Shown here in pieces: positions 1 through 64,000 of a stretch of 64,000 nt of DNA. The DNA comes from an uncultured Dehalococcoidia bacterium (GTDB lineage: Bacteria; Chloroflexota; Dehalococcoidia; Lucifugimonadales; UBA3495): contig CATMOE010000010.1 of assembly GCA_950072105.1 (NCBI GenBank), positions 1 through 64,000 of the forward strand. Direction: 5' to 3'. Below the pieces are notes generated by a model. It was not told the origin of the DNA, ran no database searches, and worked only from the letters and a program-made list of their open reading frames with translations. Numbering within the stretch: the stretch's first letter is position 1; each line of letters starts with the position of its first letter. Position numbers and translations under genes: made by a program.

Positions 1-48
1 AAAAGCGGTTTCGGTGCCCAGGTCGTTCATCCGGCTGGCTAGCGTCAT
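1..48 (-). CDS. N-terminal fragment of a PLP-dependent class I/II aminotransferase (runs off the left edge)
   Basis: AGGAG RBS then ATG at 48; reads MTLASRMNDLGTETAF, resembling aspartate aminotransferase N-termini. Only 16 codons visible. Confidence 0.55.
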   Translation of the reverse strand, partial: MTLASRMNDLGTETAF

Positions 49-161
49 ATACTCCTACCTAACTGATCAGCGGCCCGTCATCGGGTCTAAGATTTTTTCT
101 CTGTCTGTTCTGGTCATCACCGTTGGGCCTGTCCTCCGGATGCCCGATACGCGAATATCGG

Positions 162-578
162 TCAGCCCCGTCTCATCAGGTTCATGGAACTGGCAGCGGG
201 ACGAAAGATATCCCACTTTGGGCGGAGCCCCGACGGCATCTCTGCTTCAGGTGTTAACTCGAACTCGAAACGGCGGAAAAACTCCACCACTTCATCTTCA
301 CAGATCAAGTATATAGTTCCCGAATACTGTTCCAATAGGCGACTGACTATAGCCCGACCTATGCCATTGGCGCGAACATCTTCGGCAACGGCCATGCTGG
401 CAATCTCGCAAAAATCGGCGTAGGGCCTGAGACGCCCACAGCCTAGGATTCTTGCGTCTTCGCTTTTGGCGACCACAAACTGGTCTGTCGCCAGATCAAC
501 CCGGTCGCCTTCAACGGTGGTGATCAACTCATCGATCTCGGGCAAATCGGCGGCTTTGGCCGCCTCTATCTCCCACAC
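162..578 (-). CDS. GNAT acetyltransferase, short ArgA-like N-acetylglutamate synthase candidate
   Basis: EIASMAV...RANGIGRAIV acetyl-CoA motif; directly downstream of argG. Confidence 0.7.
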   Translation of the reverse strand: MWEIEAAKAADLPEIDELITTVEGDRVDLATDQFVVAKSEDARILGCGRLRPYADFCEIASMAVAEDVRANGIGRAIVSRLLEQYSGTIYLICEDEVVEFFRRFEFELTPEAEMPSGLRPKWDIFRPAASSMNLMRRG

Positions 579-593
579 CTAAATCGTGGACCT

Positions 594-1784
594 CTACTGG
601 GATTGAGCCTGGTTCTGCGTGCGAACCGGGAGTCCGTATATAGTGATAAACCCTTCGGCCGCCGCCTGGTCGTAGTCGTCTCCCGGGTCGTAAGTCGCCA
701 AATTGTATTGGTAGAGGCTATGGGGAGAACTTCGGCCCACCACGGTGCAGCTGCCTTTGTGCACTCTCAACCGCACGTCGCCGGTGACGAAGCGCTGGGT
801 GCTGCGAACGTAGGCGTCCAGGTCCTGCCGGTGGTGGGTGAACCACAAACCGTTGTAAACAACGTCGGCGTATTCCTGAGCGACGCGGGCTTTGGCTCGG
901 GCCTGGTCTTTGCTCAGGGTCAATGCCTCCAAGGACTTGTGGGCCGCGTGCAAGGCCACGGCGGCTGGGGCCTCGTAAATCTCCCGGGACTTGATGCCCA
1001 CCAGGCGGTTCTCCACGTGGTCAAGCCTCCCGACTCCGTGGCCGCCCAAGATCGAGTTGAGGTAGGGTATCAGGTCCACCCCGGACATGTCTTCGCCATC
1101 GATGGCGGTGGGTATACCCTGCTCGAAATGAACTTCCAGAAAGGCCGGCTCATCCGGCGTTTCCGACAGAGGTTTGGTCCACGCGTAGGCGTCCTCCGGC
1201 GGTTGTAACCAGGGGTCTTCCAGCTCTCCCGCCTCCACGCTACGGCCCCAGATGTTCTCGTCCACGGAGAACCGGCTGGCGCGAGCGTTGACGGGGATGC
1301 CCCTGGCCTCGGCGTATTCGATCTCTTCCTGCCGGCTCATTCCCCAATCACGGATCGGTCCTATTACCTTGATGTCCGGGGCGAGGGCGGCAACGCCTAA
1401 TTCCATGCGTACCTGGTCGTTGCCTTTGCCGGTGCAACCGTGGGCCACCGCGAATGCTCCCTCCGCTCGGGCCGCCTCGACCATATAACGAGCGATCAAC
1501 GGTCTGCCCAAAGCCGTGGCCAAGGGGTACTGCTCCTCGTAAATAGCCCCGGCTTGGAGGGCAGGATACAGAAACTCTTGAACTAAAGGCTCTTTGCCAT
1601 CCACTGTCAGGGCCTTGGCCGCGCCCACTTCCATCGCCCTTTCCTTGATGGACTCCAAGTCCACCATACCCAGGTCGATGGTCAGGGTGATTACATCCGC
1701 TCCGTATTTCTCCTTCAGCCAAGGAACCGCCACCGAAGTGTCCAATCCTCCGCTGAAGGCCAAAACTATTTTATTATCAGGCAT
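594..1784 (-). CDS. argG: Argininosuccinate synthase
   Basis: LAFSGGLDTS, HGCTGKGNDQVR, ENRLVGIKSREIYE motifs; start moved to MPDNKIV (1784). Confidence 0.97.
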   Translation of the reverse strand: MPDNKIVLAFSGGLDTSVAVPWLKEKYGADVITLTIDLGMVDLESIKERAMEVGAAKALTVDGKEPLVQEFLYPALQAGAIYEEQYPLATALGRPLIARYMVEAARAEGAFAVAHGCTGKGNDQVRMELGVAALAPDIKVIGPIRDWGMSRQEEIEYAEARGIPVNARASRFSVDENIWGRSVEAGELEDPWLQPPEDAYAWTKPLSETPDEPAFLEVHFEQGIPTAIDGEDMSGVDLIPYLNSILGGHGVGRLDHVENRLVGIKSREIYEAPAAVALHAAHKSLEALTLSKDQARAKARVAQEYADVVYNGLWFTHHRQDLDAYVRSTQRFVTGDVRLRVHKGSCTVVGRSSPHSLYQYNLATYDPGDDYDQAAAEGFITIYGLPVRTQNQAQSQ

Positions 1785-1949
1785 TGAGTTTCTTCCATTT
1801 TTTCTAAAGATATTCGGAGTCTGTGGATTTCGGTGAGGAATCCCAACGGAAACCATGGCCCTCACTCGCGGATCGCCGTCAAGGAGTAATCACCGGTTCT
1901 CCGGGCAACGTATGTCCTTTTTCAACTCTACCTGAGAGCAGAACTTCTA

Positions 1950-2309
1950 CTAACTCTTAATTTCGATGATTCTTACAGTGCTGTCCGTTGCCACAACGAA
2001 GTTGCCGGGTAGTTGGCCGGAATACTGCTGAATAAGACGCTGAAGAACGTCTATTTTGTTTGAGGGACGTTCATCGCCTAACCTCAATAGAATTATACCT
2101 TTATGGGGCCTTCCCTCTCGGAAAATCATTTCGCCGAAGTCTTTGTCGGCCGTGATGAGAACTCGGCCGGTATCGAACGCCAACCTCAGTACCTCGATAT
2201 CACCCAACCCAGGTGATTCTTGGTAGATCGAGAGCACATCATGGAACTCCTTGGCTAACCAGGAAGCAACCGAAGGTCCGATACACTCATCTACAAGAAA
2301 ACGAATCAG
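1950..2309 (-). CDS. DUF5615 / PIN-like toxin
   Basis: Frame extends upstream of the ORF call to (L)IRFLVDECIG; also RVLITADKDFGE. Probable CTG start overlapping the antitoxin stop. Confidence 0.8.
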   Translation of the reverse strand: MIRFLVDECIGPSVASWLAKEFHDVLSIYQESPGLGDIEVLRLAFDTGRVLITADKDFGEMIFREGRPHKGIILLRLGDERPSNKIDVLQRLIQQYSGQLPGNFVVATDSTVRIIEIKS

Positions 2310-2554
2310 GCACTCTCAATTCCCAAAGGTGCAAAGGTCGTCGTTTCCAGAGACTCTTTGGCAAATAGGATACATGCCAGGACATCCTCTTCGGTTAATC
2401 CCGCGTATTCCTTCACGATGTCGTCAATCACCATACCGCTGGCCAACAGGCCTAATACGTTCTGCACGGTGAGACGCGTGCCGCGAATTACTGGCTTACC
2501 AACCATCACCTTCGGATTGACTACAATCCGTGAGAGTAATTTGCTTGCATCCAT
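2306..2554 (-). CDS. DUF433 antitoxin
   Basis: RIVVNPKVMVGKPVIRGTRLTV...LTEEDVLACI signature. Confidence 0.9.
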   Translation of the reverse strand: MDASKLLSRIVVNPKVMVGKPVIRGTRLTVQNVLGLLASGMVIDDIVKEYAGLTEEDVLACILFAKESLETTTFAPLGIESA

Positions 2555-2561
2555 TTTATCT

Positions 2562-3748
<1,187 letters not shown>

Positions 3749-3752
<4 letters not shown>

Positions 3753-6514
3753 GGGCGGCTACCTCCTGTGTTTCCCGAAGAATCCTTCAAGTCATTTAAG
3801 GCGTCCCGGAGACCTTCCAAGGCCTTTTCCAGTCCCGTAACCGCCTCGTGAATCTCTCTAAGATCTCGTGCGCCGATCGCTGTCCCGGCGTCCGAAACAA
3901 CATCCACGGCGGGCGCCGCTTTGCCGCCATGAACCAGCATGATCAAGCCTTCCTTGATGGAATCGGCCATAACCACGTCGCTTCCGTCGGCTAGGATAAT
4001 TTTTTTCAGTTCCGGGAAGGCTAGAACTTCTGATTGCAAATACATGGGCTCCACGTAAAGTATGGTGCCGGCCATGGGTATAACCAATAACTGACCACGA
4101 ATCACTCGGGAACCGGCCCCTTCCCAAAGAGTGAATTGCTGAGATATCTGCTGGTCGTTTTCGATCCGCGCCTCTACTTGGCTGGGCCCATCCACCTGCG
4201 GGTCTCCCGGCACCTGAAAAGCAAGGAGGGCGCCATAATTAGGCGCATCGTTACGGGCTAGGATCCAACCCACCAAGTTTTTCTTCTCGCCGGCGGGCGT
4301 GAAGGACAACATCAGGACGAACTCAACCCGATCTTCTCCCGGCGCTTTCAGCATCAGATAAGTTGGCCGGAGAAGAACCCCGCGTTTGCCGAATCGGCTC
4401 TCCAGGGGGACCGCCCACTGTTCAGCTTGGTTGAAGAAGACCTGTGGGTCGGTGACGTGGTACCGCAGAAACATCTGAGTTTGGGCGGTGAACAGCCCTA
4501 TGGGATATCGTATGTGATCTTGTAGGTCTTGAGGCATCTGGTCAAAGTCTTTGAGCAGGCCGGGAAATGCCTTCCGGTACATCTGAACCAGCGGATCGCC
4601 TGGTTGGATCACGTAAAATTCAATTGACCCGTTGTAGGCATCCACCGCGACTTTGACGCTGTTGCGGATGTAGTTGAACCCTCCTAATATCTCCCGATTC
4701 TCCGGCCTAGGTAATGGGCGATCAGTCTGGGCCGAATATGGTATTCGATCGGTGGCAGTGTATGCGTCTTGAAGCCACCATAGTTTACCAGCTTGGTCCA
4801 GCACGGGGTAGGGGTCGTGATCCAGTTTGAGGAAAGGCGCCACAGCCTTGACTCTGGACCTGATTTCCCTGCGGTACTGGATCCGGCTTTCGGGCGTAAT
4901 CTGACCGCTTAGCAGGATGTTGATGTCGCCGAACTGGGAGGCGTAAGCGACACGGCGTAAGCGTGAACCCAGCACTACTCCGCCACTGCCGCCGTAGTGT
5001 TGTAGTCCTTCGCTGGGTCCTACTTCTGTCAGGGCGCTGTTGACGATGGCGAAGCTATCGGGCGTTTCGCCATAGTACAAGCCAGGGCGCTCAATCTTAA
5101 AATCTCCCTTGATAGGAATATCTTGGAGCAGGAACTCCGGGCGGCCTTCGCCCGGCGTGAATTCAGTGGCTGGACTCATAACCAACCCGTAGCCGTGGGT
5201 GTATTGCAGCCTTTCATTCACCCAATTCTTGGCATCCTCTGGCAAGTTGTCTTGATTCAACTCGCGGGCTGCTACCAGCACCTGTCGGATCTCGCCGTTC
5301 ACCGGGTAGCGGTCCCAGTCGATGTTGAGAAAATTGTAGTAAAGCTCCATGAATTGGAGCTGATTGTAGGCATCTTGCAAGGGTTGAAGGTCCCACAGCC
5401 GTATATTATCCAGAACGGACGCGCTATCTTCGATGGCTTCGGCAGTTAGCTTGGGGTTCGCTCGGAATGTAGACTCCTGTATCTGGTCCAAACCGTACGC
5501 CCAGCGGGTAGCCTGGATGTTGCGCTGAATATAGACCCGTTCCAGCTCGAACTCGTTGGGCTCCACCTGGAACCTCTGGAACAGCAAAGGATAAGCGAAC
5601 CCCACCAACAATGCGGCGATCACCCAAAGACTGAACGCGCCAGCCATCAGCCTGAGACCGGAAAAGTAAATGCCGACCACGAATCCCAACGCTGCCAGAG
5701 CGGCTATGCCGGTCAACAGCCATAAAACCGGCATACGCGCGTGCACATCGGTGTAGGTAGCGCCAAATACAACCCCGGAGCCGGAAAGCACCAACTCGTA
5801 TACGCCGAGTGCGTGACCGGCGGCGATGGTCAACATCAGGATCACCCCCAGCACCGCCAGATGATTGAGCATCCGCGCCGACAGGGGAAACGCAATGCCA
5901 CGCAAAGAATAAACCGCCGCATACAGGGACAGCGCGGCTACGATCAGGGTGATCGCCAGGCCGAGAAACCAGCCTTGAAGGAAGTGCAGTAATCGTAAGG
6001 TCGCTACGTAGAAGGTGGCATCAAGCCCGAACTGGGGATCGGCGACTCCAAATGGAAGCCGGTTGAAATACAGCAGCACTGTCTCCCAACGGTCCTGGGC
6101 CACCGAGCCGAATATCAGGCTGGCTATGATCACGGTCATGCCCGCGCCGAGCACCACCAGCGCCCAAAGCAAGCGGTAACTCTCAGCCGATAGGGAACGG
6201 GTAAACGCACCCCTAGAGTATCGGAACGCAAAGTAAAGGCTGGCGGTCAGAGCCAGTCCGGAAACCAGGGCGCCGGCTAGGAACAGCCAGATTTTCAAGA
6301 AGAGAATCTTAGTGAAAACGCTCCGGTATCCCAGGTGGTCGAACCACAGCCAATCGGTGTATACCGATCGCGCCCACCACAAAATGAGAAAGCCAAGAAC
6401 GAAAATGGCCAGCACGGAACCGGCGCGCTGGAACAGACGCAGGTTGGACTCCGAAATTCCGGGGGGATTCGGCGCGGGGGGTAGCTCAGCGTCGTTGGAA
6501 AGGTTGTAACTCAT
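3749..6514 (-). CDS. UPF0182 family membrane protein
   Basis: YTDWLWF, GATYTDVHA, NIRLWD, YTHGYG, NYIRNSVK motifs; multiple N-terminal TM segments. Confidence 0.92.
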
Positions 6515-6538
6515 CGGGGTTCCGCGGCAGCGCCGTCC

Positions 6539-7342
6539 TTATCGAGAAGGACGCAATTGATTGACGATGGTCGTGCCGGTGGAGCGTCCGTTCAGACAAT
6601 CCAAAAGAGCTTCGGGTTTCCGTCCGTCGATGATATCGGCCACGGGAGACCGCTCCAGGGCCCGCAAGCAAGCCGCAAGTTTGGGAATCATACCGCCGCG
6701 GACAACGCCCGACTGAAACAGCAGACTGGCCCGGCGCTGGTCCAGACGGCGAATGACACGGCCCGCGCCATCCATGACGCCTTCCACGTCGGTCAAGAAT
6801 ATCAAGCGCTCCGCTCCCAAAGCATGAGCCAACTCCCCGGCAACGGTGTCTCCGTTGATGTTGAGCGGGCCACCCGAATGGTCCGAATCGTCCTGACATT
6901 GCCTAGCAAGAGGAGCAATCATTGGCATGTAGCCGCCGTTTAGAAGGGCTGTAATGGCCCCGGTGTTGACCGACGCAATCTCGCCCACATAACCCAATTC
7001 CGGGTCCGCGACGCGGGCTTCCAGCAACCCGCCGTCGATGCCGCTGATCCCGATGGCGCGCCCGCCTAGAACGTGCATCCGGGCCACCAACTTTTTATTG
7101 ATCAAGCCGCTGAGAACCGCGACCACAATCTCCAAGCTGGCCTCGTCGGTGACTCTCAGTCCGTTGACGAAGCGAGGCCGGATTCCCTGACGCTGCATCC
7201 ATTGGGAGATCACGTTGCCCCCACCGTGGACCACCACAACATCCACCCCTTGATTCTGTAGGGTCACCAAGTCTTTTAAGGTGGTGTCGTGACTTCCAAG
7301 GGTGCTGCCTCCGATTTTTACCACGATCGGTGGGGCAGCCAC
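6539..7342 (-). CDS. argB: Acetylglutamate kinase
   Basis: VVKIGGS, VHGGG, GLRVTD, NINGD, GGMIPK motifs. Confidence 0.96.
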   Translation of the reverse strand: MAAPPIVVKIGGSTLGSHDTTLKDLVTLQNQGVDVVVVHGGGNVISQWMQRQGIRPRFVNGLRVTDEASLEIVVAVLSGLINKKLVARMHVLGGRAIGISGIDGGLLEARVADPELGYVGEIASVNTGAITALLNGGYMPMIAPLARQCQDDSDHSGGPLNINGDTVAGELAHALGAERLIFLTDVEGVMDGAGRVIRRLDQRRASLLFQSGVVRGGMIPKLAACLRALERSPVADIIDGRKPEALLDCLNGRSTGTTIVNQLRPSR

Positions 7343-7570
7343 TCAGACCTCCAGTTGCTAGAATTACCAGGATCGGAATAACCGGGAATGAATCTCAAAA
7401 GGGATATTTTTGATGCAAGACAAAGAACCCGGGGGAAGACGCAAGGCTTAGTAAGCTTTATCGAGTTGCCTGAGTCAATGTCGTCCGTATCGGCATGGGG
7501 AGATACAGGTTCGGTTTTCGGTTGACTCCACCGGACGGCGTGGAAAACATGACGAGCGATAGCGGCAACA

Positions 7571-8788
7571 TCACGTGGTGTAAGCGCTATTGATAATGAC
7601 GTATTCTTCGGTTAGATCACAGCCCCATGCGGTTGCTTCGCCCTCACCAAGGTTGAGTTGAAGCCGGAAAGTAACCTCCGCGCTCCTCATCAACGCCACC
7701 ACCGCGTCACGGTGGAAGGGAATGGGCAATCCACTCTGCATGATGCAAACGCCGTTCACGAAGAGGTCCACCTTGCTCTCTTCGACACGGGCTCCACTAC
7801 GCCCCAGCGCCATGAGAACCCGGCCCCAGTTGGGATCGGCGCCGTAAACCGCCGACTTTACCAGGTTGGATGACGCTACGGTGCGCGCGCCGATGCGAGC
7901 ATCTTGGATCGATGCCGCTCCTGCCACTTCGACTATTATAAGACGGGTAGCGCCCTCCCCATCCCGGGCAATCTCCCGGGATAAGTGGATGCAGGCCTCC
8001 ATCAAAGCGTCTTTGAAGATATCTGCGCCCGGGGACCCTGCTGAGACGGGGTCGTTGCCCGCCAAACCGTTGGCCAGCACAACGACTATGTCGTTGGTGC
8101 TGGAGTCTCCGTCTATCGTCAACATATTGTAGGAGAAATCCGCAACTTCCCGTAGTGTCTGCTGCAAGAATTCTTTTTCTACCGCAAGATCTGTCGTCAC
8201 GAAGGACAGCATGGTTGCCATGTTCGGGTGAATCATGCCGGAACCTTTGGCAACGCCACCTATACTGGCTTGGTGACCGTCCACTTCAAAAGTGACGGCG
8301 ACCTCTTTCGGCCTGGTATCGGTCGTCATCATTGCCCGGGCCAACGCGGAACCACCATCGGCGGCCATTTCGATGACTTCGATGCCGTTGCGAATCAAAG
8401 CCATGGGGAGTTCGACGCCGATGACGCCGGTACTACAAACCACTATTTCATCCGGCTGCACACCTAGGCGATTGCCTGCCAGGACAGCCATTTCCTGGGC
8501 ATCCTTGTATCCTTGATCACCTACACAAGTGTTGGCGATGCCGGCGTTGACCACCAGCCCCCTTATCTGACCTTGGTCGACGTGTTCCTTGGTCACCGTG
8601 ACGCAGGCAGACCGGATGGCGTTGGTCGTATAGACCCCGGCGGCAGTGCAAGGCGCCTCCGAAAGAATCAAGCCCAAGTCCAGCTTATCCTCAGCAAAGG
8701 TTTTCAGTCCGGCGTAGGTCGCGCCGGCGCTAAAGCCCCGGGGGGTGGTAACCGTTCCACCGTCTACAAATTCGATTGCACCAGCCAT
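7571..8788 (-). CDS. argJ: Bifunctional ornithine acetyltransferase / N-acetylglutamate synthase
   Basis: STGVIG, KGSGMIHPNMATML autoproteolysis site, DGEGAT, WGCDLT; start moved to MAGAIEF. Confidence 0.97.
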   Translation of the reverse strand: MAGAIEFVDGGTVTTPRGFSAGATYAGLKTFAEDKLDLGLILSEAPCTAAGVYTTNAIRSACVTVTKEHVDQGQIRGLVVNAGIANTCVGDQGYKDAQEMAVLAGNRLGVQPDEIVVCSTGVIGVELPMALIRNGIEVIEMAADGGSALARAMMTTDTRPKEVAVTFEVDGHQASIGGVAKGSGMIHPNMATMLSFVTTDLAVEKEFLQQTLREVADFSYNMLTIDGDSSTNDIVVVLANGLAGNDPVSAGSPGADIFKDALMEACIHLSREIARDGEGATRLIIVEVAGAASIQDARIGARTVASSNLVKSAVYGADPNWGRVLMALGRSGARVEESKVDLFVNGVCIMQSGLPIPFHRDAVVALMRSAEVTFRLQLNLGEGEATAWGCDLTEEYVIINSAYTT

Positions 8789-8990
8789 AAATCCGTCGGT
8801 CCTTGAATCGGGAATCCAGGATGATATTAGGGCCACGAGTATATCACACAGCCCCGGCAACCAAAAATAAAAGGGGGTTCCAGCCAAGGCCCAGGTCATC
8901 GGTAATCATCGCTAAATATACTCAGCTACCCAGGCCGTGGACTCGGCCATGCCCACCGCCTATAATCCTTCGTGGAGAATGTGAATTACG

Positions 8991-10292
8991 ATGGTGGTTT
9001 TTCGCCCCTTCCGCGGTTGGAAATACAATCCCGACGTGGTCGGCGACCTGGCCAAGGTCGTCAGTCCTCCCTACGACTTGATCACCCCTGAGCTTCAGGA
9101 GTCTCTCCTTAAACGCAGCCCCTACAACGTAGTGCACCTTGAAGCGGGGGAGAACCTGGACTGGAACGCCCCCGGTGGAAATACCTACCGGAACACCACC
9201 GACTTGTTCGAGGAGTGGCTGCGGCGGGGAGTGTTGCGCCGGGAGCCAGAACCATGTTTCTACCTGTCCCAGCACATCTTTACATTCCAAGGTGAAACCA
9301 AGAGCCGGATCGGCATTACCGGATGTATCGGCCTGGCTGAGTACGACAGCCATGAAGTGTTCCCCCACGAATTCACTGAGGAACCCGCGGTGTTGGACCG
9401 GGTAGCCCTGATGGAGGCCTGCAACGCCAACTTCAGTCCGATAATGAGCTTGTACCGAGACCCGGCAAAGTACCTGAACCGGATATTTGAAGAAGTTATG
9501 TCCACAACGCCCGACATTCATATTCGCCCAGACGAGGATCAAGAACTCAGCCTTTGGCTGCTTTCTTCGCCGGAGCAACAAACGCGGATCCGCCAGTTCT
9601 TCAACGACACCCCAGTTTTTCTGGCGGATGGACACCATCGATACGAGGCGGCGCTCCGGTTCCAAGCCAAACGAGCCAAAGCCGGTGGATATGAAATCGT
9701 ATCTCCCCAAGAGAATGACTCCATTATGATGACCCTGATCGAATTCGATGATCCGGGCCTGCTGGTGCTGCCTTACCACCGGGTGGTCGAAGGTCTAACC
9801 AGTGAGTTGTTGGCCCAGTTGCAGCATCGCTTGCTCCAGCTATTCGACGTGAATCCCGGCGGGTTGCCACCTGTAGACACCGCGGAAGATCTGTTGGAGC
9901 AGGTTGTCGGCCAAAACAACGATGCCAAAGCCGTAGGGATGTTGGGACCTTCAGGGGAGAGTCCCCGTTTGTTGTCCCTTAAGCAAGAAGTTGATTGGCA
10001 AGAATGGGGTCCATTAGCTGTCTCTGAGGCATGGATCTTGGAGGAGCAGGTCTTGAAGCCGGTCCTTGGCGACTTGTTGCCGGACCGGGTGACCTACATA
10101 CACGACCATGTGCAGGCCATGGCGCAGGTGAATTCCGGTGCCTCGCAGATGGCCTTTCTCGTTAAACCCTTCCCCATGGACCAATTCTACGATGTCGTTA
10201 GTCAGGGCCAAAGGTTGCCCCGCAAATCCACCTTCTTCTACCCCAAACTTCCCACGGGCCTGGTCATAAACCAGCTTGACGGCTCTCTCTGA
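8991..10292 (+). CDS. DUF1015 domain protein
   Basis: SPPYD, FPHEFT, ADGHHRY, PRKSTFFYPK motifs. Confidence 0.92.
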   Translation: MVVFRPFRGWKYNPDVVGDLAKVVSPPYDLITPELQESLLKRSPYNVVHLEAGENLDWNAPGGNTYRNTTDLFEEWLRRGVLRREPEPCFYLSQHIFTFQGETKSRIGITGCIGLAEYDSHEVFPHEFTEEPAVLDRVALMEACNANFSPIMSLYRDPAKYLNRIFEEVMSTTPDIHIRPDEDQELSLWLLSSPEQQTRIRQFFNDTPVFLADGHHRYEAALRFQAKRAKAGGYEIVSPQENDSIMMTLIEFDDPGLLVLPYHRVVEGLTSELLAQLQHRLLQLFDVNPGGLPPVDTAEDLLEQVVGQNNDAKAVGMLGPSGESPRLLSLKQEVDWQEWGPLAVSEAWILEEQVLKPVLGDLLPDRVTYIHDHVQAMAQVNSGASQMAFLVKPFPMDQFYDVVSQGQRLPRKSTFFYPKLPTGLVINQLDGSL

Positions 10293-10323
10293 TCTAGTCC
10301 TTTTAAATTGGGTTGGTACTAGA

Positions 10324-10394
10324 ACCGTCATCCCGGCGAAGGCCGGGATCCAGCAAACGCGCCACTGGATTCCCGCTTACGCGGGAAAGACGGT
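10324..10394. repeat. Intergenic palindromic element (GTCATCCCGGC-GAAG-GCCGGGATCCA type)
   Basis: Two hairpins (atcccggc-gaag-gccgggat; ttcccgc-ttac-gcgggaa) flanked by accgtc...gacggt, between convergent genes. Confidence 0.8.
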
Positions 10395-10419
10395 CCTGAG
10401 GAAGATACGCCGCCGGGAG

Positions 10420-10878
10420 TTACCTTGAGTCTTGCCGTTGCTGATAACTTTCGGTGATGGCCAATTCGGCCTTTTTACTGTAATCAGCGATGAACTTCTC
10501 CAGGCGAAGAATCTCCGCGGATGTCTCTTCATTATCCCCGGCTGATTGTGCTTGCTGTTTAAGCGACGATACTGAGCGGCGAGCCTCGTCCACCTGTCCC
10601 ACCAGTTCCAAGGCTTCCAGTTCGTAGACGGCCGTTTTCTTAAACTCCAGGATCCGACGATGAGTAGCCACTGCGTCGTTCAAACGCTCTTCAATCTCGC
10701 CCATGGAGGTTAAAGAAGCGTCAAGTGAAATAGCGCCGTAGACGACTTGCCGGGGTAATCTTCGAAGCTGGGTCCGGAACTGATCGATCAGCGCCTCGGT
10801 CTGCTCTTCTTTGCCCTGTATCTCGGCCAGTCTGATGCGCAGGCTGCCCATCGCCATTTGCAATTGGGAGGTAGACAA
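10420..10878 (-). CDS. Hypothetical coiled-coil protein
   Basis: 152-aa helical ORF with RBS-like GTAAGGG; no family recognised. Confidence 0.7.
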   Translation of the reverse strand: MSTSQLQMAMGSLRIRLAEIQGKEEQTEALIDQFRTQLRRLPRQVVYGAISLDASLTSMGEIEERLNDAVATHRRILEFKKTAVYELEALELVGQVDEARRSVSSLKQQAQSAGDNEETSAEILRLEKFIADYSKKAELAITESYQQRQDSR

Positions 10879-10967
10879 TGTCAGGCCCTTACTTCACAGT
10901 TCCTTAGACCGGTCGAATAGAAAGCCGAATGGAGATAACAGCTCGTCCACGGAGCGATGGCGATGCT

Positions 10968-12080
10968 CTAGCCGGCCCGGAAGCCAACCTTGGGCAGGAT
11001 GAGTCTCAGCGTCTCCAGCACCTCTTCGATGTCCTCGCGGGTTACGTGTCCCAGATGGCCTATGCGGAAAATACTGCTCGATAGTTTTCCCTGTCCTCCG
11101 GCAAGCACCACATTGTGCTCGTTGCGGGCCAAGCTCCTCAACATCGAGCCGTCAATTCCCTCGGGAATCTTGATAGCGGTCACCGTATTGGAAGCGTAGG
11201 CTTCGTCCGACACCAACAGTTCTAGACCCAGGTCCTTGATACCGTCACGGGTTAGCTGACTTATGCGGGCATGGCGTTCGAAAACGTTCTCCATCCCTTC
11301 CTCCAGCAGCTTATCCAAAGCCAATGACAGACCGTACATCAGAGCTACGTTGGGGGTGAAAGGGGTCTGACCTCGCTCAAGAAACTGGCTGGCCGCTTTC
11401 AAGTCGAAATAATAGCGGGGCATAGTGGCTGTTTCCGCGGCTTCCCAGGCAGTCTTACTCATGGTGATGAATGCCAATCCGGGCGGAATCATGAACCCTT
11501 TCTGAGACGCCGTGGCCACGACATCGCAGTTCCAACCGTCCACCGGCAGGGGTACACAGGCCAAACTGCTCACCGCGTCGACCAGCAGTAGTTTCTGGAA
11601 TTCTCCCTTTACTACTTCAGCGATGGCTTGGAGAGGATGGGTCACGCCCGTCGAAGTTTCGTTATGGGTAACTAGGACCGCTTTTATCCCAGGCTCGGCC
11701 TGCAAGGCGGTGCGAATCGCATCGGGTTCTATCGGAGAACCCCACTCAAAATTCAACCGCTGGACATCGGCGCCGTGGGTCTCCACCATCTCGGTGAACC
11801 GGTCTCCAAAGGACCCGGCGGAAGCCGAAAGCACTTTGTCTCCCGGAGACAGCGTGTTGACGATGGCCGCTTCCAATGCTCCAGTCCCCGAAGCAGTCAA
11901 TATAAAAATGTCGTTGGTGGTCATGAAGACCTGCTTCAACTGCTCGGTGGCTGCGGTGATAATCTCCAGAAACTCCGGGCCGCGGTGATCAATCATCGGG
12001 TTGGACATCGCCTCGACGATGTCTGAAGGGACCGGCGTCGGTCCAGGTGTCCGCAGGTTTTGCTTGGGGATATTAACCAT
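10968..12080 (-). CDS. Class V PLP aminotransferase (serine-pyruvate / alanine-glyoxylate type)
   Basis: TPGPT, SGTGALEA, HNETSTG, VDAVSS, SQKG, FRIGHLG motifs. Confidence 0.92.
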   Translation of the reverse strand: MVNIPKQNLRTPGPTPVPSDIVEAMSNPMIDHRGPEFLEIITAATEQLKQVFMTTNDIFILTASGTGALEAAIVNTLSPGDKVLSASAGSFGDRFTEMVETHGADVQRLNFEWGSPIEPDAIRTALQAEPGIKAVLVTHNETSTGVTHPLQAIAEVVKGEFQKLLLVDAVSSLACVPLPVDGWNCDVVATASQKGFMIPPGLAFITMSKTAWEAAETATMPRYYFDLKAASQFLERGQTPFTPNVALMYGLSLALDKLLEEGMENVFERHARISQLTRDGIKDLGLELLVSDEAYASNTVTAIKIPEGIDGSMLRSLARNEHNVVLAGGQGKLSSSIFRIGHLGHVTREDIEEVLETLRLILPKVGFRAG

Positions 12081-12409
12081 AAGTTCTCCGATACGGGGCC
12101 ATCGGCCTTTGAGGCGTTGCCCTTCTAGCTACATTAAACGGGATGACTGATGATTCTACAGATTGGTTTGTGTTTCGATTCTATGGACTTTGCCCTCTGC
12201 GGAAATCCAAGCGGACTGCTTAACATTAAAACGAGCCGGTCGTGTGGACCGGCCACGTGGAATCATGAGTGCATCGTTTGTTTTCATTCTCTAGGGACAA
12301 AAAAATTATAGCATGGACCATTTCGGGCTGCCAAACTCGGTCACGCCCCGTCCGGAACACCCGGTGATATAATGACCGAAGCTGTCACAGTCACCGGGAG
12401 ATAGCCAAT

Positions 12410-13093
12410 ATGGTCGACGTAGAATTTTTGACCAGCGTGCCTATATTCGCTAGTCTGAAAGAAGAGCAGCTCCAATCTCTGCCCGGCAAGTTGCAGCCGC
12501 GAAGCTACCAGCGGGGCGAGGTGATTTTCCACGAGGACGACCCCGCCGACCGTATGCACATCATCGTCGAGGGCCGGGTGAAGATTTCCATCGCCTCCGA
12601 AGACGGGCGGGAACGGGACATAGCCCTATTTCAATCCGGTGACTGCTTTGGCGAAATGGCCCTGTTGGACGGGTCCAACCGATCGGCGACGGCCACGGCT
12701 GTGGACGCCACCGAAACCATGGTCCTCTTGCGGCAAGATTTCCTTGATTTCCTAGGCGAAAACCCCGAGCTGGCTGCGGACGTAAACGCCCTTCTTGTCC
12801 AGCGGTTGCGCAACGTAAACCAACTGTTGGGAGACATGGTCTTCCTGGACGTGCCTACCCGCGTGGCCAAACAGTTATTGACCTTGGCTGAAACGTATGC
12901 GGCGGATGCCAAGCCTGGGGACGCGATAGTCGTTCCCATGGGACAAGATGAATTGGCCCGCTTGGTGGGCGCCAGCCGGGAAACAGTGAGCCGCGCTCTG
13001 AACAGCTATCGCCGAATGGGGTTCGTGGACACGTCGCACCGGCGCATCACCATCACCGACCTTCCCGGCCTAGAGAGAATGGCCTCGTTCTGA
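12410..13093 (+). CDS. Crp/Fnr family transcriptional regulator
   Basis: cNMP-binding FGEMALL...RSATA and HTH QDELARLVGASRETVSR. Confidence 0.95.
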   Translation: MVDVEFLTSVPIFASLKEEQLQSLPGKLQPRSYQRGEVIFHEDDPADRMHIIVEGRVKISIASEDGRERDIALFQSGDCFGEMALLDGSNRSATATAVDATETMVLLRQDFLDFLGENPELAADVNALLVQRLRNVNQLLGDMVFLDVPTRVAKQLLTLAETYAADAKPGDAIVVPMGQDELARLVGASRETVSRALNSYRRMGFVDTSHRRITITDLPGLERMASF

Positions 13094-13114
13094 GCGTTCC
13101 CAGCCTCAACCCCA

Positions 13115-13130
13115 TGCTATAATTTCCCCA
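13115..13130 (+). promoter_or_regulatory. Extended -10 promoter; probable leaderless pcrA mRNA
   Basis: TGcTATAAT (13115-13123) ends 6 nt before the ATG; no Shine-Dalgarno. Confidence 0.65.
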
Positions 13131-15349
13131 TGACGCCTACCTCCGATATTCTCGAAGGATTGAATCCAGGGCAAAAAGAGGCCGTCGAAACTATCGACGG
13201 CCCTTTGCTTATCATCGCCGGCCCAGGCTCCGGCAAGACCCGGGTCATCACCCACCGTATCGCCTACCTGGTCCGGGTTTGCGGGATCAGCCCCTACCGC
13301 ATCCTCGCCATGACCTTCACCAACAAGGCCGCCCGGGAGATGCGGGACCGGCTGCAGCGGTTGGTGGGCACCCGCGCCGAATCGCTGACCGTGGGCACAT
13401 TTCACTCCTTTTGCGCTCAATTGTTACGGCGGGAAGGGGGTCAGATCGGCCTTTCCTCGAGTTTCACCATCTACGATGCGGACGACCAGCTTTCGTTGAT
13501 CAAGCAGGGCCTACAGATGGCGGATCTGGATCCCAAGCAAACGCCTCCTCAAGCCGTCCGCAGCGTGATATCACGGGCCAAGAGCCTGCTGATGGACTCT
13601 CGAGGCCTGGCCCAGCACAGCCAGAATTATTTCGAGGAGATATCCGCCCGGGTATACCACCACTACGAGGAATTGCTGTCCCGCAACAGCGCCGTGGACT
13701 TCGACGACCTGCTCATGAAGTCTGCCCAATTACTACAAGATCATCCCGAAGTGCGGGATAGGTACCAACAGCGTTACGAGTACTTGATGGTGGACGAGTT
13801 CCAGGACACCAACGTGGCCCAGTACCGGCTGTCCAGCCTTTTGACCGGCGATGATCAGAACATCTGCGTGGTGGGAGATCCGGATCAGTCGATCTACTCA
13901 TGGCGCAGCGCGGACATCCGCAATATTCTCAGCTTCCAAAGCGACTACCCTCGGACCAAAACCATAAACCTGGAGCAGAATTACCGGTCCACCAGCAACA
14001 TCCTGGAAGCCGCCCAAAGCCTGATCTCGGTAAATGGCATGCGCCTGGAAAAGGGCCTATTCACCGAAAACGCCAAAGGAGAGGCAGTCGTGGTTCACGA
14101 GGCCTACGACGAGCAGGAAGAGGCCGGTTTCGCCATCGGCGAGATCGAGCGGCTGGTGCGCCAGGAAAGGATCAAACCGGGTGACTGCGCGGTGATGTAC
14201 CGGGTTAACGCCCAGTCTCGGGCTTTGGAAGAGGCCTGTTTGCACCGGGGGATGCCGTACCGCCTCGTGGGCGGCGTCCGGTTCTACCACCGGCGGGAGG
14301 TCAAAGACCTGATGGCTTACCTCCGCCTGATCCACAACCCATTGGACGAGGTCAACTTGACCAGGGTCATCGGAGTTCCCCCGAGGGGCATCGGAGCCAA
14401 GTCCATGCAGGACCTCACCCGTTGGGCCCGGGAGCAGGACATCACCCTCATGGGAGCCATGCAGCAGATCGCCGCCGCCCGATCCCAAGGTCAACCCAGT
14501 CCGGTCCAGTTGGCTACCCGGGCGTCCAACGCCATCGCAAACTTCGCCGACATGATCGAGGTACTGGTCCAACGGGCCGACCAGGTCCCAATCTTGGATC
14601 TGATCGACCAGGTGTTGGAGGACACCGGTCTCCGGAGTTTCATCCAGAACAGCGACGACCGGCCCGATGAGCGGTGGGACAACGTCAAGGAGTTCCGGAA
14701 CACCGCCCAGGAGTTCAACGCCGAGGATCCGGGAGACGGATTGGCCAGCTTGCTGGAAAAGGTCTCTCTGGTGGCCGACGTCGATAATTACGAAGATTCG
14801 GAAGAGTCATTAACGCTCATCACCTTGCACCAGGCAAAAGGGCTGGAATTCCCGGTAGTCTTCATCGTCGGTTTGGAGGAAGGCTTACTTCCTCACAGCC
14901 GTTCCATGGATAGCGAAGAACAATTGGAAGAGGAGCGGCGGCTATGCTACGTGGGCATCACCCGCGCCCAGCGGCGGCTCTACTTGGTGAGAGCCTTTCG
15001 CCGCGGTTTTATGGGGAACAGCGGCCCTACTATGTCGTCCCGCTTCCTGCGGGAGATTCCCGCCAACCTGGTAGCCCCCGCTCATCAAACTCAGACTAAA
15101 CCTAAGCCGTCAACGCCCATCAACCGCAACAACTGGTCGACGCCCGTCAACGGAGATGTCACCCCCACTCCCGTTCGCGCGGTGCCCGGTATCGGCGATC
15201 TCGTCCGTCACACCACCTTCGGAGAAGGAGTGGTCATGGAATGCCTGGCCGTCTCCGGCGACCACGAAGTAACCGTCCACTTCAAAGGCCAAGTAGGAAT
15301 CAAACGCCTCCTCCTCAGCTTCGCCCCCCTGGAAAAGATCGAAGGGTAG
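13130..15349 (+). CDS. pcrA: PcrA/UvrD ATP-dependent DNA helicase
   Basis: AGPGSGKT, TFTNKAA, VDEFQD, QSIYSWR, HQAKGLEF, EERRLCYVGITRA; C-terminal Tudor domain. Confidence 0.96.
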   Translation: MTPTSDILEGLNPGQKEAVETIDGPLLIIAGPGSGKTRVITHRIAYLVRVCGISPYRILAMTFTNKAAREMRDRLQRLVGTRAESLTVGTFHSFCAQLLRREGGQIGLSSSFTIYDADDQLSLIKQGLQMADLDPKQTPPQAVRSVISRAKSLLMDSRGLAQHSQNYFEEISARVYHHYEELLSRNSAVDFDDLLMKSAQLLQDHPEVRDRYQQRYEYLMVDEFQDTNVAQYRLSSLLTGDDQNICVVGDPDQSIYSWRSADIRNILSFQSDYPRTKTINLEQNYRSTSNILEAAQSLISVNGMRLEKGLFTENAKGEAVVVHEAYDEQEEAGFAIGEIERLVRQERIKPGDCAVMYRVNAQSRALEEACLHRGMPYRLVGGVRFYHRREVKDLMAYLRLIHNPLDEVNLTRVIGVPPRGIGAKSMQDLTRWAREQDITLMGAMQQIAAARSQGQPSPVQLATRASNAIANFADMIEVLVQRADQVPILDLIDQVLEDTGLRSFIQNSDDRPDERWDNVKEFRNTAQEFNAEDPGDGLASLLEKVSLVADVDNYEDSEESLTLITLHQAKGLEFPVVFIVGLEEGLLPHSRSMDSEEQLEEERRLCYVGITRAQRRLYLVRAFRRGFMGNSGPTMSSRFLREIPANLVAPAHQTQTKPKPSTPINRNNWSTPVNGDVTPTPVRAVPGIGDLVRHTTFGEGVVMECLAVSGDHEVTVHFKGQVGIKRLLLSFAPLEKIEG

Positions 15350-15482
15350 CTAGCGGTCAGCGGTCAGCGGTCTACCAATTTTTTGAAGGCCATACGCCTA
15401 TCTTCCCCCTTTCGTAAGGGGGGACCGAGGGGGATTTCCCCGCCACACCAATCAACTTGCTGAAGGCTGACGGCTGATAGCT
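15348..15482. repeat. Inverted heptamer tandem arrays enclosing a CCCCCTT..AAGGGGG palindrome
   Basis: (agcggtc)n at ~15352-15372 faces gctgaag-gctgacg-gctgata-gct at 15459-15482; tcccccttt-cgt-aagggggga at 15404-15424. Confidence 0.75.
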
Positions 15483-15558
15483 CACGCCTCCCCGTCATTG
15501 ACAGATGCCGCCACCAAGGCGATGATGGTCCAAAATCCCCCACGTCAGGAGCGACATA

Positions 15559-16653
15559 ATGAAAGCCGCCGTTTTCTACGAAGTCAACCAACCTCTGGTC
15601 GTTGAGGAAGTCGAGTTGGACGACCCTAAAGCCGGTGAGGTGATGGTCAAGATCGGGGCCGCCGGCGTCTGCCGGTCAGACCGGCACTTCATGCACGGGG
15701 ACGCCCCCATCGCCCGGCCCGTGGTTTTGGGACACGAGGGAGCGGGCACCGTGGAAAAAGTGGGACCCGGCGTTACGTCGGTTCACCCGGGTGACCAGGT
15801 CATCCTTTCATTCGTGCCGGCTTGCGGCCTCTGCAAGTCTTGCCTAGAAGGGCATTCCAATCTTTGCGACAGCCATGCGGCCACCGGTCCCTTCATGTAC
15901 GACGGGACTACCCGGCTGCATAAGGGTGACCAAGCCATCCACCACATGGGTAAGGTTGCCTGCTTCGCCGAATACGCCGTAGTGCCCGAGACCGGTTGCG
16001 TGCCGGTTCCGTCGCCCATCCCCATGGATAAGGCCGCGATGATCGGCTGCTGCGTGCCCACCGGAGTCGGGGCCGTCCTGTTCAGCGCCAAGGTCACGCC
16101 GGGCAGCACCGTAGCGGTTGTAGGCTGCGGCGGAGTGGGTCTGAACGTCATCATGGGCGCCAAACTGGTGAATGCCGCCAAGATAATCGCCGTGGACATT
16201 CGGGAGAGCCAGTTGGAGTTCGCGATGAAATTCGGCGCAACCCACTCGGTCAATGCCTCGGATCGGGACCCGGTGGCTCAGGTAAAGGAGCTGACCGGCG
16301 GCAAGGGCGCCGATTTTACGTTCGAAGTTTTCGGCTCGGCCGATACCACCAAAGCCGCCTACGACATGTGCGGCAAGCGCGGGACGGTGACCGTCGTGGG
16401 CATCGCGCCCATCGGCGCTGAGGCCTCCATCAACGCCGTCGACCTGGTACGCAACGAAAAAACCCTGCGGGGGACTTACTACGGTTCGGCCCGCTCCCGC
16501 ACCGACATGCCCACCATGGTGGACATGTACCAATCGGGAAAACTGAACCTGGACGACTTGGTGGTCCGCCACTACTCCTTGGACCAGATCAACGAAGCCT
16601 ACGACGACATGGACAAGGGCGAGGTTGGCCGGGGGGCGATCGTCTTCGACTAG
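15559..16653 (+). CDS. Zn-dependent alcohol dehydrogenase (class III-like)
   Basis: GVCRSD, GHEGAG, CGLCKSC...C structural Zn site, GCGGVG. Confidence 0.93.
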   Translation: MKAAVFYEVNQPLVVEEVELDDPKAGEVMVKIGAAGVCRSDRHFMHGDAPIARPVVLGHEGAGTVEKVGPGVTSVHPGDQVILSFVPACGLCKSCLEGHSNLCDSHAATGPFMYDGTTRLHKGDQAIHHMGKVACFAEYAVVPETGCVPVPSPIPMDKAAMIGCCVPTGVGAVLFSAKVTPGSTVAVVGCGGVGLNVIMGAKLVNAAKIIAVDIRESQLEFAMKFGATHSVNASDRDPVAQVKELTGGKGADFTFEVFGSADTTKAAYDMCGKRGTVTVVGIAPIGAEASINAVDLVRNEKTLRGTYYGSARSRTDMPTMVDMYQSGKLNLDDLVVRHYSLDQINEAYDDMDKGEVGRGAIVFD

Positions 16654-16852
16654 CTAACAGCGGTCAGCGGTCAGCCGCCAGCCAATAAATCCAGATGTGT
16701 TTTTGGGCAGAATAATGCCGCGTTATCGTAGTCCGGCGCAATTAGGATACCGGAGGCTTTACGCCTTTGGTGGAGATAGTACAGAGTTAATGGTTATGAC
16801 ACTCGGCTTGTGGCCCGCGGTCCTGAGCGCTGAAAGCTGATGGCTGATAGCT
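16652..16852. repeat. Second pair of inverted heptamer arrays
   Basis: cagcggt-cagcggt-cagccgc-cagcc at ~16658-16683 and ctgagcg-ctgaaag-ctgatgg-ctgatag-ct at 16823-16852; a lone array also at 17644-17663. Confidence 0.7.
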
Positions 16853-17292
16853 CAAATTCCGACCCAATCACCGTCAAGCTGGTTGAAACCAAGGCTGAGT
16901 TGGAATCGGCCATCAGCGTGCGCTTCCGTGTGTTCGTTGCGGAGCAAAACGTACCGCCAGAAGAGGAGTTGGACGAGGAAGACGCCGCCGCCACTCACGT
17001 CATCGCGTTGCATCACGGAAGCATCGTTGGCACCGGGCGTCTGCTGTCCGGAGAACCTGCCGTCGCCATCATCGGTCGGATGGCGGTGGATAAGAGTTGG
17101 CGCAGGCAAGGGGTAGGAGGCCTGATCCTAGAGTTCCTGGAGGACGAGGCCCGGACCCAAGGGATGCGCCAAAGCGTCCTTCACGCCCAAGAGTACGTCA
17201 AGAGTTTCTATGCCGCCCACGGCTACCGGGAACACGGGGACCCCTTCATGGAAGTGGACATTCTCCACATCGAGATGCGCAAAGACCTCTAG
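16840..17292 (+). CDS. GNAT N-acetyltransferase (ElaA/YjcF-like)
   Basis: RFRVFVAEQNVP..EE.D, IGRMAV..RRQGVG, LHAQ, FY..HGY motifs. Confidence 0.9.
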   Translation: MADSSNSDPITVKLVETKAELESAISVRFRVFVAEQNVPPEEELDEEDAAATHVIALHHGSIVGTGRLLSGEPAVAIIGRMAVDKSWRRQGVGGLILEFLEDEARTQGMRQSVLHAQEYVKSFYAAHGYREHGDPFMEVDILHIEMRKDL

Positions 17293-17299
17293 TTGGGTC

Positions 17300-17605
17300 C
17301 TAGGCCGCTACAGGAACCTTTTCAATGACCCTAACTTCCATCTTGGCGATGTGGCTGGTAGGCAGGCCGCCGAGAGCGGAACGCCCCGGAGAGGCGAAGT
17401 AGGCGGCTTCCTTTTCCGGAATCTCTTCAACGCTGTTAAACGACCGGACCCAAAGAAATTCGGTACGGTCGGCGTTGATCCAACTGGCCTCGATCGGAAT
17501 TCCCAATCCCTGATGTATGGGCCGGATGTGTTCCTCGAACAACTTGAGCCAGGAGTCCATCATCCCACTATTGATCGTGTAGATCCGCAACTGTGAAACC
17601 ATCAC
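17300..17605 (-). CDS. NIPSNAP family protein
   Basis: QLRIYTI..G, FLWVRSF pattern; 101 aa. Confidence 0.8.
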   Translation of the reverse strand: MMVSQLRIYTINSGMMDSWLKLFEEHIRPIHQGLGIPIEASWINADRTEFLWVRSFNSVEEIPEKEAAYFASPGRSALGGLPTSHIAKMEVRVIEKVPVAA

Positions 17606-17661
17606 TCTTCTCCTACGTAGATTACGCGGTTAACATTTGGCTTAAAGCTGATCGCTGATAG

Positions 17662-18750
17662 CTAGGCCACTTGGTATTGCTTGATTGTCTCTTGGTTGAA
17701 TGCCAGCCCCAACCCGGGTTTGTCCGGCACCACAAGCTCTCCGTTTTCCATCTTGGGTGTTTCTTCCCAAAGCCGCAGGGTCCAAGGCATGTACTCGACC
17801 GTCAATCCGTTGGGTATGGCCGAGATCAAATGAACGTGGATTTCGGGCACCAGGTGACTTACCACCGGGATGTTGAACGCCTCGGCCATGCCGGCCACCT
17901 TTTTCCACTGGGTGATTCCGCCTACCCGAAGCAGGTCGATCATTACGATGTCGATGGACCGGTTCTCCAACATCTGGCGGAAGGGCGTGATCCCATAGAC
18001 GTACTCACCGGCCGCGATGGGCGTGGTCAAGGCGTCGGCCACCCGGGCCAGTCCTTGGTAGTCGTCTTGGGCCACCACGTCTTCCAGCCAAAAGAGGTTG
18101 TACTCTTCGACCCTCTTGCCGATCTGTATGGCCTGGTTTACGTTCCATAGCTGGTTGATGTCGCACATCAGGTCTATGTCCGGTCCGATGCCTTCACGCA
18201 TCACCCGCATCCGCTCCACTTCCAGAGCGGCCGTGGGCTCGGCTCCCATCTGCGTCTTCATCTGCTTGAATCCCATCTCTACCAGGCGAGGCCCCGCCTC
18301 GGCCAAGTATTCCAGGTTCATCGGCCGCATCAGCGCGCCGCTGGCGTAGGTAGGCGCCCGGTCCCGGTAGCCGCCCAAGAGCGAGCTAACCGTTACGTTC
18401 AACGCCTTGCCTTTAATGTCCCATAGGGCCATGTCCACCGCCGAAAGGGCCAGGGTGAAGATGCCTCCCGGTCCGGAGCCGCTGCCGGCGGCGCGCAGGT
18501 CCGCCACGATGGACTCGACGGGCATGGGGTCTCGTCCGATGACCAATCCGCTGAGAGTGTCCACCGCCGCTCTAAGGGCGTTGGTTAACGCAGCTCCGAA
18601 AAAAGTTACGCCTACTCCCTGGATGCCCTCATCCGTTTCCAGTTCCAGTGTTACAAATTCCCGAGTAGCGTCCCCCACCGGCATACCCACTACCAAAGGG
18701 TTATCCGCTGGGGTCTGGATGATACGAGTCGTCGCGCGTGTTACTTTCAT
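17662..18750 (-). CDS. Mandelate racemase / muconate lactonizing enzyme family protein
   Basis: SAVDMALWDIKGK, KQMK, DINQ, WLED, AGE, VSH motifs. Confidence 0.92.
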   Translation of the reverse strand: MKVTRATTRIIQTPADNPLVVGMPVGDATREFVTLELETDEGIQGVGVTFFGAALTNALRAAVDTLSGLVIGRDPMPVESIVADLRAAGSGSGPGGIFTLALSAVDMALWDIKGKALNVTVSSLLGGYRDRAPTYASGALMRPMNLEYLAEAGPRLVEMGFKQMKTQMGAEPTAALEVERMRVMREGIGPDIDLMCDINQLWNVNQAIQIGKRVEEYNLFWLEDVVAQDDYQGLARVADALTTPIAAGEYVYGITPFRQMLENRSIDIVMIDLLRVGGITQWKKVAGMAEAFNIPVVSHLVPEIHVHLISAIPNGLTVEYMPWTLRLWEETPKMENGELVVPDKPGLGLAFNQETIKQYQVA

Positions 18751-18942
18751 GTCCCTCTTTCTTCTTTAACAATGCATGTTGGGGTATCCGATCCGAACGC
18801 AAGACTGGCAAGGTCCGAATTTGGAGCCTCATTCTATCACAGGCTCAGCGACCACCGTCGCGCCGAGCCTTTCGTCAGTCTGGCCCTTCCGCAGAAGGGG
18901 AATCCAGACCCAGGCGTGGATAAATCCGGATTTGTCCGGCGG

Positions 18943-19000
18943 TTGACATCGAGTCCTTAGCTGGTTATGATACTTAACGTGGTTTAGTAAACCCGGTTTA
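18943..19000 (+). promoter_or_regulatory. Sigma70 promoter with overlapping palindromic operators
   Basis: TTGACA(18943)-17 nt-TATGAT(18966); GGTTTA-G-TAAACC (18981-18993) overlaps TAAACC-C-GGTTTA (18988-19000). Confidence 0.75.
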
Positions 19001-19020
19001 GTTACGTAGACGCAGGGAAG

Positions 19021-19425
19021 ATGACTATACAGTTAAACAAACAATCGATGCGGGACGAGGCGTACTGGGAGAACCTGGTTAAGCGCAGCCTTTGCCGGTT
19101 CCTCTTGCTGGGCCAACTGGCCAAGGGTCCAGTGCATGGATACCAGCTTAACCTGGCCATCCGGGACGCCTGTCAGGGTTGCTGCGAACCCACCGAGGCC
19201 ATGGTTTACTCCACTATGAAGGAACTGGTGGAGGGGGGCTACGTGGTTTACCGGATGGAGGAGCACCTGGGGCGCAAACGTAGGGTCTGCTGGCTAACAG
19301 ACGAGGGCAAGGAGGCGTTCCGGGCGGCCGGCCGGGTGTGGCAAAAGATGCTACCCACGGTAGAGGAAACGGTGGCACAAGCGCTTGGAACTCAAGACGA
19401 TGTTCCAATAGGGCGACAAAACTAA
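19021..19425 (+). CDS. PadR family regulator with CQGCC motif
   Basis: GPVHGYQL, VYSTMKELVEGGYV, RKRRVCWLTDEG winged helix. Confidence 0.88.
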   Translation: MTIQLNKQSMRDEAYWENLVKRSLCRFLLLGQLAKGPVHGYQLNLAIRDACQGCCEPTEAMVYSTMKELVEGGYVVYRMEEHLGRKRRVCWLTDEGKEAFRAAGRVWQKMLPTVEETVAQALGTQDDVPIGRQN

Positions 19426-19442
19426 AGATTAGGAGTATGGCA

Positions 19443-20222
19443 ATGACTACGAACTCAGAAGAGATCAAGCGGCTGGTGCGAGAGAGATACGGGGCCCGGG
19501 CCAAGGGAGTCATCGAACTCACCGTGGTCCAGCCTGACTGTGGCAGCGATCCAGGGTGCTGCAGCCCGGCGGACACGGAGCGTGCGCTCCGCCTTTACAC
19601 GGAGGGTCAGATCGCCGGACTACCCGCGGAATCCATCGCCGCCTCGGCGGGCTGCGGCAATCCCACCGCCCTGGCCGGTTTGAAAGTCGGTGAGAGGGTG
19701 CTTGACCTGGGCTCCGGAGGCGGAATCGACTGCTTTCTAGCGTCCCAGCAGGTGGGACCGGGAGGCCACGTCACCGGCCTGGACATGACCGACGACATGC
19801 TGAATCTAGCCCGTAAGAACCAGGCCAACCTGGGCATCACCAACGTGGAGTTCGTCAAAGGCGAGATTGAAAATATGCCACTCCCCGACGCAAACGTGGA
19901 CGTGGTCATATCCAACTGCGTAGTCTGCCTGTCCCCCGATAAGGACGCCGTCTTTCGTGAGTCCTTCCGGGTCTTATCCCCCGGCGGCCGCCTTCATCTC
20001 TCGGACATGATGTCCATGACCGACGAAGGCCCAACCCGCACCGACCCCGAAGCCTGGGCTTCATGTATCGCCGGGGCCGAGCACCGGGACATCTACCTGG
20101 GACGGCTAAGGGATGCAGGCTTCGTGGACATCGACATCTCCGAAGAGAACATCCGGTTCGACGACGAAGGCGTCCCCATGAACGTGGTCAGCGTCAAGGT
20201 CGTGGCCAGAAAACCCGCCTAG
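19443..20222 (+). CDS. arsM: Arsenite S-adenosylmethionine methyltransferase
   Basis: GCC, GCGNP, VLDLGSGGGIDCF, ISNCV, WASCIAGA; AGGAG RBS at 19431. Confidence 0.88.
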   Translation: MTTNSEEIKRLVRERYGARAKGVIELTVVQPDCGSDPGCCSPADTERALRLYTEGQIAGLPAESIAASAGCGNPTALAGLKVGERVLDLGSGGGIDCFLASQQVGPGGHVTGLDMTDDMLNLARKNQANLGITNVEFVKGEIENMPLPDANVDVVISNCVVCLSPDKDAVFRESFRVLSPGGRLHLSDMMSMTDEGPTRTDPEAWASCIAGAEHRDIYLGRLRDAGFVDIDISEENIRFDDEGVPMNVVSVKVVARKPA

Positions 20223-20249
20223 AACCCTACCGCTATCACAAGGGAAAAA

Positions 20250-20277
20250 GTAGGGGCGCACGGCCGTGCGCCCCTAC
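20250..20277. repeat. GTAG-type REP palindrome
   Basis: Perfect 28-bp palindrome gtaggggcgcacggccgtgcgcccctac between convergent genes. Confidence 0.85.
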
Positions 20278-20351
20278 TACTTTGAGAGCCTGAACCTCCC
20301 TCCTTGCGAAGGGGGACTATAGGTGGGTCGTGTTCTGATTGGCGCCACCCA

Positions 20352-21065
20352 TTACTCCAGTTGAAAGACCTTGAACGCCTCGGCGAATTCGAACCCCACT
20401 TTCTTCCCGGTGCTGTTGCGCCATTGCCTCATGTCGACCTCAGCGTCCTCTTCCGATACCTGGGTCTGATGTGCCTTCAAGGCGTCCACGGCGGTATCCA
20501 TATAGGCGCTCACGTCCACGAACTTGTCGGCCGTGTCGCCGTGGAACATCATCCAGACTTCCTTCACCTTATGGGGTTCAAGCCCTTCCCGGAGTAACTC
20601 TGGGAAAGTTAGGCGGTCTCTGGAACTGGGGAACACGGCGGACAGGGCCGCTTCTCCCGAGGCGAAGTGGTCGGGATGGCCCAGATAGCCTTCACCGTCC
20701 ACGCTCCGCACCGGATTCATGCAGATCAGCACATCGGGCCGGTGTCGGCGGATCTCCCGGGCAATGTCCCGGCGCAGCTCTAACGTCGGCTCCAGCATGG
20801 AGTCCTCGTATCCCAAGAAGACGATGTCTTTCAACCCAAGCACCTTCCCAGCGTCCAGTTGCTCCTGTTTGCGAATCTCCACCAGCCGTCCGCTGGTCAT
20901 CTCCGGGTCTTCGCTGCCTTTACTGCCGTCGGTGCACAGAACGTACACCACCTCCCAACCTTCGGCGCACCACTTGGCCACCGTTCCGGCGCATCCCCAC
21001 TCGGCGTCGTCGGCATGGGCAACCACCACCATGGCACGCTGGTGATGCGCTCCATCGCTAGCCAT
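20352..21065 (-). CDS. PIG-L / LmbE family deacetylase
   Basis: AHADDAE, TDGSKG, HPDH, AHQTQ motifs; GGAGG RBS favours the ATG at 21065. Confidence 0.9.
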   Translation of the reverse strand: MASDGAHHQRAMVVVAHADDAEWGCAGTVAKWCAEGWEVVYVLCTDGSKGSEDPEMTSGRLVEIRKQEQLDAGKVLGLKDIVFLGYEDSMLEPTLELRRDIAREIRRHRPDVLICMNPVRSVDGEGYLGHPDHFASGEAALSAVFPSSRDRLTFPELLREGLEPHKVKEVWMMFHGDTADKFVDVSAYMDTAVDALKAHQTQVSEEDAEVDMRQWRNSTGKKVGFEFAEAFKVFQLE

Positions 21066-21316
21066 TGAATCCATCCTCCGTTGTGTCTGATGGTCTCGAT
21101 CAAACCCAGAAAAACACCCTCAGGTGTTGGTTTGATCTACCAGACCTGAGGGTCCTTGGGCCGAGGTCATCTAATTTCATTCAGTGATTCCCAGTTTAGC
21201 ACAGGACTGGTGCGGTCTAGTCTCCCGATCCTTGCTATCGAAAGGCGCCGATGCTAGCCTTGAAATACCTCGACATTGCCACGTCCGGTTAACGAACTCA
21301 GGCGACTGGAGCAACC

Positions 21317-21742
21317 ATGCCCAGACTCTGGGCCAAAACGGTAACCTACGATTCCGTCTCCGTGGGCGACCAACTTCCCATCCTGGCCAAGTGGGAGACG
21401 GAGGAAACCATCGCCGGCTTCAACTCCCTTTTACATCCCGGCGACGAGCCAAAAAGTTCTACGCCCTCCGCCGCCGGACAAGCCTCTGTTCCCGCCCTGT
21501 CCGCCTACGTTTTGGAGTTGTTGGAGAAGGGCTTCCCCATCGCCAGCATCCTTGCGGCCGGCAGCAGCCTGGCGATCGAATCGATACTTCCGGTACATGC
21601 TGAAGATGTAATTACATTAACTGGACGGGTGGTGGATAAACGGCAGGAAGGAGACCGGCGGGTGATAGCTTGCCAGGTGTTGGTGGAAAATCAGGACGGA
21701 CAAACCGTGGCCGAAGCCTTAGCCGAAGTCTGCTTGCCGTAA
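21317..21742 (+). CDS. MaoC-like hotdog-fold protein
   Basis: VGDQLP...PVHAEDVITLTGRVVDK...VENQDG pattern. Confidence 0.7.
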   Translation: MPRLWAKTVTYDSVSVGDQLPILAKWETEETIAGFNSLLHPGDEPKSSTPSAAGQASVPALSAYVLELLEKGFPIASILAAGSSLAIESILPVHAEDVITLTGRVVDKRQEGDRRVIACQVLVENQDGQTVAEALAEVCLP

Positions 21743-21781
21743 TACAAGTGCCAGATGGGTTACGCGTATGGGGTCCGGTAT

Positions 21782-22273
21782 CTAGAAAGGATGGCGGGAA
21801 GACCGGCCGGGCCGGGACCCTCTCCTCCGCTGCCGCCGGACCTGTCTCGGCGCCCGGATCCGGGGAGGCTTCTTGCCCTCGGCAAGGCCTGCCGCGTCTC
21901 TACTCCCGCCTGAGCCAAAGTTCCCCCGCTCACGAGACCAAAGAAATTGGGTGTATGCCGCCAACAACAATCCCGGCGCGACGATGATCGCGGTGAGCCA
22001 GGGGTTGACAACAAGATCAGGCGAGAAGACCTGAAATATGACCAAGAACCCCCCGGACATAAGCATTGCCCAGGCCACGGTGCCAGTTATGAAATTTCGG
22101 TGCCAGGGAGACCGCAGTATCAAGATGGACCATGTCGGCCAAAGAAGCGGGACCGCCAATCCAATGCTGAATTGAATCACCGGCCATCCGAGGATGAAAG
22201 TGAGCGCCAGGAACCAGGGGTTGTAGTACCAGGGGCGTTTTTGTTCCAGAGATACGGTCTGCTCTTGGGCCAT
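21782..22273 (-). CDS. Hypothetical membrane protein with basic C-terminal tail
   Basis: About 4 hydrophobic segments followed by an Arg-rich tail. Confidence 0.65.
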   Translation of the reverse strand: MAQEQTVSLEQKRPWYYNPWFLALTFILGWPVIQFSIGLAVPLLWPTWSILILRSPWHRNFITGTVAWAMLMSGGFLVIFQVFSPDLVVNPWLTAIIVAPGLLLAAYTQFLWSRERGNFGSGGSRDAAGLAEGKKPPRIRAPRQVRRQRRRGSRPGRSSRHPF

Positions 22274-22338
22274 TGTGTCCGTCCGGGACGAGCGATGGAA
22301 TTATTGACTGATATTCCGCAGATCAATCGCGCGCTTGG

Positions 22339-22602
22339 TCAGTTTCGGGCCAGCAATAGGTGGAATTCTAACATCTCTATGGGGCGCTGTTTTCTGATGG
22401 ACTCCACCGCGTATTCCACGCACATTCGGGCGAACCCGGAGAACTCAAAAATGTTAGCGCCCAATACGACCAAGGGCACTTCCCGCTCAAACTCCACCCG
22501 AAGCTGGCTACCGTCCTCGTGATCGATCTCCAGATCGATCCGGCCTTCGGTTAGCTTTTCAATCTTCTCTTGAATGCGCTGGACGAACACTTCGTCTTCC
22601 AT
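22339..22602 (-). CDS. Hypothetical protein (87 aa)
   Basis: GGAG RBS before MEDEVFVQ; protein-like composition. Confidence 0.6.
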   Translation of the reverse strand: MEDEVFVQRIQEKIEKLTEGRIDLEIDHEDGSQLRVEFEREVPLVVLGANIFEFSGFARMCVEYAVESIRKQRPIEMLEFHLLLARN

Positions 22603-22826
22603 ACCGGTAAACTCCGAGTCACAACCGTCTTCCCGCCCCGTGGATCTAAGTTGGAGACTGTCATGGGATACTAAGCCAATCTCAATCCGAACCGGCCGTC
22701 CCATGCCTGAACAAGCTTACCAAGCGAGGCTAGATAAGTCTAACACATTGCGCCGCCCAACTCGATATCGTACGACCTAATGAGGCCCTATCAGCGTAAA
22801 TATTAGTATGGTTTAAGTATCATGTC

Positions 22827-22855
22827 TTGACACCCTTTTGAGGCTTAACGATAAT
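22827..22855 (+). promoter_or_regulatory. Sigma70 promoter
   Basis: TTGACA-17 nt-GATAAT upstream of the thiol dioxygenase gene. Confidence 0.65.
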
Positions 22856-22902
22856 TGACGAAACGTTCAGGCTGAGAAAGAAGGCCGCACAGGAGGACAA
22901 TA

Positions 22903-23487
22903 ATGACCACGGTAAAGTACTCGCTGGACCAGTTCGTCAGCGACATGGAAGGATTGATCTCCGGTAAGCCGGACCAGCAGAAACTATTCGACACAGGATC
23001 ATCTTGGTTGGAGAAGCTCATCCAGGACCCCAACGCCCTTCCGGAGCAATACCGGTCGCCCGTGGGCAAGGGCTCAAGGCCCAACCACGGCTCCTACGCC
23101 CTGTATCAGGGGGACAGCGGGCTGTTGGTGACCGCCGTGGTTTGGGGCCCAGGCGACCACGCGTCTCCCCACGATCACGGCACCTGGGGAATGATCGGCG
23201 TAATGGACAATGCCCTCACTGAGACCCGTTTTCGCCGGGTGGACGACCGCACCAAGGAAGGATTTGCGACGCTGGAGAAAGACCGCACATCCCAGTTCAA
23301 ACCCGGGGAAATAACTCTCCTGATCCCGGAAGTGGACGAGATTCACCAGATGGACAACTTCACCGACCGCCCCACCGTGGAGATTCACGTCTATGGCGAC
23401 GATCTTAGAGGGCTGAACCGGAGCCGGTACAACTTGGAGACGGGCAAGATCACCCCCTTCGCCACCGAGAAATACGACAACTGCTAG
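22903..23487 (+). CDS. Cysteine/thiol dioxygenase family cupin
   Basis: WGPG..SPHDHGTWG, EIHQMDN, IHVYG (3-His iron site). Confidence 0.82.
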   Translation: MTTVKYSLDQFVSDMEGLISGKPDQQKLFDTGSSWLEKLIQDPNALPEQYRSPVGKGSRPNHGSYALYQGDSGLLVTAVVWGPGDHASPHDHGTWGMIGVMDNALTETRFRRVDDRTKEGFATLEKDRTSQFKPGEITLLIPEVDEIHQMDNFTDRPTVEIHVYGDDLRGLNRSRYNLETGKITPFATEKYDNC

Positions 23488-23689
23488 TGGATTCCTGTTT
23501 GAGTAAATAATCGAGGGGGGACGCCGGAAACCGGCCTTCTGTTCACGTCAGCGCATGGGGACAATGCCGCAATCACAACCGCATGAAAAACGATAGATAC
23601 ACCAACGAGACAAGAATCGGCAACTGGCTGGAGTTGACATTTTCAGCCGGCGCCATTGTTTCCCAAGTTTCCCAAATCGCAGACCGCCC

Positions 23690-25033
23690 ATGGTGAAGCT
23701 GGACGAAACCCCGGCAGCGGGCCGCTTAAGTTCCCTCCATCATTACGGCTGGGCGATCGTGGGCATGGCCACCGTCCTCCAACTGACCACCAACTTCATC
23801 AGCCAGGCTTTCTCCATCCTCATTGTTATCATGCAAGATGAGTTTGGCTGGACTCTGACCTCAATCATCTTTGCCTACTTCTTCCGAAGCATCGTCAGCG
23901 CGTTGTTGTCGCCGGTGGCTGGCTGGATGGCGGATCGATACGGCTCACGTCGGACCCTGGTTATAGCAGGCATATGCTATACCAGCGGTCTGCTCTTACT
24001 TAGCACCATCAGCACCCAGTGGCAACTATACCTCTACTACAGCTTGATTCTGGGCGTCGCTCAATCCCTGTTCCGGGTCAACATCCCCACCACCGTCGCC
24101 GCCTGGTTCAAGAAACGTCTTGGGGTGGCGGTTGGTATCCAGCAGTCGGCAGGGGGGATGGGCAGCTCCATCATGGCCCCAGCGCTGGCCCTGCTTCTGT
24201 CAAGAACCGATTGGGAGACCGCATTCTGGATCATCCCGGCGATCGGGGGAACTATCGTCTTTTCCCTGGTGGCCTTTTTCCACGGCGACCCCGCCGACCG
24301 GGGAAAGAGACCCTACGGCGCGACTGACAACGACCCACCGCCAGTTGATACTAGCAATCCAGCCATAACCAAGCTACGGAGCAAAGCATTCCTCAAGCAG
24401 GCCAAGCAAACTCGGGCATTCTGGAACCTCATTGGCATCCATTACCTGGGTTGCATGGGGCATTCCATCGTCATGGTGGGCGTCGTATTCTTCGCTACCC
24501 GGCCAGAGCAGGGCGTCTCTCTGCAGGCCGCCGCCTTCATCATCTCGATCTACACCCTGACCGCCAGCGGGAGCCGGTTCGCCGTCCCAGTGCTGGCAGA
24601 CATGTTCGGGGCCAAATGGGTCATGGCCGTTGCTTATACTATCCAGGGGATCTCGGTGGCGTTGCTCTTCTGGACCCATGACGCCTGGCAGTTCTACCTG
24701 TTCGCCACCGTGTTCGGTGTAGGATTGGGCGGCGAGATGTCGGCGTTCTTGGTGATAGACCGCCAGTATTTTGGGATGGGCCCCGTCCGCACGATCTTCG
24801 GCTTCCAAAACCTGGGGTCCGGAATCGGGATGGCCGTTGGCGGACTTCTGGGCGGCGTAATATTCGACATTTACGGCTCTTATGACATAGCTTGGGTCAT
24901 TTCTATCGCTACTAGCTTGGGAGGCGCTGCCTTCATATTGCTCTTGGAGCCCACCTCCCGCGTGCTGATTCCCGATTGGGAAGACGCCTTGCCGCCGGAG
25001 GCCCGGACACCGTCCCCGGTAGCATCAGGGTGA
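23690..25033 (+). CDS. MFS transporter
   Basis: GWMADRYGSR motif A; about 12 TM segments. Confidence 0.92.
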   Translation: MVKLDETPAAGRLSSLHHYGWAIVGMATVLQLTTNFISQAFSILIVIMQDEFGWTLTSIIFAYFFRSIVSALLSPVAGWMADRYGSRRTLVIAGICYTSGLLLLSTISTQWQLYLYYSLILGVAQSLFRVNIPTTVAAWFKKRLGVAVGIQQSAGGMGSSIMAPALALLLSRTDWETAFWIIPAIGGTIVFSLVAFFHGDPADRGKRPYGATDNDPPPVDTSNPAITKLRSKAFLKQAKQTRAFWNLIGIHYLGCMGHSIVMVGVVFFATRPEQGVSLQAAAFIISIYTLTASGSRFAVPVLADMFGAKWVMAVAYTIQGISVALLFWTHDAWQFYLFATVFGVGLGGEMSAFLVIDRQYFGMGPVRTIFGFQNLGSGIGMAVGGLLGGVIFDIYGSYDIAWVISIATSLGGAAFILLLEPTSRVLIPDWEDALPPEARTPSPVASG

Positions 25034-25036
25034 CGG

Positions 25037-25074
25037 CCCTCACCCCGGCCCCTCTCCTAGCGGGAGAGGGGTGA
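25037..25074. repeat. CCCTCACCCC..CCCTCTCC..GGAGAGGG palindrome (REP-like or terminator)
   Basis: cccctctcc-tagcg-ggagagggg hairpin right after the MFS stop. Confidence 0.7.
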
Positions 25075-25132
25075 CTCAGATATATTCAGGCGTAAAATCC
25101 GAATAACCACTCTCGACGGAGGTGCATCAACC

Positions 25133-26710
25133 ATGGCTAAGAAGATCGCGGCAGAGGACCTGAGCTCGTTGCTAGAGGGTAACAGCCAGTTTGCGTTGAT
25201 CGACGTGCGGGAGGCGGGTGAGTATAACAGCACCCACATCATCGACTCCAGCCTGATTCCTCGCAGGCAATTGGAATCCCAGATGTCCGCCGCAGTGCCG
25301 GTAAAGGGTTGCCAGGTAGTTATATGCGACGACGACGGCCGGCGGGCAGGTCTGGCCGCCGAAACTCTGGAGCGCATGGGCTACAGCGATGTTTCGGTAT
25401 TGGACGGGGGCATCAACCAGTGGTCCACCCTGGACTTCCCCACCGAGTGGGGGAGCAACGTAATCAGCAAGGTGTTCGGCGAGAAGATGGAAGTAGTCCA
25501 CCACGTACCCGAGATCGACGCCACCGAGCTGCACGAGCGGATAGAGCGCGGGGACAAGCTGGTTATCCTGGACACCCGCACCCCGGAAGAGTACCAACGG
25601 TTCTGTATCCCCGGCGGCCGGAGCGTTCCCGGCGGTGAGTTGGCCCTGCGGGTCACCGACATCACCAAAGACCTGGACAAAGACACCACGGTCATCGTCA
25701 ACTGCGCCGGACGCACCCGCAGCATCATCGGGACCAGGGTGCTACAACGGATGGGATTGACCAACATCTTTGGATTGAAAAACGGCACCTCGGGCTGGGT
25801 GTTGGCCGGCTACGAGCTAGAAACCGGAGCCGACCGGCTTGACCTGCCCGAGCCCTCTCCCGAAGGCTTAGCCGCCGCCGAAGCCTACGCCGATACGCTT
25901 GCCGCCGAAGACGGCGTCCGCTACATGGATATTCCCAGACTTCAGGCCATGTTGGCTAATAGAGAGAAAGAACCCGCGTTTTTCGTCGACGTGCGCAGAG
26001 CCGAAGAGTACGAAGCCGGCCATATCCCCGGCTTCCGCTGGTTCCCCGGTGGCCAGGTAGTCCAACGGTCCGACGACGTGCTGGTGGTCAAGAATTGCCC
26101 GGTGGTCTTCGCTTGCGACCAGAAGGCCCGTTCCACTTTCATTGCCTCCTGGTACCGCCAATTTGGCTTTGACGAAGTTTACGCCGTGGAAGGCGGTACC
26201 TCAGCGTGGGCCGCCGCGGGGTTGGACCTGGAAAAGGGTGTGCCCGAAGAGGCCCCGTACGGCCTGGCCCAAGCCAAAGAGCGGGTCAGGCCCCTATCTC
26301 CTCAGGACCTCCAAGTTGCCTCACCCCAGGTCACATTATTTGTGGATACCAGCCAGGACTTCGCCAGAGGCCACGTTCCCGGAGCCCGATGGGCGCCACG
26401 GGGTTGGCTGGAGTTTCACATCGCAGGCCTGGCGCCGGATAAGAAGGCAAGCATCGCGGTCACCGGTAACGACGGGGCCAACGCCGCCTTGGCCGGAGCC
26501 ACCCTGATGGACCTGGGATATGAGAATGTCTCGGTCCTGGAAGGCGGAATGGCCGCGTGGAACAGGGCTGGATTGGCTGTGGAATCCGGATTGTCCGGCG
26601 TGATGTCCCCGCCTACCGACATGGTGCCCTCCGGACCGGACCGGAACTACGCCGACATGATGACCTATCTCCGCTGGGAAACCGCCTTGGGAGAGAAATT
26701 CGCCGGTTAG
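25133..26710 (+). CDS. Four-domain rhodanese-like sulfurtransferase
   Basis: Repeated D(V/T)R...HIPG...(L)xGG units; catalytic-type VNCAGRTRS in domain 2. Confidence 0.88.
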   Translation: MAKKIAAEDLSSLLEGNSQFALIDVREAGEYNSTHIIDSSLIPRRQLESQMSAAVPVKGCQVVICDDDGRRAGLAAETLERMGYSDVSVLDGGINQWSTLDFPTEWGSNVISKVFGEKMEVVHHVPEIDATELHERIERGDKLVILDTRTPEEYQRFCIPGGRSVPGGELALRVTDITKDLDKDTTVIVNCAGRTRSIIGTRVLQRMGLTNIFGLKNGTSGWVLAGYELETGADRLDLPEPSPEGLAAAEAYADTLAAEDGVRYMDIPRLQAMLANREKEPAFFVDVRRAEEYEAGHIPGFRWFPGGQVVQRSDDVLVVKNCPVVFACDQKARSTFIASWYRQFGFDEVYAVEGGTSAWAAAGLDLEKGVPEEAPYGLAQAKERVRPLSPQDLQVASPQVTLFVDTSQDFARGHVPGARWAPRGWLEFHIAGLAPDKKASIAVTGNDGANAALAGATLMDLGYENVSVLEGGMAAWNRAGLAVESGLSGVMSPPTDMVPSGPDRNYADMMTYLRWETALGEKFAG

Positions 26711-26735
26711 GCTCAGTCAAAGTCTAGCAGGCTGG

Positions 26736-26809
26736 TCCTTCGACAGGCTCAGGACGAACGGAAAGCGATCCAACCAGCCCCACCGTTCGTGGTGAGCTTG
26801 TCGAACCAC
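26736..26809. repeat. Dispersed inverted-repeat element, copy 1
   Basis: tccttcgacaggctcaggacgaacgg ... ccgttcgtggtgagcttgtcgaaccac; identical arms at 57893-57961. Confidence 0.9.
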
Positions 26810-26870
26810 CTTTTGGGTTCACTTCTCAAGATGTACGGCCAATCCCAATCAACACCGCAAGGAAAACAAG

Positions 26871-28031
26871 ATGACCTATTTCCCATTGACCAAAGGGCAG
26901 GAAGAGTGGCGAGACCGGGCGGCGGATATTGCCGCCAAGGAGCTGGCTCCCCGGGCAGAAGAAACCGACCGGTTGGGACGCTATCCCCAAGAATCACTCG
27001 ATGCCTTGAAGCGGGAAGGCCTTTTCGGCCTCCGCGTCTCCAAAGAGCACGGCGGAGTGGGCGCCGACATGGTCACCACTTCCTTGGTTATCGAGGAACT
27101 GGCCAAAAAATGCCCCTCGACATGCATGTGCTACAAGATGCACCTAGAGGCGGCGGAGATCATCTGCCAGATTCCCACCGACTACCAGATAGAAAAGTTC
27201 GTCAAGCCCATGGCCAAAGGAGAGGTGTTCACCAGCATCGCCGGCAGCGAGACCTGGGGCGAGGGTGACAACTGGACCGCTGCCCAGACCGCCTCCGCCG
27301 TCACCAAGGTGCCCGGCGGATACCAACTGGACGGCATCCGAAAGTCCTACGTCACCTCGGCGGGACACGCCACCCACTTCCAATTTCACTGCCGGGTCGG
27401 CGAAGACTCTCCGCAAAGCGCCGCCAGCCGTCTGATCGTCGCGGCGGACGAGATCGATTGGGAGATCCTGGAGCCGTGGAACGGTTTAGGCATGCGAGGC
27501 AATTCCAGCTCTCCGGTCAAGTTCAGCGGTTTCGTCCCGGAAGAGAATCGCCTTGGCGAGGAGCACACCGTTGCCGCAGCGACAACCCACTTTGCCCGCC
27601 CGGTGGTCGCCCTCACTTACGCCGCCGCCTACCTAGGTATCGCCTCTGGCGCCTACGAGTTGGCGATGGAGGAGATGGTCCGCCGCCACCCCAGCGGTGC
27701 CAGGCGGCTGGACAGCGCCATCAACCAGCGGCGCATGGCCGAGATGGGAACCCAGATCGAAGCGGCGCGAGCCCTGCTTTTGTCGGCTTCGTCGTCCTTC
27801 GACCAAGACCGGGCGTCCTCCCATCTACTTTACATGCAGGCCAAGGTCGCCTGCTCCGAAGCAGGAGTAAGGGTGACCCAGGACTTGATGACGTCGTTCG
27901 GAGGCGCGGCTTTTGCCGGACGGATGCCCTTCGAGCGGTATTTCCGGGACGCCCGGGCCGGCATGGTCATGGGCATGGCCAACGACCTGGCCTACCAAAA
28001 CATGATTCCCCTCATGTTTCCGGAGAATTAA
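26871..28031 (+). CDS. Acyl-CoA dehydrogenase-like flavoprotein
   Basis: EHGGVGAD, GIRKSYVT, WNGLGMRGNSS, FERYFRDARAG motifs. Confidence 0.88.
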   Translation: MTYFPLTKGQEEWRDRAADIAAKELAPRAEETDRLGRYPQESLDALKREGLFGLRVSKEHGGVGADMVTTSLVIEELAKKCPSTCMCYKMHLEAAEIICQIPTDYQIEKFVKPMAKGEVFTSIAGSETWGEGDNWTAAQTASAVTKVPGGYQLDGIRKSYVTSAGHATHFQFHCRVGEDSPQSAASRLIVAADEIDWEILEPWNGLGMRGNSSSPVKFSGFVPEENRLGEEHTVAAATTHFARPVVALTYAAAYLGIASGAYELAMEEMVRRHPSGARRLDSAINQRRMAEMGTQIEAARALLLSASSSFDQDRASSHLLYMQAKVACSEAGVRVTQDLMTSFGGAAFAGRMPFERYFRDARAGMVMGMANDLAYQNMIPLMFPEN

Positions 28032-28107
28032 GCCCGGCCTTCACGTATAAGAAAACCGTAGTACAATGAGGCAAGAATAGTCGTGACAATCCATCCTAGG
28101 AAGCACC

Positions 28108-28458
28108 ATGCCACTTATTGAGCACAGCGAGATACCGATGCCAGCGGCGGTGGACAACCGCCGGGAGCGGGAGATTGTCTCCCACAAACAAGGCGCGGTT
28201 TCGCTTACCATCAAAGAGATCGAGCTATACCCCGGCTGGGAAGGACGCCTGCACACGCACCCGACGGACATCGCCATCATGGTAATGGCCGGTGCCGTGC
28301 AACTTGTTCTCGGAGACGAAGTCTCCACCATTCGAGCGGGCACGACCGTGCTGGCCCCGCCCGGCGTGCCTCACAAGCTGGTTAACCAACTATGGATCCC
28401 GGTTCGGTTGCTGGTGACCTATCCAGCCGCCGACCTGGACACTAACTATCTCGAGTAA
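28108..28458 (+). CDS. Cupin domain protein
   Basis: LHTHP...PPGVPHKLVN. Confidence 0.85.
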   Translation: MPLIEHSEIPMPAAVDNRREREIVSHKQGAVSLTIKEIELYPGWEGRLHTHPTDIAIMVMAGAVQLVLGDEVSTIRAGTTVLAPPGVPHKLVNQLWIPVRLLVTYPAADLDTNYLE

Positions 28459-28480
28459 AACTAAGCCCAGGAGTCTAAAC

Positions 28481-29587
28481 ATGGCCACCCAAATCACCCA
28501 GACCGCGTTAAAGCCTCAAATCATTCCCACCAACGCCGGATTGCGCACCTTCGCCGCGCCCCCAACGGCGTTACAAGAAGATATCGTGCCCAATGATTTG
28601 TTCTACATCCGCAATCATTGGAAGGACTGCCCGGAGATCGACCAGGCCACCTACCGGCTGGCGGTTGACGGCCAAGTAAGCACCCCCTTAAGTTTGAGCT
28701 ATGAAGACTTGAAACAACTGCCTCAGAAAAGGTTCCAAGTCACCTTCGAGTGCTGCGGAAACAGCCCCGTGCCCGACTACTGGTCCAAGGCCCTGCGCAT
28801 CAGCACGGTGATGGAAGGTATCAAGGGACACGGAATCATGGGCAACGCCGAGTGGGCTGGGGTTTCTTTACGGGACGTGCTGGAGAAAGCCGGGGTGAAG
28901 GATTCCGCGGTAGAGGTCATGTTCGAGGGCGCCGACCACGGTCCAGACGAAACCGTGGGGGATCCGCCGGAAGTTACCTACGAGCGCAGCCTGCCCATCG
29001 CCAAAGCGATGCACCCCGATACCCTCCTGGCTTACGAGATGAACGGTGAGCCGTTGCCCCTGAACCACGGCTTCCCTCTGCGTCTGCTGGTTTCGGGCTG
29101 GTACGGCATGAACTCGGTCAAGTGGCTGGTGGGCATCCACGTGCTGGACCACGAGTTCAAAGGCTTCTACATGACCGATAGGTACATCACCACCAATGAA
29201 CCGGGTTCGGCGGCGCCATATACCTTCTACACCAAGATGAAGGTCAAGTCCATCATCACCAACCCCGCCCCTGGTGAGATTGTCCCCGCAACTGGATACA
29301 CCCTAGCCGGGGCGGCATGGTCCGGTGAAGACCAGATCACCAAAGTCGAGATCAGCACCGATGCCGGCGCAACTTGGAACCTGGTAGACACAGTCCGGCC
29401 TCGCAGCGACTATTCATGGAACCGGTGGGAGCACCAGTGGACCCCACCAGGTCCCGGTAAATATACCCTGATGTGCCGGGCCACTAACGACCAAGGCGAC
29501 ACCCAGCCCATGGAATTCCCCAACAAGTGGGACGGCCGGGGTTACGGCAACAACATGGTGTTCCCCCACGAGGTTGAGGTTCGCTAG
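28481..29587 (+). CDS. Sulfite oxidase family molybdoenzyme (no Tat signal seen)
   Basis: FYIRNH, FECCGN, GNAEWAGV, YERSLP, HGFPLRL, SVKWL; C-terminal dimerisation domain. Confidence 0.92.
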   Translation: MATQITQTALKPQIIPTNAGLRTFAAPPTALQEDIVPNDLFYIRNHWKDCPEIDQATYRLAVDGQVSTPLSLSYEDLKQLPQKRFQVTFECCGNSPVPDYWSKALRISTVMEGIKGHGIMGNAEWAGVSLRDVLEKAGVKDSAVEVMFEGADHGPDETVGDPPEVTYERSLPIAKAMHPDTLLAYEMNGEPLPLNHGFPLRLLVSGWYGMNSVKWLVGIHVLDHEFKGFYMTDRYITTNEPGSAAPYTFYTKMKVKSIITNPAPGEIVPATGYTLAGAAWSGEDQITKVEISTDAGATWNLVDTVRPRSDYSWNRWEHQWTPPGPGKYTLMCRATNDQGDTQPMEFPNKWDGRGYGNNMVFPHEVEVR

Positions 29588-29588
29588 C

Positions 29589-29867
29589 ATGAAGGCTGTT
29601 CCCCTTCCCGTTTCGTTTATTCTGGTGCTTTGCCTGACCATCGCCCTGATGATTTTCTTCGGGGCATGGGCGGTTTCGGCCGACGTAGGCGAACGGGATA
29701 GGGTATTTGCCTTCGCCGTACCCGGCGGTACAGCTGCCCTGACCTCACATGCCAACGCCACCGGACCACTGGCACTGGGAGAAAGTAGCGCCATTGAAGA
29801 CGGTCGCACCGCCGCCTCGGAGACATGGTGGGGCAGCGGCCTGCTCAGAGCGTGCCCGCTGCACTAG
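29589..29867 (+). CDS. Small signal-peptide / membrane-anchored hypothetical protein
   Basis: Starts 1 nt after the sulfite oxidase stop; hydrophobic N-terminus; ends ACPLH. Confidence 0.6.
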   Translation: MKAVPLPVSFILVLCLTIALMIFFGAWAVSADVGERDRVFAFAVPGGTAALTSHANATGPLALGESSAIEDGRTAASETWWGSGLLRACPLH

Positions 29868-29952
29868 GCGCCGAGGCCAACTCCTCCCGATGCTCACTCT
29901 CCATGAAGAGATATTTCATTAGACCATCCCCGTGGCTGAGTATTATTGATTC

Positions 29953-31341
29953 ATGCTTAACCTAAGCGCTTCCAGGCTACCCTGGGGGCTGCATTACTGT
30001 TGGATAATCGTGGCCGTCTTGGCCACGGTGCAGATTCTCGCTACCTCCATCAGCATGGCCGCCGGTATTCTTTTGCCGCCCTTGACCGACCCAGATGGCC
30101 GCTTCGGCTGGAGTGTCGGTACTATCGTCATGGGGCTGGCGGCCTATTACATGGTCGGAGCTATTTTCGCCCCAGTCAGCGGTTGGCTAGGCGACCGGTA
30201 CGGCGCCCGGCGCATGATGTTCGCCGGCGCCATTCTGTACGGCGTCAGCATGGTGTTGCTGGGATTTGTCCGCGAGTTATGGCAGTTCTTCATCGTCTTC
30301 GGTTTTTTGCTATCACTGACCCAATCCATCGCCATGGTGCCTTTGATGGCGTCGGTCAGCGGCTGGTTTCGGCGGCGGTTGGGATTGGGAACCGGGATCC
30401 TGTGGGCCGCGGGCGGCTTAGGCACGGCCATCGTAGCACCGCTTACCGGCTACTTATTGGAGAATTACGGTTGGCAGATGACGTTCTGGAGCATCGGCGT
30501 CATCGGCTGCGGGATCTTGATTCTCCTAAACCTCCTGCTCCGCAATAAGCCGGAGGATATCGGCGTCAAGCCCTATGGGGCAGCCGACGACGACCCACCT
30601 CCTACTGTCCGTAGCGCCACAGCGGAAAAACTGCGTCTAAAAGTGTTCAACCAGCATGTCCGGCGGACCAGAGCATTCTGGAACCTTCCGGCCATTCACG
30701 GACTGGGGTGCGCCGGACATGGCATAGTCCTGATCTTCTCAATTCCATTCGCCGTTGAGCAGGGTGTCGGCCTGACCCAGGCGGCGGTGATCCTTACGAT
30801 AATTTCTCTGGTCAGCATCTCCAGCAGACTTCTGACCCCGGTTCTGGCGGAACGGTACGGCTCCAAACGTATCATGGCCAGTTGCCTGTTCGTTCAGGGC
30901 ATTACCGTGCTTATCCTTTTTGGGGCCCATGACCTGTGGACTTTTTATCTGTTCGCCGCCCTGTTCGGCATAGGATTCGGCGGCGAGTGGACCGGATATC
31001 TGGTGATAAACCGGCAATACTTCGGCAACGGACCCATGGGGACCCTCTACGGATCACAGATGACCGGAGCGCTGATGGGACACGCGATAACCACGGCCCT
31101 TGGCGGCGTGGTGTTCGAGATATTCAGATCTTCCGGCATCTTAGACCCCTACGATGTCATATTCGCCTTGTCCGTCGCCTTCAGCCTGGCGGGAGCGGCA
31201 GTTATCTTGACTTTGGAACCCACCTCCAAAACGCTCATTCCCGATTGGGAGATGTCGTTACCCGAAGAGGCCCGCTCCGGAGGCGCTGGGATTCCCGGTG
31301 CTCGAACCACGCCGCTCGAGCCCGCCGCCGGGGACGGATAA
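29953..31341 (+). CDS. MFS transporter (paralogue of 23690-25033)
   Basis: GWLGDRYGAR; shares TRAFWNL and LEPTS..LIPDWE..LP.EAR with the first MFS. Confidence 0.92.
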   Translation: MLNLSASRLPWGLHYCWIIVAVLATVQILATSISMAAGILLPPLTDPDGRFGWSVGTIVMGLAAYYMVGAIFAPVSGWLGDRYGARRMMFAGAILYGVSMVLLGFVRELWQFFIVFGFLLSLTQSIAMVPLMASVSGWFRRRLGLGTGILWAAGGLGTAIVAPLTGYLLENYGWQMTFWSIGVIGCGILILLNLLLRNKPEDIGVKPYGAADDDPPPTVRSATAEKLRLKVFNQHVRRTRAFWNLPAIHGLGCAGHGIVLIFSIPFAVEQGVGLTQAAVILTIISLVSISSRLLTPVLAERYGSKRIMASCLFVQGITVLILFGAHDLWTFYLFAALFGIGFGGEWTGYLVINRQYFGNGPMGTLYGSQMTGALMGHAITTALGGVVFEIFRSSGILDPYDVIFALSVAFSLAGAAVILTLEPTSKTLIPDWEMSLPEEARSGGAGIPGARTTPLEPAAGDG

Positions 31342-31372
31342 AGCCGGCAAAGCTGTAGAGAGGAACGCAAGC

Positions 31373-32047
31373 ATGCCCAAACTTATCGACCTCACCCTAA
31401 CCCTGGGAAGCCCGCGGGTTTCCGCCGTTCCGGGCCTGATCGGCGTGACCATGTCGCCGTTGCAGACCCACGAGTCCCACACGCGTTCCAACACCAAACT
31501 GACCCTGGCCACCCACATCGGCACCCACGTCGACGCTCCCTACCACTTTCATCCCGATGGGACCACTGTTGACGATATGCCTTTGGAGCGCTACATGGGA
31601 CCGGCGCTCCTCTTGGACCTGCGCCAGTCGGCCCAGAGCAAGACGCCGATCTCCGTAGCGGACTTAGAGCAGGCCGGGGCCGCGCCCGGCACGATAAAGG
31701 ACAACATCGTAGTTCTGTTCACGGGCTGGGCGCACAACGAGTCGGGAAAAGAGGGATTCTACTCCGACGGGCCTTACCTCAGCACGGAGGGGGCGGGTTA
31801 CCTGGCAAGGCATGAAGTCAACGCCGTAGCTGTCGACTTTCCCATCGACAAACATCCGCCGACTCCGCAATCCACAATGAGCGATTTCCCGGTGCACCGG
31901 CTTCTGTTGGGCCTGGGCATACCGCTCATCGAAAACCTGATTAACCTGGACCAACTGGTAGGCTTCAATTTCGAGCTTTGGGCGTTGCCTTTGAAGCTGA
32001 AAGGCGGTGACGGGGCCGCCGCTCGCGCCGTCGCCCGCATTCTCTAA
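31373..32047 (+). CDS. Cyclase family (kynurenine formamidase-like) metal hydrolase
   Basis: HIGTHVDAPYH, IENL, LPLKLKGGDG motifs. Confidence 0.9.
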   Translation: MPKLIDLTLTLGSPRVSAVPGLIGVTMSPLQTHESHTRSNTKLTLATHIGTHVDAPYHFHPDGTTVDDMPLERYMGPALLLDLRQSAQSKTPISVADLEQAGAAPGTIKDNIVVLFTGWAHNESGKEGFYSDGPYLSTEGAGYLARHEVNAVAVDFPIDKHPPTPQSTMSDFPVHRLLLGLGIPLIENLINLDQLVGFNFELWALPLKLKGGDGAAARAVARIL

Positions 32048-32068
32048 ACTCAATCCGGAAGTACTCCC

Positions 32069-32722
32069 ATGACCGGCAAATCCACCGGCAAGAGCGCCAC
32101 CTCCATACTCCTGGCCACCGGAAATCCGGCCAAGCAGCAGAAACTCGCCTGGCTGGTTGAAGCCCTTAACTTGTCTCCCACGACTCCCCAACAGTTAGGC
32201 CTATCCGGAGTCCCCGAAGAGAAAGGCGGCACCCACCACGAGATTGCCCGGGCCAAAGCGCGAGAGTGGTCGCTGGCGGGGTCAACATTGGCCATCGCCT
32301 CCGACGGCGGCTTGGTCCTTCCGGCGCTGGGCGATAGCTGGGAAAGCCTCTACACCCACCGATTCGCCGGACCGGCGGCCGACGACCAAGAGAGAACGCG
32401 CCGGTTATTGGAGTTGATGGAACCCTACCAAGGCGGCGAACGCGAGGCTTCTTGGGTGGAAGGCTTATGCGTTGCCGACCGGGGCCGGGTATTGGCCTCC
32501 TGGGAACTTCGGGGAGGCACTGGGGTTATCGCCGAAACGCCGGACGACGGCCCCGCGATTCCCGGATTCTGGGCCTTTTCAGTCTGGTATTTCCCTCAAT
32601 TTGGCCGGACTTACAATCAACTCACCCCGGTCGAGCTTGAGTCTCTTGATGACCATTGGACCAGCCTGCGCCGGTTGGTAAGACGGTACTTCCAATCTCA
32701 CTTCGTGTCCACCGGACATTGA
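32069..32722 (+). CDS. Divergent Ham1/RdgB-like pyrophosphatase
   Basis: LLATGNPAK, EE.GGT, ASDGGLVLPALG; the SHR motif is absent. Confidence 0.7.
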   Translation: MTGKSTGKSATSILLATGNPAKQQKLAWLVEALNLSPTTPQQLGLSGVPEEKGGTHHEIARAKAREWSLAGSTLAIASDGGLVLPALGDSWESLYTHRFAGPAADDQERTRRLLELMEPYQGGEREASWVEGLCVADRGRVLASWELRGGTGVIAETPDDGPAIPGFWAFSVWYFPQFGRTYNQLTPVELESLDDHWTSLRRLVRRYFQSHFVSTGH

Positions 32723-32801
32723 TTACCCACCTGTGGTACCCAAGCTCCCGGATACGCTACAATGGTTTCACCCGTTACCACCCTGACTACATTATTGGAG
32801 T

Positions 32802-33758
32802 TTGCCATTGACTTCCGCCATTAAGATGCCCGCCTCCATCGACGAGGTCCAGAAGATTCTCCGCGAGCAGCATTACATCAGCGACCGCAGCTTGGCGGTG
32901 CCCATATTCTTGAGCTTAAAGCTGCAACGGCCCCTGTTCCTAGAGGGTGAGGCCGGTGTCGGCAAAACGGAGATTGCCCGGGCCCTGGCTGCCGCGCTGG
33001 ATACTGAGTTGATCCACCTTCAGTGCTACGAAGGCCTGGACATCAACCACGCCGTCTACGAATGGAATCACGCCCGCCAGATCCTGGAAATACGCCTGAT
33101 GGAATCGTCCGGCCAGGTCGACCGGGAGAGCGCCACCGCCGACCTGTTCAGCGAGCGGTTCTTGATCAAACGCCCCCTTCTGCAGGCCATCGACGAAAGC
33201 CGGGAGAAGTCTCCAGTCCTGCTCATCGACGAGTTGGACCGGGCCGATGAGGAGTTCGAGGGATTCCTGCTGGAGATGCTGGGTAACTTCCAGATCACGA
33301 TTCCAGAATTGGGTACTTACAAGGCAGTCCATCCACCCATCGTTATAATCACCTCCAACCGGACTCGGGAAGTCCACGACGCGCTGAAGCGCCGCTGCCT
33401 GTACTACTGGATAGAATATCCAGACTTCCAGAAAGAGCTCCAAATCATCACCGACAAGATCCCCGAAGCTCCCCGCCAGTTGGCGCAACAGGTGACTGGA
33501 TTCATTCAGGAATTGCGGGAGACCGAACTTTATAAGATTCCGGGGGTGTCGGAAACCCTGGACTGGACGTCGGCCCTCCTGGCTTTAAATCAGTCCGAGT
33601 TGGACCCCCAGGTTATCGACGACACCATGGGTATCGTGCTCAAGTACCAGGACGACATCGAAATGGTGCGAGGCGAGCCGGTGCGGGCCATGTTGGAGCG
33701 GTCCAAAAACCGAGGCCCCCGACGGGGAAGACGGGGTGGCGGCGGTGGCGGTCCGTGA
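32802..33758 (+). CDS. MoxR AAA+ ATPase (CoxD-like)
   Basis: LEGEAGVGKT, LQCYEG, LIDELDR, TSNRTRE, ALKRRC motifs. Confidence 0.92.
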   Translation: MPLTSAIKMPASIDEVQKILREQHYISDRSLAVPIFLSLKLQRPLFLEGEAGVGKTEIARALAAALDTELIHLQCYEGLDINHAVYEWNHARQILEIRLMESSGQVDRESATADLFSERFLIKRPLLQAIDESREKSPVLLIDELDRADEEFEGFLLEMLGNFQITIPELGTYKAVHPPIVIITSNRTREVHDALKRRCLYYWIEYPDFQKELQIITDKIPEAPRQLAQQVTGFIQELRETELYKIPGVSETLDWTSALLALNQSELDPQVIDDTMGIVLKYQDDIEMVRGEPVRAMLERSKNRGPRRGRRGGGGGGP

Positions 33759-35068
33759 CCTCGCCTGCCAACGGCGCCCATCAGGACGACGGCCACATCC
33801 TACACAACCTGATGATGTTCGGCGAGACGTTGCGCAAGATTGGGTTGGACGTGGGTTCAGGCAACATGCTGGACCTGGTTCGTGCGTTGGAGTACACCCC
33901 CATCAGCCTTAAACAGGAATTCCAGCAAGCGGCGCGCTCAATACTGGTCCACCGGAAACAGGACATTGCCCTGTTCGACGAAGCCTTCCAGGTGTTCTGG
34001 CGGCGTCCGGCCAGCGGCCAAACCACCCTCGACCTGCGGTCAATGGGAGAGCAACGCCGTTACCGGAACCCTCAAGTCGCTCCACCTAAGGGCGGCGACG
34101 AGGGTAACAGCACAGCCACCGAGGGAGATGACGATGATGCCGGCGACCGGGTGGACCTGACCAGGACCTACAGCGCCAGGGAAGTGCTGCGGCAGAAAGA
34201 CTTTTCAGACTTCAATGGCTTGGAGATCTCCGAAGCCAAACGAATGATGTCGGACCTGTCTTGGGACCTAGGAAACCGGCGAACCCGCCGGACCGCGCCG
34301 GGAAATGGCTCTTGGATAGACCTGCGCCGCACCCTAAGGCAGAACCTCAAGTACGGCGGCGAACTCTTGGAGTTGCCGCGACGGGAGCGCAAAGACAAGC
34401 CCCGGCACCTGATCTTGATATGCGACGTCAGCGGCTCCATGGAACGGTACACCCGGATGCTGCTACACTTCATCCACTCTGTAGCAAAGGGCCAGCGGCA
34501 GGTGGAGGCATTTTTATTCGCCACCCAGTTAACCCGGATCACCCGGTATCTGAACTACCGCAGCATCGATCAGGCGGTCACTGAAGTGTCCCGGGCCGTC
34601 CCTGACTGGGCCGGGGGCACTCGCATCGGGCAAGCGCTCAAGACGTTCAATTTCCAGTGGTTGCGGCGAGTCCGGGGCAGTGGGGCCGTGGTGCTGGTGA
34701 TTTCCGACGGATGGGACCGGGGCGAGCCGGAGTTGCTATCTCAAGAGATTTCACGGCTGCAACGCAGTTGCCACCGGCTGATCTGGCTCAACCCACTGCT
34801 GGGGTCCGCCGATTACCAACCGTTGACCCGGGGAATCCAAGCCGCTCGACCCTACATAGACGACTTTTTACCGGTCAACAACCTAAATAGCCTGGATGCC
34901 CTTGCTCAACACTTGAGCAACCTGAATCCTCAACGCAGTCTCGGACCCCGTTACCGTCCTCCACTGCCCGACGAGCCGGCCCCCGAGGCATCGACAACCG
35001 AACGCCAGGAGATCAATCCGGCCCTCGGGCCCACATTCCGGCATCCGCTGTGGGGCCGCAATCCATAA
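33755..35068 (+). CDS. VWA domain protein (CoxE-like)
   Basis: CDVSGSM MIDAS, GGTRIG, ISDGWD, WLNPL; GTGA overlap with the ATPase gene. Confidence 0.92.
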   Translation: MTSPANGAHQDDGHILHNLMMFGETLRKIGLDVGSGNMLDLVRALEYTPISLKQEFQQAARSILVHRKQDIALFDEAFQVFWRRPASGQTTLDLRSMGEQRRYRNPQVAPPKGGDEGNSTATEGDDDDAGDRVDLTRTYSAREVLRQKDFSDFNGLEISEAKRMMSDLSWDLGNRRTRRTAPGNGSWIDLRRTLRQNLKYGGELLELPRRERKDKPRHLILICDVSGSMERYTRMLLHFIHSVAKGQRQVEAFLFATQLTRITRYLNYRSIDQAVTEVSRAVPDWAGGTRIGQALKTFNFQWLRRVRGSGAVVLVISDGWDRGEPELLSQEISRLQRSCHRLIWLNPLLGSADYQPLTRGIQAARPYIDDFLPVNNLNSLDALAQHLSNLNPQRSLGPRYRPPLPDEPAPEASTTERQEINPALGPTFRHPLWGRNP

Positions 35069-35101
35069 CCTATGCCCTGCTATATGAATCAAGAGGTTTA
35101 G

Positions 35102-35803
35102 ATGCCCTCCTGTCCTTACTGCGCTCATCAGGTCGAATCGAATCACATTTTCTGCGGCGGTTGCGGCAAGGCCCTCCCCGCGGAATCCACCGCAGACCCC
35201 GAAGAGGCGCTGACCGGGCAGCCACCGCGCACTTTGGCCTACCGGATCTCGCCAACCCGTATCCTGGTGATGACGTTCCTGTCCGACGGGCTCTATCTGT
35301 TCTATTGGTTCTACATCACGTGGCAACAATATCGAGACCACACCGGAAACCAAGTGTTCCCCATGTGGCACACTTTGAGCCTAATGATTCCAATCTACGG
35401 GCTATTCCGTACTCACGCCCACATGCGCTCTTTCAAGGAACTGATGCAAGACGCCGGCGTTTTTTGCTCCATCGCAGTAGGATGGGCAGTAGTTCTCGTT
35501 TTGATCTCCACCGCGTTGGATAATGCATCACTCAGGGTAAATGGGGGCTTTTTCAATTTCGGTGAAGTCTCGTTTGGGGCTGCCTTGATCAGCGCCTTGC
35601 TGGACCTGGCATCCATCGCTGTTGTTTTGGGGCTTCTTTTACACGTTCAGCAGAACTTGAACCGGTACTGGGCCAGCCTGGACAACGTGACTCTGGTTGA
35701 CCTGAACGTTGGTGCGGGAGAGGTTATCCTAGCCGTCGTCGGGGTCCTAACCTGGATAATTAGCTTGATTAGCATCATCAGCCCGGCATTTCGGACGCTT
35801 TAA
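35102..35803 (+). CDS. Zinc-ribbon membrane protein (DUF4234-like)
   Basis: CPYC...CGGC, then GLYLFYWFY and TM segments. Confidence 0.75.
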   Translation: MPSCPYCAHQVESNHIFCGGCGKALPAESTADPEEALTGQPPRTLAYRISPTRILVMTFLSDGLYLFYWFYITWQQYRDHTGNQVFPMWHTLSLMIPIYGLFRTHAHMRSFKELMQDAGVFCSIAVGWAVVLVLISTALDNASLRVNGGFFNFGEVSFGAALISALLDLASIAVVLGLLLHVQQNLNRYWASLDNVTLVDLNVGAGEVILAVVGVLTWIISLISIISPAFRTL

Positions 35804-35853
35804 CCGGCGGGCAAACCGCCCTTGGCGATCACGACCCGCCAGGGACATCTCGG

Positions 35854-36570
35854 TCAGCGGCTCAAGCTGAATCGCTCCCGCAGACCGAGCTCCACGATGA
35901 CAAAGGCCGCCCCCGCCAACAGACCTCCGGCAACTGCGTCCAGGATGAAATGATTGCCGGTGATGGTGATCGCCAAGAAGGTAACTCCCGGATACAAAAT
36001 CCCCAAATATTTCGCCCACCCCGGTAGACTCCGCAGGCACAGAACACCCAGGATAACCGTCCAGCAGAAGTGGAGGCTGGGCATGGCGGCGTCGAGATTG
36101 TAGGTGGGAGCCATCGCTGGCCCCCCGTATAAGGAAGGTCCCAGAACTTGGATGGTATTTACAAAATGGGCGGTCATACCGAAAGGCGGAGAAACCGGGA
36201 AAATAGCGAAAACCAACAATGCGAGTACCAGGCTGACCGCGACAACCGTCCGGTAGTAGTAAAACCGGGACCGGCTCCGAATGAAAAGGACTAGGCCCAC
36301 TCCCAAGACAACAGGCCAGTAAGTAATGATGTAAACCCAGTTCAGAACTACCACCAGGATTTCGGCGTTTCCCAGCATCCAGGCTTGCCACGCCGGTTCC
36401 CAGAACATCCCGACCTTTCTTTCCAAGGAGACGACTCGGAGGGCGTTTTGCAGTCCGGCTTCGTCCGGTTGGGAATAGAACAACCCCCGGGTAATCAGGT
36501 AAATAAGATAGAACCCAATTATCAGTCCCAAGTCGGCGGCATGGGGCTTCCATATCCGCAAATGCTTCAC
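35854..36570 (-). CDS. PAP2 superfamily (AUR1/IPT-like) membrane protein
   Basis: AAMPSLH and TGNHFILD motifs; start uncertain (GTG at 36570). Confidence 0.85.
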   Translation of the reverse strand: MKHLRIWKPHAADLGLIIGFYLIYLITRGLFYSQPDEAGLQNALRVVSLERKVGMFWEPAWQAWMLGNAEILVVVLNWVYIITYWPVVLGVGLVLFIRSRSRFYYYRTVVAVSLVLALLVFAIFPVSPPFGMTAHFVNTIQVLGPSLYGGPAMAPTYNLDAAMPSLHFCWTVILGVLCLRSLPGWAKYLGILYPGVTFLAITITGNHFILDAVAGGLLAGAAFVIVELGLRERFSLSR

Positions 36571-36792
36571 CCCAATCGTTCCAGCGCATCGGCCATTTTG
36601 GAAATCTCTATTCCTCGACCATGCTACTCTGCGCATCTGGCTGCTTCAACTGCCAGCCTTGGGGATTACTTCTCATGCCGCCAACCTTTCCGGATAGCGT
36701 TTGACTGGCTACGGAACGGATAGTATCCTTGGGCCTGCTCCATCAAATGGGGCTAGTCGCCTGCCTCAATCAGTTTGGAGGGACCGGGCCAC

Positions 36793-37257
36793 ATGGCTTC
36801 CAGAAACCGCGTGTTCACCGATGATCAGAGAGACTTGCTGTCCAACGTCCTAAACCGGCTCATCCCGCCGGAAGGCGAGCTACCCGGCGCGGGCGATCTG
36901 GGTTTAGCCGCCTTTCTGGAGGGAGTGGTCGAAGGGGAAGCCCGAAAAAATAGAATGTTCAATGAGGGGCTGGCACAGATAGAGATCGCCGCCGTGATCA
37001 GGGAACCGTCCGGCTTTCAAGCCCTCAACGACGAAGGAAAAGACGCGGCTCTGAAAGAGGTTGAGGCATCACATCCGGAGTTCTTTGACGAATTGGTGCG
37101 GCAGACCTACAACGGGTATTATACCAATCCCAACATCTTCCAGCTCATCGGTTACCCGGAACGACTCGCTCAGGGGACCAGCGGCAGCCTAGACTTACTG
37201 GACGAGAGCCTTCTGGAACAACAGCGAAAGCGAGCGCCTTTTTGGAGAAAATCCTAA
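36793..37257 (+). CDS. Gluconate 2-dehydrogenase subunit 3 family protein
   Basis: RLIPP..PGAGDLG, FFDEL...GYYTNP...IGY pattern. Confidence 0.75.
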   Translation: MASRNRVFTDDQRDLLSNVLNRLIPPEGELPGAGDLGLAAFLEGVVEGEARKNRMFNEGLAQIEIAAVIREPSGFQALNDEGKDAALKEVEASHPEFFDELVRQTYNGYYTNPNIFQLIGYPERLAQGTSGSLDLLDESLLEQQRKRAPFWRKS

Positions 37258-37375
37258 CCGTAGCCGTATATCGTCCGGAAATCCACATTCGATTGGCAAG
37301 CAGCAACTAACGGGGATATCCCCACCGTTGCAAGCCTGATTCCCATTCTGCGATCATCCGGTTTCTAAGCCAACA

Positions 37376-38281
37376 TCAGGCCGTTAGAGCCAACTCTAGC
37401 TGGCGCTGCTGTCCCCGGAGATTTTTCGTGGGCTCCATCACCTGTAGACCCCATTCCCATCGGGCCTTGTCCACCGCTTTGAGCACCATGCTGGTGTAGT
37501 CCTTTGGAGCGTAGGTCTTACGATACATCTTGTCGTACGCCGTGGTCAGGTGCGGGTAGGTTTCTCGAAGCATCGGCATGAACCACTCTTTAGAGCCGGG
37601 CTTCAAGAACAATACGTTGGCTCCCAAGAATTGAGCCTTATGCTCGGCAGCGGCGGCAGCCACTTCGTTGATGCTTTCTTCGCTGTCCGAGATACCGGGA
37701 AGCAGGGGAGCCATCATAACCCCGGCGGTTATCCCGTTCTCCACCAGGAACTGCATGGCCTCCATGCGGGCCATGGGTCCGGGGGCCCCTGGCTCATTAG
37801 TCTTCCAGACCTGCTCGTCCATGCTGCCGATACTGAAGTTGATCCTCACGTCAGCCACTTCGCTCAGTTCTTGCAAAACGTCCAGGTCCCGGCGCACCAG
37901 AACCCCTTTGGTGGTCAAGGATGCCGGGTTGCCGAACTCGGTGAGCACTTGCAGGATTCGCCTGGTCAACCCGTACTCTGCTTCGGCGGGTTCGTAGGGG
38001 TCCGACGCAGTGCCTATGGCAATAGCCTCTCCCATCCACCTGGGCCGCCTTAGCTCCTCCCGAAGAACCTCCGGGGCGTTAACCTTGGCGAAAACCCTCT
38101 GCTCGAACTCCAATCCGGAGTCCATTCCCCAGTATTCGTGGGTAGGCCGGGCGTAACAGTAAGTGCAGGCGTGGCGGCAGCCGCGGTAGGGATTCAACGT
38201 CCACCGGAAGGGAAACCCCGGGACGTCCAAACGGTTGAGCATAGACTTGCAGTGGATTTCCTGTACGTCAGCGCCTGCCAT
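37376..38281 (-). CDS. Radical SAM protein (Rv2578c / SplB-like)
   Basis: LNPYRGCRHACTYCYAR, SDPYEPAE motifs. Confidence 0.88.
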   Translation of the reverse strand: MAGADVQEIHCKSMLNRLDVPGFPFRWTLNPYRGCRHACTYCYARPTHEYWGMDSGLEFEQRVFAKVNAPEVLREELRRPRWMGEAIAIGTASDPYEPAEAEYGLTRRILQVLTEFGNPASLTTKGVLVRRDLDVLQELSEVADVRINFSIGSMDEQVWKTNEPGAPGPMARMEAMQFLVENGITAGVMMAPLLPGISDSEESINEVAAAAAEHKAQFLGANVLFLKPGSKEWFMPMLRETYPHLTTAYDKMYRKTYAPKDYTSMVLKAVDKARWEWGLQVMEPTKNLRGQQRQLELALTA

Positions 38282-38301
38282 GGAGACTCCTTAAGTAGGG
38301 C

Positions 38302-38353
38302 AACAAATTAACTCATTTGTTCTAATACTAAGGGCGGCCACACTCAAGGTCAA
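38302..38353 (-). promoter_or_regulatory. Promoter with downstream inverted repeat
   Basis: Minus strand TTGACC-17 nt-TAGTAT, followed by AACAAAT-N6-ATTTGTT. Confidence 0.55.
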
Positions 38354-38473
38354 GGGAAGGATGTCATATTTGTCGTGGTACGATCGGCCCGGCTCTCACA
38401 AGCCGGCCGTCTTAGAGGCACGGTTAAGTGCGGGTGAAAACCCGGTATCAAGGTTTACGGGATCAGAGGAACC

Positions 38474-39877
38474 CTACCGCCGATAGAGGTTTCCAGCGGA
38501 GGTTCGTTCGCAGTTCAGACGGCGGTTCAGGTGCAAGCCTTCCAGGATAAAGTCCACCGCTGAGGCTACAACCTCGGCTCTCTCGTCGCTGGTCAATTGC
38601 TTCACGGCGTCGGCCAATCCGTCAACCTCCGTCAGCAATGCCATATATTCGGCGGCCGGCTTTTCGCTACTCGTCTCCGCCGTGTGGCCCATATCGAATG
38701 CCGTAACGATCCGCTCCAACTGGTCCACGTCAAACCGTGAGCCGAAGATACGCAGCACGGCGCGGCGCGTAAGATCGTCGGTAACCCGGCTTTCCCGGCC
38801 TTCCTCAAAGGTTTCCAGTTCTATCTTGCCGGAAAACGAAGCCACGATATACGGCAGGTCGGTGGTCCTGGGACAGACCCATTGATCACCGTGGATGATT
38901 GAGCGGCGCAGCGCGTTTCCCAACAGCGTTTCGTAGTTGGAGATGGATACTCGAACACTCACTCCGGAGCGCTGATTGATCTCGCTACTCTCCCTTGCCT
39001 GACTGGTGATCTCCGCCAGAATCTCTTTTATGTAGTCCGGAATCACCATGCTGTCCTCGTCGGGGAACCGGGTCCGCTCCTGATCCATGATGGTGATTTC
39101 GTCTTCAGTGGTCTTGGGGTAGTGGGTATGGATCTGAGACCCGTAGCGGTCTTTCAGCGGCGTCACGATGCGTCCGCGGTTGGTGTAGTCCTCTGGGTTA
39201 GCGGTGGAAACCACGTAAACGTCCAAGGGCAACCGGATGCGGTAACCCTTGATCTGCACGTCACGCTCTTCCATGAGATTGAACAACCCCACCTGGATGC
39301 GCTCGGCTAGATCGGGCAGCTCATTGATACAAAAGATTCCCCGGTTGGTGCGCGGCACCAGACCGTAGTGGATAACCAACTCATCCGAAAGGTAATGCCC
39401 TTCGGCGACCTTGATCGGGTCGATCTCACCGATAAGGTCGGCGATGGAGATGTCCGGAGTGGCTAGTTTCTCCGAATAACGCTCGTCTCTGGAAAGCCAT
39501 TGGATCCCGGTTTCGTCTCCGTCGGCGGCGATTTTATCCCGGCAGACCCGGCAGACCGGGGCGTAGGGGTTATCGTTTATCTCGCAGTCCGCGATCTTAG
39601 GAATCGATTCGTCCAACAGTGTGACCAGACTGCGGATCACCCGGGACTTGGCCTGGCCTCGCTCTCCAAGAAGAATCACGTCCTGGCCTGCCAAGATGGC
39701 GTTCTCCAGTTGAGGAATGACTGTATGCTCAAAGCCAATTATGCCGGGGAAAACGATCTCTTCCGCTTTGATCTTGGCTATAAGATTCTTGCGCATCTCT
39801 TCGCGTACCGGTATCACCTGATAACCGCTGGCACGCAGTTCTCCGATGGTTCCTGGCAAGGTCGTTGAGGTCATCAT
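38474..39877 (-). CDS. Mg-chelatase subunit I-like AAA+ ATPase
   Basis: GERGQAKSR, NELPDL, TANPEDYTNRGR motifs. Confidence 0.85.
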   Translation of the reverse strand: MMTSTTLPGTIGELRASGYQVIPVREEMRKNLIAKIKAEEIVFPGIIGFEHTVIPQLENAILAGQDVILLGERGQAKSRVIRSLVTLLDESIPKIADCEINDNPYAPVCRVCRDKIAADGDETGIQWLSRDERYSEKLATPDISIADLIGEIDPIKVAEGHYLSDELVIHYGLVPRTNRGIFCINELPDLAERIQVGLFNLMEERDVQIKGYRIRLPLDVYVVSTANPEDYTNRGRIVTPLKDRYGSQIHTHYPKTTEDEITIMDQERTRFPDEDSMVIPDYIKEILAEITSQARESSEINQRSGVSVRVSISNYETLLGNALRRSIIHGDQWVCPRTTDLPYIVASFSGKIELETFEEGRESRVTDDLTRRAVLRIFGSRFDVDQLERIVTAFDMGHTAETSSEKPAAEYMALLTEVDGLADAVKQLTSDERAEVVASAVDFILEGLHLNRRLNCERTSAGNLYRR

Positions 39878-40145
39878 TAAAGCTCCGCTTCAGAATCGTA
39901 TCAGTATAGCCCATGCAGGCTGGAGGCGATAGAGAATGCCATAACCATCGGTCGATCTGTTCAGATGCCCCAGCTGTATTGCAAATGTTACGTTTGGGAG
40001 GAAGTAATAAGTTTCGCGAACCAAGCTTCCAGCCTCACAGGGTGGCCCAGCAAGGTAGGATTGGCTAGAGATAATTTCCAAGCAGCGGCGCCTTAGTCTA
40101 TAATTACTATTAAGAAACCATCAAGAACCGTCCTTTCGGAGCAGC

Positions 40146-40520
40146 GTGATGTTCCATCGACTCGCCCTTCCATTAATATTCTTCCTGTTCCCCCGCGTGG
40201 GGCCGCCTCTTTTCCGGTTCATCAGGCTCATTTGGCGGCTGAACTTCGACAAGCGCGTGCCCCTGGTTTTGCGGGCATTGGTTCCGCTGGCCATCGTTTA
40301 CTTTCTGCTTCCCATTGATTTGATACCGGACACCCTTGGCTATCTGGGCAAATTCGACGACCTTATTATCTTGGCGATGGCGGCGTTGCTGTTGACGAAG
40401 CTGGCGCCGCGGCACGTGGTAGACGAGCACAGTGGCAACAAGCCGAAAGATGACCGTCCCCAAGAAAAGGACCCTGACAAGATTGTGGAGGGGTCCTCCC
40501 ACATCGTCGACGATGAGTAA
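40146..40520 (+). CDS. DUF1232 / YkvA membrane protein
   Basis: YFLLPIDLIPD..LGKFDD. Confidence 0.88.
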   Translation: MMFHRLALPLIFFLFPRVGPPLFRFIRLIWRLNFDKRVPLVLRALVPLAIVYFLLPIDLIPDTLGYLGKFDDLIILAMAALLLTKLAPRHVVDEHSGNKPKDDRPQEKDPDKIVEGSSHIVDDE

Positions 40521-40589
40521 TCCTCGAGAATCCCGGCGAACAGCCGGAATTTAATCCCATTTTCAAGCCGCTTGAATACACGCCGATAA

Positions 40590-41819
40590 ATGCTAGCTGA
40601 TCCCACTTCCCCGACGTCCATCGTCCCGCCATCTGGGATGGCCCTCTACATCCATGTCCCCTTCTGCAAGACGAAGTGCCCCTACTGCGACTTCAATACC
40701 TACCAAGGTATCGAACGGATGATGGATCCTTATATGGGCGCCGTGACTCAAGAAATCACCCAGTGGGGGCGGGTGCTGGAAGGGGCGTCCATAAACTCGG
40801 TGTTTTTCGGTGGGGGTACGCCATCTTATCTCAAAGAAGGTTCCATCGACCGCATATTGGAGTCGGCTCGCTCCTCTTTCCAGCTTAAGGACGGCGCGGA
40901 AATCACGATAGAAGCCAACCCCGGCGACCTGGACCTGCCAGCCTGTCAGCGGCTGATTAACGCCGGGGTTAACCGTCTCAGCATTGGTGTGCAGAGTCTG
41001 GACAACGAATTATTGAGTCTCCTGGGCCGCCGTCACGACGCCGATCAAGCCATGGCGGCTCTGGCAATCGCCCGGAGCGGCGGGTTTTCCAACATCAACC
41101 TGGATTTTATGTACGGACTGCCTCACCAGACGATGCTCCAGTGGCAGGACACCATGCAGCGTATGGTGTCCCAGCATCCCGACCACATTTCCCTATATTG
41201 CCTCACCCTTGAAGAAGGCACGCCGCTGCATCGATGGGTTGAAACGGGAAAGCTTCCCCAGGCTGACGAGGACCTGGCCGCCGACATGTATCACTACGCC
41301 GCCGATCTGATGGAACAAGAAGGCTACCAACATTACGAGATCTCCAACTGGTGCCTGCCAGGCTCTGAGTGCCGGCACAATCTGTGCTACTGGCTCAATC
41401 AACCGTATCTTGGCGTTGGTCCCGGAGCTCACTCCAGCCTAGGCGCGTACCGTTTCTGGGACATTTCTTCCCCCGGAACCTACATCGCTTCGGTCAACGA
41501 CTGGGCAACCAAGAACCCCCAGCCGGCCATCGGACTAACCGAAGAGGTCTTGAATAGCGTATTGCCCGTGGACCACCACGAACACATCGATGAGAACACT
41601 TTCTTGGCGGAGACCATGTTTTTGGGACTACGGCTGCTTGAAGGCATGGATCTAGCCGAAGTCTCAGCCCGCATAGGAATAGACCTGGGCGAGCGTTACC
41701 GGTCGGAGATCCAGGACCTCACCGAATTGGGGCTGCTGGAGCAAGAAGGACCTCTGCTACGCCTAACCAAACCAGCCCACCTGATCGCCAACCAGGTTTT
41801 CACCCGGTTCGTTGGGTGA
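40590..41819 (+). CDS. hemW: Radical SAM heme chaperone HemW
   Basis: LYIHVPFCKTKCPYCDF, GGGTPS, EANP, YEISN, HNLCYW motifs. Confidence 0.93.
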   Translation: MLADPTSPTSIVPPSGMALYIHVPFCKTKCPYCDFNTYQGIERMMDPYMGAVTQEITQWGRVLEGASINSVFFGGGTPSYLKEGSIDRILESARSSFQLKDGAEITIEANPGDLDLPACQRLINAGVNRLSIGVQSLDNELLSLLGRRHDADQAMAALAIARSGGFSNINLDFMYGLPHQTMLQWQDTMQRMVSQHPDHISLYCLTLEEGTPLHRWVETGKLPQADEDLAADMYHYAADLMEQEGYQHYEISNWCLPGSECRHNLCYWLNQPYLGVGPGAHSSLGAYRFWDISSPGTYIASVNDWATKNPQPAIGLTEEVLNSVLPVDHHEHIDENTFLAETMFLGLRLLEGMDLAEVSARIGIDLGERYRSEIQDLTELGLLEQEGPLLRLTKPAHLIANQVFTRFVG

Positions 41820-41828
41820 GTTTGGGGC

Positions 41829-42161
41829 ATGCTGCTTCCCCGTCGCGAGAGCGCGTACATTCCACCCGCAAAATTAACCGGGTATCTCCTATCTGAAACA
41901 CACCCTGTTGGCAGATTTAAGGCTCGATTTTTTTATGCCGTCGGATACGATTCCACTAATGCCCAATCACTTGAGCGGGCGTTGATCAACATCGCCCATG
42001 AACAGGAAGTCACTGATACTATTTCCACGTCCTACGGTACAATATATGTCATAGACGGTACTCTCCAAACACCGAGGGGAACCGATTTACAAATTAGAAC
42101 AGTGTGGATCATAGTGCCAGGTGAATCTAGTTCGCGATTGGTAACCGCCTATCCAGGTTGA
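41829..42161 (+). CDS. DUF6883-like putative toxin/nuclease domain protein
   Basis: KLTGYLL..HPVG..KARFF, YGT.Y, RTVWI, RLVTAYP; AT-richer than flanks. Confidence 0.75.
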   Translation: MLLPRRESAYIPPAKLTGYLLSETHPVGRFKARFFYAVGYDSTNAQSLERALINIAHEQEVTDTISTSYGTIYVIDGTLQTPRGTDLQIRTVWIIVPGESSSRLVTAYPG

Positions 42162-42183
42162 GCGTTCATCGGGGAGAGTTTTT

Positions 42184-42414
42184 ATGGTTAAAGAGCTAGA
42201 CACCGTCGTCCTGACCCACGCCATAAAAGAACACGGACTGGAAGGTGGCGATATCGGAGCGGTAGTTCATTGCTATCCCGAGGGAACTGCTTTTGAAGTC
42301 GAGTTCCTCACCGCCGAGGGCAAAACCATAGCTTTGCTTACCCTAGACGAGACTGACGTCCGGCCCATGGGCGGCAGCGAGATCCTCCACGTTCGAGAAT
42401 TCACGCCGGTGTAG
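42184..42414 (+). CDS. DUF4926 protein (putative immunity/antitoxin)
   Basis: ELDTVVL..GDIGAVVH..FEVEF..G.T pattern. Confidence 0.85.
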   Translation: MVKELDTVVLTHAIKEHGLEGGDIGAVVHCYPEGTAFEVEFLTAEGKTIALLTLDETDVRPMGGSEILHVREFTPV

Positions 42415-42560
42415 CAGAATTCCGGAAATCGCATATGGTGCGACCCTACGTTTCTCACTACCAGTTAGGGATTCCTTCAATTGATAGCTCAGGCGTATGG
42501 GTTTGGCTACCCCATTCTCGCCGCCGATGCTATTCTTTAGGGACACCGCCCTCAAGGACT

Positions 42561-42697
42561 AACCGCCCATGTACGTAATCGGCACCGCGGGCCACGTGGA
42601 CCACGGCAAGTCTACCTTGGTCAAAGCCCTGACCAACATTGATCCCGACCGGCTCAAAGAGGAAAAAGAGCAGGTAGTGACAGTTCTTCCGAGATAA
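42561..42697 (+). pseudogene. selB: Truncated duplicate of the selB 5' end (42-aa ORF, ATG 42569)
   Basis: 42561-42671 matches 43595-43705 at 107/111 nt; reads [34 protein letters not shown], then QVVTVLPR*. Confidence 0.92.
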
Positions 42698-42719
42698 TCA
42701 TCGCTTAGAAAGATTCAAT

Positions 42720-43460
42720 ATGATTCGTGAGTTACAAACAGTTGTGCTTACGCACGATATCAAAGAGTTTGACTTAAAGATGGGCGACATTGGCACCGTA
42801 GTCCATCGGCACGGCGGCGACGAGTTCGAAGTTGAATTTCGTATGACCGGAGGTAGGTCGAAAGCCGTAATTACTCTAACCGGGAATGATTTACTCTCCG
42901 AAAATCTTGGATCTGAAGAGGTGCCTTCTGGAAAATCAACTGAACACCCCTATGACCAGCAGATCCAAGAGGAGATATTGCCGTTTCTTCAAGACACGGC
43001 GTTTAATCATCTTGGGCATCTGAAGCGTGGCCTTCTGAGCACATTCTCGGTGATGTTGGATCAACATTGCTCTATCGATTGCGATGCCACGACACTATCT
43101 CTGGCGCTTCATGGCCATGGTCTAGGATTTGCCAGATTATTCAAGGACCCGAACTTCAGAACCTTGACGACCGTATACTTCAATCTCGCAAACGATAATG
43201 ATTACCTGGAAGCATGTTCGTTCCTCCGATTGTCGCTTCCTTCCGCGGAGCGTTTACAGGCGTTTAGAGAATTGAGCCAAAAAATACCGGAATTAGTATC
43301 TTCCAGGTATCCGGGTGGGCGGACACCACCTTTGAACATGGAATCGATGTTGTTCAGTAAGCTCTTTGAGATGTTGCTGTGCTACTCTCATGCAATCGCT
43401 GGCTTCAGTAACGCTATATACCGGTCCAACTTGATACTTGAAGAGGAACTACTTTCTTAA
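42720..43460 (+). CDS. DUF4926 N-terminal domain fused to an unknown helical domain
   Basis: MIRELQTVVLTHDI...GDIGTVVH..FEVEF parallels 42184-42414; AT-richer. Confidence 0.75.
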   Translation: MIRELQTVVLTHDIKEFDLKMGDIGTVVHRHGGDEFEVEFRMTGGRSKAVITLTGNDLLSENLGSEEVPSGKSTEHPYDQQIQEEILPFLQDTAFNHLGHLKRGLLSTFSVMLDQHCSIDCDATTLSLALHGHGLGFARLFKDPNFRTLTTVYFNLANDNDYLEACSFLRLSLPSAERLQAFRELSQKIPELVSSRYPGGRTPPLNMESMLFSKLFEMLLCYSHAIAGFSNAIYRSNLILEEELLS

Positions 43461-43602
43461 AGTGCGGCACTACATAATGGGCGGTTCGGTGTACCACCCT
43501 AAGTACGCGATATTCCAATCAACACACGTAATGTCAGGCGTCTCTAGTGGCTAAAATGAGAAACTTTAAATCCGTCCATGTGCTAAATCGAGGAAACCGC
43601 CC

Positions 43603-45468
43603 ATGTACGTAATCGGTACCGCGGGCCACGTGGACCACGGCAAGTCCACCTTGGTCAAAGCCCTGACCAACATAGACCCCGACCGGCTCAAAGAGGAAAA
43701 AGAGCGGGAGATGACCATTGACCTGGGCTTTGCCTGGCTGACCTTGCCCAGCGGACGGGAAATCTCCATCGTCGATGTGCCCGGACACGAGCGGTTCATC
43801 AAGAACATGCTGGCCGGCGTCGGCGGAGTTGACCTAGCCATGCTGATCGTCGCGGCCGACGAAAGCGTCATGCCCCAGACCCGGGAACACCTGGCTATCC
43901 TCGATATCCTCCAGATCCGCAAAGGGATAGTCGTCATCACCAAGACGGACACGGTTGACGAGGAACTGGTGGAGTTGGTCAAGGCCGAAGTGGAAGATTT
44001 CCTGGAAGGGACGTCCTTCCAGGGATGCCCCACGGTGGGCGTTTCCGCCTACACCGGCGACGGCCTTGACGAGCTCAAGTCCGTCCTAGATCAGGTGCTA
44101 GATAACACAGAGTCTCGGCGGGACCTGGGACGGCCCAGGCTGCCCGTGGACCGTAGTTTTACCATCTCTGGGTTCGGGACCGTGGTCACCGGAACGCTTA
44201 TCGACGGTGCTCTTACCGTGGGCCAGGAGGTGGAGCTGGCCAATTCGGGCCGCCACGCCCGGATCCGCGGTCTCCAAAGCCACCAATCCAAAGTGGACCA
44301 AGCCCAACCCGGCGTTCGTTTAGCGGTAAATCTATCGGGCCTGTCCCGCAACGACGTGCCGCGGGGCGAAGTGCTTACTTCCGCCGGTTGGCTGCGCCGG
44401 ACCAATCGATTGGACGCCAGGGTCAGGATGGTCAAAGGCGCGCCCCACTCCCTTCGTCACAACGAGGGCGTCACATTCCATCTATTTACCAGCGAGACCA
44501 CCGCTCGCGTCAGGCTTCTGGACGCCGACCGCTTGGCCGCTGGGGAAGACGGCTGGGTCCAGATACTCCTCACCGAACCCCTGCCCATGGTCAAGGGCGA
44601 CTTCTTCGTTCTGCGCTCGTCCGAAGACACACTGGGCGGCGGACAAGTGGTGGACCCCAACCCACGCCGCAGGCATCGCCGCTTCGTCGCTGAAGTCGTG
44701 GACCGGTTGATGACGCTGGACCAGGGTTCCGGCGAAGACGTTCTCCTTAGTGTGGCCGACCAGTGGGGCCCCTGCGACACTTCGGTTCTGTCCCAGCGCT
44801 CCAATCTTCCCGTTTCCGAAGTTCTAGAGCGCATCGAAGCGCTGGAGTCTCAGGGCGACGTGGTAGTCCTGGGCGAATTGGGAACCGACAGCGGCGCCGT
44901 CGTTTACTCCACTCAAGGATGGAGCGCCATGACCGGCAAGCTTTTCCAGGCATTGCGCGCGTACCACGACCAATATCCTCTGCGCCGGGGGGCTCCCTCC
45001 CAAGAGATCCGCAGCCGGTTGGGTCTCTCTCAGCCCATTTTCCTTAGGGCGCAAGCCCGGTTGACTGACCAAGAGTACTTAGTAGAAGAGGGGACGCATC
45101 TACGCCTTCCCGACCATCAAGTTGCCATGACTCCGGAGATGGAGGAAAAGGTTTCGGCATACATCAAAGCGTTGGAGCAAGACCCCTACTCTCCGCCCAG
45201 CGACCGGCCTTTGGACCCCGAGTTGCTGGGCGTTCTGGCGGAAGAGGGCAAGGTTGTACGGGTGAACGATACGATAGTGTTCGCCGCTTCTGCTTACCAA
45301 GAAATGACCGATCGCATCACCGAACACCTGAAGTCCAACGGCAGCATTACGGTGGCCGAAGCCAGGACCATGTTCGACACCAGCCGCAAGTACATTCTTC
45401 CCCTTTTAGAGTATTTGGATCAACAGCGCGTTACTCGCCGGGTTGGCGACGAACGGGTGCTGCGGTAA
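43603..45468 (+). CDS. selB: Selenocysteine-specific elongation factor
   Basis: [28 protein letters not shown]-terminal winged helices with [13 protein letters not shown]. Confidence 0.97.
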
Positions 45469-45474
45469 CCGGCC

Positions 45475-46683
45475 ATGCCCCTAGACCTGGGACAAACAAT
45501 GCTCCAGTTGGACCTGGTGAGCCGGGGTCTGGTTGCCGATAGCGGCCAACGGGAAGCCCGCCTGACGGCCTTTGTCGACGCCGCATCCAAGGTCGACGCC
45601 GCGACGGCCATCGCCAAGACTGGATATGACCCAGAGCGCCCCTTTCTCGCCGCCCAGGTGCTGGACAGTTTGCTGGGCGCCTACGCCCCGGTAGAACCGC
45701 CCATGGACTGGTGCACGGTGGCCGTGGACGGGTCACACATCGACGTGGACCGCCACCTACCCGTGGGCTGCTACCTGATCAACATGGGCGGCTGTTCATT
45801 GACCTACGGCTCTCAGCCTGACGCCAGTTTCTTCAGTCAGCCTAGCCTTTACCACCGGCCGGAAGACTTGTATCTAACCGATCCGTCAAACCCAAACTAT
45901 GAAGAACCGGTGGCCGGTCCCCTGCTAGGTTTGATCCGTACTGTTCAGGAGTTGGAGCGCCTAGCCCAAGCGGTAGCAGACGTCCCAGCCGGTCTGCCCA
46001 CTCTGGCGTTGGTCGACGGCTCCTTGGTCATGTGGGGACTGTCGGGCCGGGGCTATCCTCCGTTCGTCAAAGAAGCCATCATCCAAGAGCGGCTGTTGCC
46101 GGCCCTGAACCAACTGCGGGAAGAGTCCCAACATCGCCCGCTTTGCCTGGCAGCCTACGTTTCCCTGCCCCGCAGCGCCGAGGTAGTAAACGCGGCCCGG
46201 ACCAGTCTGTGCCCTACGGAACTTTCCCAGTGCCGGAGCCGTTGCAACAATCGCCGCAGCATCCAGGCGCCCTGCGACCTATCGAACGATTTCATCGACC
46301 GGGACTTGTTTCAACGAACGCTAGACCCGGGCTGGCGGTCGGCAACCTATTTGACCAACTCCTCGGTACCCAGGGAGAGCTACGGCGAACACCAGATCTG
46401 CTTCTTTTACCTGAACTGCGGCGAGGAGATCGGACGGATCGAGCTGCCCCAGTGGGTCGCCCAAGACGAGAGGTTGCTATCCCTGTGCCACAGCCTGGTG
46501 CTAGACCAGTGCCGGCGCGGCCAGGGCTACCCGGTGGCCATCTCCGAGGCCCATGAGCAAGCGGTAATCAACGGCGCCGACCGCCAATTTTTCAAGCAGA
46601 TGCTAGCGGAAGCCCTGGAACGAGAAGGCTTGCCGGTGTACACATCGGAAAAAGACCGCTCCAAACGCACGCCCTGGCTGTGA
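45475..46683 (+). CDS. nurA: NurA family nuclease
   Basis: VAVDGS, LVDGSL, RIELP, GYPVAISEAHEQA motifs. Confidence 0.88.
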   Translation: MPLDLGQTMLQLDLVSRGLVADSGQREARLTAFVDAASKVDAATAIAKTGYDPERPFLAAQVLDSLLGAYAPVEPPMDWCTVAVDGSHIDVDRHLPVGCYLINMGGCSLTYGSQPDASFFSQPSLYHRPEDLYLTDPSNPNYEEPVAGPLLGLIRTVQELERLAQAVADVPAGLPTLALVDGSLVMWGLSGRGYPPFVKEAIIQERLLPALNQLREESQHRPLCLAAYVSLPRSAEVVNAARTSLCPTELSQCRSRCNNRRSIQAPCDLSNDFIDRDLFQRTLDPGWRSATYLTNSSVPRESYGEHQICFFYLNCGEEIGRIELPQWVAQDERLLSLCHSLVLDQCRRGQGYPVAISEAHEQAVINGADRQFFKQMLAEALEREGLPVYTSEKDRSKRTPWL

Positions 46684-46761
46684 CGCCACGGACTCAAATC
46701 GTTGGCCCTCCAAAGATCAAGCTAATCTTGAATCAACTAAAAATCCCCGGGGAGGCGTTAC

Positions 46762-47736
46762 ATGTTGCGTACCCGTATCTGTGACCTGCTGGGAATAGAG
46801 CACCCCATCATCAGCGCTCCCATGGCGGGCACGGCGACAGCCGAGCTGGCGGCCGCTGTCTCCAACGCCGGTGGCTTTGGGATGATCGGATCGCGCGGGC
46901 AGCCAGACCCCGAGTGGCTGCGAGAGCAGATCTATACCACCAGAGAGCTTACCGACCGGCCTTTTGGCGTGGGGTTCATCTCCTCTGCGCCGGGAATGGA
47001 GAGAGCAGTTGAGGTGGCCATCGAGGAGAAGGTTGCGGCCATCAGCCATTCCTTCGCCGACGTGACTCCCTATGTCGCCGCCGCCCAGGCGGCCGGGATA
47101 AAGGTCCTGGCTCAAGTACAAACGGTGGCCCTCGCGGAAAGCGCAGCCCTCGCCGGGGTTGACGTGATCACGGCCCAGGGCACCGAAGCCGGGGGTCATA
47201 CCGGACACAACAGTACGCTACCCCTGGTCGCGGCAGTTGTCGATATCGCCGGCGGCATCCCAGTACTGGCCTCGGGAGGTATCGGCGATGGTCGCGGCCT
47301 GGCCGCGGTATTGATGTTGGGGGCAGAGGGAGCCTGGATCGGGACCCGGTTCGTCGCCAGCCTTGAGTGGGGCGGTCCCGATTGGGCTCGGCAAAAGGTC
47401 GCTGAAGCATCTACCGACGACACCTTGCTGACCAGGGTCTACGACCTGGCAGGGGCGGCGCCCTTCCCGCCGGAAATTGGTCACCGCGTGCTGCGCAACG
47501 ACTTCACCGATACATGGCACGGGCGCGATCAGGAAATAATCGCCCGTCGGCAAGAGTTACAAGACCAAATTGACGCTGCCGGACGGGCGGGAGATACCCG
47601 CATCGCCTCGGTGAACGCCGGTGGCGCTACCGGACTGATTGACCGGGTTGAGCCGGCAGGAGACATTGTCCGGAGAATCGTGGCCGAGACCGAGGCGATC
47701 TTACGGAGTCGACCCGGACAGGTGCTGGGCGGATAA
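46762..47736 (+). CDS. Nitronate monooxygenase / FabK-like FMN oxidoreductase
   Basis: PIISAPM, QGTEAGGH, ASGGIGDGRG, IGTRF motifs. Confidence 0.92.
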   Translation: MLRTRICDLLGIEHPIISAPMAGTATAELAAAVSNAGGFGMIGSRGQPDPEWLREQIYTTRELTDRPFGVGFISSAPGMERAVEVAIEEKVAAISHSFADVTPYVAAAQAAGIKVLAQVQTVALAESAALAGVDVITAQGTEAGGHTGHNSTLPLVAAVVDIAGGIPVLASGGIGDGRGLAAVLMLGAEGAWIGTRFVASLEWGGPDWARQKVAEASTDDTLLTRVYDLAGAAPFPPEIGHRVLRNDFTDTWHGRDQEIIARRQELQDQIDAAGRAGDTRIASVNAGGATGLIDRVEPAGDIVRRIVAETEAILRSRPGQVLGG

Positions 47737-47755
47737 GACTGCGCAACTCCAAATC

Positions 47756-49027
47756 TCAACGCATGGCACCGGCCTTCTGCGGTTCGCTTTTCGGTAAACT
47801 TTGTTCCGCCGCCAAGTAATCCGTAAACTCCTGGATACTGCCGAAGCTGGCGACCAACTTCAGGAAATCCTCCAATGAATCGCTGCGCCGCCGCAACTCT
47901 TTCAACTGTTCGTTGATGGGGCTTACCGACGCCGGACTGGCGGCGTAGGAGCCGTGAAAAGCGAAGAAGGCTTGGTTGATTTTCCTGATCAATCTGCCAT
48001 TGGCTGCTAGGAACTGGCGGCGTTCCTCCATGTACGCCTCGGCCTCCTCAATCTTGCCTTGGGCCAAAAGCTCCTCGGCCTCCATCCGGGTCTCCCGCAA
48101 CGCCTCGTTGAAATCGAATACCTCTGGTGCCGCTCCCGCCGCTGGACCCGAGTTCCGGTTAACGACTTCACCGGTCATGGCGGTGTAGGCCAGATCGCCG
48201 ATCTCCTCTCCACCCATGGTGGCTGCTGTTTCGTTCAGCGTGGTCATTTCCGAGCTGTCCCAGAAGTGCTGACCCAAAGGTTGGAAGAAAAACCAATGGT
48301 GCAGCCATTCATGGGCGGTGATCACCACGGCGTGGTGGAGACTGCTTGTATCGGACACTACGCTGGGGTAAGTGGCAACCCCTCCCGTGTCCTCCACCAA
48401 CGCCGCCAAGTTTTCTTCCCGCAAAACCAACCCCTCGATTCTGTCCCTCACCTCGTCGCTGATACCGGGCTCTAAAAGGATTGTCTGTTGGCGGTGGATC
48501 CGGTCCCGGGGAGATAGCACTAGAACGGTGGGAGAACTGGAATACACCGTGTCCACCGGAGGAAAAAGAAAGCCGATGCGAGACTTGAAATTTGCCTCGC
48601 CGAGAATGGTGCTTATCTCGGCCTCCACGGCCTCTTCCACTTGGGGCCGCAGGGCCCGGCGCCGTTCTTCAATCTGCTCAATCTCGGCCCTCAGTGACAG
48701 AGTTTCCGCGTCAGAAAGGGGTTCACCGGTAGTGGTTGACGACAACAATCGACGCTCTGCGTCTCTTTGTTGCCGTCCCAACTTAAAAAATTCTTGGGCA
48801 AGCTGGTTCTTAATGCTCCGGCCATTTTCAGACGCCCACGGGAGGAGGAGACCGGCTTGGCGCACCCATTTATCCAGGAAGTTGGACAGTTCCCATTGCA
48901 GCAGGCTGTAATGGTAGGGCGACACCGCCAGGTCCAATGGGGAGGGCCGGAAGTCGCCTCCACCGGCGGCCAGCACCGCCACGGACAAGAAAACAAACAA
49001 GGCAGCGGTGCGGAGGACCTTGGGCAT
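47756..49027 (-). CDS. Secreted HExxH metallopeptidase-like protein
   Basis: Signal peptide; TAHEWLHH followed by NET. Confidence 0.7.
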   Translation of the reverse strand: MPKVLRTAALFVFLSVAVLAAGGGDFRPSPLDLAVSPYHYSLLQWELSNFLDKWVRQAGLLLPWASENGRSIKNQLAQEFFKLGRQQRDAERRLLSSTTTGEPLSDAETLSLRAEIEQIEERRRALRPQVEEAVEAEISTILGEANFKSRIGFLFPPVDTVYSSSPTVLVLSPRDRIHRQQTILLEPGISDEVRDRIEGLVLREENLAALVEDTGGVATYPSVVSDTSSLHHAVVITAHEWLHHWFFFQPLGQHFWDSSEMTTLNETAATMGGEEIGDLAYTAMTGEVVNRNSGPAAGAAPEVFDFNEALRETRMEAEELLAQGKIEEAEAYMEERRQFLAANGRLIRKINQAFFAFHGSYAASPASVSPINEQLKELRRRSDSLEDFLKLVASFGSIQEFTDYLAAEQSLPKSEPQKAGAMR

Positions 49028-49035
49028 GCGAACGA

Positions 49036-50199
49036 TCAGGCGAGGACGCGGTACCGGTAGCTGGAGGTCAGCAGGTCTCCCTCTTCAAAGCGGCTGAACC
49101 TTAAGGGGTTAATGTCGATGGAAGAGGCCCTGCCCTGGGTGATCAACTCGGCCATGGTCAATCCAATCATCGGCGAAAGCTTGAACCCGTGGCCGCTGAA
49201 CCCCACGGCGCAATACAGACCCTCGATACCCGGCACCCGGTCCAAGATGGGGTGCCAGTCCGGCGTCACCGTAAAGAGACCCGACCAGCCACCGCGGAAA
49301 TAGGAGTCGGCCATGGCCGGCATCCGGCGGGCCAGCTTGCCCAACGCCTCGGTCACCTCCGGCATGTCCACGCCTTCGTTGTAGCTGTCCACCTCGACTT
49401 CTTCCTCGCCAAACCCAATAAATGTCATGTTGGAACCGTCAGGACGGAAGGAGAAGGACTGGGCGATGTCTCCGACGATGGGATGATCCGGTATCCGGTC
49501 CAGGGGCCTGGTAAGCGTGGCTACTTGGTGCCGCACGGCGGATAGCGGCAGATCGATCCCCACTTTGGCCATTACCTGACGCGACCAAGGACCGGAAGCC
49601 ACCACCGCCACGTTGGTCTCTCGCCTGCCTTCAGCCGTCAAAACCGCTTGTACCCGGCCGCCGGAAATCTCGATCCTCACGGCGGGGTTGCGCAGTTCGA
49701 TCCGCGCCCCCATGTCTTTGGCTCTGTTGGCGTAAGAGGTGGTTAGCTGGTAGGGGTCGGCGTAACCTGACTCCGGCTCCCAGGCCAGGGCCTCGGACTC
49801 GTCGATCTCCACCATGGGAGCCAGTTCCCGCACCTGGGCGGCATCGACCAAGCCGGTGCTGATGCCCAAGTCTTGCTGCATGGCGATGTTCTTTTCCAAC
49901 CCCGGACGGTCAACGTCCTCGACGATTACCAGGTACCCGGTTTTGACGAAGCCAGAGGTCCCGCCAACCATCTCGCCGAAATTCCTGAAGTACTTCAGGC
50001 TCTCCCAGGCCATGGAGGCGGTCACCGGATTGGAGTAATGCATCCGGCAGATGGCCTGGGAACGGCCCGTGGAACCGGAACCCAGCACGTCTTGTTCCAC
50101 CAGGACGGAGTTGGTTACTCCCAGTTTGGCCAGGTTGTACAGCATGCTGCACCCCATCACCCCGCCGCCGATGATTACTACGTCTGCTGATTGTTGCAT
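49036..50199 (-). CDS. FAD-dependent oxidoreductase (sarcosine oxidase beta / DAO family)
   Basis: IIGGGVMG, GSTGRS, TPDWHP, GFSGHGFK motifs. Confidence 0.92.
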   Translation of the reverse strand: MQQSADVVIIGGGVMGCSMLYNLAKLGVTNSVLVEQDVLGSGSTGRSQAICRMHYSNPVTASMAWESLKYFRNFGEMVGGTSGFVKTGYLVIVEDVDRPGLEKNIAMQQDLGISTGLVDAAQVRELAPMVEIDESEALAWEPESGYADPYQLTTSYANRAKDMGARIELRNPAVRIEISGGRVQAVLTAEGRRETNVAVVASGPWSRQVMAKVGIDLPLSAVRHQVATLTRPLDRIPDHPIVGDIAQSFSFRPDGSNMTFIGFGEEEVEVDSYNEGVDMPEVTEALGKLARRMPAMADSYFRGGWSGLFTVTPDWHPILDRVPGIEGLYCAVGFSGHGFKLSPMIGLTMAELITQGRASSIDINPLRFSRFEEGDLLTSSYRYRVLA

Positions 50200-50252
50200 T
50201 TCTCGCTGTCTCCAACGGGTGCCTTAAAAGTAAACTGGGAATCTTCCTTCTT

Positions 50253-51353
50253 TCAGTCTACCAACAAGGGCAATTGTTCGTCGGGCGGACCGCTGGTGTT
50301 CGCAGCGTCCAAGTCCAATGGATAATATACTCTCGAACGGGTTTTGCCTTCCAGCCTAAATACACCCACATTCACCATCTCGTTCAGATCCCGTGAGGCC
50401 GTAGCCGGGGAAACGCCGGTGATTTCCATGTAATCCGACCGGGTCATCTGCCCGGTCTGGAGTGCGAAGACGTAGGCGTCTACGTGGCGCTGGGGCCAAC
50501 CGCTGGCGGCCCAAGTGTCACGAACTAGCTGCATCATCCGGTGCCATCCCGTCGTCCTTGCCACTAGATCGTCGGAAGCAGTCTTCAGTACCATGATGGA
50601 GAACTCCAGCCAGGGCGTGGCATCATACCCCACGGAGAACTCTTGCCCCAATGACCTACCGATGGCAGAAAAGTAATCGTCTTTGAGGTTCAAGAAAACC
50701 GACTCGGTGGAGATCAACTTCCTGAACCCGTAGGGCGACCGCTGCAGCAGCAGGGTTTCCAGCCCTCGAGCCGTCCTTCCGTTTCCGTCCCAAAAGGGGT
50801 GGATGGCAACCAGATGCAGGTGGGCGATCCCAGCTTTCAGAACAGGGTGCACTCCGTCATCCTCCTTCAGCCATAGGGCGAAGGAACGCATCAACCCGGG
50901 AACGTCCCTCTGGTTCGGTGTTCGGAAATCGCCGACGGAGTTAGGTCCCTTCCGGTACACACCCGGTGTGAGCATTTCCGAGGCAGTCGATATGAAATAT
51001 CGGTTGAGCTGCCGCATCACAAGTTCGTCTACCGGAATATCTCCTTGATCGCTGATGAAGTCGATGAAGTCGTAGGCCTGAATAGCGTTGATGTTGGCCT
51101 GCTCATCCTCGGTAAATTTGCCCGTGAACCCCCCGCCGGCCAGATTCCTTACGGCTGTTTCGTCAAGGGTAGCTCCCTCGATCCTGGTCGTACCGGAGGA
51201 CCGTCGAACTTGGACATCCCGATGAAACCAGGCTTCGTGCTTGGGCATCAACAGCATATTCTCGATCAACCATTGGTTCCGTTCGATTCCATCCAGGCAA
51301 ACCTCGATATTGGGTGTAATGGTATAATTCGGCTGGAAGATACTATCATTCAT
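50253..51353 (-). CDS. Fic family protein with C-terminal HTH
   Basis: Canonical HPFWDGNGRTAR; TASRDLNEMV HTH; start MNDSIF. Confidence 0.93.
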   Translation of the reverse strand: MNDSIFQPNYTITPNIEVCLDGIERNQWLIENMLLMPKHEAWFHRDVQVRRSSGTTRIEGATLDETAVRNLAGGGFTGKFTEDEQANINAIQAYDFIDFISDQGDIPVDELVMRQLNRYFISTASEMLTPGVYRKGPNSVGDFRTPNQRDVPGLMRSFALWLKEDDGVHPVLKAGIAHLHLVAIHPFWDGNGRTARGLETLLLQRSPYGFRKLISTESVFLNLKDDYFSAIGRSLGQEFSVGYDATPWLEFSIMVLKTASDDLVARTTGWHRMMQLVRDTWAASGWPQRHVDAYVFALQTGQMTRSDYMEITGVSPATASRDLNEMVNVGVFRLEGKTRSRVYYPLDLDAANTSGPPDEQLPLLVD

Positions 51354-51408
51354 GGCATAGCAACCTAAGTAATACTCTCTGTTTGATAGATATGATAGTA
51401 TCATTATA
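51338..51408 (-). promoter_or_regulatory. fic promoter with two ATGATA-N-TATCAT operator-like sites
   Basis: Perfect palindrome 51392-51404 overlaps a minus-strand TATAAT; near-copy at 51338-51349. Confidence 0.6.
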
Positions 51409-51480
51409 TAACATTCGGGTCAACCTGCCCTACACAGAACCAACTCCAGCCGTCCCACACGCAGTGACCGGCCACGCCTG

Positions 51481-51510
51481 TTGACAGTTGTTGACGTTCT
51501 CAGGTAGACT
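51481..51510 (+). promoter_or_regulatory. Sigma70 promoter for the leader peptide / sulfite reductase operon
   Basis: TTGACA(51481)-18 nt-TAGACT(51505); ATG begins 8 nt after the -10 box. Confidence 0.75.
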
Positions 51511-51518
51511 TCATTCCA

Positions 51519-51581
51519 ATGAGTCTCGTATCGATTAACTGCTGCATCTGTACCTGTCCCCCCACAGAGGGGGCAGGCTAG
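51519..51581 (+). CDS. Cys-rich leader peptide MSLVSINCCICTCPPTEGAG
   Basis: Four Cys in six codons; probably leaderless; lies inside attenuator hairpins upstream of sulfite reductase. Confidence 0.8.
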   Translation: MSLVSINCCICTCPPTEGAG

Positions 51582-51618
51582 TCGTTCGTCCAACGACATC
51601 GTCTTAATCGACACCTGC

Positions 51619-51655
51619 GCCCACCAAGCACGCCGTTTGGTGGGTTTTTTATTTT
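51619..51655 (+). terminator. Intrinsic terminator within the 5' leader (attenuator)
   Basis: gcccaccaagc-acgcc-gtttggtgggt followed by tttttatttt, about 20 nt before the start codon. Confidence 0.88.
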
Positions 51656-51676
51656 GCCAAATCGTAGGAGGCCACG

Positions 51677-53551
51677 TTGACAAGTCCGACCGGAGGAACC
51701 CAGGTAATAAACCAGGAAAAGATTCACCAAGAGAGCATGGCGCTGGCCCCGTCTGCTACGGGGATCATCCCCTTCATGGACGAAGAGATCGTCCGCCTGG
51801 AAGAGGAGTCCCAAAAGTTCCAGAACGGTGAACTGGAAAACGCCGAATTCACCCCTTTCCGGCTACGCCAGGGAGTGTATGGCCAGCGCCAAGCCGACGT
51901 TCAGATGATACGAGTCAAACTGCCCGGTGGGATCATCACCGCCGACGGTTTGCAAATGTTTGGGAAGATCACCGAACGGTATGCGCCTCTGCAAAAAGGT
52001 CACATCACCACACGGGAGAACATCCAGATCCACCACATTCCCTTGGACGAGTGCCCAGAAGTTTTGCGTTTGCTGGCAGAGGTGGGGTTGAGCACCAGAG
52101 AAGCGTGCGGCAACACCGTCAGAAACGTGATCAGCTCGCCTGGCGCGGGGATATGCCCCGACGAAGTTTTCGACCCGACACCCCACCTGACAGCCTACGT
52201 GCGGTTCGGCATTCGCCATCCCATCACGCAGAACTTCCCTCGCAAGTTCAAGACGGCCTTCACCGGATGCGACTCCCATGACACCGTGGCCGCCGCCATC
52301 CAGGACCTGACCTTCGTCTCTCAGATCAGAGAGACTGACGGCGTTACCCAACGGGGGTTCAGAATATTCGTGGGCGGCGGCACATCCATCATGCCCCGGC
52401 TAGCCAAACCTTTGTACGACTTCCTGCCTGAGGACGACTACTTGCGGCTGAGTTTGGCCATCTGGACGGTCTTCAACAACGCCCAGATGTTGCGCAAGAA
52501 CCGTATGATGGCCCGGCTCAAGGTTCTCATCGACCGGATCGGGCTGGATGATTTTCGCGCGCAAGTTGAGGAAGAACTGGAGAAGATAGGCCCCATAGAC
52601 CCCAAGCCTTTGATGGAAGCCGAAGAGATCCATAGAGAAACCGCGCCGGCTGTGGAGCATCTCTCCTTCCCGGCCCTCAAACTCAACGGATCCTCTAACA
52701 ACGGTCACCACGGAGACGATGAGTTCGATCACTGGACGGAAACAAACGTTTCCGCTCAGAAGCAAGAAGGCTATTACCTGGTCTACGTCAAAATGACCCG
52801 TGGCGACATCACCGCAGCCCAGTTCCACGGTCTGGCAGACATTGTCCGCCGCTACACCGGCGGCCGCGCCCGAACCAACCAGGAGCAGAACCTGGCCCTC
52901 CGCTGGGTCCCTGGCCAGTCATTGAAAGAAGTATGGCAAGCATTGAAAGCCATTGGTTTGGCCGATGCCGACGTCCACACCATCGCTGACGTCGTTTCCT
53001 GCCCCGGAACCGACAGCTGCAAGCTGGGCATCACCTCGTCGATGGGCCTGTCCAAGGCCGTGACGGATGATATGGCGGGCTGGAACGGTTTGATGGAGGA
53101 CGAAGGGGTCCGTAAGATCCGCATCAAGATAAGCGGCTGCCCCAACGGATGCGGGCTGCACCACATCGCCAACATAGGCTTCCACGGCGCGGCCGTTAAA
53201 GGCCCCGACGGCGATCAGATCCCGGCCTACGAGCTGTTCCTAGGCGGCAACTACGGCGATAACCGAGTGGAGGACTCCAGCATCGGCACGCGGATTCCCA
53301 AGGTGAAAGTCCCCGCCAAGGCCGTTCCGGGCGTCATCAAACAGATCACCACCTACTACAAAGAGAACCGCCAGAACCAGGAGAGCTTCAACAAGTTCCT
53401 GGAAAGGGTCGGTATCGCCCAACTAACCGCCGTCGCCGCCCAAGCCCAGAGTATCACCGAGTCCACCGAAGCGGGTTCCGACCTTTACTTCGATTGGGAG
53501 CGGACCAACATATACAAGCTGGAACGCGGTGAAGGTGAGTGCATGGTCTAG
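51677..53551 (+). CDS. Ferredoxin-dependent siroheme sulfite/nitrite reductase (sulfite favoured)
   Basis: RLRQGVYGQRQ, TTRENIQ, ACGNTVRN, PRKFK, CPGTDSC and SGCPNGC ligands; AGGAGG RBS, TTG start. Confidence 0.9.
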   Translation: MTSPTGGTQVINQEKIHQESMALAPSATGIIPFMDEEIVRLEEESQKFQNGELENAEFTPFRLRQGVYGQRQADVQMIRVKLPGGIITADGLQMFGKITERYAPLQKGHITTRENIQIHHIPLDECPEVLRLLAEVGLSTREACGNTVRNVISSPGAGICPDEVFDPTPHLTAYVRFGIRHPITQNFPRKFKTAFTGCDSHDTVAAAIQDLTFVSQIRETDGVTQRGFRIFVGGGTSIMPRLAKPLYDFLPEDDYLRLSLAIWTVFNNAQMLRKNRMMARLKVLIDRIGLDDFRAQVEEELEKIGPIDPKPLMEAEEIHRETAPAVEHLSFPALKLNGSSNNGHHGDDEFDHWTETNVSAQKQEGYYLVYVKMTRGDITAAQFHGLADIVRRYTGGRARTNQEQNLALRWVPGQSLKEVWQALKAIGLADADVHTIADVVSCPGTDSCKLGITSSMGLSKAVTDDMAGWNGLMEDEGVRKIRIKISGCPNGCGLHHIANIGFHGAAVKGPDGDQIPAYELFLGGNYGDNRVEDSSIGTRIPKVKVPAKAVPGVIKQITTYYKENRQNQESFNKFLERVGIAQLTAVAAQAQSITESTEAGSDLYFDWERTNIYKLERGEGECMV

Positions 53552-53560
53552 GGTACGGGA

Positions 53561-54385
53561 GTGGCAGCCTCGCTAAGCGGCAAAGTCGTCGCCTTTTTGG
53601 AATCCCGCATGCAATCGGAGATGGCGGGGCTGATTGAACGCCATGGAGGCACACCCTACCCTGCTCCGGTCCTTCAGGAGGTCTATCTGAAGGACAGCCC
53701 TGAAGTGCGGCGATTGATTCAGGATATCTGCGCCGAACAGGTCGATATAGTCGTCCTGCTCACCGGCGTGGGCACCCAAGCCCTCGTCGAGACCGCCGCG
53801 TCCATGGGCCTGGAGCAAGATTTTCTCCGGAGCCTGAACACCCGGACCATCATCGCCCGCAGCCCCAAGCCCGCCAGGGTGCTGCGCCGGCACAAGATTC
53901 ACATCGACGTCATGCCGCCGGAACCCTACACCTCACAGGACTTGATCCAGGCCATACAGGATATGGACTTGTCCGGAAAAGAAGTGGCGGTGCAGGCATA
54001 CGGCGGGCCCAACAGCTTCCTCAAACGCAGTTTGCAAGAAAGCGGCGCTAATGTTCGAGAAGTCACGCTGTATACCTGGGGGCTTCCCGAGGATACGGCG
54101 CCGGTGGTGCGGCTGATCGACGATCTGGCCCTGGGCGCGATCGATGCCATGGCATTCACCAGCCAACCCCAGGTTGAAAACCTGCTGACCGTCGCCGCTC
54201 AGATGGGAAGGGACGAATCCTTGAGGAAAAGTCTTGACCAACCGTCGCTGGCGATCGCTTCCATAGGACCGGTTTGCAGCCGGAAGCTGAGGGAGAAGCA
54301 CATCAAGATCGACGTGGAACCGGAGCACGTTCACATGGGCAACCTGATAGTCGCCCTAGCCGAACACTTGGGTCCGGACGTTTAA
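53561..54385 (+). CDS. hemD: Uroporphyrinogen-III synthase
   Basis: LLTGVG, ARSPKP, AFTSQPQV, ASIGPVCS motifs. Confidence 0.85.
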   Translation: MAASLSGKVVAFLESRMQSEMAGLIERHGGTPYPAPVLQEVYLKDSPEVRRLIQDICAEQVDIVVLLTGVGTQALVETAASMGLEQDFLRSLNTRTIIARSPKPARVLRRHKIHIDVMPPEPYTSQDLIQAIQDMDLSGKEVAVQAYGGPNSFLKRSLQESGANVREVTLYTWGLPEDTAPVVRLIDDLALGAIDAMAFTSQPQVENLLTVAAQMGRDESLRKSLDQPSLAIASIGPVCSRKLREKHIKIDVEPEHVHMGNLIVALAEHLGPDV

Positions 54386-54399
54386 AGGGCGGCCAAACT

Positions 54400-54801
54400 C
54401 TAGCCGCTTTTCAGCCAGTTCTTGATCCGGTCCCACGGGGACTGGACCTCATCCACGGATCTTCCCCGCCACTTCTTCTCATAGGAAATGGATCTGGGCG
54501 TGACAAAAAACAGAAGGTAGGACACGGCGAGTAAACCAAGGCCTACCCAGATCAATGGCCAAAACCAGATTCCCGCTATCAAAACGACCGCGCCGGTCAG
54601 CATTGCCTTTCCGGGTGAGACTCTTGGCAACCGCCAACGATAATTTGGACCTGCCGCAGGGGCCTCCCGGCTGGCGCGAATCGGCCTGGGACCTCGATCG
54701 ACAACGCTTCTCCGTTCCCCTTCCTGCGGCTGTTCGCTGGGAGGCGCCTCGCCGACCCTCTTCAAGATTTCCTCTATCTCGTCTTGGTACTTCTCAGGCA
54801 T
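54400..54801 (-). CDS. Hypothetical membrane protein
   Basis: GGAGG RBS; KYQDEIEEIL N-terminus, two TM helices, YEKKWRG. Confidence 0.7.
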   Translation of the reverse strand: MPEKYQDEIEEILKRVGEAPPSEQPQEGERRSVVDRGPRPIRASREAPAAGPNYRWRLPRVSPGKAMLTGAVVLIAGIWFWPLIWVGLGLLAVSYLLFFVTPRSISYEKKWRGRSVDEVQSPWDRIKNWLKSG

Positions 54802-55193
54802 ACCGCCTCCAGTCAGGTAACTCTCGGTTGTGCCAGTAATTCTCTCTGGACCAGGCTGAAGGTTGGCTCCGATCGGTTCCGGCCCGATACCACCGTTAGG
54901 CTATCGATTCCCAGGCTGCATCTGAGCCTAAATAGATACAGGGGTGAATTATACCGTACCCTGACAGTCGCCGGGAAGAGGAGAATCCACTGAATTTCCC
55001 GTCCGTTCTCGATTCCGTCCCAGGACTAGTTGCGAAATCACAACGGCCTGGCCTTCTTGGAGCACCTTTCTAGTCATTGGAGCCTTATTCTTCACTCTTG
55101 TGAATTGGCTCTTCATTGGGGTAGGATGCCGGAAGCAGGTACAATTCTCAACCGGTCCCCATGGAACCCCCGTGGTGGGAAAAGGATTATCAC

Positions 55194-56231
55194 GTGGTTG
55201 AACAACTGATGTTGAGTGTGGTCGACCAGTCTCCTGTGAGGGACGGCGACTCCGCCGGAGACGCTCTCCGAGATACCATCGAATTGGCGGCGGTGGTGGA
55301 AAAACTAGGATACCAACGGTATTGGCTGGCTGAGCACCACAGCATCGCCAACTTCGCCGGGACCAGCCCGGAAATACTGATCGGACAGGTGGCCGCCCGC
55401 ACCAAGACCATCCGGGTGGGCAGCGGCGGCGTGATGCTTTCCCATTACAGCGCGTTCAAGGTGGCGGAAAACTTCCGAATGTTGGAGGCGCTCTATCCCG
55501 GGCGCATCGACCTGGGCATCGGACGCGCCCCAGGAAGCGACCAACTGACCAACGCGGCCCTGTCCTACCCCAAACGCCCCGCTGACATCAGCCATTTCCC
55601 CCAACAGGTAACCGACGTGCTGGGCCACCTCGGGGGCAGTCTTGACGCCGAGCACATCTTTGCCGGCATCCGCGCCGGCCCCGTCCCCACAGGAATGCCC
55701 CATGTCTGGCTTCTGGGTTCCCGTTACGAAAGCGCATATATGGCGGCAAGCCTGGGCCTGCCCTTCGCCTACGCCCACTTTTTCGGCCTAGGAGTCGAAG
55801 AAGGTCCGCAAATAGTGGATGGATACCGTAAAAGCTTCAAACCGTCGGAATACCTGTCCGAGCCCAAGGTCAACATCGGCGTTCAGGTACTTTGCGCTGA
55901 CACCGAAGAAGCGGCCCTACGCATAGCCTCGAGCCGCAACCTGGCCCGCCTCAAGTCGGTCACCGGACGGGCGAGGGGCGTACCCACCATCGAAGAAGCG
56001 CTGGCCTACGAGTACGCGCCCAACGAGGTAGCCTATACCCAGCAATATACCAGGCTCTGCGTCGATGGCACGCCGGAGCAGGTGAAAGAACGGCTGGACG
56101 AACTGGCCGAGATGTACCAGACCCAAGATCTGAGCATCGTTACGATCTGCTACGCCTTTGCCGACCGGGTCCGCTCCTACGAGTTGGTGGCTCAGGTCTG
56201 CGGGCTGGAGCAAGGGCCGGGTAGCTGCTAG
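55194..56231 (+). CDS. LLM class flavin-dependent oxidoreductase (YhbW-like)
   Basis: LSVVDQSP, YWLAEHH, GSGGVML, RIDLGIGRAPG; start uncertain (55161 or 55194). Confidence 0.92.
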   Translation: MVEQLMLSVVDQSPVRDGDSAGDALRDTIELAAVVEKLGYQRYWLAEHHSIANFAGTSPEILIGQVAARTKTIRVGSGGVMLSHYSAFKVAENFRMLEALYPGRIDLGIGRAPGSDQLTNAALSYPKRPADISHFPQQVTDVLGHLGGSLDAEHIFAGIRAGPVPTGMPHVWLLGSRYESAYMAASLGLPFAYAHFFGLGVEEGPQIVDGYRKSFKPSEYLSEPKVNIGVQVLCADTEEAALRIASSRNLARLKSVTGRARGVPTIEEALAYEYAPNEVAYTQQYTRLCVDGTPEQVKERLDELAEMYQTQDLSIVTICYAFADRVRSYELVAQVCGLEQGPGSC

Positions 56232-57083
56232 ATCCCCTTGAACCACTGGCCAAAATCGGCGGCCAATCCGCTATCCCCCTCCACCGCCAACCGGCCGGCG
56301 GCGATGGCCGGAGACGGGGCTAAGCGTCCGTTGAGCAGCAGCAGGAAGGTTTCCGTGTCGCATCGAAACGTCACGTCGGCGCGACCCTCCCCGGCATCTT
56401 CCAAACGGAACTGATCGCCAGCCATGGCAATCTCCACGCTGATCGGGACTGGTTTACTCACGTCGAAGCGATAGCGTACCGGAGCCGGCAAGCTGGGGGC
56501 CCGGCCAAAATGCCCAGGGAAGAGACCCGGACGCAATAGAGTTGGCGAGCAGAATCATGATTGAGGGCAGACACTCCCGGGATAGACCGGCATCCGGCTC
56601 CAGCGCGGAGCGGATGTCCCACTCGTGCAGAGCCAGTTCTTTTAACCTCAAGTCGATGAAATTACCTGCCGGGACGATACCGCCCGGGTGATAGCAGGGC
56701 GTTTCCAGCCGTTCCGGCCCCAACCCCGCCAGCACATCGGCCAACTGACCGTCCCGCTGTTTGAGGGTCGCAAGCAATTGGTCGCCAAGCATCTCGGCGT
56801 TTGCGATGGCCCCTTGGGCGATGCGCTCACCGGAGGACGCTCCGGTGGCGGTACCGGGATCAGGCCGGCCTTCGGGAGCGGTCGTATCTCCCTACAACCC
56901 GCACTCCACGGTTGTCGCATATAACTCCGATACTCCGCTCAAATGGGCTACAACGTGGCGCACCTCCCAACGGTCGCAGGCGCTTTGATGGGTCCACGCC
57001 GTTTCCGCCAGACCGGCCAGGTACCCTTGCACACGCTCCATCTCCGATCGGAGCACCTTCACCCGGTTCTCATGCATGGTCAT
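56228..57083 (-). pseudogene. Disrupted maleylpyruvate isomerase-like (DinB fold) protein with SCP2-like C-terminus
   Basis: SAC..WEVRHVVAHL, ELALHEWDIR; in-frame TAG at 56892-56894 and a +1 frameshift in the run at 56495-56499. Confidence 0.85.
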
Positions 57084-57138
57084 GCTGATTTCCTTCTCGC
57101 CGGTGGTTGCTTGCGGTCACCCCGTTGAATCCCGTCTC

Positions 57139-57852
57139 CTACGACTCCAGTTGGTCGGCGAGATCCACAAAGTTGCTGGCAACGAAGTCGAAAGACGGGT
57201 CGGGAGTGGGGTCCGGTTTGTTGTTGGGGCCGCGCTCCATGGGACGGGGGACGAAGGCCGACTTGAGGCCAACCTTCTGCGCAGACAATAGATCGCCCTG
57301 GTGGGCCGCCACCATCATTACCTGGTGGGGTTTCAAGCCCAACAGGTCCACCGCCGTTTGGTAGCTCTCCGGGTCCGGTTTGTAATGTCTGGCCAACTCC
57401 GCGCCAAGGATGCAATCCCAGGGCAGGCCGGCGTATTTTCCCATGTTAGTCATTAAAGCAACGTTGCCGTTGGACATGGGCGCCAGGATGAAACGGCGTT
57501 TTAGCCGCCACAGTCCCGGCGCCGAATCGGGCCAGCCGTCCAGACGATGCCAGGCCAGGTTGAACTCGGCTTTAGTCTCCTCGCTGAGGCCATGGATCTC
57601 GAACTCGCCCAGCACGTCCTCCAGAGCCATCCTGTGCAGCGCGTCCAAGTTGGTCCAAGGCAACTCCCCGCTGCGTACTTTATCCATGTAGGGCCGGTAT
57701 TTGGACCGCCAGGAATCTGCGAATGCCTCCCAGTCGGCCTTCAGACCGTTGGCTTTGCCGAATTCCTGGCCTTGCCTGGTAATGGAAGTCCGCCAATCAA
57801 CCACCGTGCCAAAGACATCAAATATCAGGGCCTTCACGCCGGAAGAGTCCAT
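57139..57852 (-). CDS. Haloacid dehalogenase type II (HAD hydrolase)
   Basis: FDVFGTVVDW, SNGN, YKPDP, MVAAH..DL motifs. Confidence 0.92.
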   Translation of the reverse strand: MDSSGVKALIFDVFGTVVDWRTSITRQGQEFGKANGLKADWEAFADSWRSKYRPYMDKVRSGELPWTNLDALHRMALEDVLGEFEIHGLSEETKAEFNLAWHRLDGWPDSAPGLWRLKRRFILAPMSNGNVALMTNMGKYAGLPWDCILGAELARHYKPDPESYQTAVDLLGLKPHQVMMVAAHQGDLLSAQKVGLKSAFVPRPMERGPNNKPDPTPDPSFDFVASNFVDLADQLES

Positions 57853-57892
57853 CTTCTTTTCCTCCCCAAATCCGTATAGCCAAAGTGGACGA

Positions 57893-57961
57893 TCCTTCGA
57901 CAGGCTCAGGACGAACGGGGGAAATCAACCCCCTCCGTTCGTGGTGAGCTTGTCGAACCAC
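57893..57961. repeat. Dispersed inverted-repeat element, copy 2
   Basis: Same two arms as 26736-26809 with a different spacer. Confidence 0.9.
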
Positions 57962-58100
57962 ATTTCTAGGCAGTTACTAGATGCTCGTGGCCGAGGCTCA
58001 TAGCCGCCCAGCATTGGCAAGATACCCACCGGTGGACGGCTTGTCAAATGGCCGGTGATATAATCCTGGGCATCTTCCCGGTAAAGCTTAAAGAGGCAAA

Positions 58101-59063
58101 TTGAAACGAATTATTATCGACACCGACCCGGGCATCGACGACGCAGCCGCCATCCTGCTGGCCTTGGCCAGCCCCGAACTGTCGGTGGACGCCGTCACTA
58201 CCGTATTCGGTAACGGCCCGGTGGACAGATGCACCGCCAACGCTAGCCGGGTACTGCTGGCCGCCGGACGCACCGATATACCGGTTTATCAGGGAGCAGC
58301 CAAACCCTTGGTACGCCCGCCCAATGCCGGATGGGCCCTCCACATTCACGGCGACGATGCCCTGGGGAACACCGGCTTTCCCCTACCCGCCGAAACACCT
58401 CAACCCGGCGAAACCCGGCATGCGGCGCTGGAATTAGTCGACAGGGTTATGGCTTCCCCGGGGGAGATCACCATTGTGGCGCTGGGGCGATTGACCAACG
58501 TAGCGCTAGCCTTGAGCCTTGAGTCTCGGTTTGCCCAAAGCGTGGCTCGTATCGTCGTTATGGGGGGAGCGGTATACGTGCCGGGTAACGTCTCCCCAGT
58601 GGCGTCGGCCAACTTATACGAAGACCCGGAGGCGGCGTCCATCGTGTACTCCTCCGGAGCTCCCCTGGCCCAGGTCGGGCTGGACGTTTGCAACATGGTA
58701 AACATCAGCCGGGATCAGTTGGAACAGATCCAGCGAGCGGGAAAGGCCACCACGAGATTGCTGGCGGCCGCTACACCCTCGCTACACGATTCCTACGTGG
58801 CGCGCGGGCTTCTGAAAGAAGAGGAGGGGGTGCGTTACAACGACATGCCGGCCATCGCCTTCATGGTAGACCCGGACCTGTTTGGCTGCTCGGACATGTT
58901 CGTGGAAATCGAAACCCAAAGCCCCACCTCCCGAGGCCAGACAGTGGCCCAACGTGCCGGCCCCGGCGTACCCCCGCCCAACGTCACCGTCTGCCTGGAG
59001 GTAGACGGTGACAGAGTTGCCCGGCTGTTCACGGAGCGTATCGTTGGCTACGGCGCACCGTGA
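58101..59063 (+). CDS. Nucleoside hydrolase (IUNH family)
   Basis: DTDPGIDDA, HG.D.LG, LTNVA, MGG..GN motifs. Confidence 0.92.
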   Translation: MKRIIIDTDPGIDDAAAILLALASPELSVDAVTTVFGNGPVDRCTANASRVLLAAGRTDIPVYQGAAKPLVRPPNAGWALHIHGDDALGNTGFPLPAETPQPGETRHAALELVDRVMASPGEITIVALGRLTNVALALSLESRFAQSVARIVVMGGAVYVPGNVSPVASANLYEDPEAASIVYSSGAPLAQVGLDVCNMVNISRDQLEQIQRAGKATTRLLAAATPSLHDSYVARGLLKEEEGVRYNDMPAIAFMVDPDLFGCSDMFVEIETQSPTSRGQTVAQRAGPGVPPPNVTVCLEVDGDRVARLFTERIVGYGAP

Positions 59064-59111
59064 ACACCAGTCAACTAGAACTACGTCTCAGACAAGTCGT
59101 ACCGATGCCGA

Positions 59112-59582
59112 TTAAAGGCCGTCTACCGCCGCTTGGACCTCGTCGTAATCAGGCTCGACTCCGGGATTGGGGCCGATCCATGTGTATCGGATCACGCCTT
59201 CCTTGTCTACGACAAAGACGGCTCTCTTGGCCGCCACGTAGCCGTCCATGCCGGCGAAATTCTCCAGAGCCACGTCGTACTGGTTGACCACCTGACGGGT
59301 GAAATCGCTCAGCAGCGGGAAATTCAGGTTATTCTGGTCGCTGAAAACCTTCTGGGCGAACGCCCCATCTACGCTGATGCCGAGTACCTGACTGTTCAGG
59401 GAATTAAACCGTTCCATCCGGTCCCTGAAAGTGCACATCTCAGTAGTGCAAACCCCGGTAAACGCTCCTGGGTAGAAGGCCAAGACCACGCTTTTGCCTC
59501 GAAACTCTGCCAAAGACCGCTGTTGCCGGTCAGCATCGTAAAGGGTGAAATCCGGCGCCGGTTGTCCCACTTCCACTGCCAT
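59112..59582 (-). CDS. Peroxiredoxin (AhpE/BCP-like, single Cys)
   Basis: FYPGAFTGVCTTE, GISVD, LLSDF motifs. Confidence 0.92.
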   Translation of the reverse strand: MAVEVGQPAPDFTLYDADRQQRSLAEFRGKSVVLAFYPGAFTGVCTTEMCTFRDRMERFNSLNSQVLGISVDGAFAQKVFSDQNNLNFPLLSDFTRQVVNQYDVALENFAGMDGYVAAKRAVFVVDKEGVIRYTWIGPNPGVEPDYDEVQAAVDGL

Positions 59583-59804
59583 AAATATCCTCCTGCACAG
59601 CCGCCAGCCAATCGCCGGCCGCTGGAAATCAATTATTCTAGCCGTATCTGTTCGGCTTTGGCCTATGTTAACACAGGCTCGGCGATCGGAAGCACCGGAG
59701 GCTACCTTTCAGCTTGGAAACAGCTACATCGTGGTACAATTGCCCGGCTCCGTCTAGAAGGGCGGCAGATCAATCACTAGAGCGATCACGGGAGCAAGCA
59801 AGCT

Positions 59805-61406
59805 ATGTATTTTGATTCACGGCGTTCCACGGTCCTGGCAACCCACGGTATGGTCGCGACCAGCCAGCCCCTAGCGGCAATGGCCGGTGTACGCGTCTTG
59901 ATGGACGGGGGCAACGCCGTGGACGCCGCCATCGCCAGCGCCGCGGTGCTCAACGTGGTGGAGCCGGTATCCACCGGCGTGGGCGGCGACATGTTCGCTC
60001 TGATATGGAACAACAAGGAAAAGAGTGTCCGGTCGATAAACGGCAGCGGCCGCGCCCCCATGGGAGCGACGATCGATGCGCTGAAAGCCGAAGGACACAG
60101 CATGATGCCGCAAAAAGGCGTCCACTCTGTTACCGTGCCAGGAGCCGTCCATGGATGGGAAACCCTGCTGGAAAGCTGCGGGACCATGCCACTGTCCCAT
60201 CTCCTGCAACCCGCGATAAAGTACGCCGAGGAAGGTTTTCCCGTATCCGACATCATCTCCTTCCAATGGTCCAAAATGGTGGAGACGCTATCCCGGCTCC
60301 CCTCCGGTCAGGAGATGTTGCTAAATGGAAAGGCCCCCAAGCACGGCGAGATGATGCGCATCCCCACGTTGGGCCGTACCCTGAGGGCCGTGGCCGAGGG
60401 AGGGTCGGAAGCCTTCTATAAAGGCGATATCGCGGCGAAGTTGGCGGAGTTCATACAGGAGCAGGGCGGGTGTATGACCACCGCCGACATGGCCAATCAC
60501 ACTTCCGATTGGCAGGACCCCATCTCCACCGACTACCGGGGCGTGACCTGCTGGGAATGCCCGCCCAGCGACCAGGGTGTGGCCGCTCTGGAAGCGTTGA
60601 ACATCATCGAAGGTTACGACATCGCGGCGATGGGTTCCCAGACCGCCGACACGTATCACCATCTGATCGAGGCGATGCGTCTGGCTTTTGCCGACGCCTT
60701 CCAATACGTCGCCGACCCCGACTTCGCCCAGGTGCCGACCGCCGAAATGCTGTCCAAAGACTTTGCCAAAAAGCGCCGCGCGCTGATAGATCCCAGGCGG
60801 GCTTTGGAAACCGTCCCTTACGGCAAGATCCAAGGCGGCAGCGACACCGTCTACATCAGCGCGGTGGACGGTGAAGGCAACGCTTGCTCCTTCATCTACA
60901 GCATCTATTCCAACTTTGGGTCCGGCATGGTGGTGCCAGGAACCGGCATAGTGCTGCACAATAGGGGCGCCCTCTTCTCGCTGGAACCCGGCCACGTCAA
61001 CGCTCTGGAGGGAGGCAAACGACCCTACCACACCATAATCCCCGGGCTGGCGACCAAGGACAACGAACTGTACCTTTGCTACGGCGTGATGGGCGCATTC
61101 ATGCAACCCCAGGGGCACCTCCAAGTGATCAGCAACCTGGTGGACCACGGCATGGACGCTCAGGCTGCCCTTAATGCCCTGCGGTTCATCGTCACGGAAG
61201 CCGACGTTTCCTTGGAAGAAGGCATCTCTCCCCAGGTGTTAGCCGATCTGGATAACCGGGGACATAACACCAAGATGATCAGCAGCTACTACCGGGGCAT
61301 GTCCGGCGGGATGGGCGGCGCCCAGTTGATCCAACGAGACCCCGGCACCGGCGTCCTACACGGCGCGTCCGAACCCCGTAAAGACGGCTGCGCCATCGGC
61401 TGGTAA
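59805..61406 (+). CDS. ggt: Gamma-glutamyltransferase family protein
   Basis: GGNAVDAA, GGDMF, DTVYISAVD (Thr nucleophile), RPYHTIIP, SEPRKDG motifs. Confidence 0.93.
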   Translation: MYFDSRRSTVLATHGMVATSQPLAAMAGVRVLMDGGNAVDAAIASAAVLNVVEPVSTGVGGDMFALIWNNKEKSVRSINGSGRAPMGATIDALKAEGHSMMPQKGVHSVTVPGAVHGWETLLESCGTMPLSHLLQPAIKYAEEGFPVSDIISFQWSKMVETLSRLPSGQEMLLNGKAPKHGEMMRIPTLGRTLRAVAEGGSEAFYKGDIAAKLAEFIQEQGGCMTTADMANHTSDWQDPISTDYRGVTCWECPPSDQGVAALEALNIIEGYDIAAMGSQTADTYHHLIEAMRLAFADAFQYVADPDFAQVPTAEMLSKDFAKKRRALIDPRRALETVPYGKIQGGSDTVYISAVDGEGNACSFIYSIYSNFGSGMVVPGTGIVLHNRGALFSLEPGHVNALEGGKRPYHTIIPGLATKDNELYLCYGVMGAFMQPQGHLQVISNLVDHGMDAQAALNALRFIVTEADVSLEEGISPQVLADLDNRGHNTKMISSYYRGMSGGMGGAQLIQRDPGTGVLHGASEPRKDGCAIGW

Positions 61407-61535
61407 GGATTGTAGAGGCCGGATCAGCTTGTAAGTCTTCCTGCGTTGACACTAACCGAACCCGCAGGTAGACTCCGAAATGTATCGCAAGTTCACACCG
61501 TCCTTAAAAGTTGGTTTGCATCGATAGGAGTTCCC

Positions 61536-62501
61536 ATGGCACAGCCAGATAAGAACCGGTCCTTTTACTCCAAATATTTTCGGGAAGGCGAAGTTCTGCA
61601 CGGATTGCAGGTCCAGCCGGACGACCGCGAGTGGGTTCTATCCGTGCCTAAAGACGACGTTAAACCACATGATGTAGTCCTGTATCTGGGATGCAACGTG
61701 TTGAAAACCAGCAATCTAGTTCAGACGGTGGTGGATATATTCAAGTTGATGGATGTGGACTTCGTCGCGGTGGGCGGCGCCTCTTATTGCTGCGGGATCC
61801 AGCATTTCCAGCGAGGGGACGAGTCAGCGGCTCGCTCGATGTCGCGCACAACCATGGATAATTTCAAAAAGTTCCAGCCCGAGCAGGTGGTGATGTGGTG
61901 TCCTTCCTGCATCTACTTCTACGATGACATCATGGACCTAAAGGAAGAGATGCCCTTCCAGCACGTGACCGAATTCCTGATGCAGAACCTGGACAAGCTG
62001 GACTTCAAGCCCCAGCCGGAAGCGAAAGTGAGCCTGCACTACCATACGGGAAGGGAACAATCGGACATTGAGGCCCGCTCCGCTTTTCAACTTCTGTCCT
62101 TATTACCGGGCATCGAAGTGGCCGACTTGGGTAGCGATGCCCGGCTCAGCCGCCACTGCACGGCCGCGGCAAGGGAAAAAACCGGCGCCGAGATATGGGA
62201 CGGCATCATCAAGGGATCATTCGACCGGGCCGTGGAAGAAAACGTGGACATCTACTCCACCCTATACCACGGTTGCCAGCGTGACCTTTGCCGCCACGAA
62301 AAAGACTACCCCCTAAGGGTTGACCACTACCTGACGTTGGTGGGACGGGCGCTGGGCATCGAACATGAGGACCTGTACAAGAAATACATGATGATGGGCG
62401 ACCTGGAAGGCATCCTAGCTGAAACCAGCCCCTGTTCCGTTGCCAGCGGCATCAAGCCGGAAGAGGCCCGAGAGATCATACAGAAGACTTTCGTGAGCTA
62501 G
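61536..62501 (+). CDS. CCG-domain Fe-S protein (HdrB/GlcF-like)
   Basis: YLGC, YCCG, WCPSC, YHGC; AGGAG RBS before MAQPD. Confidence 0.75.
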   Translation: MAQPDKNRSFYSKYFREGEVLHGLQVQPDDREWVLSVPKDDVKPHDVVLYLGCNVLKTSNLVQTVVDIFKLMDVDFVAVGGASYCCGIQHFQRGDESAARSMSRTTMDNFKKFQPEQVVMWCPSCIYFYDDIMDLKEEMPFQHVTEFLMQNLDKLDFKPQPEAKVSLHYHTGREQSDIEARSAFQLLSLLPGIEVADLGSDARLSRHCTAAAREKTGAEIWDGIIKGSFDRAVEENVDIYSTLYHGCQRDLCRHEKDYPLRVDHYLTLVGRALGIEHEDLYKKYMMMGDLEGILAETSPCSVASGIKPEEAREIIQKTFVS

Positions 62502-62787
62502 GGCGGCCCTGACTTCTCGGAACCGGCTTCGTCCGGCGGCAGATGTCTGCTGCCGGCGGTTAGCCAGTTAGATCGCGTCATCACCTCTTTGGCAAACAAC
62601 TCCATGAACCGCATCACCTTGTCTTGCTCCAATTTCTGATGTGCGTGTTGGCCCCGAACCACTGAACGTCGTGCCGGCGCTCCAGACCGGTTGACCCTCC
62701 CCCACGGTTCCCATACAATTGGCTTCCGAATCGTTCCTAGCATATTGAACGCAACGCCCTCGCGTATATCGGGAGGCAGGAGGAACC

Positions 62788-63615
62788 ATGGCGCAAGAAG
62801 GATATTCGCATCCGGAGTTCTTGGTGGATGCCGAGTGGGTGGACGCCCATAAGGACGATGCCAACGTTGTTATCGTTGATTGCGACGTCGAGGTAGGCTT
62901 TGTCCGGGGCCACATCCCCGAGTCCGTGTTGGTGCCCGACAACTACGAGAAGAACCCGGACACGGGCCGGGTCCTTCTGATGGAACCGGACCAGTTCAAG
63001 GCCATGTGTCAGGGACTGGGTATCGGTGACGACACTCTAGTCATCGCATACGACAACTCCCAGAGCCTCACTGCCGCCCGGCTGTGGTGGGCGCTTAACA
63101 CCTATGGCCACGGCAACGTCAAGGTGCTGGACGGCGGGTGGCGCCGCTGGGTGTCCGAGGGCCACAAGATCAGCTTCGACCGTGCCCACCCCAACACCAA
63201 CGTGACCTTCACTCCCAAGCGCGATGAGTCGCTGCTAGTCAAGGTCGACGAACTCAAAGCCGCCTGTAATCTGGACAGCGCGGTTATCTGGGACGTGCGG
63301 AGCAACGGAGAGTGGGACGGCAGCGCTGGCCGGGGCAACAAGCGAGTCGGCCACGTACCGGGAGCGGTGCATCTGGAATGGTTCAACCTGATGGACCGGG
63401 ACACGCACCAGTTCAAGTCCGCCGGAGACATACGGCGCATCTTGTCTGAGAATGGCATCACGCCGGACAAGAACGTTTACACGTATTGACAGGGTGGCAT
63501 CCGAGCGGCGAACAGTGTGTTCGTCATGCAGTTGGTGGGATACAACAACACTAAGAACTACGATGGCTCCATGGGCGAATGGGCCAACATGGAGGACACT
63601 CCGCTGGAGGTCTAA
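62788..63615 (+). CDS. Selenocysteine-containing tandem rhodanese (SseA/TST-type sulfurtransferase), 275 aa
   Basis: TGA at 63487-63489 occupies the active-site position (TY-U-QGGIRA); the frame continues to the rhodanese signature YDGSMGEW and TAA at 63613-63615. Confidence 0.88.
63497..63529 (+). promoter_or_regulatory. Putative bacterial SECIS hairpin
   Basis: ggcgaaca-GTG-tgttcgtc stem-loop (63507-63525) with outer gcat/atgc pairing; loop about 25 nt after the UGA. Confidence 0.65.
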
Positions 63616-63662
63616 GCGGCAACCAAGCAATGAAATGATATGAGGAGCTTCGGACGGACGAC

Positions 63663-63953
63663 ATAGCAACATACGTTATTGGCGCAGTGCTAAGTGTGAA
63701 AGACCCAGAGAAGTTCGCCGCCTACCAACAGGCCGCCGGACCCACCGTGGCCCTATACGGCGGCAAGATCTTGGGTGGCGGTACCAACATTGAAGTTGCC
63801 GACGGAACCTGGTCACCCATCGGCATGGTGGTGATCGAGTTCGAAACCATGGCCAAGGCCAAGGAGTGGTACACATCGCCGGAATACACCGCGGTAAAAT
63901 CCGGGCGGTTGGACAGCACCGACGGCGGCTTGGTATTCCTGGACGCGGGTTAA
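63663..63953 (+). CDS. DUF1330 domain protein
   Basis: YVI..V.DPEKF..Y, YGGK, VVIEF...A.EWY.SPEY; homology begins at an ATA codon (63663). Confidence 0.85.
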   Translation: MATYVIGAVLSVKDPEKFAAYQQAAGPTVALYGGKILGGGTNIEVADGTWSPIGMVVIEFETMAKAKEWYTSPEYTAVKSGRLDSTDGGLVFLDAG

Positions 63954-64000
63954 TCCACTGGTCCAGGACCATCCGCGACGACTGCTGTATCACTTGATTG

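What the first reader, a model, noticed from the sequence alone, without database searches (positions are those of the whole stretch)
51481..51677. Leaderless Cys-rich leader peptide with a complete attenuator upstream of sulfite reductase-hemD
Seen: promoter TTGACA-18-TAGACT, then 8 nt later an ATG with no RBS opening MSLVSINCCICTCPPTEGAG* (Cys codons at 51540-51557). Segment 1 cctgtcccc (51553-51561) pairs with segment 2 gggggcagg (51569-51577). Segment 2 can instead pair with segment 3 cctgcgccc (51614-51622), which overlaps the left arm of an 11-bp U-tailed terminator (51619-51655). An extra hairpin gtcgtt/aacgac (51581-51597) shortens the 2:3 loop, and tcgattaa (51531) can pair with ttaatcga (51604). 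Known: this is trp/his-style attenuator logic, and poly-Cys leaderless sORF attenuators are described in mycobacteria. Inference: ribosome stalling under Cys starvation frees segment 2, causes antitermination and induces sulfur assimilation. I know of no such attenuator described for this kind of organism. It also argues that the reductase acts on sulfite rather than nitrite.
Basis: partly seen in the sequence, partly recalled or inferred. Interest (0 to 1): 0.92.

Follow-up and report, generated by a model that had tools for sequence, protein, structure and literature searches.

The report
Cysteine-sensing attenuator before sulfite reductase
A tiny cysteine-rich reading frame and a switchable transcription stop signal sit in front of the sulfite reductase gene of this marine SAR202-type bacterium and most of its relatives, very probably turning sulfur assimilation on when cysteine runs short; many relatives use a version with a single cysteine codon behind a conserved short peptide.

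Summary
Observation confirmed. Promoter, 20-codon leader (four Cys codons), 1:2, 2:3 and terminator lie where stated. The design recurs before sulfite reductase in 97 of 98 distinct upstream regions of relatives (SAR202-type Dehalococcoidia), with frame kept, terminator and antiterminator covarying, and no Shine-Dalgarno before the leader. A modelled ribosome on Cys11/Cys13 flips the RNA to 2:3; on Cys8 or the stop it does not. The switch must be kinetic, since 2:3 blocks only the lowest 3-4 terminator pairs. A second copy precedes moeZ-like/cysteine synthase genes in this genome. Best reading: a classical ribosome-mediated transcription attenuator sensing Cys-tRNA (0.85), a new variant of a known kind. 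Mycobacterial poly-Cys leaders act on translation; a Deinococcus cysS leader was only predicted. The scan noted this element before in seven other genomes. New here: in 46 of 401 genomes of the order the leader is a conserved xRxEDDLFHLC peptide with usually one Cys codon, heading sir, PAPS reductase, moeZ, TauE, rhodanese and peroxiredoxin genes, which hints that the nascent peptide helps the stall.

The parts
51481..51510 (+). sigma-70-type promoter, TTGACA-18-TAGACT
   Evidence: the same boxes in 95 of 98 distinct upstream regions of sir relatives
51519..51581 (+). near-leaderless leader ORF, 20 codons, Cys at codons 8, 9, 11, 13; stop just behind segment 2
   Evidence: Cys at the two anchor codons in 94 and 89 of 95 relatives; 98 of 103 start codons near the -10 are in the Cys frame
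51553..51561 (+). segment 1 (overlaps codons T12-C13-P14-P15); 5' arm of the 1:2 hairpin
   Evidence: 73% of cells paired but no covariation beyond shuffles
51569..51577 (+). segment 2; pairs with segment 1 or segment 3
51581..51597 (+). spacer hairpin, 6 bp; sequence not conserved, no energy gain for 2:3
51614..51622 (+). segment 3; 3' arm of the antiterminator, overlapping the lowest 4 nt of the terminator's left arm
51619..51655 (+). intrinsic terminator, 11-bp stem 51619-51645 plus U tail
   Evidence: 95% of cells paired, 61 two-sided changes against 24 in shuffles
51666..51671 (+). Shine-Dalgarno AGGAGG of sir
   Evidence: SD-like word before sir in 95 of 95, before the leader in 10 of 95
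51677..53551 (+). siroheme/4Fe-4S sulfite reductase (NirA/SirA-like), PRKFK
53561..54385 (+). uroporphyrinogen-III synthase (hemD-like), siroheme precursor supply
   Evidence: below the curated cut-offs; beside sir in 103 of 110 loci

Best explanation
A ribosome-mediated transcription attenuator that reads Cys-tRNA supply. RNA polymerase starts at or 1-3 nt before the AUG and a ribosome loads without a Shine-Dalgarno. With enough Cys-tRNA it runs to the stop codon, where it covers segment 2 (or, once released, 1:2 forms); segment 3 stays free, the terminator closes and transcription ends near 51650. When Cys-tRNA is short the ribosome waits at Cys11 or Cys13, covers segment 1 and leaves segment 2 free; 2:3 forms before the terminator's right arm has left the polymerase, holds the lowest three C's of the stem, and sir-hemD is transcribed. 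Sibling leaders put moeZ-like/cysteine synthase and, in relatives, other sulfur genes under the same signal. Shown: the sequence anatomy, its conservation, frame, covariation and target genes. Modelled: the position-dependent switch. Inferred: start site, translation, coupling, termination and the response to cysteine.
For: Element before sir in 95 of 98 distinct upstream regions by script and 2 more by eye. Cys in 352 of 1790 leader codons against 80 and 13 in the other frames; leader length varies by whole codons; both Cys codons used, but TGT dominates the two anchor positions (82 of 94, 83 of 89) in a genome where long ORFs use TGC 2887 to TGT 831. Stop codon lies 6-13 codons after the first anchor Cys, always on or just behind segment 2. 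2:3: 84% of cells paired, 33 two-sided changes against 13.5 in shuffles, best of 7 registers; 3:4 likewise. Window model: P(2:3) 0.94-0.99 with the A site on Cys11 or Cys13, 0.00 with no ribosome or at the stop; across 86 modelled relatives segment 3 is captured in 67-68 with the ribosome on the last two anchor codons, 12 at the stop, 24 with none. Second copy before ThiF/MoeZ-like and cysteine synthase genes in this genome and in 22 of 30 relatives by script. Leaders of the same build head PAPS reductase, TauE, rhodanese plus sulfur transporter and peroxiredoxin genes. Contigs of 2 of 4 marine RNA runs bridge the terminator into sir (RNA-library contigs, not proof of transcription).
Against: On the finished transcript the terminator base closes with P 0.97 even with the ribosome on Cys13, so the model rests on timing that was not measured. 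1:2 shows no covariation beyond shuffles (9 cells against 8.0), and a G..Y|G pause motif behind it is not enriched (21 of 67 against 17.7). A cruder metric gave a clear Cys-over-stop gain in only 43 of 82 sir leaders (reverse in 2), 8 of 21 moeZ leaders (reverse in 4) and 8 of 18 DDLFHLC leaders (reverse in 3), and called no terminator in 35 others. The genome's own moeZ copy forms 2:3 poorly (P 0.16-0.33). Covariation counts come from related sequences, and some two-sided changes reflect a register shift in one clade. Whether ribosomes follow RNA polymerase closely in this phylum is unknown to me.
Confidence: 0.85

Rival explanations
1. The nascent peptide is part of the sensor: it slows or arrests the ribosome at the Cys codon (alone or with a ligand such as a sulfur metabolite, a metal or an oxidant), and the same RNA switch reports it. 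Most likely for the xRxEDDLFHLC leaders of relatives; for the window's leader it would act through CxC-P-P.
For: 12 sir leaders found by synteny carry the motif, scattered over at least 4 places of the Sir tree, with pN/pS 0.07-0.11 against 0.46-0.71 in multi-Cys leaders at like Sir distance. All 6 single-Cys sir leaders of the family have it; the other 84 average 4.0 Cys and never have fewer than 2. The back-translated motif occurs in 46 of 401 genomes of the order, 0 control hits, directly behind a promoter in 31 of 33 loci, with free synonymous change and R or K two codons before the searched stretch in 32 of 32.
Against: The window's own leader and most of its family lack the motif; P-P is lost in several clades and is explained by the C-rich segment 1. 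The pN/pS contrast is partly circular, since four of the nine codons define the group. Two single-Cys leaders lack the motif (L151, L125). The targets are sulfur genes, not metal genes.
Confidence: 0.1
2. Translational rather than transcriptional control, as in mycobacterial poly-Cys leaders: the leader region hides the sir Shine-Dalgarno until a ribosome stalls.
For: In the naked read-through RNA the first codons of the leader pair with the sir Shine-Dalgarno. One clade of relatives (L247-L251) has no clear U-tailed terminator.
Against: That pairing uses codons 2-3, not the Cys codons, and is already lost in the nearest relative L002. The covarying U-tailed hairpin ends 11 nt before the SD and leaves it free.
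Confidence: 0.03
3. A fixed, leaky terminator behind a small Cys-rich peptide gene or non-coding RNA, with no ribosome-controlled switch.
For: At equilibrium the terminator forms in every ribosome state.
Against: Does not explain covariation of 2:3, the fixed distance from Cys codons to segment 1, the free N-terminal sequence, or the sulfur-only targets. No Rfam family matches.
Confidence: 0.02

Closest known systems
Classical leader-peptide transcription attenuators (E. coli trpL, Salmonella hisL; M. tuberculosis ilvB1 leader, PMC13236596, passages seen)
   Same: Short leader ORF with codons of the end product, 1:2 / 2:3 / 3:4 helices, U-tailed intrinsic terminator, biosynthetic targets.
   Different: Senses cysteine; starts with no or almost no 5' leader; alternating C-x-C codons; 2:3 takes only the base of the terminator stem; occurs in SAR202-type Dehalococcoidia and heads several operons.
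Mycobacterial polycysteine leaderless sORFs (Ms5788A; Canestrari et al., bioRxiv 10.1101/834739, first sixth and passages seen; predicted in PMC1262725, passages seen)
   Same: Leaderless Cys-rich sORF, ribosome stalling on Cys codons, several sulfur operons under one signal.
   Different: There the output is Shine-Dalgarno occlusion and no terminator was found; here a covarying intrinsic terminator and antiterminator; no run of up to eight Cys.
Deinococcus deserti cysS leader Deide_16409 (PMC4007540, passages and Table S9 seen)
   Same: Leaderless 10-codon leader with two Cys, start site mapped at the AUG, predicted to act in transcription attenuation.
   Different: Target is cysteinyl-tRNA synthetase; helices and response were not shown in the passages I saw; the cysS of this genome lies inside an operon with no such leader.
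Ligand-sensing arrest leaders (TnaC, SpeFL, CruR/CutF; recalled, the last prompted by finding e1-5221567)
   Same: A conserved nascent peptide upstream of a regulated operon, as in the xRxEDDLFHLC sub-type.
   Different: No RAPP motif; no sequence comparison made; output here is an intrinsic-terminator switch with a cognate amino-acid codon at the stall site.

Membership tests
classical leader-peptide transcription attenuator | short leader ORF enriched in codons of the pathway's amino acid | tested here: met
classical leader-peptide transcription attenuator | intrinsic terminator before the first gene | tested here: met
classical leader-peptide transcription attenuator | antiterminator 2:3 that excludes the terminator | tested here: met
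   covaries; overlaps only the lowest 3-4 pairs and wins only before the right arm is fully out
classical leader-peptide transcription attenuator | 1:2 hairpin overlapping the end of the leader | tested here: met
   -17.5 kcal/mol, P 1.0 in naked RNA; no covariation support
classical leader-peptide transcription attenuator | stall at control codons frees segment 2, stop position covers it | tested here: met
   folding model with a masked footprint only
classical leader-peptide transcription attenuator | RNA polymerase pause at 1:2 that lets the ribosome catch up | tested here: inconclusive
   pause motif 21 of 67 against 17.7 expected
classical leader-peptide transcription attenuator | read-through responds to charged-tRNA supply through coupled translation | not testable with these tools
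   needs reporter, Term-seq or Ribo-seq
mycobacterial polycysteine leaderless sORF attenuator | transcript begins at the start codon | tested here: inconclusive
   -10 to start 6-10 nt (8 in 51 of 95), no SD; contigs cannot give a start
mycobacterial polycysteine leaderless sORF attenuator | Cys tract pairs with and hides the downstream Shine-Dalgarno; no terminator | tested here: not met
T-box or riboswitch | match to an Rfam model | tested here: not met
   two chance hits, E 1.7 and 2.5
assimilatory sulfite reductase (against nitrite reductase) | Lys, not Asn, two residues after the first Lys of PRK in the active-site loop (meaning recalled) | tested here: met
   PRKxK in 106 of 106; PDB 1zj8 has PRKYK, tobacco nitrite reductase PRKWN; below every NCBIfam cut-off
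assimilatory sulfite reductase (against nitrite reductase) | reduces sulfite to sulfide | not testable with these tools
   needs enzyme assay
CruR/CutF metal-sensing arrest leaders | RAPP-type stall motif and metal-uptake targets | tested here: not met
   leaders listed; targets (definition recalled)

The most novel reading that the evidence does not exclude
SAR202-type bacteria run an order-wide cysteine regulon of near-leaderless attenuators with two interchangeable sensors on one RNA switch: several Cys codons (as in this window), or a single Cys codon behind a conserved nascent peptide, xRxEDDLFHLC, which acts in the exit tunnel to lengthen the stall or to sense a sulfur ligand. That would be an undescribed arrest-peptide family joined to classical attenuation, repeatedly swapped for plain Cys runs.
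Probability: 0.4. Interest if true: 0.82.

Novelty: new variant of a known kind. Interest (0 to 1): 0.62.

Why it matters
The papers I could search show cysteine-responsive leader control only at the level of translation (mycobacteria) or as a prediction (Deinococcus cysS, actinobacterial cys leaders without terminators). A conserved, terminator-based cysteine attenuator would fill that gap, extend classical attenuation to Chloroflexota, and imply that a ribosome loaded on a near-leaderless RNA can keep pace with RNA polymerase there. It gives a regulon-based annotation of sulfur genes in abundant, mostly uncultured deep-sea bacteria (the reductase as sulfite reductase, an unnamed 446-451 aa protein and a cysteine-dioxygenase-like protein as sulfur-scavenging candidates). 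The single-Cys DDLFHLC leaders offer a short, directly testable candidate arrest peptide.

Tried and rejected
Rfam: no match. Spacer hairpin: 2:3 with it -19.5, without -14.4, its own share -6.0, so no net gain; spacers fold only slightly better than shuffles (54 of 86). Pause motif behind 1:2: not enriched. Cognate against swapped duplexes: clear for 3:4 (64 of 67), modest for 2:3 (45 of 67) and 1:2 (42 of 67), controls 26-27 of 67. Covariance model R1 is lineage-bound: 2 of 151 genomes of the class, so it says little about range; upstream regions were read directly instead. DDLFHLC pattern outside the order: 2 of 301 genomes, both one-mismatch hits not examined further. RNA contigs: no cover of the promoter in 3 of 4 runs, one low-depth contig from 51455 to 51658 ending at the U tail and carrying a change in the ATG; contigs cannot show ends, so not used. 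No leader before cysS; the sat upstream region was not reached. No PAPS reductase and no nitrate transporter over cut-off found in this 92%-complete genome; ATP sulfurylase present. The first tree run timed out; the tree shown is FastTree without bootstrap. Two papers I wanted (NirA as sulfite reductase; coupling across phyla) are not held, so those points are recalled. One supplementary file of PMC4007540 was not searchable; bioRxiv supplements are closed and could list further Cys leaders.

Full report
Observation. The region folds far better than shuffles (z -4.3) and matches no Rfam family. The next genes are a siroheme sulfite/nitrite reductase and a uroporphyrinogen-III synthase, both below the curated NCBIfam cut-offs. 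Named relatives of the reductase are Dehalococcoidia, several labelled SAR202.

Conservation. I took 110 loci of the closest reductases (30, 80), 98 with distinct upstream DNA. A script found promoter, start codon 6-10 nt after the -10 and a Cys-containing short ORF in 95; two more show it by eye but hold an N in the promoter; one (L108) has none within 3 kb. The N-terminal leader sequence is free, its length varies by whole codons, and it ends in C-x-C-P-P-x: Cys at the two anchor codons in 94 and 89 of 95, Cys in 352 of 1790 codons against 80 and 13 in the other frames. Of 103 ATG/GTG codons 4-14 nt behind the -10, 98 are in the Cys frame. An SD-like word precedes the leader in 10 of 95 and sir in 95 of 95. 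The anchors prefer TGT (82 of 94, 83 of 89) although long ORFs of this genome use TGC 3.5 times more often and the only tRNA-Cys reads GCA; TGT also weakens 1:2 to a U.G pair, so this may tune the stall or the helix balance (inference). In 55 of 95 the stop codon lies in the loop of 1:2; in the window it has become GAG and the frame runs four codons on, ending just behind segment 2. Either way a terminating ribosome covers segment 2.

Structure. On 67 non-redundant leaders (10 of 95 dropped because the script found no tail, 2 as too long, the rest as over 90% alike) the terminator is strongly supported (95% of cells paired, 61 two-sided changes against 24) and so is 2:3 (84%, 33 against 13.5, best of seven registers); one clade changes a G-C of 2:3 to U-A at the cost of a 1:2 mismatch, another shifts register so that segment 2 copies the terminator's right arm. 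1:2 is stable but shows no covariation beyond shuffles, as expected where one arm also encodes C-P-P. These sequences are related, so the shuffle counts are not probabilities.

Switch model. With a footprint from 12 nt before to 15 nt after the P-site base, 2:3 forms in the window with P 0.94-0.99 when the A site holds Cys11 or Cys13, 0.63-0.80 at Cys9, 0.06-0.52 at Cys8 and 0.00 with no ribosome or at the stop. Across 86 of 95 leaders that the script could parse, segment 3 is captured in 67-68 with the ribosome on the anchors, 35 on the first Cys, 24 with none and 12 at the stop, with a sharp drop two codons past the last Cys. Against this: once the right arm is wholly out the terminator base closes with P 0.97 even in the stalled state; 2:3 wins only while the last 2-4 nt of the right arm are hidden. 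The upper seven pairs of the terminator can form beside 2:3. The switch therefore has to work by keeping the lowest pairs from closing while that RNA is still in the polymerase, which fits what I recall of intrinsic termination but is inferred. A cruder metric was noisier (43 of 82 in the expected direction, 2 reverse), and no pause motif stands out behind 1:2.

Targets. The genome holds exactly two matches to a covariance model of the element. The second (G000:C59:13091, MTPSGNQITHNCTCPQT) lies behind an Rrf2 regulator gene and before a ThiF/MoeZ-like gene and a cysteine synthase; 22 of 30 relatives have such a leader there by script, a few more by eye. In the model 10 of 17 of these form 2:3 on stalling and none at the stop, but this genome's own copy does so poorly (0.16-0.33). 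The reductase has PRKxK in 106 of 106 relatives, like M. tuberculosis NirA in PDB 1zj8 and unlike tobacco nitrite reductase PRKWN; that this marks sulfite use is recalled. No PAPS reductase was found in this 92%-complete genome, ATP sulfurylase was, so the sulfite may come from organosulfur breakdown (inference). Range: of 17 loci from other families of the order 11 have the leader by script, as do all 10 examined loci of one family outside the order; most other lineages of the class show none in 1.5-4 kb upstream (23 of 65 in all, one of them spurious). Contigs of two of four marine RNA runs bridge the terminator into sir.

A second sensor design. Twelve sir leaders read M-R-x-E-D-D-L-F-H-L-C. 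They sit in at least four places of the reductase tree, including deep branches and another family, keep 81-90% amino-acid identity in the nine codons before the Cys while synonymous sites are saturated (pN/pS 0.07-0.11 against 0.46-0.71 in other leaders; partly circular), and include all 6 single-Cys sir leaders of the family. The back-translated motif occurs in 46 of 401 genomes of the order (23 of 24 in one family, 5 of 5 in another, up to four copies), with no control hit and none in the window's genome, and in 2 of 301 genomes across the phylum. In 31 of 33 loci it starts right behind a promoter and is followed by the same G-rich segment 2 and, in most, a U-tailed hairpin. Its targets are sir, PAPS reductase, ThiF/MoeZ, TauE, rhodanese with a sulfur transporter, peroxiredoxin, a cysteine-dioxygenase-like protein and unnamed proteins; one locus has two such leaders in tandem. 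Classical leaders conserve only their control codons, so a conserved nine-residue stretch at a fixed distance from one Cys codon suggests a nascent-chain effect. This is inference; the window's leader lacks the motif.

Literature. Canestrari et al. (10.1101/834739; first sixth and passages) show that mycobacterial poly-Cys leaderless sORFs act by SD occlusion and state that no uORF attenuation for cysteine had been described. PMC1262725 (passages) predicts Cys leaders in Actinobacteria with no terminators. PMC4007540 (passages, Table S9) lists a leaderless two-Cys leader before Deinococcus cysS as a putative transcription attenuator. PMC13236596 (passages) describes the ilvB1 attenuator and calls the cysteine cases translational. 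PMC2965389 (passages) has no Chloroflexi or cysteine case. Searches that found no description of this element: SAR202 + attenuator, 0 papers; sulfite reductase + attenuator + cys codons, 0; Chloroflexi + attenuation + leader peptide + cysteine + terminator, 1 unrelated listing; arrest peptide + cysteine + uORF + sulfur + stalling, only Canestrari; searches added nothing closer. Subscription journals are not covered. The scan itself reported this element in seven other genomes; the DDLFHLC motif is in no earlier finding.

Verdict. Real and well supported as a cysteine-codon transcription attenuator: it works like trpL/hisL and meets every structural criterion I could test, with near-leaderless initiation and cysteine as the new features. 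It is not a member of the mycobacterial translational class. New variant of a known kind, interest 0.62; the single-Cys conserved-peptide sub-type is the part that could be new in kind (probability 0.4).

Noticed in passing
G000:C59:13091-13226 (L131:1592-1730): Second copy of the attenuator, between an Rrf2 (CymR/IscR-like) gene and ThiF/MoeZ-like plus cysteine synthase genes; its antiterminator is weak in the folding model.
   Followed up: yes
L222-L254, L272-L283: Order-wide single-Cys leaders xRxEDDLFHLC before sulfur genes; tandem pair in L277 before TauE and PAPS reductase genes.
   Followed up: partly
L236-L240, L272: In one family (5 of 5 genomes) the DDLFHLC leader heads a cysteine-dioxygenase-like gene and an enoyl-CoA hydratase; odd for a starvation-on switch unless the enzyme scavenges sulfur from another thiol.
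   Followed up: partly
L233, L235, L273, L280, L281: Unnamed 446-451 aa protein with no Pfam match under a DDLFHLC leader in small genomes; candidate sulfur-compound binding or uptake protein.
   Followed up: no
L247-L251: DDLF leaders before sir that lack a clear U-tailed terminator; may have moved to another output such as translational control.
   Followed up: no
L197, L204-L216 upstream of sir: Dehalococcoidia lineages without the leader show imperfect palindromes with TTGAC/GTCAA halves at the sir promoter, by eye like Rrf2-family operators (label recalled), suggesting a swap between repressor and attenuator control.
   Followed up: no
window 50253-51404 (-): Fic-domain gene diverging from the attenuator promoter, with its own promoter-like site at 51423-51395; seen near sir in only 10 of 110 loci, where an FAD oxidoreductase is the commoner neighbour (42 of 110).
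   Followed up: partly
L118, L120: In two other families the Cys leader starts further from the -10 (17 nt in L120), so not all copies are leaderless.
   Followed up: no
window 43603-45468 (+): selB gene; the genome also has a tRNA-Sec.
   Followed up: no

Follow-up and report, generated by a model that had tools for sequence, protein, structure and literature searches.

Gene, reading frame and predicted product

The window analyzed here (64,000 nucleotides of contig CATMOE010000010.1, from an uncultured Dehalococcoidia bacterium) contains, close to its downstream end, a gene for a tandem-domain rhodanese of the SseA/COG2897 type that is interrupted by an in-frame TGA (Table 1). Under translation table 11, the open reading frame covers positions 62788-63489 and comprises 233 codons, ending with KNVYTY-TGA. 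When TGA is read as selenocysteine (Sec, U), the frame reaches a TAA at 63613-63615 and encodes 275 amino acids with U234, including the C-terminal tail that a preliminary description of this DNA had read beyond the stop. The Pfam scan detected two PF00581 stretches in the protein; the N-terminal domain is presumably the non-catalytic one, as in SseA/COG2897-type tandem rhodaneses. The structure model, built from an alignment of 37 sequences (pLDDT 92.9, compared to only 34 for a single-sequence prediction), locates residue 234 where strand 229-233 ends, ahead of helix 238-249, and a fold search with this model yielded a TM score of 0.89 to 1uar, indicative of a complete tandem rhodanese.

Table 1 Features of the predicted Sec rhodanese locus, with positions in the window.
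Feature	Positions	Strand	Basis or remark
selB, Sec-specific elongation factor, acting in trans	43609..45465	+	TIGR00475 over cut-off; 17 kb away, no operon with the rhodanese
Sigma-70-like promoter match, 10 of 12, perhaps belonging to this gene	62691..62719	+	Consensus match only; 1 found vs 0.5 expected from shuffles, weak
GGAGG, Shine-Dalgarno-like	62779..62783	+	Read off the sequence; 4 bases before the ATG
Full gene, 275-aa tandem-domain rhodanese (SseA/COG2897 type), TGA read as Sec	62788..63615	+	Frame, Pfam, structure matches, model
N-terminal rhodanese domain, residues 15-123	62830..63156	+	Pfam PF00581, two stretches, best 15-123
In-frame TGA, codon 234, catalytic Cys position, predicted Sec	63487..63489	+	Alignment and conservation
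Active-site loop U-Q-G-G-I-R-A-A, residues 234-241	63487..63510	+	Between strand 229-233 and helix 238-249 (loci read, model)
41 codons 3' of UGA, dropped by gene callers; catalytic helix and YDGSxxEW end motif	63490..63612	+	
Site of hairpin A, the family's usual SECIS-like element (+12..+26)	63501..63515	+	Broken here, 3 of 6 pairs left
Hairpin B, predicted SelB-binding element (+18..+36), 8-bp stem, GUG triloop 63515-63517	63507..63525	+	

On the same strand, genes for a gamma-glutamyltransferase and a CCG-domain protein lie upstream (within 59805-62501), and a gene for a DUF1330 protein lies downstream (63660-63953); none of the three is among the frequent neighbors in relatives. Clustering of the neighborhoods of the window and 80 loci revealed no conserved operon around the Sec rhodanese, most of the other clusters being shadow frames. 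The most frequent true neighbor in relatives, a 637-aa protein encoded about 2.6 kb upstream on the opposite strand at 60 loci, is absent here; by eye, this protein resembles an acyl-CoA synthetase.

The TGA is unchanged, with no other letter listed at this site, in the RNA-library contigs that cover it, which come from four runs in four studies; thus, the TGA is not an assembly error. These four runs cannot be taken as a sign of transcription, the contig depth being flat over intergenic DNA.

Conservation of the UGA codon and selection on the downstream frame

The placement of the UGA at the catalytic cysteine, as originally proposed, holds: residue 234 falls in the same alignment column as the active-site Cys of 1uar (YC-R-I-A-E-R) and of the CysA-type 3hwi and 3aax (YC-R-I-G-E-R). 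The 60 related genomes contain 57 matches with at least 39% identity, of which 55 hold one TGA, spread over 47 genomes, and no stop codon was found in the weaker matches (below 39% identity) listed for these genomes. Codon 234 was read in 126 distinct genes, comprising 122 with TGA, two close homologs with TGT (in genomes G052 and G050) and two distant Cys paralogs of the present genome. The recurrence in relatives that the preliminary description had predicted for a Sec codon is therefore found in 122 of 124 close homologs, down to about 39-42% identity, and no further in-frame stop occurs in 106 TGA genes. Nine others among 201 genomes sampled from the phylum match at E = 1e-52 or better, with TGA at three loci and Cys at eight; these eight loci, like the G050 and G052 forms, carry Cys in the UGA column. 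Where the 80 closest loci have named records, these are metagenome-assembled genomes of Dehalococcoidia, SAR202 or Chloroflexota.

Purifying selection acts on the sequence beyond the UGA, as the readthrough interpretation had anticipated. In 368 non-independent pairs, dN/dS is 0.089 upstream of the TGA, 0.056-0.08 for the downstream frame and 0.056 for codons 248-274; in the same kind of comparison (368 non-independent pairs), synonymous change is 0.142 in codons 235-246 vs 0.48-0.52 elsewhere. The length of the tail is fixed as well, with 102 of 121 genes ending exactly 41 codons past the UGA. All 120 listed database relatives cover no more than 85% of the protein, and 118 of these are 231-235 residues long, so that the suspicion that standard pipelines would call the protein truncated is borne out. 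In public databases, the protein thus ends just short of the active site, and it is mis-annotated across SAR202/Dehalococcoidia, where a TGA copy occurs in 47 of the 60 related genomes.

The immediate context of the UGA is also constrained. All of the 106 TGA genes have TAT as codon 233 (positions 63484-63492 of the window span codons 233-235), even though Tyr is mostly encoded by TAC nearby (65 vs 12 at codon 231), and the base 3' of the UGA is always C in these 106 genes; in more distant relatives, codon 233 is also TAC, CAT or CAC. The TAT-UGA-C context possibly weakens termination.

A second TGA paralog (54%) is encoded in the present genome on contig C40, and tandem pairs of Sec rhodanese genes were identified in five relatives. 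At the tandem-pair loci L049, L050, L051, L052, L055, L088 and L114, the upstream copy falls in the U-Q-A-G-L-R clade, as does the C40 paralog. Separate Cys paralogs of the 1uar/CysA type are present in this genome as well (L027 and L029). The latter, L029/L030 (G000:C19:40905-41727, +), is a Cys-type tandem rhodanese in two pieces, likely with a frameshift between the domains.

Selenocysteine machinery and predicted selenoproteome

Besides selB, which had been noticed in the same window, the genome carries selA, selD (with an in-frame TGA of its own) and a tRNA-Sec with a UCA anticodon, recognized by both ARAGORN and Rfam; the search for selA, selC and selD suggested in the preliminary description thus found all three. 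About 1 kb upstream of selB, at 42575-42682 of the window, a short GTPase-like fragment (a 44-aa frame) corresponds to positions 1-37 of the selB model. Among the 60 related genomes, selA was found in 56 and selB likewise in 56, and all 47 genomes with a TGA copy of the rhodanese have selA or selB. The sole genome of the 60 in which neither gene was detected, G050 (85% complete), carries the Cys form. G052 has both selA and selB and yet carries the Cys form, so that Sec is dispensable there.

TGA is still an ordinary stop in this genome, terminating 404 of 1,466 long ORFs. An ab initio scan of the genome yielded 80 read-through candidates, 38 of which were scanned against NCBIfam and Pfam; by our own tally, about 31 of these 38 belong to domain families that the available portion of PMC13188914 lists as selenoproteins. 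Because the scan required a G-loop hairpin, loop positions among the candidates are partly selected. The genome is selenoprotein-rich, with about 30 candidate selenoproteins; for an abundant ocean lineage, this would amount to about 30 mostly mis-annotated selenoproteins per genome.

The predicted selenoproteome (L158-L197) includes GrdA, three GrdB-like proteins, a PrdB-like protein, four UGSC proteins, an OsmC-like protein, two SelW-like proteins, a deiodinase-like protein, DUF3179, two periplasmic binding proteins with CxxU, an AhpD-like protein, SelD, several peroxiredoxin/redoxin proteins and glutaredoxin-DinB proteins. Glycine-reductase-type selenoproteins are unexpected in a marine SAR202-related genome. 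There are four candidate Sec rhodaneses in the genome, namely the two tandem ones, a protein combining a Na+/H+ exchanger with a C-terminal rhodanese that has Y-C-A-U (L189, G000:C18:31959-33164, -) and a single-domain protein with H-U-M-G (L165, G000:C64:4736-5083, +).

Several candidates fall outside the rhodaneses. A thiolase-fold protein (L161, G000:C1:196468-197568, +; Thiolase_C_1, PRK06158-like) has a TGA in a Y-D-U-Y-T motif; among ten full-length relatives read, seven have TGA and three have Cys, and the TGA forms retain a hairpin at +11..+29 that is weaker or missing in the Cys forms. A 306-aa protein with R-A-U-E-E-G (L166, G000:C9:39405-40325, +) has no Pfam or NCBIfam match at the thresholds used; the TGA is present in all ten loci read, along with a conserved 6-bp hairpin with a GUC triloop at +17. 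Neither the thiolase-fold type nor the L166 motif appears in the selenoprotein table of PMC13188914 as far as that table was available. An adenylate/guanylate cyclase domain protein (L193, G000:C3:68962-69636, +) possibly has an N-terminal C-T-I-U, with a hairpin after the TGA, and in a 2-hydroxyacid dehydrogenase fragment (L190, G000:C20:3167-3691, -), a TGA near the end is followed by a hairpin.

Two overlapping SECIS-like hairpins

The preliminary description had reported a hairpin with a G-led loop after the UGA. Such a hairpin is indeed present (hairpin B, with a GUG loop); it is a shifted version, present in 17 of 122 genes, and not the usual hairpin of the family (hairpin A). Hairpin A occurs in 104 of the 122 TGA genes, its triloop at +18 being either GGC or GUC, and five of its six pairs hold in 104 of 104 genes. 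Double changes that preserve pairing were observed at two of the pairs, C-G to G-C in three genes and G-C to U-A in six genes. Among the four-fold columns of the gene, the three under the strongest constraint are codons 239-241, and both close Cys forms (G050 and G052) are devoid of the hairpin.

In the 17 type-B genes, including the present one, R-A-A-H-G is replaced by R-A-A-N-S or R-A-A-N-G, and an 8-bp stem spanning +18..+36 carries a GUN triloop at +26. The pairing of hairpin B holds in 135 of 136 cells across these genes, and the third loop base varies (G in eight, U in five and C in four). The codons for Arg239 and Ile238 are freed in type-B genes (homozygosity drops from 1.0 to 0.26 and from 0.96 to 0.40, respectively), and those for Phe245 and Val246 are fixed. 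One gene of the 122, L155, fits neither hairpin class. Folded alone, hairpin B has an energy of -8.1 kcal/mol; a stem of at least 8 bp with a G[G/U]N triloop starting from +16 to +30 was found after only 6 of 2,506 TAA/TAG stops of long ORFs in the same genome, which served as the control. Hairpins with a G[G/U]N triloop, like hairpin B, were detected in 21 of the 34 candidate genes listed for the genome, and in six candidate selenoprotein genes of the genome besides the present one, selD among them, the loops lie at +24 to +28. Folding energies around the hairpin are unremarkable when a wider stretch is taken (z = +0.43, -0.30, -0.97 and -0.29 in four folding windows), so that the hairpin would not stand out by energy alone.

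The two registers are closely connected. Seven of the eight pairs of hairpin B are already present in 37 of the 104 type-A genes, where the pair +22/+32 is usually the missing one (paired in 6 of 104). A single C-to-A change at +22, by which His242 becomes Asn, costs hairpin A one pair and at the same time creates the pair that hairpin B lacked. In six other genes, the His to Asn change is accompanied by Ala240 to Ser, and hairpin A is restored; L076 is intermediate between the hairpin types. In trees rooted on other families, type B is nested inside type A. These are quick trees, with one gene containing N bases left out. A single clean origin of type B was rejected, the 17 genes alone not being a clade (p-AU = 0.0011, in a 53-row quick tree without the SECIS columns), and the type-A gene L087 is nested among type-B genes on starred branches. 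Taken together, the position of L087 and the rejection of the clade indicate that the register changed at least twice.

These observations suggest that the SECIS element has probably moved 8 bases downstream in this lineage. With somewhat less confidence, we favor a one-base RNA switch within the codons of the catalytic site: the His242 to Asn change would break the ancestral SECIS, and this would be solved either via Ala240 to Ser (six genes) or via the 8-base move of the SECIS to a latent hairpin (17 genes), with L076 as an intermediate and at least one return (L087). An alternative that we consider rather improbable is that Sec is inserted with the aid of the remnant of hairpin A or of some other structure, and hairpin B is a by-product of codon choice. 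The GCG-GCG core and the pairs G14-C24 and C17-G21 of hairpin A do persist, the energy z-scores are not significant, and no compensatory double change in hairpin B was found within the 17 type-B genes. Moreover, these genes are close kin, 6 of 106 four-fold codon columns being invariant among them, three of those outside the hairpin, and over a mixed set of 40 genes hairpin B is only modestly above shuffles. However, three of the six pairs of hairpin A are mismatched in the present gene, whereas the near-complete pairing of hairpin B comes with a consensus GU loop and with fixation of codons 245-246, left free in type A; the rarity of such hairpins after control stops argues in the same direction.

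A search of the literature on SECIS position, spacing and evolution, with most subscription journals outside its scope, turned up no report of two overlapping SECIS registers in one gene family. The proposed register shift is a clean natural case in which the same codons serve both an RNA signal and an active-site helix. If the proposed switch is correct, this abundant ocean lineage would offer, in the Sec rhodanese family, a ready-made system in which to test the tolerance of SelB to SECIS position, and also how recoding signals steer active-site residues.

Proposed mechanism and functional alternatives

The observed position and conservation of the UGA, selection on the tail, Sec machinery, hairpin and fold lead us to conclude, with high confidence, that the gene encodes an intact SseA/COG2897-type two-domain rhodanese in which the UGA at the catalytic Cys very likely specifies Sec, with sulfane sulfur transfer via a selenenyl sulfide as the predicted activity. 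The checks that the preliminary description had proposed were, wherever carried out here, in favor of its reading. By sequence criteria, insertion of Sec234 by SelB at the predicted hairpin B appears almost certain: SelB carrying Sec-tRNA would bind hairpin B, with its GU loop 25 bases past the UGA. In evolutionary terms, hairpin B would have been latent in type-A genes until the change at +22 broke hairpin A and completed hairpin B.

By analogy with Cys rhodaneses, we consider double-displacement chemistry through a selenenyl sulfide to be likely. The selenolate would take sulfur from thiosulfate, a persulfide or 3-mercaptopyruvate, and E-Se-S- would then hand the sulfur to a thiol, thioredoxin or sulfite; selenium is the better nucleophile and the better leaving group. 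The chemistry of an enzyme-bound Se-S intermediate would be accessible on a small soluble protein with natural Cys variants. In the Cys enzymes, as described in the available part of PMC9369223, double displacement proceeds via a persulfide on the active Cys, and the loop residues set the specificity. The loop UQGGIRAA differs from the CRKGVT motif given there for thiosulfate sulfurtransferase, and the profile of the 3-mercaptopyruvate sulfurtransferase family, NF008557, scores 113.9 bits, below its cut-off of 250. Given these mismatches and the lack of a conserved neighborhood, no substrate could be inferred.

The main functional rival to sulfur transfer is selenium carriage or reduction of persulfides or peroxides by a true selenoprotein that is not a classical sulfurtransferase. 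Under this scenario, Sec234 would hold a second selenium atom, as a diselenide, for SelD, or would strip sulfur from persulfides and be recycled by thioredoxin. According to PMC9369223, a Cys rhodanese takes up selenium in vitro in a 1:1 ratio, as a perselenide, and it also reacts with thioredoxin; furthermore, the roughly 30 candidate selenoproteins imply a high selenium demand, and three Cys paralogs could handle ordinary sulfur transfer. The protein also has a weak score against the selenite-reduction rhodanese ExtH (65.5 vs a cut-off of 200). Nevertheless, we regard this function as unlikely: the gene does not adjoin selA, selB or selD, and there is no sel gene among the recurring neighbors listed. 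Cys members with the same loop (C-Q-x-G-I-R-A-A-H) exist, one of them in G050, which yielded neither selA nor selB, and a selenium carrier that itself requires Sec would be circular under selenium shortage.

Sulfur transfer by a Sec enzyme thus being the preferred reading, two further explanations concern the codon itself. A changed genetic code, with UGA specifying an ordinary amino acid throughout, or insertion of Cys at UGA could be suggested by the many in-frame TGA codons in the genome but is highly improbable; the code change is rejected because TGA still terminates the fraction of long ORFs given above and the UCA tRNA is a tRNA-Sec by both methods, and, in addition, the scanned in-frame TGAs are found mostly in redox-Cys motifs of known selenoprotein families. 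That the TGA is a real stop, in a pseudogene, a gene for a truncated non-catalytic protein or an erroneous assembly, agrees with the way gene callers read the database relatives but is ruled out in practice by the 122 conserved TGA codons, the fixed tail length, selection that is stronger on the tail than on the body, and the identical TGA in the four runs.

Comparison with known systems

The claim that Sec rhodaneses are computationally predicted and little characterized agrees with the literature. A Sec 'rhodanese-related sulfurtransferase' of COG2897 was predicted in 2005 from three Sargasso Sea sequences (PMC1088965, in the part available), and further members of this family are listed in the accessible portions of PMC2398784 and PMC1976440. 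In the corresponding portions of PMC9312934 and of the 2026 review PMC13188914, the family is still among the predicted rather than the verified selenoproteins, and no Sec rhodanese appears among the verified selenoproteins that the latter presents there. The gene described here is a new member, as assigned by sequence, of this Sec rhodanese family, known as predicted since 2005; given that the family has been in selenoprotein lists since then, it matters little as a discovery. The UxxG motif of the COG2897 Sec rhodanese (form 4) is present as U234-Q-G-G, whereas NF041203 (rhodanese selenoprotein form 3, CxU) scores 37.2 bits vs a cut-off of 115, and there is no CxU. The representatives used in the reviews, MQG53192.1 and MCY3690685.1, are not among the members listed for the ten clusters looked up. 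A search by title, with most subscription journals outside its scope, found no paper on selenocysteine or selenoproteins in SAR202.

Among the 2005 sequences in the available part of PMC1088965, AACY01016424 aligns to residues 202-275 without gaps, with 45 of 74 positions identical (counted by eye) and Sec in the same column; its loop, Y-U-Q-A-G-V-R-A-A-H, is the same as in the relatives L154 and L156. The two sequences of that set seen there have the type-A hairpin region, with R-A-A-H codons, whereas the present gene has R-A-A-N-S and hairpin B.

The Cys tandem rhodaneses 1uar (from Thermus thermophilus), 3aax, 3hwi and 3hzu (actinobacterial, CysA/SseA-type) and 1e0c (Azotobacter vinelandii sulfurtransferase) share with the protein the two-domain fold, the catalytic position and the YDGSxxEW end (E = 3.5e-40 for 1uar, in a match over the whole length; TM 0.86-0.89). 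They differ in identity (about 28-32%), in having Cys instead of Sec, and in the loop, which is C-R-I-x-E-R-S-S as opposed to U-Q-G-G-I-R-A-A. Thiosulfate sulfurtransferase (bovine/human rhodanese) and 3-mercaptopyruvate sulfurtransferase (SseA, NF008557) have the same fold and the same predicted double-displacement chemistry. However, identity to these enzymes is only 23-26%, and the protein is without CRKGVT and below the NF008557 cut-off; accordingly, a substrate cannot be transferred from them.

Finally, hairpin B agrees with all four constraints of the published bacterial SECIS model, as far as the model is laid out in the available text of PMC13188914. The two have in common a 3-nt loop, an 8-bp stem, GU at the start of the loop and a spacing of 25 nt (16-37 in the model), and the energy of -8.1 kcal/mol compares with -7.5 or lower in the model. 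Where the present family departs from the model, as presented in that text, is in possessing two overlapping registers that are convertible by one base change.
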